A program made the position numbers and the translations under genes. A stretch of DNA of 64,000 nt, taken from positions 162,626,001-162,690,000 of the forward strand of contig NC_086100.1 of NCBI RefSeq assembly GCF_963921235.1, in the 5' to 3' direction. This document shows, in pieces, positions 1 through 64,000 of the stretch (its first letter is position 1; every line of letters starts with the position of its first letter). This DNA is from Mobula hypostoma. Its lineage: Eukaryota. Under the pieces are notes generated by a model. It made no database searches. It was not told where the DNA came from and worked only from the letters and a program-made list of their open reading frames with translations.

Positions 1-329
1 TAGTGGGAAACAAAATGCAGAGGGAGAAGGAAAAAGTGATTTCTCACTGCTTCCAGTCACAAGGCAACTTAAAGCAGTCAACAGCTGTTGAATATTTTTT
101 CAAGTGTTTAACATAAAGAAACAACAGCCAGTTTGTCAAAAGCAAACTCACGCAAATTGCAATGTTTGTGGATTATAAAGCAAGTTGTTTGGTTGAGAGA
201 TGAGCGTTAAAGAAAGACCTACATTTCCATAACATTTGCTATTGCTACAGGACAAGCCAAAGCACTTTACAGCCAACAAACTGGCTGTTGTTTCCCTCTG
301 TTACATGGAATAAATAGCTCATTTTTGAG

Positions 330-1250
330 TTAGGAGGCTGGCATCAATAGAGTGCTACAAAAATCAGTGCTAGGGCCCCAACGATTCACATCCATATCAA
401 TGGATTGGAAGCAAGTATCAATTAGAATGTATCCAAGCTTGATGGATAATAGTGTGGGTCGTCAGGAAGATTTCGAGAGGCTTCAGGAGGATATGGGAAA
501 GCTGAGTGAAGAAGTGAGTACATTGCAAATGGAATGTGGTGTGGAATAATGTAAGGCCATCCAATTTGTTGAAAAAGAAATAGAAAAGCTGAGTATTACA
601 AAACAGTGAGTTTATGAAGTGTTAAGGTGCAGAGGAATCAAATTAATGATGAAGCAAGAAATTGAGTGAACTATGGTTTGGCTTCCATTACAAGAGTTAT
701 TGAGTAAAAATGTACCAATTTCTGGCTAACTGTTGGATACATGTCTGTTCCCCCTACTGAAAAGATGATATATTAGAGATTGAAACAAGATTCAACTTTG
801 GGGGAGCAGTCTATGTGGGGAGAATAACCACACTCAGTCTTTGTCCTCTTGTGTTTGAAAAATAAGAATTCAATGACTCTAGTAAGAACTGATGTCACTG
901 TAATAAGATCCTCACAGGCTTAGCATGCTATATGTAGGATTGATGTTTCTCTTGGTTGGAATGTTCACAACCAAACCTAACAGTGCCAAAATTAAGAACT
1001 GAGAGAAAATATCTTCAGGTGGCAAGGGGTTTTGGAATTGTGTTATAGAGAAGGTCAGTCTTTAGAGTGGAGGAGGCTCAATAACTGGCTATGTTGAATG
1101 TAGATATTGATAGATTCTGGGTATCAAAAAGACAAAGAGGTGTGAGAGGAAAATGTTACTGAGATAAAAAGCCATTCCAGCTGTTAAATAATGGTGAGGC
1201 AGGTGCAAGGAGCTGAATAGTCAATTCCTGTTTCGATTTCTTATGTTCTT
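330..1250 (+). mobile_element. Highly decayed CR1-type LINE, 3' part of ORF2 plus 3' UTR
   Basis: Remnant QKSVLGP (PQGSVLGP motif) and ERLQEDM in ORF 352-549. Ends in a CR1-like tail tttcttatgttctt near 1250. Boundaries approximate. Confidence 0.7.
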
Positions 1251-2944
1251 AAACCACAGTGGTTATTCAAAGGTGACAGCTTGACAACCAAACCAAGGCA
1301 AACCGTCTGAAGACCTAATGGGAAGAATAGGAACATAACAACAATTTGATACATTGTGTCTTAATTTTTGTAATTGAGCTTCAACAGAACATTCTGTAAT
1401 CATAACACTTGGAGGAGATGTGTTTTTAAATAATAGATGTATGCCAATAAAACATGCAAAAATATACTGTATTTCACAGAGAGACTGATGAAAATAACCA
1501 CAACGAGGCGATGATTGCATGACAGCTTCTTTAGAGCAGTGGTGAATTATATCTTGTGTTGAAGTTCTTTAACTCAATTGAAATACGCCATTACTTTTTA
1601 AGGCAATGCCACCTCAGTTTATATAAAGCAAGTCCATGGAGGATCCAAAAATGCTGAGTCACAAATACAGTGATATCATGAAAGGTACAGAGGAATATAA
1701 TGACTGCAGTAGATTTGACAAATTAATTCTCAGATCTTAGACTTTTTTTGTAGAGCTGTTTTCTCTTAATATCCCACAGGAATGCATTTTTTGTTTCTAC
1801 TAATTTGTATATCAGAATACTACCTCCGATACAAATTATGTGATGGCTGAATGTTTACAACATGTTGGTTTGTTGTATTAACCTGTATCCTTCATCTTCC
1901 CCATTATGTAAAACAAATCTCTGTTTTGGCTGGATAATTCCACAGATTCACTAACCACTACCTGAAGAAATATCTTTTGATCTCACCTCTGAATGGTTAA
2001 TCCCTCATTATGAGCTTGTGATCAGTTAATATTTTATCTATAATCATTTAAAAATTTATATTGATCAGTTTTGCAACATCCCCTGAGTGTCAAAATATGA
2101 GAATAAGATTGTTTATCAAGTTTCATAACTTATTTTCTCAGTAACCTTCTCCAGTGTAATTTTTACAATGAACAACATTTCCTGAAATCAAGCAATCAAG
2201 TGTCACTTTGTGCTCTGCATTGTCTTTGAGCAAGCCTCAGGGCAGCAAAGTTATAAGTAGATGTGTCTGATAAGGATAATATTTTATTTCAAGCATGATA
2301 AATTTCTCAAAGGTTCACTGGGTTCATCTGATTTATATAAACAGCTGCAGGATCAAAATTAATGAAATGTGTTGTGGGTGTGGTGAGCGTCAATATAATA
2401 GCACAAGAATGAAGAATGTATACAGAGAAAGAAATGAGGGTGATTCTTCATTGGAATGATCTGTGTTATCAAGATTAATGCAATTATATTTTCACACAAT
2501 GTCTACAACGTTAAATATATTCAATTAATATTACTGTGACCAAAAGAGCATGAAACATCCGATAGCAACAAATCATTCTCACGTCTTTCATGGACAGCCG
2601 GGTGTTTTGAACTTACAAAGCTTTAGTCCTCCAAACTCATGAGTCCTTGTGCTAAAATTAACCAGGTATAGTTAAATGTGGAGAATATCCTTTTATTAAT
2701 ATGAATGTACAACATGCAGAGGAGACTTGGGTTAAAGATGTCAAAGCATGCATTTGTGTCTTCTGGTTTAACTGGTTAATTTTATATCAACAGAGAATTA
2801 CATTGAGGATAGAGATGGACTGGTTTCAGGTGGCAACCTATTATGCTGCAAACATTGGTCATAGCCATGTTCTCCATTTCTTGAAAAAGAATTTGAATCA
2901 GAATTAGAATCAGATATATTATCACCAACAGATAAAAAAATGGA

Positions 2945-4340
2945 AACATAAGAGAAAGGAAATTGTAGGGTGTTATTCTGACCTCAGTGGTTGGAAAGAT
3001 GTTGGAGTCAGATATAAAAAATACGGTGTCAGGGTGCTTAGGCACACATGATATAAAAAAAGGCCATAGTCAATATGGTTTCCTCAAGGGAAATTCTTGT
3101 CTGAGAAATCTGTTGGAATTCTTTGAAGAAGTAACAATCAGGATAGACAAAGGAGAATCGGTAGATGTTGTGCACTTGGATTTTCAGAAGAGCTTTGGCA
3201 AAGGTACTTAACAAGATATGAGCCCATGGTAATACAGGCAAGATTCTAGCATGAATAAAGCATTGGCTAGTTGGCAATAGGCAAAGAGTGAGAATAAAGG
3301 GAACCTTTTCTGGCTGGCTGCCGGTGACTAGTGGTGTTCCACAGGTGTCGGTATTGGGACCGATTCTTTTTACATTATATGACACTGATTTGGATGATGG
3401 AATTGATGGCTTTGTTGAAACGTTTGCAGACAATATGAAGAAAGATGAAGGAGCAGGTCATTTTGAGGAAGTAGAGAGACTACAAAAGGACTTAGACAGA
3501 TTAGGAGAATGGGAAAAGAAATAGCAGGTGGAATACCGTGTCAGGAAGCGTAAGGTCACACAATTTGGTAGAAGAAATGAAAGGGTAGGCTATTTTCTAA
3601 ATGGAGAGAAAATGCAAAATGACTGAGGTGCAAAAGGACTTTGAGAGTCCTTGTGCAGGATTCCCTAAACATTAATTTGCAGGTTGAGTCTGTGGTGAAG
3701 AAGGCAAATGAAATGTTAGCATTCTTTTCAAGAGGACTAGAAAATAAAAACAAAGATGTAATATTGAAACTTTATAAAGCACTGGTGAGGCCTCACTTGG
3801 AGTATTGTGACCAGGTTTGGGCACTTTATCTTAGAAAGTATGTGCTGAAACTGGAGAGGGTTCAAAGGAGGTTCATAAAAATGATTCTAGGATTGAATGG
3901 CTTATCATATGAAGAGTGTTTAATGATTTGGGGTCTGTATTCACTAGAATTCAGAAAAACTGAGGGATAACCTCATTGAAGCCTATTGAATGGTGGAACG
4001 CCTTGATAGAGTGGATGTGGAGAGGAGGTTTCCTATGGTTGGAGTATCTAAGACTAGAGGACACAACCTCAAAATAGAGGGATGTCCTTTTAGCATGGAG
4101 ATGAGTAGGAATTTCTTTAGTCAGAGCGTGATGAACCTGTGGACATCATTGCCACAAGGTGCTGTGGAGGTTGTCTTTATGTACACTTAAGGCAGTGGTT
4201 GACAGATTTGTGATTGTTCTGGGCATGAAGGGATAAAGGGAGAAGGTTCGATATTGGAGCTGAGAGGAAAATTGATGAAATGGCGGAACAGACTTGATAA
4301 GCCAAATAGCCTAATTCTGCTCATATATCTTATGGTCTTA
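2945..4340 (+). mobile_element. 5'-truncated CR1 LINE (RT pseudogene plus 3' UTR)
   Basis: Broken ORFs carry SQYGFLKGNSCLRNLLEFFEEVT, LDFQKSF, GVPQVSVLGP, FADNMK and LYKALVRPHLEYC. Tail tcttatggtcttat. Confidence 0.92.
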
Positions 4341-5624
4341 TATAAAATGAGATATTTGTTGTTTTGTGGCAGCAGTACTGTGCAATGAAATAAGATTATC
4401 ATAAATTACAGAAATAAATACAAAGTACTTTCAAAAGGTCATGTTCATGGGTTTGTGGACTGTTGGGAAATCTTTTGGCAGAGAGGTGAAGCTGTTCCTA
4501 AATCATTGCGTATGGATCTATAGGTTTCCATGACCCCTGGTAGTACAAGAAGTTGGAATGTCAAGGCTGGTGGCTGCTTTCTTGAGGCACTGCCTCATGA
4601 TTCTGTCTTCCATATGGGGGTGTGCTGCTCTGTGATGGAGCTGCCTGAGTCTACAAAAAAAACTACAGCCTCTTGTGATCCTGTGCATTGGAACACCATA
4701 CCAGATGATGTTGCAACCGGTCTAAAATCCTTTCACCATAATCTATGGAAATTTGTAATAGTGCAACATCCCAAATTTTCTCAAACTCCAAATGAAGTGG
4801 AGACTCTGGTATGCCCTCTTCATGATTGCAGGTTCCACGGCAGATCCTCTGAAAAGTTAGTGTCTGGGAATTTGAAGCTTGGCACATCAAAATCATTTTT
4901 TTTTTGTTGATCTGACACCAAGAGCTAATGATAACAACACCCTCTCAGGATAATAGATCTACCAGTTTGGGATCAGACTTTGGGTTAACCTGATTGCTCC
5001 ACAACAATAGGACCTTGAAACACACCTCATCCAGGCTAGCTATGAAACATGCATTTAATTCCAGCTACCTATTGCCAGCACTGGAACCTTAAATCAAAAG
5101 CAATATCATTTCAGCAGACCTTTCTCTGAAGAGAAGTATCATTGATTACTGGACTTCCATTTTTAAAAAAACGGAGCAAATTGTTCACAATAATAATTCA
5201 ACCAAGGTCTAAACATATCCATTCATCAAAAAAAAGCATGAATATAGAATTTCATTGACCTACAGTGCCTACATGCTGTGCACCTATGAAAAGAAATGTA
5301 TATCTCATTCTACAATCTATAAAGAATGATTTGGTTTTTGGATTTTAACCAATGTTTCCTATTATGATCATAATGTCATGGAATTGTACAACACAGAAAA
5401 ATGCCTTTCAGCCCATCATGTCCATGCTAGCCATTGCACCAAACTATACTAATCCTATTTACCTTCACTTGGTCCATAGTTTTTAATATGTTGATAATTC
5501 ATACGCTTGTCTGGATATTTAAATGCCTCCTTCCAAGAGCCACTCCAACAGTGCATTCCAGACTCTATTCACACGATGGGTGAAAAAGTTAATTCTCAGA
5601 TCATCTCTAAAGCTCTTACTCCCA

Positions 5625-6105
5625 GGAAAGGCTGAGGAAATTTGAACTTGTTGACCCTCAGCAATGCTTTACAGCTGCACCACAAAAAAACATCCTATCT
5701 GGATGCATCATGGCTTGGTACGACAACTGTTCTGCCAGTGATCACAAGAAATTACAGAGAGGTGTAGACACAGCTCACTGCATCACAAAACTCTCCTCTG
5801 TGGATTCTGTCTGCATTTCTCACTGCCCCAGAAAAGTAGCCAGCAAATCAAAGATCCCGCCTACCCTTGAATTCTCCCTTCTGCCCCTCCCAATGTGAAG
5901 AAGATACAGCGACTTACAAACACGTACAACCAGGCTCAACAACAGCATTTATCCTAATATTATGAGATTCTTGAATGGATCTCTTGTATGATAAGATAGA
6001 GTTTTGATCTCAGTCTACCTCATTCTGCCTTGCATCTTATTGTCTGGCTACACTGCATGTTCTCTGTGCATGTAATTCTGTATTCTGCATTTTGTTAATT
6101 TTCGA
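5625..6105 (+). mobile_element. Decayed Rex1/Babar-like LINE 3' fragment
   Basis: Remnant AWYDNCSASDHKKLQRGV (ORF 5710-5898), followed by the Rex1-type 3' UTR seen repeatedly in this window. Confidence 0.7.
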
Positions 6106-6554
6106 GTTGTAGAGCACTACAACACAGAAGCAGACTCCTTGACCCATCTAGTGCATGCCAAACTGTTACCCATCGAGCCACACTGGAACATAGTCCTCCA
6201 TACTCCTCCCAACCATCTAAACAAGCTCTTCCCTTGTTTTACCTCAAAGCACTTATGTTTGAAATGATCTGCATTGATAGCTTGCGAAGCTGCTTTTCCA
6301 CTCCTTCTTGGTATATGTGATAGTAATAAACCAATAGCAGGATTCTGTGACAAGAGTCCATGACGAGAATGGTTTGGATCTGAATGTTGGAGTACGCAAG
6401 GCTAAGATTGAGACACAGAATATAACTGGATCGAAACCTAAGCGCAAAACAAAACGCTACATGATATCTCTGGTTGGCTTACAATTGAGCACTGCAACTC
6501 CATTTAGGTGCTTTTTAAATACTCAGGTCTTGATGCCCAAAGCATGGTTAACAT

Positions 6555-8808
6555 AAAGGAACCCATAGAAGGCAGTGATCATAGTATGATTAAATTCATA
6601 CTGCAATTTGAAAGGGGGAAGTGTAAGTCACATGTATCAGTATTGCAATGGAATAAATGGAAATGAGACAGGAGCTTGCCCAGGTGGATTGAAGGGGAAT
6701 TCTGGCCGGGATGTCAGCAGAACAGGTGGCTGAAGTTTCTGGGAATAGCTCACAAGGAGCAGGATAGATATGTCCCACAGAAGAAGTTGTTCTCAGATGG
6801 CAGGAGTAGGTAACTGTGCCTGACAAGGGAAGTTAAGGACTGCATAAAAGCCAAGGAAAGGGCATATAAGGTAGCAAAGTGAGTAAGAAGTTGGATGATT
6901 GGAAAGATTTTAAAATCCAACAAGAGGCAACTAAAAAAGCTATAAGAAGGGAAAGGATGAAATATGAGGGCAAACGAGCCAATAATTTAAAGCAGGATAT
7001 GAAAAAATGTTTCAGTTATATAAAGAGTAAAAGGGCAGGTAAGAGCTCATATTGGACCACTGGAAAATGATGCTGGTGAGAAGATAATAGGGGACAAAGA
7101 AAGAACAGATGAACTTAATGAGTACTTTGCATCAGTCTTCACTGTGGGTGACACTAACAGTGTGCCAGAGGTCCGTGAGTGTCAGGGAGATAGGAGTGAG
7201 TGCCATTGCTAGTACAAAAGAAAAAGTGTTTGGCAAATTCAAAAGTGTTAAGGTGGATAAGTCAGATGGGCCAGACAGACTACATCCCAGAGTCCTGAGA
7301 GGGGTTGTTGAAGAGATAATGGATGCATTGGTCATGATCTTTCAAGAATCACTGGATCCTGGCATGGTCCCAGAGGACTGGAAAATTGCAAATGTCAAAC
7401 CACTCTTTAAGAATGGGGTGGGAAGGTAAGAGAAAGGAAATTTTAGGCCAGTTAACCTAAACTCAGAAGTTGGGAAAATGTTGCAATCTATTATTAAGGA
7501 TGAGGTTTCAGGCTACTTGGAGACCAACGGTAAAATAAATGAAAGTCAGCATGGTTTCTGCCAAGGGAAATCTTGCCTGACAAATCTGTTAGAGTTCTTC
7601 AAGGAAGTAACGAGCATGATGGACAACCGAGAGGCAATGGATGTCACTTACTTGGATTTTCAGAAGGCATTTGATAAGGTGCCACACATAAGGCTGCTTA
7701 ACAAGATGAAATCCTATGGTGTTATAAGAAAGATACTGGCATGGATAGAGGAATGACTGACAGGCAGGATGCAGTGAGTGGGAATAAAAGGATCTTTTCT
7801 GTTTGGCTGTCAGTGACCAGTGGTATTCCTCAGTATTGGGACCACTACTTTTCACATTGTAAATGATTTAGATAATGGAACTGATTGCTTTGTGGCAAAT
7901 TTTGCGGATAGTATGAAGATAGGAGGAGGGGTAGGTAGTGCTGAGGAAGCAATATGATTGCAGCAGGACTTAGACAAATTGGAAGAATGGAAAAAAAGTG
8001 GCAGATGGAATACAGTGTTGGGAAATGTATGATGATGCACTTTGGTAAAAGGAACAATAGTGCAGACGATTATCTAGATAGGGAGATAATTAAAAATATC
8101 AGAGGTGCAAAGGGACTTAGGAGTCTTCGTGCAAGACTCCCAGAAGGATAATATGCAGGTTGAGTCTGTGGTAAAGAAGGCAAGTGCAATGTTGGCATTT
8201 ATTTCAAGGGGAATAGAATATAAAAGAAAGGAGATAATGCTGAGACTTTATAAGACACTAGTCAGACCACACTTGGAGTTTTTCAACAGTTTTGGGCCTA
8301 ATATCTCACAAAAGATATCTTTTCATTGGAGAGATTCCAGAGGAGGTTCACAAGGATGATTCTGGCAATGAAGGAAGCACTTGGTAGTTTCGGGCCGTAC
8401 TCACTGGAAATTAGAAGAATGTGGGGGGATCTCATGAAACCTACTGAATGTTGAAAGGACTAGATAAGGTGGATGTGGAGAGGATGTTTCCTATGGTTGG
8501 GGTTTCCAGAACTAGAGGGCACAGCCTCAAAATTGAGGGGCAACCTCTTAGGGCAGAGGTAAGGAGGAATTTTTTTAGTCAGAGAGTAGTGAATCTGTGG
8601 AATGCTCTGCTACAGACTGTGATGGAGATCAAGTCTGTGTGTAATTTTATGGCTGAAGTTGATAGTTTCCTGATCGGTCAGAGCATCAAAGGATATAGCA
8701 AGACAGCAGGTGTATGGAGTTGACTGGAATTCGGGATCAGCCATGATGGAATGGCAGAACAGATTCAATGGGCTGAATGGCCTACTTCTACAACAATGTC
8801 TTATGGAT
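6555..8808 (+). mobile_element. CR1 LINE, about 2.2 kb (end of APE endonuclease through RT and 3' UTR), frameshifted
   Basis: Starts near the endonuclease SDH motif (ggcagtgatcat). Contains KSDGPDRLHPRVL, PEDWKIANVKPLFK, SQHGF..GKSCLTNLLEFF, YLDFQKAFDKVPH and LYKTLVRPHLE. Tail gtcttatgg. Confidence 0.93.
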
Positions 8809-9052
8809 AGCCAATTAGCAGGCCATGCCAGCTATCCCTATTCCATAGAGTTAGAGTGTCTTTACCCTGGAAGCTTGCATGGTTGGGTGTGTGTCATAAT
8901 ATACTCTTAATACTAAGGATATGCCCTCTAGTTTTAGATATTCTTTCGGAAAAAGTTTCCTCCTTTCTGACCTGTCTATGCCCCTCACAATTTTTTGGTG
9001 TATATAACAGTAATAAACCAATACCAGCATTCCTTACACTAATTTAGATTTT

Positions 9053-10010
9053 GACTTCTGGTCAAGATGCTGCCAAGCTGCAACGTTTGTTGAGGTCATG
9101 GTTCAGACTAGTTGTTTTTTAGGTCTGGAGGGATGGTTTTGGGGGTAGCGTGATGAATTCAGGGACAGGTTAGAATTTAGGGACAGGGATGATGGGAGTC
9201 AAAGATTAGGGCAGTAGATGAAGAGTAAGAGGCAGAAGCCGGATTTCAGGTCAGAGCCCTGTATGATAGAAAGCAGTGATCCCTCGGGATAAACGTCGGG
9301 TCAACAGACATTGAGAATGAAGACCAGTAATCCCAACGGTCAACGACTGTGGTTGGCAGGCCCAGTGCACGAGAAATGCTGACCCCCGCCCACCTCCACA
9401 CCCAGCTGGGCGAGACCTACAGGTTGGCAAATCCTGGAATTGGAGGTTTATATAGGCAGTAGGGGCAGTAGGGAATGGTGCCCCCAAGTCAGTGAATCCT
9501 TGGGTCAGAAGGTCCATGTGAATCCAGAGGGTGAGAATCAGAATTCAAATTCCCATGATTGGCAAGCCCTCGGATCGATAACAAGCATTAAAGCCCAAAG
9601 GATGAAGACACAAGCCAGTGAGCCCAGAGGTCAGGGCCCAGTAATCAAAACACCCTGGTTTGGCATGTCCAAAAGTAGGAGGCCCAACCTTGGTGAGTGT
9701 GAAAGTTGGAGGCTCAACGTCTGCAAACATGCAAGTTAGAGCCACGGGCTGAAGTTGAAGGCCTTGAAATGACCTATCCTGGAGTTGGAGGCCTATGTAC
9801 ATGTGTGAATGGGTGTGAGGGAGGAAGGGGCTTTATTTTAATGTTGCTGGTGCTTATGTTGTTCTACTGAACAATGTGCCCATGCTATGTTGGCTCTGGA
9901 ATGTGTGGCAGCACTTGCTCCCAGCACACCTGTAAGTTCTATTGGTTGTAAATGACACATTGCATTGTATGCTTCAAAGTACACATGATAAATAAATGAA
10001 TCTGACTCTA
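9053..10010 (+). mobile_element. Non-coding retroposon with AAGATGGC-like head and LINE/SINE-type 3' tail
   Basis: Begins gacttctggtcaagatgctgcc and ends aataaatgaatctgactct. Its last ~130 nt resemble the 3' module of the SINE at 31540-31856. Confidence 0.55.
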
Positions 10011-10330
10011 AATCTATACCCTCTTGTGTTGGATGTTCTGTGGGAAAAAGTTTCCTCTTTTCTGCCTTGTCTATGCCTCTCACAATTTTGTACACTACAT
10101 AAGGTTCCCCTCAGCTCCTCTACTCTAGGACAAGCAAACTCAGCCTATCCAGTCTCTCCTGAGAACCAAAGCATTTCATCCCAAGCAACATCCTGATGGA
10201 ACTCCTCTGAACATGCTCGAGTACAGTCGTTTCCTTTTTATAGTGTGCCAACCAGAACGGCACACAATACTCCAGCTGTGGCCTAACCAATGTTTTATGT
10301 TGCTGAATAAATGTTGCAAAACCCATGCCT
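10011..10330 (-). mobile_element. CR1 LINE 3' fragment
   Basis: HKTLVRPQLEYCVPFW...LEHVQR in ORF 10120-10521 (-). Confidence 0.8.
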
Positions 10331-11169
10331 TTTTGAAGCAGTTTTGAAATAATCAAGTATCTCACACAGAGAAAGGTTTCCCAGCGGGCAAAAGAATTAA
10401 TCAGACGATCTTCTCGGCTGGATGTAACAGAAAAAAAAATGGATAAAAATGAGTGTTTTATGTGCTTGTAAAAGAATTGCAAAACTGTTTTTGTGTACAG
10501 AAGTTTATGTTCACCAAACAACTGAATACTGCTGATAAAAGAGGACGTTTACAAGGCAGCAGTATGAAAAGTATAAAAGTCAGGAAAGCGGCAGATTTAA
10601 GACAAATTTTGAAAAGTTGAGGGATGAGGAGATAAAAATAACCAAAACTAAATGAACTGATTCAAAGCATTCATACTTCTATTTATGGAGAAGATTCAGT
10701 CTAGCAACACACCTACTCAAATGAAATTATTATTTGATTTGCAATGTGAAGCAATAAAAGCTTAGGCTACAGCAAAGGGTTGGTATTGTCCTTCTCTGGG
10801 TCACACATTCTGAGATTATTGCAACAGGAAATTGATAAAAGCTCTTAAGGGGGTTGATGTAACTGGCCTTCTTCACCAAGATCAAGGCCTTTCATACCGT
10901 ACTGAGTTGAGAGATAGGATACGTTTCATACCTGGCCCTTCCCTTTTACTACAGCAATAGTAGGTGCATATAGAACAGCCATATTCATTTCATTTATATC
11001 AATGTTTCTAATTTATTTACAGTTTAATGTATTTATCTAAATTTATTTTTATATCTGTTTTAAGAATATTTATATTTTTAATTAATTAAATGTTTCTGAA
11101 TTTTCAAAACACGTCATCAGGCACCAACAATTATGCCATGGTCAAAGTTATTTACAAACGTTTGTAGAT

Positions 11170-11333
11170 CACGTTTCTTCCCCATTCTGATGTTTGGACT
11201 GAACAACAACTGAATCTCTTGACCATGTCTGCATGCTTTTATGCATTGAATTGCTGCCATATGATTGGCTGATTAGATATCTGCATTAATGAGCAGGTTT
11301 ACATGTGTACCTAATAAAGTGGTCATTGAGGGT
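11170..11333. mobile_element. Tc1/mariner-like terminal fragment
   Basis: Ends gtacctaataaagtggtcattgag, resembling the reverse complement of the fish Tc1-type TIR CACTCAGTGGCCACTTTATTAGGTAC (recalled). No partner TIR seen. Confidence 0.5.
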
Positions 11334-11442
11334 AGATCAAATGATCTGTGCTAATCTCTACCCCAAAATCATTAACCATTAGGTTCAGCTTCCTAAAGTT
11401 ATGTAATATTTGATCATATTGATATTTGATTCTTTCCTCAGA

Positions 11443-14160
11443 TCAAAGTTCAAAGTTCATTGTAATTTTATTATCAATGAACATAAATGTCACCATATAC
11501 AACCCTAACATTTGTTTTCTTACGGCCATACTCAGTAAATCCAATAACCATAATAGAATCAATAAAAGACCGCAGGCAACCAGTATACAAAAGACAACAA
11601 ACTGTGCAAATACAAAATGTTAAAAATAATAATAAATAAGCAAAAAATATCAAAAATATGAGGTGAAGAATCCCTGAAAGTGAGTCCATTGGTTGTAGGA
11701 GCAGTTCAGCGATGGGGCAAAAGAAGTTATCTCTCCTGGTTCAAGAGCCTGATGATTGAGGGATAATAGTCATATTCATAGGCATAGTCATGCTTTATTA
11801 ATCCCGGGGGAAATTGGTTTTCGTTACAGTTGCTCCATAAATAATAAATAGTAATAGAACCATAAATAGTTAAATAGTAATATGTAAATTATGCCAGTAA
11901 ATTATGAAATAAGTCCAGGACCAGCCTATTGGCTCAGGATGTCTGACCCAGTTGTAAAGTTTGGCCACAGGCGGGAATGACTTCCTATGATGCTCAGTGC
12001 TGCATCTCGGTGGAACGAGTCTCTGGCTGAATGTACTCCTGTGCCCACCCAGTACATTATGTAGTGGATGGGAGACATTGACCAAGATGGCATGCAACTT
12101 AGACAGCATCCTCTTTTCAAACACCACCATGAGAGGGTCCAGTTCCATCCCCACAACATCACTGGCCTTATAAATGAGTTTCTTGATTCTGTTGGTGTCT
12201 GCCACCGTCAGCCTGCTGCCCCAGCACACAACAGCGAACATGATAGCACTGGCCACCACAGACTCGTAGAACATCCTCAGCATCGTCCGGCAGATATTAG
12301 AGGACCTCAGTCTCCTCAGGAAATAGAGACGGCTCTGACCCTTCTTGTAGACAGCCTCAGTGTTCTTAGACCAGTCCAGTTTATTGTCAATTTGTATCCC
12401 CAGGTATTTGTAATCCTCCACCATGTCCACACTGACCCCCTGCATGGAAACAGGGGTCACCAGTACCTTAGCTCTCCTCAGGTCTACCACCAGCTCCTTA
12501 GTCTTTATCACATTAAGCTGCAGATAATTCTGCTCACACCATGTGACAAAGTTTCCTACCGTAGCCCTGTACTCGGCCTCATCTCCCTTGCTGATACATC
12601 CAACTATGGCAGAGTCATCCGAAAACTTCTGAAGATGACAAGACTCTGTGCAGTAGTTGAAGTCCGAGGTGTAAATGGTGAAGAGAAAGGGAGACAAGAC
12701 ATTCCCCTGTGTAGCCCCAGTGCTGCTGATCACTCTGTCGGACACACAGTGTTGCAAGCACACGTACTGTGGTCTGCCAGTCGGGTAATCAAGAATCCAT
12801 GATACCAGGGAAGCATCCACCTGCATCGCTGTCAGCTTCTCCCCCAGCAGAGCAGGGCAGATGGTGTTGAACGCACTGGAGAAGTCAAAAAACATGACCT
12901 TCACAATGCTCGCTGGCTTCTCCAGGTGGGCGTAGACACGGTTCAGCAGGAAGATGATGGCATCCTCAACTCCTGGTCGGGGCTGGTGGGGGAACTGGAG
13001 GGGATCTTAGTGTGGACTGACCATAGGCCGGAGCAGCTCCAGAACAAGTCTCTCCAGGGTCTTCATGATGTGGGAGGTCAATGCCACCGGTCTGTAGTCA
13101 TCGAGGCCGCTGGGGTGCGGTGTCTTCGGCACAGGGATGAGGCAGGACGTCTTCCACAATACAGGAACCTTCTGGAGCCTCAGGCTCATGTTGAATACAT
13201 GGCGAAGTACTCCACATAGCTGAGGGGCTCAGGCTTTGAGCACCCTGGTACTGACACCATCCGGTCCTGCAGCCTTGCTTGGGTTGAGATGTTTCAGCTG
13301 TCTTCTCACCTGTAGAGCTGTGAAGCCCACCGTGGTGGTTTTGTGTGGGGAAGGGGTATAGTCATGAGAGCAGGGTGGGGGACTGTGAGGAGGGGTAGGA
13401 GGGGAGAGTGGAATATGTGTTGCTTGGGGGCCGACAACAGATGACTTATGTGTGGGATGGACAGGGGCCACACTGTCAAATCTGTTAAAGAACAGGTTAA
13501 GTTCATTGGCCCTGTCCACACTGCCACAGTCAGGAACTAATGACTGTTCCTGAACCTGGTGGTGTGAGCCCTGAGGCTCTTGAACCCTCTTCGTGATGGC
13601 AGCAGTGAGAGGAGAATGTGACCTAGAGTGGTGGGAGTCCCTGATGATGGATGCTGCTTTCCTGTGACAATGCTTCATGTAGATGTGCTCGATGGTTGGA
13701 AGGACTTTACCCATGATGGACCATATCCACTTCTTTTTGTAGGATTTTCCTTTCAAGGGGATTGCTGTTTCCATACCAGGGCTGTGATGCAGCCAGTCAA
13801 TATACTCTCCACCACACACCTTTAGAAGTATGTCAAAATTTAGATGTTATGCTGAATCTTTACAAACTTCTCAGGAAGTAGAGATGGTGCCCTGCATTTT
13901 TTTTTGCAATTGCACTTGCGTGCTGTGCCCAGGACAAATCCCCTGAAAGGATACCGCAAAGGAATTTAAAGTTGCTGATCCTTCCACCTCGGATCCCCCA
14001 ATGAGGACTAGGTCATGGACCTCCAGTGTCCTGCTTGTGAAGTCAATAATCAGCTCCTTGACCTTGCTGACATTGAGTAAGAGGTTGCTGTTGTGGCACC
14101 ACTGAGACAGATTGTCCGTCTCCCTCCTATATTCTGATATCATACCACTTGACTGACCTT
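11443..14160 (-). mobile_element. Older Rex1/Babar LINE (host), interrupted at 11764-13541 by a younger Rex1 copy
   Basis: SEYRRETDNLSQWCHNSNLLLNVSKVKELIIDF in ORF 13871-14425. Host sequence resumes across the insert (ggttcaagagcctgatgattgagggataat ... taatgactgttcctgaacctgg). Tail (tcaaagt)n near 11443-11458. Confidence 0.85.
11766..13525 (-). mobile_element. Young 5'-truncated Rex1/Babar LINE, copy 1, with (CTATGA)n tail
   Basis: RT motifs [41 protein letters not shown] and KFSDD. AATAAA followed by ctatga-type repeats on the - strand. Close paralogue of 44809-46513, with a few disruptions. Confidence 0.95.
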
Positions 14161-14989
14161 CACTGTCTGCCTTTAGATTAACTGGCTCTGCTGATGACAT
14201 ATGGAACATATTGATTGAACTTTTCTTTTCCCACTTTCCTTGCTGAGTAACATTATTGACATGACAGGAAATGAATTTATAATCTGATAAATATATATAG
14301 GAGCTGGTCATTGATGAAATGCCTTTGTTGGGAATCATTGTTCTGCTCTGGTAACTGAAGAGCTTAAAATGATATTTAATAGCCTGTGTGATGAGGTAAA
14401 ATTCTTTCATCCATATACATAGCAATATGTTGAAACGATTCAGATGAGCATTACATAATGTCCCATGAAATTACATAACTTATTCACTATTGAATGGAAG
14501 AGATATATGGATATTTTTAATTAAATTTTTGAATACATTTAGGTACTTTACCTAACAAGAATTCTCATTTTTTTTATCTCAAGGCCAGACCAGAAGAATT
14601 GTAGAATTGGTGGGAAGAAGGATATTTTTTCTGTACAAAAGACAGTTGAGAAGTGACCTACTGAAGTCCTTCATATTATGAAATTGTAATTGTTTATTTG
14701 TAAGTTGTAATAGTAAATTCAGCAGGTCAGGCTGCATCTGTGGAAATTAATTTTCCAAGTCAAAGACCCTCCTTCAGACCCATAAAGATTTCTGACGGAA
14801 GGTTATCAACCTGAAACATTGACCCTGTTTCTCTCTCCGCATGCTGCCTAATCTGTTAAGTATTTATGAAATTTTTAAAATGTCTATATTTTATGAACTT
14901 TATAATAAATATGAAGAAATATTTTGACTTCCGGCAGAATTTTCAAAACCTTCCAGTTTCAAATACAGGATAGTGACCCATTCAAAAGA

Positions 14990-15808
14990 GAACATAGAAC
15001 ATAGAGCATAGAGAACGTAGAAATCTGCAGCACATTACAGGCCCTTCGGCCCACAATGTTGTGCCGACCATGTAACCTACTCCAGAAACTGCCTAGAATT
15101 TCCCTACCACATAGCCCTCTGTTTTTCTAAGCTCCATGTACCTATCTAAGAGTCTCTTAAAAGTCCCTATTGTATCCACCTTTATCACCGTCACTGGCAA
15201 TGCATTCCACGCACCCACCATTCTGTGTGAAAAACTTACCTCTGACATCCCCCTTGTACCTATTTCCAAGCACCTTAAAACTATGTCCCCTTGTGTTAGC
15301 AATTTCAGCCCTGGGAAAAATTCTCTGGCTATCCACACGATCAATGCCTCTCATCATCTTATACACCTCTATCAGGTCACCTCTCATTCTCTGTCACTCC
15401 GAGGAGAAAAGGCCAAGTTCCCTCATTCTATTCTCATAAGGCATGCTCTCCAATCCAGGTAACGTCCTTGTAAATCTCCTCTGCACTCTTTCTATAGCAT
15501 GCATATCCTTCCTGTAGTGAGGTGACCAGAACTAAACACAGTACTCCAAGTGGGGTCTAACCAAGGTCTTATATACAAACATAGCTGTGGCATTACCTCA
15601 CAGTTGATGAAGGCCAACACACCACCACACATCATCTCAGCCACAGTGTCGACCTGCGCAGTAGCTTTGAGTGTCCTGTGGACATGGACCCCATGATCTC
15701 ACTGATCCTCCACACTGCCAAGAGTCTTACCATTAATATTAAATTCTATTTTCCGATTTGCCCTACTATAATGAACCACTTCACACTTATCTGGGTAGAA
15801 TTCCATCT
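14990..15808 (-). mobile_element. CR1 LINE 3' fragment with (TTCTATG)n tail
   Basis: RGDLIEVYKMMRGIDRVD...TRGHSFKV (ORF 15157-15387). Tail reads agaacatagaacatagagcatag on the + strand. Confidence 0.9.
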
Positions 15809-16619
15809 GAAGGAAAAACAGAAAGTACTGGGAATGTTCAGCAGTTCAAGCAGCATCTGAGGAGAGAAAGCCACTGATCAGTAGAGAAATCACATGTTTT
15901 ACGTTGCGCAGAAGGTGAAGATAGAGAAATTAGAAGGGAATGTCTGTGATAGGATGGAAACTGAGACAGCCTGAATAGAGAATGTTGAGGACTTGTTAAT
16001 AGTAGCTATTCTACCTGAGAGGATGTACAGTAATTACCTGAACGTAATGAATGCAGTACAGAGAGAAACACAGAAATGATGATGAAACTGAGGTACAGAC
16101 AGTGCATTCTTCTAGAAATTTGAAATAAAATGTTATTGAAATTGAATGATAATTTCAAAAAAGTAGTTTCTCTCAAAGAGAATGCGAAACTCAGTACCTC
16201 AGATGAAAAAAGTAGCATTGAAGCACTTGGGGAGGGGGGAGGAATGAAAAGAAGGGCAGATTGAGTAAGAAATGTGTGGATCATTGGCCCATTAGACAGT
16301 AACCTATTCTTGTGCTAGGAAATTCTATGTAACTTGACTGGATTCTGCAGGAAGTGGAATAGATTACGTTACTCTCGAGAGCTCAGATTTCAAATGCACA
16401 ATATGTCACTCATCAGCCTTTTATCTTGCTGCTTCATCATTGCTGTTTGAGTGAGATTGCTGTGTATTAATTGCTGTACATGTTTCCCGTGTACCTAAAG
16501 TGATTCCATTTAAAAATACTTCAGTGGCTATAATCCACAGACTGAAAAACAGAAGAAAACTACAAGATGTTCCTTCTTTCACATCAAGGGTATGCACCAA
16601 TGTGAACATACAGATTTAT

Positions 16620-16940
16620 GACTTTACAGGTCACCATTTTGGCCCAGTAGATCCATAGTGACTCCCAGCAGCACAATCCTATCATTTCCATTTCTCTCTG
16701 ATATATGGGCCAACTTCCCTTTGATCTTTTTGCCACCTACCCACATTAGGTGTAACTTTCGTTGATTATTTAGCCTACTAGCTGTGGTGGAAGGCTGAAG
16801 AAAACGTGAGTATCAGGAGGAAACCCATGTGGATAAGGCCAGAATGTGCACGTTCGAAAAAGCTAGCACCCAAGGTCAGGATTGAACCAGGTCCCTTGAG
16901 CTGTCAAGAAGCAGCACCAACTGCTGTGCCACAATGCCAC
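16620..16940 (-). mobile_element. Decayed tRNA-derived V-SINE-like element
   Basis: Reverse-complement B-box (caggattgaacc), V-domain-like ggaggaaacccatgtgg, and a tRNA-like head ending actgctgtgccac. Confidence 0.65.
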
Positions 16941-16998
16941 CTACCATGCTGGACTTGAATTGCCTCAATGTATATTTGAACCTAGATTTTGTCTTCCG

Positions 16999-17076
16999 TG
17001 TAATTTTAAAACAGAAGTGAACTATGTAATTTTAAAACAGAAGGGAACTGTGTAATTTTAAAACAGAAGGGAACTG
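16999..17076 (+). repeat. Tandem repeat, 3 x 26 bp
   Basis: tgtaattttaaaacagaag(t/g)gaact(a/g) repeated three times. Confidence 0.95.
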
Positions 17077-17529
17077 CTTCTGTACGCTCAGCTTAATTCT
17101 AGTTCATTAACAGTTCACTTGTTTACAGTTTTTCCTGATGTCTTCTGTACAAAAGCAGAGGGAATTATTTTGCATATAATCACAGTCTCTTAAATAAAAG
17201 AGAACAATCAAAATAAAGTGGCAGTAGAATTCATGTTTTGGGTTTGTCCCCCAGTAAGTTTGAATCTTTAAAATATTTCATTATTTTACCAGTGACTTTT
17301 ACTAATGCTCCATATATATTCATTACATCCACCAATAAACATCTGAGGTAAACTCATGTCCTTGTCCATTAGCCTGAAGATGAGTGATGGTGAAAACTCC
17401 TTTTTTTTCAACTAAATATTGCCTGCTTCCAACTTGAATACAAGAGTAGATTGGAAACTGTTAACTTGATAACAGGGTATCTGTAATATTCTGTCTAGGT
17501 ATGATGGCATGAACGTCGATTTCCCCAAC

Positions 17530-17905
17530 TTGCAGTAATTTTCCCCTCCCCCTTCTCTTTTCTTCAGTTCCTACTCTGGCCTCTTACTTCTCCTCACCTA
17601 CTTATCACCCTGGGTGCCCCTCCCCCTTCCCTTTCTCCAATGACCCTCACTCCTCTCCTGTCAAATTCCTTCTTCTCTGGCCATTTGCATTTCCCACCTA
17701 TCATCTCCCTGCTTCTTGCTTCAACCCTCCCTCCCCACCCACCTGGTTTAACCTATCATCTTCTGCCTTGTCCTGCTTTCCCCTTCTCTATGTTCTTACT
17801 CTGGCATCTTCCCACTTCCTTTCCAGTTCTGTTGAAAGGACTCTGTTTATCATTTCTGTAGATGAAGATCTGCTAGGTTCCTTCAGCATCTTGTGTATGT
17901 TGTCT
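17530..17905 (+). mobile_element. Penelope-like element 3' region (pyrimidine-rich tract plus decayed pseudo-LTR)
   Basis: Same C/T-rich tract and terminal motifs as the reverse complement of 34622-34975. Confidence 0.7.
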
Positions 17906-18489
17906 GTAAGAAAGGTATTGCATGGTGTTATCTGAGTTAAGTGAAAGCAAAAGGAGATTTGTAACTGTGAGTTTTGGCTTCATAGTCAAGTGGGTACTAT
18001 CTGGAATATGATACAGGTAAAATATAGGCACAACTGCTTAATTTGCATGCAATTTGTAAAAGAATTTGATTGACACCATTTCCGTGCTATCAATATTCAT
18101 TTCATCCATCACTGGCACAGTCATTGCAATGTGTGCCTCTGACAAAATTACTTCCAAAACCAGTGACATAGAGTCATAGAACAGTACAGCATGGGAACAG
18201 CTCATTCAGCCCAACTCAACCACACAGAGGGTGGCAGCTATATTTGCTACCAGAGAAAGTAGGGGAGGTGGGTAAAATTAAGATTTTTTTAAAAAAGCAC
18301 ACTTGGAGAGGAAATGGATAGGAAAGATTTAGAGGACTTTGGTCCAAATGCTGGCAAATCGGACTAGCTCAGTTTGGCAACTTGGATGACATGGTCAAGT
18401 TAGGCTGTTCCATGCTGTATGACACATTGATTTTTCCCTCAGCAGATGCTGCCTCATCTCAGGATATTCCCTGTATTCTCTCATGTTTC

Positions 18490-18755
18490 AGATTCCCCCT
18501 CCATCTTTCCTTTCCTCACTCCTTCTCTCCTTCCCTCAATCTCTCTCACTCTCCCCTTCTCTTCCCACTCACCTTCTCCCTTTCCATCTCCTTTCTTCTC
18601 CCCATTTTCTTGCTCTCTGTCTTCTCTGTATCTCTTCTCTCTCCCACCCTCCCTCCCTCCCTCAAATTCTTTCTCTCCCAACCTCCCCCATCTCTCTCCC
18701 GCTCTCTCTTCCTCTCTTTATCTTTTACCCTCTCCCCTTCTCTCTCCCCTCCCAA
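18490..18755 (+). repeat. Polypyrimidine/polypurine low-complexity tract
   Basis: About 260 nt almost exclusively C/T. It explains the cluster of low-complexity ORFs here. Confidence 0.9.
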
Positions 18756-19477
18756 ACTGTCTTTATTGTCTTTATTCATAAATGAACAAAACAATCCCAA
18801 AACCATTGTGTCACCTGGTCAATCAGTATCTCCATGTTATAGCCAACATTCCCTTCATTCTCTCTACACTTACCCCGCTGCAACATAACAGACACTTGTT
18901 TTCTTCATTTTTTTTTTCCATTAGCTATCCCAGAATGGCTCAATCCCAGGAAATCATAAGGTAATGTGCTGAAAGCTTTCCTGGATTTGTACAAAGGGTC
19001 ATGAGTAAAATTCGCGTCTGCTCAAAGTATTTTTTTCAGTCACGTATCCCCTTTCATTTGCAGAAACTAAATTGAGTGGGGATGATAATTCTACATACTT
19101 TTGAATAGTTGCAAAAAAAAAACTGAGATGAAATGCAAAATAAATTGCTTAAGGTCAGTATCAGAGATCAGTTCTCTAAGTTATTAGAGTTGCAACAGAT
19201 TTCCATGGAGATGCTTGTTATTGCAACTCATTCGGAAAAGGTTTTCAAAGCCATCTGTGTGTGACTCACCAGACCGTTATCGATTAAATGTGTGAAGAGA
19301 CAGATATATAATTTGCTGTTAACCAGAAGTTAGTAGAGATTGGATTGGTACAGCCTTGGGGTTTGTACTTAAATTCTTGTATATAGTGCTTCTTTTTAAA
19401 CTTTACATCTCCCAGTGTTCAAATAAGGGTTTATCTCTGTAGGAATTAGTTAACAAGAATATCACAATCATATACTT

Positions 19478-19644
19478 TGAAATGAGTAAGCCATCAACAT
19501 TTCAAGCCCAGACCCAACAACAGGCCTCAGCCCGAAACATCATCAGTTTACCCTTTCCCATAGATGCTGCCTGACCTGCTGAATTCCTCCAACATTTTGT
19601 GTATGTTGCTTGGATTTCCAGCATCTGCAGATTTACTCTTGTTT
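19478..19644 (+). mobile_element. Penelope-derived fold-back mini-element with 14-bp TSD
   Basis: Short inverted pseudo-LTR piece followed by a direct pseudo-LTR. Flanked by acaatcatatactt (19464-19477) and acagtcatatactt (19645-19658). Confidence 0.8.
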
Positions 19645-20236
19645 ACAGTCATATACTTAATAGCAGAATCTGGACTTGAAAATTCATAATGGGTTATCTA
19701 GGATACAAGCGGTCGAACAGATTGGCATGAAACTTCACCTGGATTGGATGTGTTCAGTGTATTGTATGGTAGCAAGTTTGCCATGTATTAAATCCGCAAG
19801 GTTGAATCTCTGGCATTAACATTTATAAAACACTTTTCAAGAAAAGATGTAAATATGGGTCAGGCTCAAGGAGTCATTGAAGAACAGCAGCTTCGAAAAT
19901 GAGGAAAAAATATGCAAGTAGCTAACATCACATAAAACAAATTATTGAAAGCAACAAAGCAATTTATCTTTTTTTGTAGATTATAGGAACCAGGAGATTC
20001 AATTGTGTTGCACATAATTTTACGGAACAGGCCAGTGAATTGAGAACAAAGTTATTAATGCAAGCACAAGGGTGCTAGGGAAGTGTCATGTTTTGTACAT
20101 TAAATGTTGTTATTGCAAGAATGGAATGCAAGTATGTAACTTGGAAATGGCAGGGAACTCAACCAGCGAGGAATGAAGCAGGTCCATCTGACTGATGTTT
20201 GGGAGCTAGCCATAAAAAGCAGCAACAATGGATGCA

Positions 20237-20668
20237 CAAACATGAGATTTTGCAGGTGCTGGAAATCCAGAGTAGCACACACTAAATGCTGGAAGAACTC
20301 AACAAGTAAGGCAGTCTCTCTTTTCCTCTTACCCCTTTCTCTTCATCTCAACCTTCATCTGATTCTTTCCAACTTCCCTTTCTTCCATGGTCCACTCTCC
20401 ACTCCTATCAGATTCCTTCTTCGTTACCTTTTCCATCTCTCACCTCCCAGCTTCTCACTTCATCTCCCCTCACCCACTCACCTACCTTTCCCCTCACCTG
20501 GCTTCACCTCTCAATTTTTGCTGCTTCCCTTCAGCCGCCTTCTTATTGTGGCTTCTTCTCCCTTCCTTTCCAGTCTTGATGAAGAGTTTCAGCCCAAAGT
20601 GTCAACTGTTTATTCCTCTCCCTAAATGCTGTCTGACCTGCTGAGTTCCTGCTGCATTTTGTGTGTGT
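20237..20668 (+). mobile_element. Penelope-derived fold-back element with 13-bp TSD
   Basis: Inverted pseudo-LTR end, pyrimidine tract, then direct pseudo-LTR. Exact aacaatggatgca at 20224-20236 and 20669-20681. Confidence 0.88.
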
Positions 20669-21229
20669 AACAATGGATGCAACTTTGAAGCACTGATACA
20701 CACTTCAATTGTTCATATTGTAGATGTGCCTCCTGCTAATTTTTGAGGGGTACTTTGGGAGAATCCTGGATAACTCCTTTCTTTGGCTCAGCTGTTCACT
20801 GGCTCTCCATGATGTTCAGCCAAGTGTGAGGGAATGAGTGGGTAGGTGGGGGGAGCATCTCCAGATCTGTCCAGATGCCCCAAGTTGCCCAACTTCTTCC
20901 AGTAGCAGATCTCGTTAGGAATACCAGCCATGGCAATGGCATCAGGCAGATAATGTATGATTTTCTAAGTTTTGATCTGTTAATGTGCACAACCACACAA
21001 ATAGCCTGGAACTTGCATCACTTAAGTATACTGTGACTTGCACAGTGTACACATCCCTCTGTTGCCCTGGAAGAAGCATGCTGGAGTCCTTCCTGTGAAT
21101 TATTGTAACACATTTTAGGTGGGCGAGTAAGATCCTGCAAGTCCCCTTGAATCTTTGCCATCTGCCTAACCTGTGAGACAGTATTTGAATTTTCAGTTAA
21201 TAGTTCTCATCTGCTTCAGTCACAGTGCA

Positions 21230-21760
21230 TGGAGTTATAGAGCCATTGAGACCTTTACAGTACAGAAATACGTCTTTTAGTGCACGCCATGCCTAGTAAG
21301 GTTAAGCTAGTCATATTTAAATGTCTTTCAAATGTCATCATTGTATGGGCCTAAGTCACTTCCTCTTGCAGCTGTTTCCATATATTCACCACCCGATGCA
21401 TAAAAAGTATGTCTTTGTGGTTCCTCTTAAATCTTCCACATCTCACCTTGAATCTATACCTTCTAGTTTTTGATTCCCTTTCTCTGGGGCAAAAATAGTA
21501 CTGCACATTCACATTACATCCCTCATGATTTTCTACATCTATATAAGGTTCACCCTTCAGTTTGCTATTCTCCATTGAGTATAGTTCAGGCCTGTCCAGC
21601 CTTTGCCTATAACACAGGTCCTCAATTCCTGGCTACATTCTCATAATCTTTGCACTTTTTTAATGACATCCTTCCTATAGCAGGATGACCAATGCTGCAC
21701 ACACAGTACTCTAAATGTGGTCTCAGCAATCTTCTACATAACTGCAACATAACCCAACAG
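21230..21760 (-). mobile_element. Decayed CR1 LINE 3' fragment
   Basis: ESKTRRYRFKVR...RVVNIW remnant in ORF 21351-21575 (-). Confidence 0.75.
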
Positions 21761-24009
21761 ATACTGCAGAGAAACTGCTCTTCTGTTTGTCAAGTCTACT
21801 CCAACCACCCAGTTTTCAATGATCCTACATTAATCCCACTTTTTATTCTCCCCATAGTCTCTTCAACTCTTCCACATTCTACCAGTCATCTACACACATA
21901 AGAGGAAATTAACAGTGGTCAGTTAACCTCCAAACCACTGATTTTTGGGGTGAAAGGAAGCTGTAGCACCTGAAAGGATAACATGCCAAACTTGACACAA
22001 AGAGCAGCTGAACTCGGAATTGGATCAAGGGTTCTGGATCCCTGAGGCAGTACTTCCACTAGCTGTGCTACTGTGCTTCCCTTAATGTGCAACAGAAGAA
22101 ATCAAACTCATCAGTTTTTGGTGAAAGCAGAATCACTACCTTCAACCTGAATTTAAGCTGCCTCAGCATCCTTCTTCCGAAGGTAGGATGAAATGAGTCA
22201 ACTTGGCAATTGCTCAAATTGAAAACAGAAATTGCTGGAATGACTCAGCATGTCAGGCAGCATCTGCAAAGAAAAACAGTTAATGTTTTCAGTCTGGTGT
22301 CCCCTTCCAGAATTTGGAAACAGAGAAAAAAGTTATTTTTAATAGCAGAAACAATGTGGGAGGGATGGGGAGAACAAAGGGAATCTAGAACTTAGAGCAT
22401 GGAACTGTACAACACATGGTGTTGTGTTCAAATAATTAAATTATTGAATCCTAATGACGCTAATCTGCCTGTACCTGATCCAAGTCCCTCCATCCTTTGT
22501 TTATTCATGTGTCTATGTAAGAAACCCTTAAACACTTCTACCATATCTGCCTCCACTACCACTCTTAGCAATATATTCAAGGCACCCACCACTCTCTGTT
22601 TAAAAACAAACAGAGTCAAAGAACCTACCCAACCTAGAATTCTCTGTTCTACCCCCTCCCATTGGGCAGAATGTGAAAGAAATATCTGAAAACATGTACC
22701 ACCAGACTCCTATCTCGATGTTATAGACTATTGAATGGTCCCTCAGGATGATAAAATAGGCTCTAGACCTCACAATCTACCATGTTATGGTATTGCAGCG
22801 TATTGATTGCCAACACTGCACTTCCTCTATAAGTGTAACATTTATATTGCATTCTGTTATTGTTTTTCATTGTACTACCCCAGTGTACTGATGGGATGAA
22901 ATGAACTGCATGGATAGCATGCTAAATGTCTTCTACTGTACCTTAGTACATGTGACAATAATAAACCAATTTACATTTCCTTTGAACTTTACCTCCCTCA
23001 CTTTAAATGAGTGCCCTTTAGTACAAGACCGTTCAGGCCTGGGGTGGTGGTGGGGGGAGAAGTCATGACTGTCTATCTATGCCGCATAAATCCGTAAATC
23101 TCTATCAGTTATTTTCATAACTTTCTTCCTCTGATAGGGGAAGAGCAGATGAGTAATTGCCATGTATGACAGAAATAGATTGTGATTCTTTGTTTGTGCT
23201 ATGTGTGGCTAACACCAAGGTTATGGATTGCACCCCACAGTACACCAATAAAAGGACAAAGTTCTGATACCAAAGCAAAGAAAGAAAGTGTTAACTAAGT
23301 ATAAGGAAAATAAAATTAAGTCCATAAAACTCCAAATTGTCCTGACAGAATATGAGAGCTTGTTCCTCAAGTCTAGCTGGACTTCGTTATTTCTTTTAGT
23401 ACATTGCAACCAGACAGTAAGTGCAGCAACTGGTGTATACGTAGTACTGGTGTTGAGTATGAGATCTGTAGAAAAATCACATAACAAGACAATAGTTAAA
23501 CCTAAAAATCATGTGTGAAATATATTGCCAACGTGTTTTATGAGAATGGGCAAATGTAATTATCTTGCGAAAAGTGTTGATTGAACTGAGACTGAAGAAT
23601 GGAAAGAGCTAGTCACATTCGACAAGAACTGATTTACTTGACAATTAAACCAACCAGTTTGAAAATTGTCAGTTATAATGTTACAAATGACTTGCTTAGT
23701 TTAGCCCCTTCGCTTGCCTGAGCCTACCCTGAAGCAATTTATAGTTGATAAAATGTAGAACACTTAGTAACTTGGAATTATTACTTGTTATAGCCTTAAT
23801 TATTGACCACTGCCCTCCTGCATCATGGACATGAAAATGTGAACAGAATGAGCAGTTGGCATTTTTATTCTAGGGTAATGCAAATATACAGTACAATACT
23901 TTCTATCCCCAGCTTGCTGCACTTTGGTCACAGAGTTGAGTGAAGGCACAAGTCAGGAGTTCGGGGGAATAGTTTCTACTTACCTGGATCAATTCCACCA
24001 GTTGGAAAT

Positions 24010-24760
24010 TAAGTGGTTTATTACTGTCACATGTACCATGGTACAGATTTGCATGTCATCCAGAGAGATCATTTCAAACCACATGTACAAAAAGGTAGTG
24101 CACAGGAAAAGCATTAACAGAATGCAGAATGTAGTTATTGAAAGAGTGCACTGGAGGTAGACAATAAGCTACAAGTGCCATGATGATGTAGACTCTGAAG
24201 TCAGGGATTATCTTTATTCTGTGAGGGATCTGTTCAAGAGTCTTTTAAAAGCAGAATAGAAACTGAGCTTAAGCCTGATGATATGAGTTTTCAAAGTTTT
24301 GTATTTTATGCCCAATAGAAGAGAGAGGTGGGAAGAGAGAATGTCTAGGATGGGAGGTGTTCTTTGATGATATTGGCTGCTTTCTCAAGGCAGTGGGGAG
24401 TGTAGATGGAGTCAATGGAGGGGAGGCTGGCTTTTGTAATGTACTGGGCTGTGTCCATAACTCTGCATTTTCTTGCAGTTTTAGGCAAAGCAGTCATTAT
24501 GCCAGCTGTGATGCTTCCAGATAGAATGCTTTCTGTGATGCATCTATATAATTGGTGAGGGTCAATGGGGATATGCCAAATTTCCTTCACATTTTTGAAG
24601 GTGTAGAGGCACTGGTGTACTTTTTACGGCAAGAGCACTTAGATTGTTGGACCAAGACAAACAATTATTGACACTACAAACTCAAAGTTATCAAACATCT
24701 CCATCTGAGTACCATTGATGTATACAGGAGTGTGTGCTCCATCCCACTTTCTGGAGTCAA
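24010..24760 (-). mobile_element. Decayed Rex1/Babar LINE 3' fragment
   Basis: YRCITESILSGSITA...LPSIDSIY..CLEKAANIIK (ORF 24345-24590) and PVYING..EMFDNFEF. Confidence 0.8.
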
Positions 24761-27532
24761 TTCTATTTATTTTAAAGCAGCCCCCTTGACTGGCTGTCCA
24801 TTCAGCAGTCGATACAGTAGCTCCCTCTATCACCTGGGCACTGTACAATCTACAAAATGGTTTTCCTGTATCCATCCTGTTTGTTATATCATCTTAAATC
24901 TCCAGCCAATTTGTGAAGCAACATTTCCTTATCATAAAATCATCCTGATCTCAAGGAATATTTATCGGCTAATTTCCCTACGGTTTTTGCTCATTGCCTC
25001 CTTTTCTTGAATAATTGCATTACATTAAGATTTTCCAGTCCTCCAGGATCTCTTGAGAATCCAGGGAATTTTGGTAGATTAGAATCAATGAATCTACTTT
25101 CTCACCTCCCACTTTCAATAAGTTCCTTAGACTTGATTATCTGGCCTAAGGGACTAGTACTGAAAAATACTGAATTTCTTGAGCCTTTTTCAGAAAAGTC
25201 AGATTAGATTTTTAAAAAATGTGCTTGAAATTGAACGAATTTGTGGCGCTTGCCTGTGATTACCTGATGAGTAATTCTAATCAGACTGATTTTTTTGGGG
25301 GAAATTCAGCCTTTGTTGCTTGTAAATATTGTATAGTTCTTTGATCTCTTGTCAACTGGAGATAAGATAGAATGGGATTCAGCCTTTAATAGAACCTATC
25401 CTTGAAACATATATGGATGCGTAAGTACCTAGCAACCAATTGCACCCAGTAGTACTGATCTATCTCAAATTTGGTACATCTGCTGAATACCAATTAGCAG
25501 GCATCTGGTCCAGTTGGCTGGACCTGCTAGTCAATGAGGAGAAGCCCTACAATCAGGTCACTATTTGGCATGAGAAATAGAGGAGTTGTTTGGAAATGGG
25601 AGAAATCATAGAGCTCATGTCTGTGAGTTGCAATGATCAGTGGTGTGGTCAAGAGGAGTATTTCTGCTTCAGGTAACATCAATGGTTGAAATGTAATTTC
25701 TATGCTCGGGTTCCAAAGGTCTGGTTTCACTGAGTAACACCAGTGCAGGTGCTACTTAACCTTGAAGTGGGGACCACAAACTTGAATATGCACATGACCC
25801 AGCTCTTGTTTCAGGTATTGATCCCTGGTAATTAATTTTTTTTCTCTTCTATCAATGATGCCAAAAGTCTGCTTCTTGTCAACCACATAGAAAGCTGTTT
25901 AGTTCTGTAAAGCCTACATTACATTCCTGCAGGATTGACTCTCCAAACCTCCAATGAAAGCTCAAAGTTCAAAGTAAATTTGTTATCAAAGTACAAATAT
26001 GTCACCATATACTACCCTCAGATTCATTTTCTTGCAGGCATTCACAATAAATACAAAGAAACACTATGAAAATCTGCACACAACAAGACCAGCAAGCCGC
26101 CAAGCCTTTCAATTAAAGCAGTTGGTGAACATGAGTTTTTCTTATTGAGTCACATAATCACAAATCAGCAAAAACATTGCATAATATTTTTTAAGTATCA
26201 TAAGCATAAAATTTATTTTCTATGCATAATAATAGTGACTATTTACATATCTGACTTTAAAACATTTTCATAGCGGAATTCACATCAGAGAAGGAAACGC
26301 TTTGGACAAAATGATTGTTGCATGAAGTCCAAACAGGTCCACTAATTGTTTCTCTTATCCTATAAATGTTTCATTTATAATAATAAATCCAGCTTTATTT
26401 TGGAAGTTACTGTTGAATAAGCTTCCAGAACCCCTTAGACAAAGCAATCCAGATCATAACTACACATCGAGTAAATGGAAGCTCCTTTATCTTCCTCATC
26501 TTTCCAACTCTTTATTTTAAAGACTGCCATGTCAGTAACTCTTCTGCATTGTGGCATATGAATGACAATAACCAGCTGTGAACATCCTTTACTAAAAGCA
26601 AGCCCCATCAGTTTATATCACTAACTAATACAAAGTACGTCAGAAATCATCTCACCCGTACTCCCTATTTTTAAAGGTTCCAATGGAAGCAATGTTTAGT
26701 TAATATTTTGTTCAACCGTGTGTAATTTCATTTCAAAGAAGCTCTCCTCAAGTGTTAAAGCTAAATTGCCCTCTCCTCAATCCCCTCCATTGATTAATGT
26801 CAGGTCTACAAAGGATACTCAGAACCAAATGTAAGATTACCTGTAATCATTAAAATGAGGTTATCGATCTCAAACTCCTTGTTCTAAGCCTCTACTCATC
26901 AGGTTTTCTTGTCAGCATATCACTCACAGTGTCATCAAGTGCACAATTCAGGGTTGAATCATTGATAAATAAAACAATTACATTTGTTTCATGTCCATCA
27001 TAGTTTCATATGCATGTTTCAACTCTGTGTGTTTTTCACTTGGCTAATATTTCATCAAAGAAGTAATCAATAATCATAGTCTTGCTTCCAATATTAATAG
27101 CCTGGATGGATCTTGAGATCTAGGCCCCTTTCTAAATTTCCCAGCCATCTTGTCTGTTCTACTATCACAGATGAAACGCTACATAAGAGCATAGGGTATA
27201 TGAGCAGAATTAAACTGTTCAGCCCATTGAGTCTGCTCTACCATTCAATCATGGCTGACTTTCTTTTTCATTATTCTCCCATCTTTTCCCTCTAACTCTT
27301 AGCCTCCATACCAATCAAGAACCTATTAATCTCTGCCTTAAATAAATAATTTGGCCTCCTCAGCTGTGCCCTCAGACCCTAGTTAGAATGAGAAGAGAGA
27401 GGATTTTCTATTCTAATGCAGAAACCACCCTCTCCCTGCCCACTCTATCTAGGCTTTCCAGGCCTTATCTATTCGACTCATCATTCTCACATCTTTCGTG
27501 CCTGTTACCTGCCCTGCCAATTATACAACTAA

Positions 27533-28168
27533 GGCTACATCCATACTAGACTGGATAAATCTGTGACAGAAGCTTTTTCTCTTCGTTTTAAGCCTCTGTC
27601 CACACTAAAATGGTGTTTTCCTCCCCTGAAAACGGAGCTTTTCTAAAACGCTCTCCAGAGTGTGTAAATCTGAAAACGCTGGTTGGGTGGTGTAGCGTGT
27701 ATGGGGTAACCGGAGCTTTTTAAAAATGCTGTCATGACGTGCCGGAACAGATGGTGGCGGCAGTGCGGCATTTCGTTGTTTTCTTGAACACAACGTTTGT
27801 AACTCGCAGAAGCAGATCGACTTCATCTTCTGTCCAAACAAAGAAGTCCGGACTGCTTTTTCCAGCAGAGGTTTTCTTTGTATTCCTCGAAGACATTGTT
27901 GAAAACTTTCTTTCGCTGTTGTTGTAGATACTCTAGTTTTTGACCAATGGAAATAACACAACATCGTCGCGGAAACGGAAATAGTATACCATTTCCTCTT
28001 CGCTTGTTTTCTGTAGATGTGTCCTGTGTCTGCCCAGTAGGAGGAGATTTGCCTAAATACCCATCTTAATGTGGACGGAGGTATCTTCAAAAATGCCTGG
28101 TGTAGACGCCAATCGTTTTTACGCGAAACCGGCGTTTTCAAAATATCCGGTCTAGTGTGGACGTAGCC
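27533..28168. mobile_element. PIF/Harbinger-type MITE, 636 bp
   Basis: TIRs ggctacatccatactagactggata and tatccggtctagtgtggacgtagcc. TAA TSD at 27530-27532 and 28169-28171. No transposase. Confidence 0.92.
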
Positions 28169-29486
28169 TAAAATGGTTGAAAACCAATAGCATGCGATAC
28201 ACTTTATACACTTTTCCAGAGGAATTTTTTTATACCTAATAGTGAGAACATAGGCTATTGCAAAAAATTGCAGCAAGTGAATATTTTTGAGACCATCTGT
28301 TGCCTCAGGTCTTGGTGTCTAAGGATAACTGTTAACCTTAACTGATGTTGGAAGTACACTAATGTAACAAGATAGTTCTTTGAATGACTTGGGTTGAAGT
28401 AACCTTGGCTTGTCATTAATATTACTCTTAAATCATTTCACTTTTGTTTGTTGAGAGTCAGCTATTCTGAGAAAAAAACAATATAAAATTAGCTTCTGGT
28501 ATGCATGCACAAAATGGTGGAGGAAGTCAGCAAGTGCGGAAGAAGGGTAAACAGTCGATATTTCAGGCCAAGATTCTTCTTTAGGACTGTCGGATCTGTT
28601 AAGTTTGGTTTGGCAAAACCAGTACAGAATTTCTAAGATGAACTAAATGATCCATGAGACCTTTGTGTTTCAATAAAACTCACCCTATAAATACCAAAAT
28701 ATCAAATAGTTACGCCTATTGTAACCTGGAAAAAGAAAGCAGGATCAACACTCCATATAAATGAATTTTCATCATTTCCTGAAAAATTAATTCTCCCTCA
28801 CTAAAGATACTACTTGATCTGCTGAGCCATTTCTAGCATCTGCAGTATTTTGCTTTAGACCTATGTGTTTATTAACCTTTGTGTTTAAAAGTATTCACTT
28901 TGCATTTCAATTGTTTTGGATGACTGGAATTTAAGATGGTACATACATGATGCAGAGTACATCTGTTCAAAGAAATGAAGGGAAAAAGTAGGGAGTCAAA
29001 TTTCTGAAAACATGTTACCTAGCAACAATTGCAACACTATATTGTTAAAACAATTGGCTATATCCGAGCAAAGGCGTTATGGAGAGTAAGAACAGAAAAT
29101 TGTTATAAAGACAGAGGAGATGAATTGAGAAGCAGGGAAGTGGACATAGATCAGATAATTGAATGAGGTCTCTGTATTTAAGGTGACAAGAAAAACATGC
29201 ACATTAGCCGCAAGATACTATTGTGTGATGTTATATGTTGATATTCCATGCACCATTCTGCAATTTTTCTTGAGATATTATGGTAGCTGTCAATGTGAAT
29301 ATGTTGAATGGGTTTATTAAGCTCTGACAGATGGAGGGGGACCATGTGTCGCATTAAGCCTCAGTCTCTGAAATAATTCTTTGATTATTCCACATACTCA
29401 CTCTCCTCCTGTTTTTTTTTCTCTCTCTTCTTATTCCATTTGGAATATTACTATTACATCTTATTTCTCCATTCCTTCAAAATGTG

Positions 29487-30161
29487 GGAGGCAGTAGGAG
29501 AAGATGGCGGCGCGATGCAGCGTGCACGGCCTCTCAGGTGAAATGATATCGTATTTGTTAAATTGGGGGCCGTGCACAATTCTGATTTGATGGAGACAGA
29601 CGTGAGAAGCATGGAGGAACATCTGGAGAAACTTCTGAAATGCCCGGTTCGCTGCTGCTGCTACTGTGTGATCGAGAATCTCCGGAGGGTATGCCCCAAA
29701 TCCTCGGCTTTGCCTGTTGCTGGCGGCTGGGGCTGGGGTTGAAGCGTCGGCAGAGATGGTGCTTGGTGCTCGGTGTCGGAGGACTGGTCGGAGGCTCAAA
29801 GTTTTCGAACGGCTCAGAGTCGGACTGTGGTCGGGTGCTTCCAGGATGCTGCATCGGCAAGTTTACGGCGCTGGAAGGCTCATGGCAGGAAGAGTTTTTT
29901 TCCTTCTCCCATCTGCGTGAGATCGTGGGACTTTCGGGAGACTTTGAACTTTTTTTACTGTGCCCATGGCCTGTTCTTCATCAAGTTACGGTATTGCTTG
30001 CACTGTTGTAACTATATGTTATAATTATGTGTTTTGTGTCAGTTTTTCAGTCTTGGTCTATCCTGTGTTTCTGTGATATCACACCGGAGGAACATTGTAT
30101 CATTTCTTAATGCATGCATTACTACATGACAATGGAAGAGGACTGCGTGTCCTCATAATCT
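29487..30161 (+). mobile_element. CpG-rich non-coding retroposon with AAGATGGCGG head and (AATCT)n tail
   Basis: aagatggcggcg at 29501. Ends gaggactgcgtgtcctcataatct. Candidate TSD aatgtg at 29481-29486 and 30162-30167. No tRNA A/B boxes and no RT homology seen. Confidence 0.75.
29501..29511 (+). promoter_or_regulatory. YY1 consensus motif at retroposon 5' end (possible internal Pol II promoter element)
   Basis: AAGATGGCGGC matches the established YY1 consensus. Function is inferred only. Confidence 0.4.
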
Positions 30162-30667
30162 AATGTGTGGGGCTATAACAATGTATGGACCTCTGGTGCG
30201 ATCATTGAGCAATCAGCACCACTGAAACCGTATTGAATGAACTATATTCCTACCATTCAGATACTGCGTAACACTATAGCTTATAGAATCAGAATTAGGC
30301 TTGTATGCTTTGTTAGTCAACCAAAGCTGGCTTTGCTTTTTGACTCAATTTTCTTGCCATATCCCTGTAACCATTAAGTCTCTTACCAATCTAAACCTTC
30401 TTGCTTTAACTATCCCCTACTTCAATGGCAACAAATTCCATAGATTCACCACTCCCATGTTGAAGAAGTCCCTCCTCATTTCAGTACTAAAGGGGTGCCA
30501 ACTGTCCTACTAATGAAAACATTCTGTCCACATCCACTTTATCCATACCTTTCAGTATTCGGTAGATTTCAATGAAAACACCGTTCATCCTTCTGAACTT
30601 CCCCAGAGACATCAAAAGCTCTTCTTTCTTAAGCCTTTAATTCCTGGGATGGTTCTTTTATCTTGAA

Positions 30668-31500
30668 GAGTAAGATGGCAGCGCATTCAGACAAAGCGTC
30701 CTCTCTGGTTCTAACCAAAGGTGTGATCAATTTCATCTTTTTCATGATCGCAAGACTATGCGATCAAGTACTGTGAGTCTGCCCCACCGGTGAGTTGGTG
30801 ACTAGTGGCGGCACTGGACTTACTGGACGCCATGTTGCAGCCTGCTTCAACAACCCAGGGAAGAAGGCGTCAGGTGGTACTCAATCCAATTGATGGCGCA
30901 GGTGATTGCCTTGGACATTTTTGTGATGATCCTGTTGGACAATGGTAATGTAGAATACGGCGAGTCTGAATCACTGGTTCATTAGTGAGACTAATGGTGG
31001 GGGAACTGCATGGCCTCGGTTGTTGCATGGACCAGGCTCTCATTTAGCCTCGGGGTCACATATTGCAGCCCCCGAGGAAGGAGACGCCGGAGCTGGTTGT
31101 GTGCCATTGGATTCGTGCTGGGTTGGAGACTGGCCCCTCCCATCGGTGCTGTTCCCTCCGTGGGTGATAAGCTGGAGTGCATTTGCATGCAGCTGCATTG
31201 CACAAAATGAGAAACGGCTATGGGCTTGTTTTGCAGAAATGTGGCTCCAGACCAACATTCCCACACCATCAACCTACAGGCCAATCTACTCAGTGACTTG
31301 GGATATATTATTATTTTTAATACTATTTATTCTTATAACTGTATGTTTCTCTGCTATCATAATTGTACGTGCTAAATGTGCAACGTGCTGTGTGTGACTG
31401 CTGGTTCTGTGATTTGCATCTTGGCCTGTGAGGAACACTGTTTCACTTTGGCTGTATTCATGTGTATGGTTGAATGACATTTAAACTTGAACTTGAACTT
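30668..31500 (+). mobile_element. Non-coding retroposon with AAGATGGC head and (CTTGAA)n tail, nested in a CR1 fragment
   Basis: aagatggcagcg at 30672 and tail aaacttgaacttgaactt at 31483-31500. Flanks read as contiguous minus-strand CR1. Confidence 0.7.
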
Positions 31501-31539
31501 AAAAGTCCTCCGGACCTGCTCCAGGGCCTGTACCATTCA

Positions 31540-31856
31540 GCATGTAGCATAGTGGTTAACGCATTGTTTTATTGCATAAGTGATCACCAATTGAGGTTCA
31601 AATCCCTCCACTGTCTATAAGGAGTTTGTACTTTCTCTCTGTGACTGCATGGGTTTCTTCTGGGTGCTCTGGTTTCCTCCCACACTCAAAAGATGTAAAG
31701 TTAGGATTAGTGAGTTGTGGACATGCTGTGTTGATGTCAGAAGTGTAGTGACACTTGTGGGCTGCTCAGAACGATCCTTGCTGAATTGACGCAAACAGTG
31801 CATCTCACTGTATGTTTTGAAACTGCGATGTGCATGTGACAAATAAAGCTAATCTT
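31540..31856 (+). mobile_element. tRNA-derived V-SINE (HE1-like)
   Basis: A-box tagcatagtgg, B-box ggttcaaatccc, V-domain tgggtttcttctgggtgctctggtttcctcccaca, and tail tgtgacaaataaagctaatct. Confidence 0.85.
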
Positions 31857-33049
31857 TGTTTTGTCTTTTTCTTTATCCTTCCTTAGACATAGGGCCCAAA
31901 ATGGTTCAAAATATTCCAAATGTGGTCTTCACTATGCCTTGGTCTCCAGTCTTTTCCTGGAAAGCTTCATCTTCCATTAGTGGGGTTAATGATATCCCTG
32001 TAGGCACTCACAATTCCTAGAATGACAACCAACAAAGAACCAATGAGTGACTGGGTACTCAATGTGCCCACAAGCCAATTCCTTCCTCTCTTACATTCTG
32101 TATTCAGCTTCTAACAAATGTAATGCTAGCACAGTACCTCCAAGTAATGTAATAAATAGAGTTGTGTGTATCATTGTGCTTTCTCATTTAGCTGGATTGG
32201 AAACCCACAAGTAAGATGTCCATACTGTGAGTGTCTTAAAGACGCTGAGGAATGTTTCATGATCCCACCTCGCCCATCAATCCTTTGATCCCAGCTCAAT
32301 GGGAAATTAAAATTTAGTCCGACACAAAAGCTCTGTTGGACAAAAATTCCAATATTACAGTAAATGATATGACATTGATGAGTTTTCCTCAGCCATAGTG
32401 AACCATATTGGGAGACAAAATAAAAGTCCTACATTTTCAACATTTTACCACTTAAAAAGCCAGAACCTAGTTGCTAAGCAACATAATGTACTGGACAAGG
32501 AATAATGTCAAGGTTGTCCATTCCTTTCGCGAAAGGTGCCACTTCAAATTACGTATTAAGAAACAACCATCAGAAATAATTTAATTTGTAGCATGCAAAC
32601 GGGTGAATTTGATTACCCTGTTAAAGTTATGAATGCATTTTACATCAAGTAATGCTGAAGTTGTGATTTTGGATGATACATGTTCTTTTACAAACCTAAC
32701 ATTTGTTCAAATTATTCCTTTGTTTCCAAAATGTGGGTGATTGATCAATGAGTCATCGAGTCATCAAGTACAACATAGAAATGAACTTTCAGCCCATCAT
32801 GTCCGTGCCCCTTTATACTAATCTCTATTACTCACACCGAGGCCATATCTTACTGTGGCTTTCCAATTTACGTCTATTTAATTATTTCTTAAATACAGTG
32901 ATTATATCTGACTCCATCAACTCATCTGACAACGAGTTCCTTATCAACCACTGCCTGTGTGAAGAAACTGTCCCTCAAATCCCCTTTAAAACTCCTTTTT
33001 CCATGCCCTCTTTTCTCTGATACACCTACTATGGGAAGAAGACTCTGAC

Positions 33050-33640
33050 TATATGGCAATTGCTCTGCCAGAGGCTGCAAGAAGCTACAGAGAGTTTTGG
33101 ACACAGCTCAGTATGTCACAGAAACCAACTTAACACTCCATGGACTCTGTCTACACTTCTCAGTGAAGTAGCCAACATAATCAAAGGGTACTGATGAAGG
33201 GTATTGGCCCAAAATGTTGACTGATTACACTTTTCCGTTGATGATTGCAGAGTTTCTCCAGCATTTCGTGAGTGTTGTTTGAAGAAATCAAAGAACACAC
33301 TCACTCCAAACATTCTGTCTTCTCCCCCATCCTATCAAGCAGAAGTACGAAAGCCTGAAAGCAAGTACCACTAGGCTCATGGATAGTGTCTATCTTGCTA
33401 TTGAATGGTTCCTTAGTGTGATAAAATGGACTCTTGACCTCACAATCTACCACGTCATGACCTTGCACTTTATTGTTACCTGCACTGCACTTTCTCTGTT
33501 GCTGTGATACTTTATTCTGCATTCTGCTATTGTTTCTCCCGTACTATCTTAATGTAGTGATGTGCTGAAATGATCCATATGGGTAGCATGCAAAACAAGG
33601 CTTTTCACTGTACCTCACTACGTGTTAATAATAACCCAAT
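33050..33640 (+). mobile_element. Rex1-like 3' fragment interrupted by a short Penelope pseudo-LTR piece (33187-33285)
   Basis: YGNCSARGCKKLQRVL remnant. The insert carries ctgatgaaggg...cccaaaatgttgactg and is flanked by aatcaaag at 33179-33186 and 33286-33293. Confidence 0.72.
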
Positions 33641-34621
33641 CTACCTGTCTAGGCCTCCTACTATTTTATAAATGATAATCAGGTCACCCCTCATGCTAAT
33701 TTGTTCCAGGGAAATCAATCCTAGCCCAGCTATTCTCTCCACATAACTAAAGTCCTCCAATCCAGGCAACAACCTGATGAATCTCCTCTGTAGTTTCTCC
33801 AGTGCAACCACACTCTTACTGTAGTGTGGGCAACCAAGAAAAGCATACAGTACCCCAAGCGCAGTCTAACCAGTGCTTTGTAAAGTTGTAATTGAATTGA
33901 ATTGACCTTATTACTTACATCCTTCATATACATGAGGAGTAAAAATCTTTACATTAGTCTCTGTTCAAATGTGCAATGTGCACATAATAAATATTATGTA
34001 CAACAGGATAGTCAATATCACATAGAAATACAGTTGATTCAGCATGAATTAATCAGTCCGATGGCCTGGTGGAAGAAGCTGTCCTGGAGCCTGTTGGTCC
34101 TGACCGTTATGCTGCGGTACCATTTCCTGGATGGTAGCAGCTGGAACAGTTTGTGGTTGGGGTGACTCGGGTCGCCAATAATCCTTCGGGCCCTTTTTAC
34201 ACACCTGTCTTTTTAAATGTTCTGAATAGTGGGAAGCTCACATCTACAGATGTGCTGTCTCAACTTCTATGTTCAATGCCCTCATCAATGAACGTAGGCA
34301 TGCCATATGTCTTTTTCATTTCCCTAACTACCTGTGCTACCACTTTCAGGGACTATTGACTTGAACCCCAGGGTTCAACAGCATCAACTGTGCAAACCAC
34401 TTATCTGTTGAGCTTTTGCCGTTAGCCACGTATTTGCAATTTAACACGTAGAAATCATCACTGCTCACTGTCATTATCCCGTAGAGCTGATAGCAACTCT
34501 TGGCAGCTGTATACCCACGGTTAACACTTGACAGCTAGAAATTATTGTCCTAGATATCCAGCTCTTCTACAGTGTGCCCTGCTTGTTTCACAGAAAAAGT
34601 CAATACAGAATCAGTATCTTG

Positions 34622-35425
34622 ATAACACGCACAAAATGCTGGAGGACCTCAGCGGGCCAGGCAGCATCTATGGAATAGAGTACAGTTGATGTTTCAGAAC
34701 AAGACCCTTCAGTAGGACTGGAGAAAGAAGATGAGGAGTCAGAGTAAAGGGATGGGTGGAAGGGAGGGAGAAAGAAACACAAGGTGATAAGTGAAACCGT
34801 GCCGGGAGGGGGGAGTGGTGAAGTAAAGAGTTGGGAAGTTGATTGGTGAAAGAGATACAGGGCTGGAGAAGGGGAAATCTAACAGGAGAGGACAGAAGGC
34901 AAGGAAGAAAGAAAAACGGGGAGGAGGACCATAGTGAGAGAAGGAAATAGGAATGGGGAACAGAGAGGGGGGGGGCATTACTGGAAGCTCAAGAAGTCAG
35001 TCTTTATGCCATCAGATTGGAGGCTATCCAGACAGAATATAAGATGTTGATCCTCCAACCTGAGTATGGCCTCATCATGACAGTAGAGGAGGCCATGAAT
35101 GGACATTTCAGAATGAGAATGGGAAGTGGAATTAAGATGGGTAGCCACTAGGGGATCTCTCTTTTTCAGGCAGATGGAGTGTAGTTGCTTGGTGAAGTAA
35201 TCTCCCAATCTACATTGGGTCTCACCAATATACAAGAGACCGCAGTGAGAGCACCAGATATAATAGATGACCCCATTAGAATCACAGCTGAAGTATTGTC
35301 TCACTTGGAAGGACTTTTGGGTCCTGAATGTTCATGAGGGAGGAGGTGTAGGGGCAGATGTAGCACTTGTTCTGCTTGCAAGGGTAAGTGCCAGGAGGGA
35401 GATCAGTGGGGAGGGGTGAATGGAT
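34622..35425 (-). mobile_element. Penelope-like element 3' portion: GIY-YIG endonuclease remnant plus pseudo-LTR
   Basis: VIYYIWCSHCGLLYIGETQCRL...VATHLN..SHSH (ORF 34978-35304), preceded by PGTYPCKQNKCYICPY (ORF 35282-35476). This is the Cys/His linker plus GIY-YIG layout of Penelope ORFs. Confidence 0.92.
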
Positions 35426-36566
35426 AAGCATCTTGATAGTTTTCATAAACATTTTAGACACCTTGTCTTGCAGCAAAAGTACAAAGACCAGTACTATGCC
35501 TCATTGAATGAATGCAAAGGAGATTTACAATGACAAATGAGACAAAATTATTGCCCAACAGCCTCTCCAGTCCTGAAGAATATTTGTGTATACTGTATGT
35601 TCCCATATGACATAGAAGGGGATCATTCACGCCACTAAGTCTATGCCAGGTCACAGAACAATCCCATTTTATCACTTGCCTTTACATTAGGGGAATTTTA
35701 CCATGGCTAATTACACTACTAACATAGTCTTTAGGTCATGAGAATAATTTCACGCGCCCACACGTACAGTCACAGGGGTAATGAATAAGGTCCACACAAA
35801 CAGCACCAGAGGTCAGGACTGAACCTGGGTCACTGGAGCTGTGAGAAAACTGTTCTATTCGCTACATCCCTATGCTGTTCTTTAACAAGGCTTGTCAGTC
35901 ACCCAGATTGAAAATTAAAAGTCTATAAATTCTATTACTTTAAGAATGATATAAAATATTTTACTGCACTCTTGTTTTATGGTCCAAACTTCACATAAAA
36001 CATATGTGTATATCCTAATTTTTATTTTTGCTTTCTGAAACTTATAAAGAAAGTATCAAGTTTTTTTAATTTGGTTATTATTATCACGGGTACTGAGATA
36101 CACTGTAAAATTTTTGTTTGCATTCATTTCAGACAGATACAAGTACATACATAGGTGCATCAAGGAAAACAACAACAGAAGGCAGAATATGGTGTTAGCG
36201 TTACACAGAAAGTTCAGTGCTGGTAGACATATGAAGTGCAAGGTCCATGACAAGGTAGACTTAGAGATCATGTATTCATCATATAAGAAATCCATTCAAG
36301 ATCCTGATAGCAGTGGGATTGAAGCAATCCTTGAGCCTGATGGTATCTGTTGCCAAGGTTATGTACCTTCTCCCTGATTAAAGGTTAAAGATTAGCTTTA
36401 TTGCTTATATGTACATCAGAATATAGAGTGAAATGTGTCAACAACCAACACAATTCAAGGATGTGCTGGGGGCAGCCTGCAAATATTACCATGCTTCCAA
36501 CTCCAATACAGCATGTCTACAACTAACTAACCCTAACCTTTGGATTGTGGGATGGAAGGGGTAAAG

Positions 36567-36831
36567 CAGTGGTCCCCAACCTCTGGGCCGCGGACCAATA
36601 CCGGGCCGCGAAGAATGCAGCGGTACAGCGGTAGCCGGCATGCACCCAGCACAAATCAGCAATCGTCTCTGATCTGGGCCAATGTTTACCTGCTGGGTGG
36701 CAGCTAATTAATTAGCTTGTTTATTTTGGCTTTTTTCTTAAAGATGTGCTGAGTACGTCCTGACTACTGCTGCACCCCTACATGCTTCGCGATCCGGTAT
36801 TGGTCCGCGGCCCGGAGGTTGGGGACCACTG
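36567..36831. mobile_element. hAT (Charlie-like) MITE, 265 bp
   Basis: Long TIRs cagtggtccccaacctctgggccgcggaccaataccgg and ccggtattggtccgcggcccggaggttggggaccactg. Exact 8-bp TSD gggtaaag at 36559-36566 and 36832-36839. Confidence 0.95.
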
Positions 36832-38349
36832 GGGTAAAGAAGAGGGAATGATCAGGTGAGGGGAATAGTTGATTATTTTGGCTGTTTCCCAAGGGAGTGG
36901 GAAGTGTCAACAGTCAATGGAGAGAAAGCTGATTTCCCTCAAATTTCTTGTGTGAATTTATGTCATAAATTATGTATTTAATTAGCTACTCAGCTAGCTT
37001 GCGCATCACTCTAATCCCAGAAATCCCTTACCAAAGGCACTACACTAAATATCACATGTAGAAACAGGAAGTTTACATCACAGATTCCACTAACTTAATC
37101 TTGGTAACCTCCTTTATGATCTCTGTGGCAGTCCTTCCTTCTAAGTGGCTGGAGAAACCATGGCAATATGAATAGTTTTTTAGAAACTGAAGGTATAAAA
37201 TGACAGTATGTCACAGCCACAATGACTTCAACAATGCTTAGTTGTTTTGTTTTGGCTAATTTGTACTTCTGAGATTTCCCTTATCTTGGATAATTGGGTT
37301 ATAAAACATACCGAGAGATCATTTCTCAAGGTTCAGGAATAAATGAATCAAAACCAGAATCAGATTTATTATCACTGACCTAGATTGTGTGAAATTTGTT
37401 GTTTTGCAGAAGCAATTGAGTACATAAAATTACTACAAATTACAAAAATAAACAAAGAATGCAAAAAAGTGATGAAGAAGTGTTCTTGGTTTCATAGGCA
37501 GTTCAGAAATCTGATGGCAAAGGGGAAGAAGTTGTTTTTGAATCATTGATTGAATCATAGATCTTCAGGCTCCTGTATCTGCTTCCTAATAGTGGTAATA
37601 AGAAAAGGCCACATCCAGGATAGTGAGGGTCCATTATGATGGATGCCGCCTTCCTGTGGCACTGTAACGAAAATTATTTCAAAATTCATTTCCATGCTCT
37701 TTCTTGATTCAGCAATAGGCATTCGCGTATGTTTTTGCGAAAGAGACACTGTGCACATGTTGAACCACAAGAAAACACTTTATTAGAACTAGTACAATTG
37801 CAATACAAAAAGCTAAATAATATTTACCATCCACTAAACAAGCTGAATTGCATAATGCCACCAAACTTTTATGCAACCTTTTCTCTGTTTGTCTAACTTT
37901 ACAAACCTTAACCTTCTCGAAGAACATCCCTATCTTCTCCAACTCTCAGCAGTAGTATCAGTCATGTCCTCGGCTAAGACAAAGCTCTCCTCCCGCACAA
38001 AGAAAGCGTCCCTTTTCATACCTTTTTAAGATTCCTTCAAAATAGATCATTATCACTCCAGTGCTTTTCCGTGCATTTGGTACCTGCACTGGCACAATGA
38101 CCTCACCTTCCCCAGACCAACATGATTTTCCTCATTATCCACTAATTAGCTGACAGCTTGTGCTCCCTTAACTTTCTCAAAACATTGCTGTGGACTGGTT
38201 CTCCTGTACTTTCTCAAAAAAATACCACTCCAAGCGAACTGCATTTTGTCTTAGAGACTTCCATTTTACTTTAGCGAATGCAAGGAGGAATCACATTTAA
38301 TTCTTTCCTAACAGGCACCATTTCTTGCAGATATCCTCGATAGTGCAAT

Positions 38350-39040
38350 GAGTCTACAACCCTCTGCAGCCTCTTACGTTTATAGGACTGGAGCCTCCAC
38401 ACCAGGCTGTGATGTAATCACTTTGAATACTCCGTACATCAACAGAAACTTGAAAGAATCTTTGCTGACATACCAAATCTTTAGAGTCACTGGTGTGCCT
38501 TCTTTATGATTGCATTGATGTGTTCCCCATGATAGATCCTCCAAGATGTTGGCACCCAAGAACATCAAGCTGCTACCCTTTCCAACCCTGTTCCCTCAGT
38601 GAGAACTGGTGTACGTCTCCCAAGTTCCTCTTCCTGAAATCAATTCCTTGGTCTTGCTCACATTGAGTGCATGGCTATGGTTGTGACACCACTCAACCAG
38701 TCAACCACTCAACAATCTCACTGTGAAATACAAGAAATTCTGCAGATGATGGACATTTTGAGCAACACACTCACAATGCAGGAGGAACTCAGCAAGCCAC
38801 GCAGAATCTATGGAGGAGACTAAATAATTTATGTTTTGGGCTCAGATCCTCCATCAGAACTGTAAAGGAAGAGGGCTGAAGCCAGCAGTGTGTGTATCTC
38901 ACTCCTATAAGCTTCCTCATTGCCATCTGAGATTCTACAATTGTTGTGTTATCAGTGAATTTCTAGTTGGCATCTGAACTGTCTTGAGTGCAGACAAAGT
39001 AAAGCAGTGGGCTAAGCATTCATTCTTGAAGTGCTCCTAG
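38350..39040 (-). mobile_element. Decayed Rex1-like RT fragment interrupted by a Penelope pseudo-LTR piece (38723-38895)
   Basis: FLGANILEDLSW remnant (ORF 38380-38568). The insert is flanked by atctcact at 38715-38722 and 38896-38903. Confidence 0.7.
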
Positions 39041-39092
39041 GAAACCAGGGAAGTAAAATGTTTGTGTCCCCACCACAGAAATAAGATGGAGG

Positions 39093-39284
39093 TGTTCTGT
39101 TCTTCATACGTACCATGGGTTACTCATAAAGACACATATTCTGGAAGAACATAACTAGAACTTTTATTTAACAACAAACAGCAACTATGTTTAACATACA
39201 AGCTTCTCGATCATTCTGTCAGTTCTGCACATGCTCAAACTCGGTCCAGTCACGTTCTGACACGTGACACATGATATCACCACA
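39093..39284 (-). repeat. 3' LTR
   Basis: TG...CA termini. Direct repeat of 40658-40850, with about 20 differences by hand alignment. AATAAA on the - strand. Confidence 0.95.
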
Positions 39285-39297
39285 TCTTCCTTTCCTT
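39285..39297 (-). other. Polypurine tract (PPT)
   Basis: The minus strand reads aaggaaaggaaga immediately before the 3' LTR. Confidence 0.88.
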
Positions 39298-39341
39298 AAA
39301 AAGAAAACAATTGGCAACATTAATCAAAACAAATGCATAAT

Positions 39342-39623
39342 TTAACATGTCTCTATCAGTCTCTCTGGGGGTTTACAAACACGAATAGACCTTCTAAGTG
39401 GTTCACACAGTTCTTATGTTTCATTGTTATTTTCATGTTTTGTCTGGTCTGCATCAGTTAATGGAAACTCTGAAGTTGGCTCTATCTTGAGGTCTTTGCG
39501 ATTTCTTCTTACCCCTGCTCCCTCCTCTGTTTGGACCATGTGTAATCTGGGTTGTACTTCTTCAAATACTGTAGCTTTCTGTGTCCATGTGTTCATTTTC
39601 TCTCGTATCCTTATTTTATCTCT
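39342..39623 (-). pseudogene. Gypsy pol C-terminal remnant (integrase C-terminal domain and tail)
   Basis: DKIRIREKMNTWTQKATVFEEVQPRLHMVQTEEGAGVRRNRKDL, then past one in-frame TAA (39414-39416) ELCEPLRRSIRVCKPPERLIETC*. These are typical Gypsy pol end motifs. Confidence 0.85.
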
Positions 39624-39794
39624 TTGTCCTTCAGACGAATGTCTCCTTAGGTCAGTCAATTCACGTTCTACTGCTTCCTTATACTGTTCCCACTGTGCGT
39701 GTTCTTGCTCTAGACGGTGATGAAACTGAATTTCATATTCTCTCAGTGTCTCTTTCATTATCGCTTGCATTGAAGCAACCTCCTCCTGCCACTT
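39624..39794 (-). pseudogene. RABEP1: Captured fragment of Rabaptin-5 (RAB GTPase-binding effector protein 1) coding sequence, N-terminal coiled coil
   Basis: Translates KWQEEVASMQAIMKETLREYEIQFHHRLEQEHAQWEQYKEAVERELTDLRRHSSEGQ. Gapless match to human RABEP1 ~110-165 as I recall it (WREEVASLQAVMKETVRDYEHQFHLRLEQERTQWAQYRESAEREIADLRRRLSEGQ). Needs BLAST confirmation. Confidence 0.88.
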
Positions 39795-39795
39795 G

Positions 39796-40547
39796 TTTTA
39801 TTTTCTTTCTACTTCAGCAACAGCATGAAAAATGATTACTCTTACCACAGCTGTTGCACACTTTCCAATACGCTGGACACATTGTAGGTCGTTGCTGCCG
39901 CCCACAGTGATCACAAAGTTTTTTTTCTTTCAGATGACGTCTTGCTCTCTGACAGTTTGGTTGTCGCTTCATTATTTTTTTTTAATATGTTCGTGCACAG
40001 CATGTATATTACAGTTCTCAATAAAAAGCTCTTTATCCTGCAACTTCACGGTTTCCGAAGCTTTGCAGAGAATCAAAGCTTTTTCCATTTTTACATTTGG
40101 TTCTCTTAAGAGTCTTTCTCTCAGAGCATTGTCCAGAATGCCGCAAACAATTCTGTCTTTAACGAGAGAGTCTGTCAGCTCTGCAAACTCACATGTTTTA
40201 CTGTGGTTTCTCAATTCCGTAACAATTTGATCAATCGTTTGACCAGCTTTCTGCTTGCATGTAAAGAATTTATACCGTTCATACGTCACATTGCATTTCA
40301 GTATGCAAAATGACTCAAACTTGTCGATTGTCACTTTTAGATTCAAATTATCTCCATCTTCAAAAGTAAAATGGTTATATACCTCAATTGCGTCATCCCC
40401 AATCACGTGGAGGAGAATTGTAGCTTTCGTTTTCTCTGTTTTATTATCTGCTCCGATAAATAAATTTCAAAACGCTGTTTAAATCTTTCTAGTTTTCAGC
40501 TACATTCCAGTCAGCTGAAGCATTGATGGAGGTTGCAAAACTTCCAT
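39796..40547 (-). pseudogene. Gypsy gag, frameshifted
   Basis: ATG at 40547 (MEVLQPPSMLQLTG...). Core reads NVTYERYKFFTCKQKAGQTIDQIVTELR...CEF..LTDSLVKDRIVCGI. Tandem knuckles CDHCGRQQRPTMCPAYWKVCNSCGKSNHFSCCC. Confidence 0.92.
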
Positions 40548-40644
40548 TCTTTAAGCTGTTAGCAAACAACGAAAAAGTTTGCGCTTTTTTTTGGATTATC
40601 TTCGCTTCTCCCGTGTTAGTGAAACAAATTATTCTTCCAGACTG

Positions 40645-40657
40645 ACTTCTGACACCA
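40645..40657 (-). other. Primer-binding site, tRNA-Leu type
   Basis: Minus strand tggtgtcagaagt directly after the 5' LTR. Complementary to the 3' end ACTTCTGACACCA of vertebrate tRNA-Leu(CAA) as recalled. Confidence 0.85.
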
Positions 40658-40850
40658 TATTGTGCTCTTTATATGTACCATGGGTTACTCATAAAGACAC
40701 ATATTCTGGAAGAACATAATTAGAACTTTTATTTAACAGCAAACTGCAACCACGTCTAACATACAAGCTTTTCGATCATTCTGTCAGTTCTGCGCATGCT
40801 CACAGCTCGGTCCAATCACGTTCTGACACGTTGCACATTATATCACCATA
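40658..40850 (-). repeat. 5' LTR
   Basis: Direct repeat of 39093-39284. Both terminal dinucleotides have mutated to TA. Confidence 0.95.
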
Positions 40851-43800
40851 GGAGGCATTAGAGATTATACAGAAAGATTTGAATTGATGATACCCAGCAA
40901 AAATATTAGAACCACAATACAACTCTGATAAGTTTTAAGCCACACTTAAAACTTTAACTCTGTTTTTTTTCAACCTGCAGATTTTATGGACTGTTGTTAT
41001 CACAATGACTATTCCAACCCACGTAAAATTAATTCTTTCTTACACACTGCACAACAGTAATGTGATATGATATACTGTTGAATATGATATATTTAAATAG
41101 TGTAAGAAACAGAAAAAGATGTGTTTCAAGTTTGCATGGGAATGGGATTTTAGTGAGTGTAGAAAAAGCACATGAATCAGAGCCTGATAAGTTTAAAGGG
41201 AGCTTGGGAACCAGGGCTCTAATGTGTTAATTGGAGAATAAAAATTAGACTGCAGTGAACCTGTTGTCCTTACCTGTTCCAGTCTATAAAAAATGACTTA
41301 TTGTTAACTGTGCTGCAACGTGGTTCAGGCTGAGGAGAAAATATGCAAAGTTGATCCATGTAATTTACTTCTAGGCTATATACCTGACCTGCTTGCCATG
41401 GAATCTGATTATGTATGTTGGGTTTAGGCAGGTGCTGTGTAGAACATTCAGCTTTAGGTGTGGCTGCATTGTGCAGACCAGTTCAATATTTCATCTGGGT
41501 CAGAATGATATGCAAAGTATTACCATATGTGTGAAATCATATTTGTACAACCTGGCTTGCTGTACGTTTTCCACAATCTTATTATTAACAACACATAATA
41601 CATGCAAAGAAGCATAATCTTCTACTTAATAGCCATGTACGTTATCTGGTTTCACCCCATCAGAGAGATTCCCTTTGTTCCACCACCCCAAATCCTGCAT
41701 ATTCTCTGACACTGAAATCCAACCTGTTTTCTTTTTTTTCCTATTCTGATGAAGGGTCTTGGATCTGAAATGTTAAATGTCTCTCTCTCTTTCTGTAGAT
41801 GTTGCCTGTCGTGTTGAGAGTTTCAGACATTTTCTGTTTTAATTAGAATATGTTTTATTCTTGGTCAATGTTTTCTGTTCTGTCCTCAAACAGTTCAATA
41901 TTGTGCTTGAAATTGATATATTTGTAAATCTGGATGGGTAAGATCGAGTAGAACATGAAACAGTACAGCACAGGACAGACCCTTCAACCCACGATATTGT
42001 GTCCAGCTAATTTAATGTCAGAGAAATGTGTACAATATACATCCTGGAATGCTTTAAACAATTAAACCAATTGCTCATAATTAATCTAATCCCTTGTCTC
42101 TACACATCGACCATATCTCTCTCTCTCTACATATTCATGTGCCTGTTTAAGAGTCTCTTAACCACTGTGTTCAGACCCGCTGTGTAAAAAAACTCACCTC
42201 ATACATCTCCCCTGTACTTCAACCCTGCTTAAAACAGTAGGTAAAACAATTATAAATCCTCAGGCTTTGATTATGTTTGGTTTAACTATGATTGGATAGG
42301 CCTTGGTTTGAGTTTTAATTTTATACATAAAGAGATCTTTAACCTGCCAGTTATTATCATTTGCTCGATAATATTATTTTGAATAACTATCTATTATATG
42401 TCTATGTCTGTAATATATGCCTGTTAATCTCTCAATATGTTCAATGACTAGACCTGCTGTAACTGATTTCACAGTAAAATTTCAAAATACGAACCTGGCC
42501 AGTTAATGACAAAGAAGTGTTTTCAGTCCAATAACTTGGCTGCAGTAACTAACAGATTGAATCTGTTATGACCTACAAAAATAAAGAGGTTGAGACTCAA
42601 ATTAAAAACAATCATTACAACACTGAGCATATGCGCTTACGAACAAATTTTTTTTTCCATGGCCCATTACTTGGAAACAATCGATTTCAGTAATTTATTT
42701 TATCTTCACAGCCATGTAGAATATCCCATTGACCCCAGGAGGTTTTGGAGATTTATTCATCTAAATGTTGTGAGCAACTCAGCATTTAAAGTACATCCCT
42801 GGTAATATTCTGACTCCCCTTAGATTTGAAGGTAAAGGGTCTTCAGTGTCTTGTCTGTGAATTAACACAAATTCTAGTGTTAGGATGAATATTGAGCTGT
42901 GTAAATGGGTACGCACACACAGAGCCAAATGGCTTATTTCTTGAAGGCACAAGAGACTGCAGATGCTAGAATCTAGAGACTGCACATTATCCATATTCCT
43001 CCATTTCTTGCTTATTCAAGTGTCAATCAAAAGCCAGTTAATGACACTATTATTTCTGCTTCCGCTACTCCCCCGGCATCCTTTTCCAGGCTCTCACCAT
43101 TCTGTGTAATAAACTTGCCCTGCAACTGGAGGACCTGAGCTGATTAAGTTAGGGCTTTATTCACTGGAGCAGAGGAGAATAAGGAGAGATCGTATAAAGG
43201 TATAAATTAAGAGGGATATAGATATGGTGAATGTATGCAGGCTTTTTGCCCAGAGAAGGCGGAACAACTGAAATCAGAACTTCTCAAGAGGCCACTGTTT
43301 GAAGAGCATAAAGACCTCAGAAAGCTGTAGGATCAGAAGTTGTCTAGAAGATGAAGATGGCCAAAGTTCCAGAGAAATCTTGTAAATCAACTGCGGGGAT
43401 ATTAAATACCAGAAGAAACAACACACTGGACCATTGCTACACCACCATCAAGAATGCCTTCTGTGCTATTCCGTGCCCTCACTTAGGGAAGTCTGATCAC
43501 CTGGCTGTACTTCTACTCCCTGAGTATAAGCAGACACTGAAGACTGCAGCACCAGCAGTGAGGACCAAGAAGGTATGGACAAGGGAAGCAACGGAGTGCC
43601 TAAGGGACTGCTTTGAATTGGTAGACTGGACTGTATTCAGGGATTCATCTTTGAACCTGGATGAGAATGCTGCAGTTGTTAACGACTTCATTAAAACCTG
43701 TGTGGATGAGTGTCTGCCCACAAAGACTTACTGTACATTCCCAAATCAAAAGCCGTGGATGAACCAGGATGTATGTCATCTGCTGAAGGCTAGATCTGTG

Positions 43801-44179
43801 GCATTCAAGTCTGGCGACCCAGGCCTGTACCAGAAAACCAGGTACGATTTGCGGAGGGCTATTTCAAGGGTGAAGAGACAATTTTGAATGAGGTTGGAGG
43901 TGACCTCAGATGCATGGCAACTCTGGCAGGGTCTGCAAGACATTACTTCCTACAAAGCAAGACCCAATAGTATGAATGGCAGTGATGAACCAGATGAACT
44001 CAACGCTTTCTATGCATGCTTTGAAAGGGAGAACACAACTACAGCTGTGAAGATCCCTGCTGTACCTGATGACCCTGTGATCCCTGTCTCAGAGACCGAT
44101 GTTAGGCTGTCTTTAAAGAGAGTGTACCCTCGCAAGGTGGACGATCCTGATGGAGTACCTGGTAAGGCTCTGAAAACCT

Positions 44180-46366
44180 GTGCTAACCAGCTGGCGGGAG
44201 TATTCAAGGACATTTTCAACCTTTCACTGCTATGGGAGGAAGTTCCCACTTGCTTCAAAAAGGCAACAATTCTACCAGTGCCTAAGAAGAATAATGGGCT
44301 GCCTTAATGACTATCACCTGGTGGCACTCACATCGACAGTGATAAAATATTTTGAGAGGTTGGTCATGACTAGACTGAACTCCTGCCTCAGCAAGGACCT
44401 GGACCCATTGCAATTTGCCTATCACCATAATAGGTCAACGGCAGACGCAATCTCAATGGCTCTCCACACAGCTTTAGACCACCTGGACAACTCAAACACC
44501 TACGTCAGGATGCTGTTCATCGACTACAGCTTGGCATTTAATACCATTATTCACACAATCCTGATTGAGAAGTTGCAGAACTTGGGCCTCTGTACCTCCC
44601 TCTGCAATTGGATCCTCGACTTCCTAAATGGAAGACCACAATCTGTGGGGATTGGTGATAACATATCCTCCTCGCTGACAATCAACACTGAAGACTGCAG
44701 CACTAGCAGGGGTGTGTGCTTATCCCACTGCTCTACTCTCTATATACACATGACTGTGTGCCTAGACATAGCTCAAATACCATCTATAAATACCATTAAA
44801 TACATCTATGTGGCCCCTGCCCACCCCCCATATGAGTCATCTGTTGTTGGCCCCCAACCAGCACATATTCCACTCTCCCCTCCTACCCCTCCTCACAGTC
44901 CCCCACCCTGCTCTCATGACTATACCCCTTTCCCACACGAAACCACCACGGTGGGCTTGACAGCTGAACAGGTGAGAAGACAGCTGAAACGTCTCAACCC
45001 AAGCAGGGCTGCAGGCTCGGATGGTGTCAGTACCAGGGTGCTCAAAGCCTGTGCCCCTCAGCTATGTGGAGTACTTTGTCATGTCTTCAACCTGAGCCTG
45101 AGTCTCCAGAGGGTTCCTGTGCTTTGGAAGACGTCCTGCCTCGTCCCTGTGCCGAAGACGCCGCGCCCCAGTGGCTTCAATGACTACAGACCGGTGGCAT
45201 TGACCTCCCACATCATGAAGACCCTGGAGAGACTTGTTCTGGAGCTGCTCCGGACTAATATTAGGCCATACTTAGATCCCCTCCAGTTCGCCTACCAGCC
45301 CCGACTAGGAGTTGAGGATGCCATCGTCTACCTGCTGAACCGTGTCTATGCCTACCAGAACAAGCCAGCGAGCACTGTGAGGGTCATGTTTTTTGACTTC
45401 TCCAGTGCGTTCAACACCATCCACCCTGCTCTGCTGGGGGATAAGCTGACAGCGATGCAGGTGGATGCCCTGGTATCATGGATTCTTGATCACCTGACTA
45501 GCAGACCACAGTACGTGTGCTTGCAACACTGTGTGTCCGACAGAGTGATCAGCAGCACTGGGGCTCCACAGGGGACTGTCTTGTCTCCCTTTCTCTTCAC
45601 CATTTACACCTTGGACTTCAACTATTGCACAGAGTCTTGTCATCTTCAGAAGTTTTCGGATGACTCTGCCATAGTTGGATGTATCAGCAAGGGAGATGAG
45701 GCTGAGTACAGGGCTATGGTAGGAAACTTTGTCACATGGTGTGAGCAGAATTATCTGCAGCTTAATGTGATAAAGACTAAGGAGCTGGTGGTAGACCTGA
45801 GGAGAGCTAAGGTACTGGTGACCCCTGTTTCCATCCAGGGGGTCAGTGTGGACATGGTGGAGGATTACAAATACCTGGGGATACAAATTGACAATAAACT
45901 GGACTGGTCTAAGAACACTGAGGCTGCCTACAAGAAGGGTCAGAGCCGTCTCTATTTCCTGAGGAGACTGAGGTCCTCTAACATCTGTTGGACGATGCTG
46001 AGGATGTTCTACGAGTCTGTGGTGTCCAGTGCAATCATGTTTGCTGTTGTGTGCTGGGGCAGCAGGCTGAGGATAGCAGACACCAACAGAATCAACAAAT
46101 TCATTCGTAAGGCCAGTGATGTTGTGGGGATGGAACTGGACTCTCTGACGGTGGTGTCTGAAAAGAGGATGCTGTCCAAGTTGCATGCCATCTTGGACAA
46201 TGTCTCCCATCCACTACATAATGGACTGGTTGGGGACAGGAGTACATTCAGCCAGAGACTCATTCCACCAAGATGCAACACTGAGCGTCATAGGAAGTCA
46301 TTCCTGCCTTCGGCCATCAAACTTTATAACTCCTCCCTTAGAGGTTCAGACACCCTGAGCCAATAG
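44180..46366 (+). pseudogene. Chimeric 728-codon ORF spanning two nested Rex1 elements: partial host RT plus uninterrupted RT of the insert
   Basis: From the ORF track; first in-frame ATG at 44294. RT N-terminal motifs occur twice ([21 protein letters not shown], then [36 protein letters not shown]). No endonuclease and no evidence of expression. Confidence 0.8.
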
Positions 46367-46513
46367 GCTAGTCTTGAACTTATTTCCTGGCATAATTTAC
46401 ATATTACTATTTAATTATTTATGGTTTTATTACTATTTAATTATTTATGGTGCAACTGTAACGAAAACCAATTTCCCTCGGGATCAATAAAGTATGATTA
46501 TGACTATGACTAT
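44809..46513 (+). mobile_element. Young 5'-truncated Rex1/Babar LINE, copy 2, with open RT frame and (CTATGA)n tail
   Basis: Paralogue of 11766-13525. Tail aataaagtatgattatgactatgactat. Candidate TSD ctataaat at 44784-44791 and 46510-46517. Confidence 0.95.
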
Positions 46514-49500
46514 AAATTTGCTGATGATACAACCATTGTCGGTAGAATCTCAGGTGGTGACGAGAGGATGTACAGGAGTGAGATATGCCAACTACTGGAG
46601 TGGTGCCACAGCAACAACCTGGCACTCAACGTCAGTAAGACAAAAGAACTGATAGTGAACTTCAGGAAGGGTAATACGAAGGAACACATATCAATCCTCA
46701 TAGAGGAATCAGAAGTGGAGAGAGTGAGCAGTTTCAAGTTCCTGGATGTCAAGATCTCTGAGGATCTAACCTGGTCCCAACATATTGGTGCAGTTATAAA
46801 GAGGGCAAGACAGCAGCTATACCTCATTACGAGTCTGAAGAGATTTGGTATGTCAACAAATACACTCGAAAACTTATATAGATGTACACTACTTCATGTT
46901 TTTTAATATACAGTATTTCGGTTTTTGCATTTTTTAATCTATTCAATATACATATATCGGAATTGATTTACTTTATTTATTATTTTTTTTTTTATTTTAT
47001 TTTTTTTTTTCCTCTGCTAGATTATGTATTGCATTGAACTGCTGCTGCTAAATTAACAAATTTCACGTCACAAGCCAGTGATAATAAACCTGATTCTGAT
47101 TCTGATCAACTCAAATCCTTCTATTTGTGAAATGGATGTTGTTCAAGAAGGTCAGGAATTAGGTTGCAGAGTTTATTTTACAGATTGTAGTAGGTGGGAA
47201 AACAGCCAGGATCATACTGTGTGTCTTTTTTCTACAGAAGAATAGTTTGCTTGTTATGTGATGTAATAGCCTCTCAAGTTTGGGAAGACACCAGGATATG
47301 TGACATTTGTTTTATTCTCAGTGCAAGTACAATTCAGAATGCTTTTAGCGGTCTGACTGTCATGGAAAAGCTCTTACCTAATATTTGGACCTTGAAAAGA
47401 ATCCAAAATGAGTTGGTAAAGTGTAATTATTGCTGACCTGCACGTCAGAATTATTTTTTGCTTGCCAGAACAAACTCATTATGTTGAAGGATAAACCTTA
47501 AGGCAGTGCAGGATCTAGACTGTGGTGTGAGGCTTCAGTCTGAACACAGTTCCAACTGACATTTGTATCTCCCCAGGGAGTAGGCCTGTCAGTCTGATCC
47601 TGTCTTCCAAGCAAGTTATCCAGGCTAAGGGAAAATCCCTCCCTGCAGTTTTCAAACACATCTATTGATTTCATTAACAAATTTCAGTGGGACATTCTGA
47701 GGCTTGAAGAGGTGTTGAATAGCTGAAATGGAAAGAAATAATGCTAGGGAAAGAGGTGAGGAAAGAAATAATACAAATGAAAATGAGTAAGTTATACATT
47801 GATAAGATTGATCATTATAAATATAAACATACAAAACTTTATTGAAAATGAATGTGAATCTCTTTTGTTATAAATACAAATATAATATTCAAGTTACAAC
47901 AGTGTCCCATTACTGAGTAGTTTGTCACATAAACAGTTGCACGTCATAAATGCTGCTGTCCAGCAATATAATTCATGATAAGAATAATACAGCCAAGGGC
48001 AACATAGAACAGTACAGCACAGGAACAGGCCTTTCAACCCATGGTCTCCATGCTGGGCATAAAACAAATTCATTGTGCCTGCACAAAATCCATATTCCCT
48101 GCATATCCATCTGCCTACTTAAAAGTCTCTTGAACACCATTACTGAACCTGTGTCCGGGATCATCCCTGAACAGTACTTTCCAGGCACTTATCACTCCCT
48201 GTGTTAAAAAAAAACCTGTCTTGTACACCCCTTTAAATTTTTCCGCTCTCATCTGAAAGCTATGCTCTCCAGCATTTGCCATTTCCTCCCTGGGAAAAAA
48301 GTGAATCTGGTTATCTACCCTATCACAATCTTATAATCATGTATCGGATCTAATGTGTAATTAGACTAGGGTGTTTAACTCGTGCATTCAGATATCTCTG
48401 CATGATGCAGTGATGCTGGGTCTCAGACTGAGATCCCTCATGACAAAAGATGTCTTCAGTTTTGCATCAGTTGGCAAATCGGAATTAGAAGCAGATTTAT
48501 TATCACCGGCATGTGACGTGAAATTTGTTAACTTAGCAGCAGTTCAATGCAATACATAATCTAGCAGAGAAAAAAAAATTAATAATAATAAAAATTTAAA
48601 AATAGTAATGATAAATAACCAAGTATCCATCCCACCAAACTCCCAGACACTTATTCAAGTTTACAAACTGCAGATAAGTTAGCTTTCCTGACTCGAGAAA
48701 GATTCATGCATATACTTACTGTACCTTATCACTTGACATCTTCTTCATAAAAATCATACGATAAAATAACTTAGGGAAAAGCCCACAAAAACTGACTTGG
48801 TGCAAAGGAAAATGCATTAACCAGGCAGTAATTAAATTTGCGGGTGCTTATGAGTGAGTTAATGCTAATTAATCAATAAGGTATGAACTCTTTGGTGTGA
48901 AAATTTTGTATAGTTTTCCGGCATTTCAAATGTCTAAATAATTCCAACAGAAATGCAATGCCTAAAATTTGTTTTGGGCTTTGTTCTGACTCATGTTCTA
49001 TGTGTTTGTTCACTCATAGAAGAACTGGTCTTAAGTATACGTATTGTCCACAAAGTCAAAGTCACGGTCACACCTCTCTCAGAAACCTTGCCTCAGGCTT
49101 CCCCTGCTGAGATATGCTACATATGACACTTTGTTGCTCACTGCTGAAATGAAGGTCAAGTGGAGAATCTTCTATTCTGGATAAATTGAGTTTTGCATGT
49201 GCACCAGAAGGGCATATTTAGTTCCAAGTGTATAGCTCCCCAAAGTGCGGGCATTTACCAGAAAACTCTCATGCCATTACAGCTCCCTGTCTGACCACTT
49301 ATATATGCCCTTTCCAGGTCATGATAGGGCTTCATTCCTGAACGCTATTTGTAACCCAAACAGTTCACAAGTTGTAACTGCAGTTGCCTGGTAATATATT
49401 TAAAGAAAAACATAGGCAACATGCAGTTAAACCAGAGCATTTAACTCAACCATTCAGATTCTGCTGAATTCCCATCATGCCCACAGCACCATACAGCCAG

Positions 49501-49744
49501 CAAACCTATCCTGCTGTTCCCCCAAGCACTGACTATTTTTGTACCAGCTGTACGTTAGTCGGGTGTACAAAACCAGGGCAGAACCTACAAATGCCTCCTG
49601 TGTTCACTGTTCTTCAGAAGATTTTACAGGAGCAAACCAAATGTTCTGGCGCTTGGGAGCTTCAGACTCCTGGGAGTGCACATCTAGCACATTCTCTCGT
49701 GGTTCCAGACCAAGCTCTATACAATCAGCAAAGGTCACTAACAC

Positions 49745-50345
49745 CTCTGCTTTCTGAGGAGGCTGAAGAGAGCCAGACTATGCACATCCATACTCAAGTA
49801 TGCAGTAGGGAGCATCCTAACAAGCTGCATCACTGCATGGTACGGAAACTGCACCGTGACGGACGGGAAGGCTCTACAATGGGTGGTCAAAACTGCCCAA
49901 TGCACCACCGGCACCAACCTACCTACCATCAAGGACATACATACAAAAAGGTGCCAGAAAAGGGCCAGTAACATCATGAAGGATCCCACCCACCCACCCT
50001 GCTCACACTGTCCCATTCCCATCAGGGAGGAGGCTACGTAGCATCCACGCCAGGACCACCACATTCAAAAACAGTTACTTCCCCCAAGCAATAGCTCAGT
50101 GCACTAACCCACCTTTCCACACCCAAAACACTACTACTAGCATCACTTTATGGACATACTATCAATCCATGTATATAAGCTATCTTATGTATTTATACTT
50201 ACTGTGTTTCCTTATTAATATTAGTGTGTTGTGTGTTTTCTTGTGTTTTTTTTTGCTGCATCAAAGCCAGAGTAACAATTATTTTGTTTTCCTTTACACT
50301 TGTGTGCTGAATGTGACATCAAACAATCTTGACCTTGAATCTTAG
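49745..50345 (+). mobile_element. Rex1-like LINE 3' fragment with (CTTGAA)n-type tail
   Basis: SILTSCITAWYGNCT..KALQWVVKTAQ..LPTIKDI..RASNIMKDPTHP. Tail aatcttgaccttgaatctt. Confidence 0.85.
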
Positions 50346-52692
50346 CTATATTGCGGTGTGATTCCTTAAGGACTATTTCCTGAGATTAGGGCTTTGAGCT
50401 GCTAATGTGCGAAATTCGACCCTTATTGTCTTCTCTTTGAGCAGAGCAGCTATAAACAAGATAACCAGTGAGTGTTCCTGATGAACACAGATCTTCCTTT
50501 TATTTCTTAAGATATCTTGGAAACACTTTTAAGGGGATTATTTTTACAGAAGGAGAATGGGAGTGAATTATCTTGGTGTCACAACAATCTCCCCTTAAAA
50601 TATGCCTACAGCTCATGCGCAATTTTTCTACAAAGGTTACTGAATCTCTAGAAGACAATTCACCCTCTCAAGAAGGCTCCCTTCCGTTGTCTCTGTCTAC
50701 ATTTCCTGCTGCTTTGGGAAAGCAGCCAACATAATCAAGGAACAAAGCTCGATCATTTCCTTTTAGTCATCCCTTCCACTGTGAAGAAGATAGAAAATGT
50801 TGAGAATATGCATTGTCAGGCTCAGGAACATCTTCTATCTTGCTGATGTAAGGCTCTTGAATGGGCCTCCAATACAATGAAGATGAACTCTTGAACTCTC
50901 AATCTATCTTACTGCGTCCTTTGCATTTTATTTGCCTACCTGCACTCACTTTTTATGTAACTGTAATCGTAAAAACTATAAAATACAGGAGCAGAGATAG
51001 ACCCCACAGCCCATTGCGTCTCTTCTGCCATTAAACTGGCTGAATTTTTAATGGCTTTCTCTCACCTCTCTCTGTAACTCATTACATCCTTACATAACAA
51101 TCCCTGCATTTATACTCAATGACTTGAACTCCAAAGCCCCTTGGCACAAATTTCCACAGATTCCTCCTTATCTCAGTTTTAAAGAGATGTCTCTTTGTTC
51201 TGAAACTGTGCCGTCAGAACCTGGACTGTCCTTCAAATGGAAAGATCCTCTCCATATCCATTCTGTCCAGGTCTTTCAGTAGCCAATAAGTTACAATGAA
51301 ATGCCCAGTTATTCATCTGACCTCTATAACATTATATTTTGTATTCTGTTTTTTCTCTTTTTGCACTACCTCAATATACTTATGTTTGGAATGATCTGGG
51401 TGAATGTAAACAAAAGCTTTTCTCTGTATCTTCGTGCATTGGACCATAATAAAACAATTACTAATTATCAAGTGCAATTATAGTCAATAAATGCTTGTTT
51501 GCGATTGATACCAATATCTATCTATGATTAAAAAGAGAATCAGATGCTCTTTGTGTTGCAAGTTTAATATGGTAGCAGCGAAATATATTACTAAACTTAC
51601 TGTATGGGTCCTTTTGGGCCTAATTTTTAATATGTATTACAAAAGCACCGCTGAACCAATTCTTGTCTTTGTAGTCCAAAGTTTCCCGTAGAGCTCACAG
51701 TTTCTCGAGGTTTGATCCGAAGACAGACAAATTCACGTCGTCCTCAAGACACTCACTTCTTTAAATCTGCAGCTGAAACTGCCTAAAAGTGCAGATGAAA
51801 GCAAAATATTCAATAGGTCAGGCACCACCATGGAGAGAAACAATATTAATATTGAAGGATTTCTTTATCCACTGATGCTGCCTGATCTCCCTGTTGGAAT
51901 ATTTACTGCTTTCAACTCCCTCGTTCCCTGCCTTTCACTGGTTGAAATCTTTATAGTAGTTTGGTCTTGTGTAGTGTGATTATATTACCATTAAAGGGTG
52001 TTCGCTGATCCCAATACTGGCTTGTGCAAAAAACCATGTTAACACAATTTTTTAACAATAATCACACTATGTTAGGATATTTATGCTGGATTCTATTTGG
52101 CTGTTTATTTTCAGCTGTTCTTCTCCTTTGCTGAGTATATTAGACTTCAAAGTTAGTATCTTGTCATTCATGGTCAGCTGTTATAAGACTATTGCACAGC
52201 CCCAGAGTATGGTAGAATGGGCTTTTGACCTCATAATCTGCCTTTATCACCTTACATCTTATTATCAGCCTGCACTGCACTTTCTCTGTAAGTGTAACAC
52301 TTCACTCTGCACTCTGTTATTGCTTTCCCTTTCATTACCTCAATGCAATGATGTGATTAAATGATCTGTATGTCAAAGTTTTTCATTGTATATCAGTGCA
52401 TGTGACCAGAATAAACCAATTTTAACAACTTGGTATACCAGCTGTAGCTATAAATGCAAAGTTAAATTACCATTAGATTCTTGATGCCCAGTGCATCAAC
52501 AAAGTGGTTGTTACAACATAGTTACACATTTTTAATGAGGACGACTGAACCTAGAACAATCTAGAAGTGACTAGTTAAGAGTAGTTTTTTTACACAAACA
52601 ACAGGAATTCTGCAGATGCTGGAAATTCAAGCAACATACATCAAAGTTGCTGGTGAACGCAGCAGGCCAAGCAGCATCTATAGGAAGAGGTG

Positions 52693-52730
52693 CAGTCGAC
52701 GTTTCAGGCCGAGACCCTTCGTCAGGACTA
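52693..52730 (-). ncRNA. Minimal hammerhead ribozyme motif (mirror copy)
   Basis: Exact reverse complement of 52758-52795 within the left arm. Confidence 0.68.
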
Positions 52731-52757
52731 ACTGAAGGAAGAGAGTCTTCCTTCAGT

Positions 52758-52795
52758 TAGTCCTGACGAAGGGTCTCGGCCTGAAACGTCGACTG
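52758..52795 (+). ncRNA. Minimal type I hammerhead ribozyme motif (Penelope-type)
   Basis: Stem I tagtc/gactg, core CTGACGA (52763-52769), short stem II agggtctcggcct, GAAA (52783-52786), self-complementary ACGT stem III and GTC cleavage triplet ending 52790. Activity untested. Confidence 0.7.
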
Positions 52796-53124
52796 CACCT
52801 CTTCCTATAGATGCTGCTTGGCCTGCTGCATTCACCAGCAACTTTGATGTATGTTGTTACTTAAGAGTAGTTATTTAGTTACAAGATGATTTACATACTT
52901 AAACTCCAGAGAAAGGTGCCTTTTTATGTTAATACCAGTTTAATTTATGAGCCTCTTGAATTCTTGAATTCCCTGAACTCACATTGGAATTAATGAAATC
53001 TGGAGCTTTGTCAGAAAATAATTTTTACATAATTCTTTTTATATATAAAGGGAAATACTGGAAATACTCAACAAGTCAGGCTGTATCTGTGTGCTGAGAG
53101 AAGCAATAATCATGTTTTAGTATT

Positions 53125-55277
53125 ACAGTGGAGTAAAGGGAATTAAGGCAGCATGAGAGAGGAGCTGGCCAAAATTAATTGGAAGAGGACATTAGCAGGG
53201 ATGATGGTAAAGCAACAATGGCTGGAGTTTCAGTGAACAAGCCGAAATACACAGGATAAAGAAGAGGTTGCATTCAAAAGGCAGGATGATGCAACCATGG
53301 CTGACAAAGGAATTCAAAACCAACATAAAAGCCAACAAGAGGGCATATAATAGAGCAAAAATTAGTGGGAAGTTGGAGAATTGGGAAGCTTTGACAAATT
53401 AACAGAACCAACTAAAAAGTCATAAAGAAGGAAAAGAAGAAATACCAATGTAAGCTAGTCCGTAATATTAAAGAGGATACCAAAAGTTGTTTCAGATATA
53501 TAAAGTGTAAAAGAGATACGAGAGTAGATATCAGATTACGGAAAATTATGCACAAGAGGTAGTAATGAGGAAAAAGGAAATGACAGATGAAGTGAATAAG
53601 TATTTTGCTTCAGTCTTCACTGTGGAAGACACTAGCAGTATGGCAGAAGTTCGAGATTGTCAGGGGTAGAAGTGAGTGAAGTTGCTGTTACTAGGGAAAA
53701 GGTTCTCGGGAAATTGGAAGGTCTGAAGGTAGATAAATCACTTGGATCAGGTGGTCTACACCCCAGGGTTCTGAAAAAAGGTGGCTGAAGAGATTGCAGA
53801 GCCATAAGTAATGATCTTTCAAGAATCAATCAATTCTGGCATGGTTCCAAAGGGCTGGAAAATTCCAAATGTTACTCCACTGTTCAAGACTGGAGAGAGG
53901 CAGAACAAAGGAAATTATGGGCCAGTTAGCCCATCATCAGTGTTTGGGAACATGTTGCTGTGGAGATGTGGTTTTGGGGTACTTGGAGGCACATGATAAA
54001 ATAAGCATGGTTTCCTCAAGGGAAATGACAAGCAGGATAGACAAAGGAAAATCAGTGGATGTTGTATACTTGGATCTTCTGAAGGCCTTTGCCAAGATGC
54101 CGCGCATTTAGCTGCTTAACAATTTAAGAGCCCATGGTATTACAGGAAAGATACTAGCATAGGTAGAGCATAAGCTGATTGGCAGGAGGCAAAGTGTGGG
54201 AATAAAGGGAGCCCTTTCTGCTCAGCTGCCGGTGACTAGTGGTGTTGTACATGGGTCTGTGTTAGGACTGCTTATTTTCACATTGCAAGTCAAAGATTTG
54301 GATGATGGAATTGATGGCTTTGTGGCCAAGTTTGCAGATGATATGAAGATAGGTGGAGGGGTAGGCAGTGTTTCAGAAGCAAAGAGGCTACAGAAGGACT
54401 TAGACAGATTAGGAGAATGGGCAAAGATGTGGCAGATGGAATACAGTGTCAGGAAGTATATGGTCATGCACTTTGGTAGAAGAAATAAAAGTGTAGTCTA
54501 CTTTCTAAATGGAGAGAAAATTCAAAAACCTGAGGTGCAAAGGGACTTGGTAGTCCTTGTGCAGGATTCCCTAAAGGTTAATTTGCAGGTTGAGTCAGTG
54601 GTGAGGAAGGCAGGTGCAATGTTAGCACGCATTTCAAGAGCAATAGAATATAAAAGCAAGGATGTAATGTTGAGGCTTTATTAGGTGCGGGTGAGGCCTC
54701 ACTTGGAGTATTGCACGGGTGAGGCCTCACTTGGAATATTATAAACAGTTTTGGGCCTCTTATCTAAGAAGGAATATGCTGATACTGGAGAGGATTCATG
54801 AAAATGATTCAGGATGGACAGGCTTGTCATATGAGGAGAGATTGATGGCTCTGGGCCTCTACTGTTTGGAATTCAGAAGAATTAAGGGAGATCTCGTTGA
54901 AGCCTTTTGAATGTTGGAAGGCCTCGATTGATTGGATGTGGAGAGGATATTTCCTCTGTTGGGGGAGTCTATGACCAGAGGATGTAGCCCCAGAATAGGG
55001 GGATGTCCATTTAGAATGGAGATGAGAATGATTTCCTTCAACCAGAGAGTGGTGAATCTGTAGAATTCATTGCTACAGGCAGCTATGGAGGCTAAATCAT
55101 CGGGTATATTTAAGGCAGAGATTGATAGATTTTTGGTTAGTCAGGGCATGAAGGGATATGAGGAGAATGCAGAAGATTGGGGCTGAAAGGGAAATGAATT
55201 AGCCATGATGAATTGGAGGAGCATACTCCATGGGCCAAATGGCCGAATTTTGTTCCTATATCTTATAGTCTTATGGT
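53125..55277 (+). mobile_element. CR1 LINE, about 2.15 kb, frameshifted, with an internal ~28-bp tandem duplication near 54689-54745
   Basis: WKIPNVTPLFK, VVYLDLLKAF, VTSGVVHGSVLG, KFADDMKIGG and RPHLEY. Tail tcttatagtcttatggt. Confidence 0.93.
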
Positions 55278-57134
55278 GAGACCAATGACCTTTCATTAGT
55301 TTTTTTTCTGATAAATGTTGATCAACTTTCATCTCAAACAGATCATTTGAACTAAGATGATGAGAGACGTAGATAAAGTAGAGAGTCAAAATCTTTTTCC
55401 CATTTTTGGGGTATATATCCAGAAACAAGAGTACATAGGTTTAAGTTAAGAGGAAGGAGTCTTAAAAGGGGATCTGAGGGATAAGTTTTTTTTTACACGG
55501 AGGACAACTGATATCTGAAATGTACTGGAATCAGACACAATTATTACCTTGAAAAAGCATATAGTCAGGTGCTTAATTTGACAAAGTATGGAAGGATACG
55601 GCCTTAATGCAGACAAATAGGATTTATGTAGATGGCCATAAAGGTTGGCATGGACACGCTAAGCTGAAATGTCTGCTTCTGTGCGTACAACTCTGTGACT
55701 CTTTGACTTGAAGCATAAGCCCTATTGCCCGACCACAAATATCTGATTTCTACAGTTGTAGTGTTTTACTTTTGGTATTGAAGAGGCAATTTACAGTGGT
55801 CAGTTAATCTAAAAGCTTGCATGCCTTTGGGTTATGGAAAGAAACTGGAGCACTCGGAGAAAATGCAGTTGATTACCAGAAGAGCACGCAAACTCCACGC
55901 AGACAGCAGCAGATGTCAGGACTTAAACCAGATCACAGGTTCTCTGAAGCAGTGGATCTACACTGTGCTTAAATGCCAAATTTATAGGTTCTTCATTATA
56001 CTGGTGATTAGGAGTAATAGGATCCTGAGAAAGATCATGTTGTGAAATCCTACAAACATACAGCAGAGATTTAATGAGATAAACTAGCAATATAACAGGT
56101 TCTCTTGAACCATCAAGCCGGCTCTGTCATTCATTATGTCACAGCTATTCTAATTGTAGTTTAAATTCTATATTTCCATGAATCCAGCTAACCATTCGTT
56201 CCCTTCTTTATCCAACTCATCCCCAATCACTGTTTTGTTCCTAAAGCCTTGAAAGTTAAATTCACTTTCACAATTTCTCGTGGAGTCTGATTTCACCATT
56301 TTACAGATTGTGTATTGAGATCTTAACAACCCTCTGAAACAAATATTTTTGCCCCAGAAGCAATCAAGCTGCCTCAGTTCCAATAACACAGTGGGGATGG
56401 GAGTAGAGGTAGATTTGTCTTTGGCTTATCTTCTAGGCTCCTTGTATCATCGAGTCAGAACTACTTTACATTCAATTTGAAATCTTCTGTTACTTAGCTT
56501 GCAAAAACCTTTGGTGATATTTAATAATGACCTCTAGATGTTCATTGTTCCAAGATTAAAATTTTCCGTAATGTTTCTCTGCATTGACCTTTCATACCTC
56601 AGCAAATTTTTGCTTATGCCATTTCCAAGACTTTCCAGCTTACTCTTGATCCTTTCGCAGGATATTTGTCATTGCATATTATGCTGTCGTCATTAGACTT
56701 CCTTATTAACATGAGAATTTTAAATGAGAAAGATTTCCATTTGGTGGACCTCTACATAACAGAGAGTGCCAACATTCAAAGGATGTCATTGAACATAGAA
56801 CATAGAACCATACAGCACAGAAGTAGGACTCTTGGATAAAGCAGTTCTCAGGTCAACAAGAATTGTACTTTATCGCGCCAACAGGAAGGCAAAACAGGAT
56901 TATTCACAGAGAATATAGACCCATTTCTGTGACACCAGAGACACAATGCACATGTGGCAGAGCATGGACTACAAGTCCACCCTGCACGTCAATGACAGTG
57001 ATGTTACTCTTCCTAATAGGCTGACTGTCTTTTACTGTAGGCCTAGTTTGACACACAGAACGATGTGCCTCCTTTCCCTCTTCCCGTCCCCCAAAGAGCA
57101 GGCACTCGGGAACTGTAGAATGCCAGAGTTGAAG

Positions 57135-57642
57135 CTGGCCTCTTACCTTTTCTCCTCAACCTGCCTATCAGCTCCCTCCAGGGACTCTCCTCCTTCCCTT
57201 TCCCCCTTGGTTCACCCTCCTCTCCTATCAGGTTCCTTTTTCTCCGGCCCTTTAACCTTTTCCACCTCTCACCTCCCAGCTTCTTACGTCATTGTCCCTT
57301 TGCACCCATCTGGCTTCACCTATCACCTTCCAGCTCCAGGACTGGGGAAGGACCTCAGCCTGAAACACCAACTCTTTACTTTTTTCCATAGATGCTGCCT
57401 GGCCTGCTGAGTTCCTCTATCATTTTCTGGGTGTAGATTTGGATTTCCAGCATCTGCAAATTTTCTCATGTTCGGGACCTTCTAGTTTATCCTCCTTCCC
57501 CTCCACCCACCTTCTTATTTCGGCATCTTCCCCTTTCCTTTCCAATCCAAAATGTTTGCAGCCCAAAATGTTGACCATTTGTTCATTTCCATAGCTGCTG
57601 TTTGACCCAGCTGAGTTCCTCCAGCATTTTGTGTGTGTTGCT
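57135..57642 (+). mobile_element. Partial tandem Penelope-like 3' tract and pseudo-LTR copies
   Basis: Two successive units ending in (ca)tag(a/c)tgctg...gctgagttcctc...gcattttgtgtgtgttgct-like sequence with pyrimidine tracts. This is the partial-tandem layout typical of Penelope. Confidence 0.75.
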
Positions 57643-59119
57643 ATGATCACACTGACCACTTTAATCATGCTGCACTAAAATGGATTTTTTTGTTCTAATT
57701 GTGTTCTTTCTTGTAAAAGTTGTTTAATTTGTGTTTAATTTATGTTTTACTTACGAAAGCCGCTTATAAGATGCTATGTGTCTGTGATTCTGCTGCAGGC
57801 AATTGTTCTATTGTACATGTGCCTACAACAATAAATTTGACTTTGATTTTAGAATGCACATGGTAATTAAGCATGAATAAACGTTGAGGAAGGGCACTTG
57901 TGGAGGAGTACAACTGGGCATTGCAAAGTTAGAAGCAAGCAGTCCTTATGATGGACTGTATATGAATTTAAAATCATGCTTTGGATTAATCAGAGCACTG
58001 ATAATGAAGAGGTGTGGGTTAGGATGGTTTAAAAAAAAGAGCAATTCCAAGATAGTGATGAGGAAGAAAAGAAAGAGGCTACCTTTGTCAGTAATTACCC
58101 CAAAGAATGAGATGATGTTTTGACCTTACAAGCACACATTTGTTAGAATTTTTTTAGGAAAATATGAGGTCTCCCACACACTCCTGGGTTGAAAGAGGCA
58201 GAATTTTCCCAGTGTGAAACTGGTAAAAACTTATGCCCCACCTGAGGTTATGTATTGAAATGATGTGGTGTAATGTTGGTACTGCACAGTTTTAATTACT
58301 AGGTAGGTTTGTGTCTACAATGGGGAACATTATGGCAATTCTTAATTAGCTTATAATATAAAGTTAATGATATTCTACTAAATTTCCAGCATATGATGTT
58401 ATTCTGTGGTGTTATTAGCAGCTACATTTTGAACATTGTAAAAGTGTAGAGTTAGAAAGTATTAAGCATTGAGTTGAAAAGTAAGCATATTCCAATATGA
58501 ATGGTTTTGATTGCATGAATTGGAAATATCAGTGGTTATCAATTTTTGATTTGGTTGTGTGCCTTGGTCTAAACCACCACTGGTTGGACAACCCCACTAA
58601 GATTTAATGTGATTTATCAGCCTACCTCTAACATGACATGCTGCAGTTTCCATTAAACATGGCCAAATTAAATTGTTCTCCTGCGTGTTTCTATTCTCAG
58701 TAATACTTTATGCTCTGGGTGATGTGCGATTTCATCCTGGAAAAAAATGTACAATTTGCAGCCATCAGTCTGTGTGTCTCTTTGCTCACGTTTAATTTAC
58801 AGAATTCGTAGCCTCTGTTCCCAGTAATGTGTAATCAACTGTGGCATTCTACAGCTCTTGCAATCACATCCCAATAGATTTGTTTGTCCATCTCACTGCC
58901 AGCTTTGCTTTCTCTGTTCTACTTTCTCCCCATGTTGCTTGTCTTTTCTCACTGCTGTTTCAACTCCCTGGTTAGCATATTGTAAGCTCATCCACCATAG
59001 AAGGCTCTATCCATACCACTGTCAGATCATTGTGTAAGTCAGCAATTGAGAAAATGCTGTGGATATTTACCTTTGTTAACTAAGGAATTATTTAGGAAAA
59101 ACGCAGACTCGTATACCAA

Positions 59120-59231
59120 TGAACACAATGTGCTGGAAGAGCTCAGCAGGTGAGGCAGCATCTATGTGCTCCTACAGCATGTTCTGTATGTTGCTCGAGA
59201 TGTCCAGCATCTGCGGTACCTCTTGTGTCTA
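59120..59231. mobile_element. Penelope-derived fold-back mini-element with 15-bp TSD
   Basis: Inverted then direct pseudo-LTR ends. Flanked by agactcgtataccaa (59105-59119) and agactcatataccaa (59232-59246). Confidence 0.82.
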
Positions 59232-61059
59232 AGACTCATATACCAACATGGCCTTTGCACTAAATTGGTATCCGTCAACTCCTCTCCGCTCATTTGCCCT
59301 GCTGTTTTCCCAATCTGCCCATTTCCTTCAGCACCAACTAAAAGTGGTGTTCTGTGGAGAAAAACATAGCGAAGGCTCAGTGTAAATCTACAACTCAGTA
59401 GGCGTGGGAAAAAGAAAGATGGGGTCGCTGAACGGATGGTAATGAGTTAGCACTGGACAGAGTTGGTATAAGAAATATTTGAACAGGACAGTATCTTCCA
59501 CGATACCCCAGTGGGCTTCATAGCCAGTGAAGCAGCTTGGAGGAGGTGCAGCCTCTGCTGGAGTATAGGAAAGACAGCAGATCATGTGTGCACAAACAGC
59601 AAGACAATAGAGAAAGGAAGGATTTGTCATATGGTTTAATGGACCTCATTGCCTATTCAGATTTTTTTTAAGGCCTCAGCCAGTTTTCAATCCATAATTT
59701 CCATGTCCTCATTTTGTTAAGTGCCCAGAAAATTATTTACCTCAGTCTTCCATCTCAATGAGTATTCACTGTCCTGGAGTCATAAGGAGTAAAGTCCTAG
59801 TCTGCTCAACCTCAACTCAGGTCGCCATGTCCTGGCAACATTCTTGTAAATCTTCTTTGCACTTTTTCAAGCTTAATGACATCTTTTCTTTATCGGGGTA
59901 AGTAAAACTGCACACAGTACTCCAGATGTGGCCTCGCCAATGTCTTGTACAATTGCAAATTACAGTAATATCCCATCTCCTATATTTAATGCCCTGACCG
60001 ATAAGGTTTGAGATTGTTCATTATCTCTTTATGATTGAGCATACCCAGTTATCTTGGGTGAGGACATTAATAAAAAGTCTGTCACTGCATCAGAATTCTG
60101 TATTCTGACTTTTCCTTTTCAATCCTGATGAAGTGTCTTGACCTGAAGCCTCAGCAGTTTATTCCCCTATGTAGATGCTGCCTGACTTGCTGAGTTCCTC
60201 CAGCATTCTGTGTGTGTTGCTCAAGATTTCCAGCATCTGTAGATTCCTGTGTTTATAAGCTGCCTTGAATGTACACTACAGTTGTTCAAATATGTAACCC
60301 ATCTCCAAAGACACCTCAACCAGCTCTCTTCACATAAGGGGCATCTTTGCTTTGTTCTAACAATCAACAAGCCATGATGCAAGTAACATGTCAGGTGGGG
60401 TACGTTGCTCCTTATTTTTGTGGTTCTAGTTAAAAGTGAATTTGTTTGATGTTGGGCACTCACCCAATATATCTACTGCGCTCCTTGATAATTATATGGA
60501 TAAGAAAGATTCAGAGGGATATGGGGCAAATGCAGGCAGATGGACTAATTTCGATGGGAATCTTGTTTGTCATGGATCAGTTGAGCCAAAGGGCACGTTT
60601 CTGTGCTGTTTGGCTCTATGATAGAACAATAGGTATTTTAGCTATTTCATCTCTTGATGTGATCTTGGAGACCATGTGAGCACCAACATGAACTTGAGTT
60701 TATCTACTAATCTGTTTCTCATATACAAACTAGCATCACATCCATTCATCATTATTCCTGTGCTTCGTGATTTATACTATTTTCCCATTACACAATCTCA
60801 TTGTCAAATATCTCAGCCTCTGTCTTAAATAAAGGCCTTGATGTCCCTATTTCTGTCATGATCCATAATTCCAAACCCACCAGGGTATCTGTTCTCCTTC
60901 AATTCTGCCCTCTTGCTCAACCCTCCACCACTTTCTGGGTCACCTTCAGCTGTCAGATTACCGGGATTCCTTCAAGTCTCTCAGCTTCTCTATTTCCCTT
61001 TTTTTATGCTCCTTAAAACCTACTCTTCTGATCTTGTTTTTGGTCATTCTCAGTAACAA

Positions 61060-61325
61060 TTGCAATAAAGAAATTTACAGTACAGATGACCTGGGTTCAA
61101 TTCTCGCCTCTTCCCGTGAAGAGTTTGTACATTCTCCCCGTGACCATGTGGGTTTCCTCTGGGTGCTCCAGTCTACAGTCCGAAGACATGCCATTTGGTA
61201 GGTTAGTTGGTCATAGTAAATTGTCCCATGATTAGGCTAGTATTAAACAGGGGAATGGCTGGGTGGCATTGCTTGAAGGGCTGGAAGGACCCACTCCATG
61301 CTATATCTCAATAAGTGAATAAAAT
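61060..61325 (+). mobile_element. tRNA-derived V-SINE-like element
   Basis: B-box gggttcaattctc, V-domain tgggtttcctctgggtgctcc, and an A-rich tail. Confidence 0.75.
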
Positions 61326-61344
61326 AATAAAAATGTTCTGAGTT

Positions 61345-61825
61345 ATAGAGCTATACAGGACAAATACAGGCCCTTCAGCTCCACCAGTCCATTCTGACTA
61401 TGGTGCTCACCAGCTAGTTCCAATTCCTGCATTTAGCCAATATCCCCAATAGACCCATCAAGTGCTTCTAAAAGTGCTGCCTCAAACTCTTCCTCTTGCA
61501 ACTCATTCCATATACACACCACAGTCCGCATGAAAAGGTTTGCCCCTCAGGTCCCTTTTAAGCATTTTTCCTCTCACCTTAAACCTATACCCCCTAGTTT
61601 TAGACCCCCCCCCCACCCTGGCGAAAGGACTGTTAGGTTCCACATTACCCATGCCTCTGCTAATTTGAAACACTTATATAAGGTCACCGTTCATTCTCCT
61701 CAATTCCAAGGAATAACGATCTAAACTGGCTAACCTCGCCCTCTAACTGAGGCCTCTAGTCCTGGCGGAATTATCATAAATCTTTTCTGCACTCTTTCCA
61801 GTTTAACCACATTTTTGCTATAGAT
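61345..61825 (-). mobile_element. CR1 LINE 3' fragment
   Basis: Reverse complement of the CR1 ORF2 end and 3' UTR, similar to 14990-15808. Confidence 0.78.
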
Positions 61826-62499
61826 TTCTTACAGATGAGGTGAATTTATTTTTTAGGTTAGGTTATTGTCAAATACATCAGGGCACAATGAAATACTTTG
61901 TCCACATGAAGATCACAGAGTAAACTGTCTACATGTTAATATTAAATATAATGCTCCTTTATTTTTCCACTAAAACCTCTAACTGATATTCTTACATCTG
62001 AATCATAAATCTACTGTCTACTGTCTGTATGGGAAATAATAGGTTAACAGTGAACCCAAATTTTCACCTGATGAAGGGTGACAGCAACATAGCTTTTCCT
62101 GTTACGTCAGCTGTCAAACTGTGATATTTTCTGTTTACACATGTTGTTAAGGGGCTTCTTGTGCCTGTCTGCTGTCTGTTCCTCTGATATCTCTGGCACA
62201 GGACAGCTTGATGTCCCAGATGTTGTGATTGGCATGACAGCCAGCTTGCTCATCTGTGACAACCACCAGCATGACATCTGGAAGCAACACTTTGATTGTA
62301 CGATGCTCTCTCGGTGTGACGATGTATTTGGATAATAACCACTTGGCAGGCCATGATAAATTCACCAACGTAATGCTCCAGGCTGGTAGCGATGATCAAG
62401 CAAACCACTGTTCGTGATAGGAACATACATGTTGTGGATTCTCCAACCTGTACCTTCTTCATATGTGCTTTCCCTCTGAGAGACAAGGGATATGTCATG

Positions 62500-62705
62500 G
62501 TGCTGGAAATCTTGAGCAAGAAACAAAAATTGCTGGAGGAACTCAGTAGGTCAGGGAGCAACCATGGAGGGGAATTTAACCGTTAATGTTTCATGCTGAG
62601 GCCCTTCATCAGGACCAGTGAAGGGCCTCAGCCCAGAAAATCAACAGTGTCTTTCCATAGATGCTGCCTGACCTATTGAGTTCCTCCAGCGTTTTGCGTG
62701 TGTTG
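62500..62705. mobile_element. Older, diverged Penelope-derived palindrome
   Basis: gctggaggaactcagtaggtcagg...gctgaggcccttca on the left and tgaagggcctcagc...cctgacctattgagttcctccagc on the right. Same architecture as 52587-52860; no clear TSD. Confidence 0.8.
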
Positions 62706-63269
62706 AATAGGTTGTGAGATGGAATGCACTACCTTTACAAGATCCAATATGATATCCTTAAAAGATGCCAATAGCTAACCACAAAACTTAATTGAATCTA
62801 CTATTGATTTTGTCAAGTAAGCATAGTTGATGTTTTGACCTACTCCTTAATTTCTAACTTCCCAGTTACCCTAATGAGATTCAAATCCTGGATCAATGGT
62901 CCAGAGCTAGGCTTGCTAATCTAATAATTTAAACTAGATGACCAGTCATTGGACAATGCTAAAATTGGCTATTAGTTTGCCCTTGAAATATTTGAAATTT
63001 CACCCATAATGCCAGGCAAATTATGTGCTTCTTGTTTTAATTTGAACTTGTTTTAAATCACCTTGAAGCACAACGTTCCCCGAAAATGTGATGATGGGTT
63101 GCAAGATCATTTGAAGAATTTGCTTTACTCACTTCACTGAAAGGCATTTAGTACCACACAGTAGCATTATCAAAGATAGATGTGTAACCTCCTTCCAATT
63201 AAATGGTAGTTTGGATAATCCCACCCCCTCAACTCACTTTGTACTACCCTGAAGAATATTTCTCTTACT

Positions 63270-63710
63270 CACCTAGTCCCAATTTATCTCTGCAACACCA
63301 GTACGACAAGAGAAATCCATACCAACTAATTACCACTTATTCAGTCCACTCTCAATCATCTGCAAAGTAATTGCAAATGTCATCAACAAAGCCAGCAAGT
63401 AGTATATACCAATAACATGCTTATTGACACCCAGTCCAAGTTTCACCAATATTACTCTACCTCAGACTCTTATCCAAACATGGATAAAAGAGCTGAGGTA
63501 AGATTTATCGCCCCTAACATCACAGCAGCATGAGGGTGACTTCAAATAATCCCTGCTAAATGAGCACAAAAGGAGAGCTCTGCAATGGTCGGATTCACAC
63601 TTCAAAGTTATAGGGACTATTTTCACAAACCCAAGACAGTGCTGCAGAAGTTCCCAATGCAGTGCCATTTTCAGATAGTTGATCAATGACCTTTCTTCTA
63701 TCAAAAGGCA
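63270..63710 (+). mobile_element. Ancient CR1/L2-group LINE RT remnant
   Basis: Decayed KS.PTNY..S.LSII.KV and QTW.KEL-like motifs with many stops. Confidence 0.5.
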
Positions 63711-64000
63711 TAAATCAAACTGGATATACTCAGACAGCCAGGCAGCATGTGCAGAGCGTGAAATAGTTAGCAGTTCAGGTCGATGGCCTTTCGACAGAGG
63801 TTCTACAGAGGTAGTATTTCTTGAGGTGTTGAGTGATAGGCAGAAATTGGGCAGGTGAAAACTTTATTCCTTGGAGCATAGGAGACTGAGGGATAACCAT
63901 ATAATGGTGTATAAAATCAGGAGGAGATATTTCGAGGGTACCTGATGGCCAACATTTTTTGCACAGAGAGTGATACGTATATGGAATGAGCTGCCAGAGG

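Follow-up and report, generated by a model that had tools for sequence, protein, structure and literature searches.

The replacement of LTR-element coding sequence by host mRNA is known from several systems. The animal LTR retrocopies described by Tan et al. (2016) carry a partial spliced mRNA in place of the internal ORF and keep both LTRs; the sections cited report a median 6-bp microsimilarity, multi-gene chimeras, secondary retroposition and one family with switch points near exon junctions (PMC5131818). The maize LTR element Bs1 holds pieces of several host genes in a hybrid ORF and was re-mobilised with common switch points (PMC5131818, PMC13317346). CrocERV29 (KIT-ligand) and CrocERV31 (nectin3) are vertebrate LTR lineages that amplified with captured mRNA and occur across species (PMC4299795). 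Mouse IAP 1-delta-1 carries a deletion and is non-autonomous; it out-transposes its helper, and its Gag-Pol fusion promotes retrotransposition in cis (PMC6466679, PMC7411935). Ty1, which reportedly packages intact RNAs and, in trans, also defective ones, is a counter-example to cis packaging, and its RNA may need some translation for stability (PMC3945221).

The Ty3/Gypsy family of rays analysed here, with pieces of RABEP1 and SH3KBP1, shows the features of the Tan et al. retrocopies, namely intron-less ORF replacement, microsimilarity and secondary retroposition (PMC5131818). By contrast, the cases in that account have one or few insertion sites, while the ray family has hundreds of copies and at least 16 amplified junctions; "in frame" there refers to the parental protein, and here to continuity with gag and the integrase tail (PMC5131818). 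Bs1 is described as present in one to five copies, and a host function has been proposed for it, whereas the ray family consists of hundreds of dead copies with no sign of domestication (PMC5131818, PMC13317346). The crocodilian elements are retroviruses, with nine and six copies, and their captures are whole ORFs under purifying selection that lie apart from pol; in the ray family the cargo is partial and fused to Gag, with no selection found (PMC4299795). In the accounts cited, IAP 1-delta-1 is an ERV with one deletion, no host cargo and an experimental demonstration, whereas the case of the ray Gypsy family is read from many natural junctions. The capture mechanism is already known (Tan 2016; Bs1), and what is new relative to known captures is the scale, the exchange of two cargoes among helper lineages and the many independent junctions. 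The initial annotation of the locus knew of no such element, a statement that does not hold given Tan 2016, Bs1 and the crocodilian ERVs, which are of like kind. No RABEP1 or SH3KBP1 capture was reported in the literature searched, a body of work with most subscription papers and Repbase outside its reach, and a keyword search of the main text of a 2026 mobulid genome preprint likewise returned none.

The window, the whole stretch of 64,000 nt of Mobula hypostoma DNA that was analysed (NC_086100.1, positions 162,626,001 to 162,690,000), contains one copy on its minus strand (40850-39093), in the order 5' LTR, primer-binding site (PBS), gag, foreign piece, integrase tail, polypurine tract (PPT), 3' LTR. 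Its parts are as follows.

39088..39092, no strand: left copy of the target-site duplication (TSD) GGAGG (sequence; in an organism D contig 40851 and 39087 adjoin, with GGAGG present once)
39093..39284, minus: 3' LTR, TG...CA, 192 nt (direct-repeat comparison)
39285..39297, minus: PPT (sequence)
39342..39618, minus: C-terminal tail of integrase, up to the native stop (continues the rve-bearing frame of full-length copies)
39619..39626, minus: 3' switch point, 8-nt microhomology between RABEP1 exon 4 and integrase, in frame (partner comparison)
39627..39751, minus: captured RABEP1 exon 4, 5' part (91% to G000:C71:53165281-53165144)
39752..39790, minus: captured RABEP1 exon 3, last 39 nt (abuts exon 4, the 9,063-nt intron gone)
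39791..39792, minus: secondary deletion junction, gag end to RABEP1 (sister-locus alignment)
39793..40547, minus: gag with its zinc knuckle (runs colinear with the gag of full-length partners)
40645..40657, minus: PBS, 13 nt (complementary to a tRNA 3' end plus CCA)
40658..40850, minus: 5' LTR, 193 nt, starting TA rather than TG in this copy (repeat comparison)
40851..40855, no strand: right copy of the TSD GGAGG (sequence)

This is the architecture that the initial annotation had described, with 1,373 nt between the LTRs and without the protease (PR), RT, RNase H (RH) and integrase-core domains. The foreign segment was there as described but not within the limits 39624-39794, the host-only sequence running from about 39790 to 39627. 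Direct LTRs with TG...CA ends, a PBS, a PPT and a TSD in the 4-6 bp range are all present, as in Ty3/Gypsy elements. The PBS complements a genomic tRNA with an intron and a long variable arm, labelled Thr(cgt) by ARAGORN, which we take to be Leu(CAA); an ARAGORN run without introns gave no tRNA at this match. No env lies between pol and the 3' LTR, the integrase stop standing 44 nt before the PPT in a region where the partners are colinear, and an endogenous retrovirus or env-bearing element was ruled out. TRIM and LARD elements have no internal coding domains, and this class was rejected on the retained gag and integrase tail. A domesticated chimeric gene was also rejected for this locus: the frame of the window copy is broken, the copy is absent in organism D and the changes in the cargo look neutral. 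The gag translation contains stops and frameshifts, and Pfam gave no match for the gag frames of the window. The copy is a dead fossil, a decayed deletion derivative and not the capture product itself.

The LTRs of the window copy differ at 17 of 188 aligned sites. Public contigs, from a comparison that drew on 4 of the 24 listed sequencing runs, cross both insertion junctions in organism B, and the assembly chimera envisaged as a refutation at the outset did not apply; one record of organism D passes straight from 40851 to 39087 with one GGAGG, the empty orthologous site in a relative that had been sought. The LTR pair is 9.0% apart (7.4% without CpG), and the flanks differ from organism D (run X10) at 65 positions in about 1,150 nt, or about 6%, a mismatch that could be explained by LTRs already unequal at insertion, by an element that decayed faster or by incomplete lineage sorting.

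The identity of the foreign piece as RABEP1, proposed from the letters alone, was borne out. The frame 39417-39797(-) matches Pfam Rabaptin (PF03528, E 3.6e-26, residues 2-68), and at the DNA level its identity to two exons of RABEP1 in this genome is 94% and 91%; this parental gene lies on contig C71 of the 3.48-Gb assembly (G000) and has at least 13 exons. In a protein search with the piece from a longer copy, the 120 matches listed, of 283, were named RABEP1 or Rabaptin-domain entries, some of the latter under other names or unnamed, and none of those listed was named RABEP2, in line with the expectation that RABEP1 would come well ahead; a PDB search with the window RABEP1 frame gave no match. 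The closest named proteins to the cargo pieces are from myliobatiform rays and sawfish. Since exons 3 and 4 are joined without the 9,063-nt intron, the piece came from spliced RNA, as the captured-mRNA claim required, and neither poly(A) nor a TSD surrounds the cargo.

The longest RABEP1 form is seen at 8 loci, measures about 2.4 kb and contains gag, protease, the first part of RT, about 113 RABEP1 codons and then the integrase tail. Its 5' switch falls in 6 nt common to partner RT and the mRNA, in frame, and its 3' switch in 8 nt common to integrase and exon 4, also in frame; the latter microhomology has one mismatch in the window copy, and the diagonal is identical at 44 of 45 loci. The window type arose afterwards by a deletion that reaches from the gag end into exon 3; it was found at 11 loci by alignment and 7 by strict pattern, and 10 of the 11 fall in one gag clade. 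At this gag/RABEP1 junction the window copy is 11 nt shorter than its sister copies, and the type is in frame at 7 of 11 sister loci. Template switching, as initially proposed, thus agrees with the 6- and 8-nt microhomologies, but two switches are insufficient to make the 1.76-kb element, which needs in addition a third event, the deletion from the 2.4-kb form in which protease and the RT start are kept. A 9-nt RT/RABEP1 match lies a few bases downstream of the 5' switch (L127, L128), but out of frame, and all amplified copies use the 6-nt in-frame match at this junction, not the longer one. An alternative in-frame RABEP1-integrase junction occurs at L015. L046, L051, L053 and L154 have several T>C and A>G changes in common within the RABEP1 piece, L154 being of a different structural type from the other three, so that recombination or RNA editing is possible.

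Many copies carry another coiled-coil cargo, which had escaped the initial annotation, as had the frame rule set out below. Pfam returned solely a sub-threshold Atg11 match for this piece, and its identity as SH3KBP1/CIN85 comes from the PDB (2n64, E 6e-14) and from homologues (96% to ray SH3KBP1). The parent gene was found on contig C18 with a unique part of the protein, a whole-protein query returning mostly element copies. The cargo covers four exons, with three introns gone, and ends four codons short of the host stop; comparison of full-length partners with the parent mRNA gives switch microhomologies of 8 and 7 nt. In one subfamily with both cargoes, 41 SH3KBP1 codons are nested inside the RABEP1 piece. 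At L078, L082, L114, L150-L152, L159 and L165 a second SH3KBP1 5' junction includes 46 nt more of host and less of the element, and since neither 5' junction is a deletion of the other, the mRNA probably entered twice, or a longer ancestor was lost. L040 has an alternative in-frame RABEP1-SH3KBP1 junction, and L188 has the two-cargo cassette repeated in tandem. In the gag tree, whose bootstrap was not settled, the two-cargo copies form a distinct lineage with the native-integrase copy L121 (branch 0.15, support 100/100) and the single-cargo types are interspersed, a pattern implying that cassettes moved between helper sublineages.

The claim of a non-autonomous multi-copy family was confirmed. 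The spliced RABEP1 exon 3/4 junction occurs at 141 places in the genome and the last spliced SH3KBP1 junction at 262, some of which also carry RABEP1, and an ORF-end motif gives 464 matches (each at ≤3 mismatches, with 0 for the reversed-pattern control). Among 41 two-LTR elements, 29 have a 5-bp TSD at ≤1 mismatch, 18 of them exact and all different, some of the misses being errors in end placement. Switch points are common to separate loci, as expected of secondary retroposition. In all four sequencing runs the RABEP1 part has about 100 to 500 times the depth of unique flank, a rough sign of abundance and not a copy count. A 35-nt integrase-tail motif has 318 genome matches (≤2 mismatches), of which 100 places were listed and 89 fetched and classified, the other 11 being cargo copies found by earlier queries. 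The 89 comprise 53 with native integrase (classified from 1.5 kb upstream only), 27 with SH3KBP1, 3 with RABEP1, 2 with both and 4 unclassified that look interrupted by insertions, with no third cargo among them.

A partner of the autonomous type, looked for at the outset, was also found. Six of 10 native copies fetched at length have a 5' LTR and gag at full-length spacing, and three full-length partners measure 4.37-4.40 kb. The pol order in four copies (L118, L119, L122, L125) is the PR-RT-RH-IN of Gypsy, and the integrase tail is the end of their rve-domain frame. All six full-length partner copies carry stops and frameshifts, and mean LTR divergence is 8.4% for RABEP1 copies (n=15), 8.3% for SH3KBP1 copies (n=20) and 10.5% for native copies (n=5), with mean cargo divergence from the parents of 5.3% (RABEP1) and 4.2% (SH3KBP1). 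The family is old, and dead in the copies examined. The window element, about 9% decayed and with every full-length partner examined broken, is accordingly not mobilisable in trans today as a coding unit, contrary to what had been proposed. Annotated proteins of Hemitrygon and Hypanus have identical cargo junctions, and the captures and the hybrid therefore predate the split from those stingrays, unless they moved horizontally.

The junctions that spread obey a frame rule. It was scored on 156 distinct loci, a sample and not a census, scanned against separate natural reference pieces, with junctions containing >30 unmatched bases and same-part deletions <20 nt left out; a junction type was called shared when its commonest form occurred at two or more loci. 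The type is in frame in 16 of 17 shared cases versus 17 of 33 single-locus cases (Fisher p 0.0037). Of the exact 4-8 nt microhomologies that these sequences share, 38-44% are in frame, and 16/17 has a binomial p of 2e-5 at 0.444; with two types that lie on one diagonal merged, the conservative count is 15/16 (p 5e-5). To allow for the preference of profile and protein searches for open frames, the count was repeated on the 128 loci from DNA queries only, giving 16/16 shared versus 11/25 single-locus types in frame. Within gag-PR, the junction falls upstream of the zinc-knuckle end in 0/10 shared versus 9/20 single types (p 0.013). Small-indel deviants occur within shared types (e.g. 11 of 44 copies at the SH3KBP1-integrase junction), and the single-locus in-frame rate is consequently somewhat deflated by decay. 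Two exceptions stand near the ORF end, with the stop displaced by no more than about 200 nt from the native position: a shared out-of-frame deletion of 46 nt among the last codons (2 loci), and the loss of 1 nt directly behind the SH3KBP1 coiled coil, found at 8 loci that belong to several subtypes and show no linking variant. Slippage-prone runs within gag-PR carry short frameshifts in a number of copies (e.g. 7 of 74 at one site), which probably arose more than once. Stop-free natural frames cross the junctions in several copies, giving a continuous Gag-fusion frame. This in-frame bias of the spread rearrangements suggests that the passenger RNA needed translation in order to jump.

The best reading, to which in its entirety (capture, copying in trans and frame-filtered amplification) we give a probability of about 0.75, starts from a Ty3/Gypsy element with one ORF and a length of about 4.4 kb, which would have co-packaged host mRNAs. 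To judge by the junctions, its RT almost certainly switched onto spliced RABEP1 mRNA and back at microhomologies, and the capture would have replaced most of RT, RNase H and the integrase core; in a separate event the 3' coding end of SH3KBP1 was acquired. The chimeras kept LTRs, PBS and PPT and were copied by enzymes that intact partners presumably supplied in trans, and further switches between co-packaged family RNAs, most plausibly within the particle, probably produced the deletions of the window type and the RABEP1/SH3KBP1 hybrids. Spliced cargo, microhomologies, separate insertions, frame bias and gag retention are all seen in the copies, and the pattern that solely products with a whole gag and an open frame to near the native stop amplified probably reflects selection on the frame. 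On this reading translation of the trans-mobilised RNAs would have been required, past gag and almost as far as the native stop, as reported for IAP 1-delta-1, likely from a need for translation in cis, either in that the RNA's own Gag fusion aids its packaging, or in that an early stop triggers nonsense-mediated decay, or both; the cargo would be mostly an in-frame passenger. Gag retention fits a cis-acting Gag and a packaging signal in gag alike, and the frame bias beyond gag fits a needed C-terminus and nonsense-mediated decay alike.

The observation that counts against frame selection as the sole cause is that amplified simple cargo-less deletions were not seen among the 89 integrase-tail copies. 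It bears on the idea that the cargo itself helped, in that a host coiled coil on Gag, by way of oligomerisation or endosomal docking, or host-like RNA lowering silencing, let the captures beat plain deletions. Both cargoes are coiled-coil segments (Pfam; PDB 2n64/5abs) from endocytic adaptors, 32 of the 89 copies carry cargo, the cargo-less internal deletions (L102, L156, L182, L192) are four different single events, and the tolerated shared frameshifts follow the coiled coil. On the other hand, either gene serves, at cargo lengths from about 55 to about 155 codons, and no purifying selection is seen, private non-CpG changes being nonsynonymous/synonymous 124/39 (RABEP1) and 223/52 (SH3KBP1) and changes in at least 3 copies 32/12 and 24/13, respectively, with few lineage-fixed changes and hence low power. 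The same lack of purifying selection leaves the initial suggestion that the family spreads a Rab5-effector fragment without functional support, the piece being an N-terminal coiled coil. Plain deletions are expected far oftener than captures, yet none amplified, and for this reason a cargo effect is kept in view as unlikely but worth weighing; the stronger form, in which Gag-cargo fusions were the adaptive unit and an RNA that encoded its own coiled coil in cis was better assembled or trafficked and so outcompeted plain deletions, is tentative to the same degree, and in that case ray genomes would offer a natural screen for cargo that raises retrotransposition.

The remaining explanations dispense with either selection, template switching or retroposition. 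That microhomology between coding sequences merely favours in-frame switches, with lucky master copies doing the rest, gains something from a null above one third (0.38-0.44) and from single-locus junctions that are about half in frame, but 16/17 far exceeds both rates (p 2e-5 and 2e-4) and the excess holds in the DNA-ascertained loci, leaving this explanation improbable. RABEP1 might instead have been gained by read-through and splicing from an element in RABEP1 intron 2. The 5' junction does lie one base inside exon 3, but that exon's first base is absent, the partner's own RT contains the six junction bases, the 3' junction lies within exon 4 at the 8-nt match to integrase, and no other match to the window element was found in the 140 kb fetched around RABEP1; this route is still less credible. 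An assembly chimera or spread by segmental duplication could account for the few copies in close pairs or triplets (C142; C1 near 168.4 Mb) and is refuted for the family, with next to no probability left, by different TSDs on many contigs, the organism B junction contigs, the organism D empty site and the proteins of two other rays with identical junctions.

The preferred reading, in which a translated frame was needed for spread, makes the family a fossil-record test of the rule that translation is needed for the RNA of a non-autonomous LTR element to move, a rule reported from experiments on a single mouse element, IAP 1-delta-1 (primary study, Saito 2008). Such a rule would filter the host fragments that can spread to those in sense orientation, in frame and ending before the host stop, and LTR-mediated exon shuffling would consequently be biased toward protein fusions. 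The RABEP1 and SH3KBP1 fragments that ray genomes contain by the hundred are transposon cargo, and two are annotated as uncharacterized stingray proteins, which can inflate gene-family counts.

An unrelated Gypsy family carries a Sds3-domain cargo (e.g. L217-L224), with 119 matches among 150 scored of 331 candidates; membership of these SUDS3-bearing loci in the same family was rejected at 8 of 8, with no blastn match and a gag-PR protein identity of just 25-34%. Elsewhere in the window, no host gene was recognised among 19 frames of at least 140 codons (6 scanned), and RVT_1 matches mark RT remnants, probably of LINEs, at 11870-13006 (-), 44174-46366 (+) and 54163-54684 (+). A MITE-like inverted repeat with 87-nt arms, 84% complementary, lies at 36567-36831.
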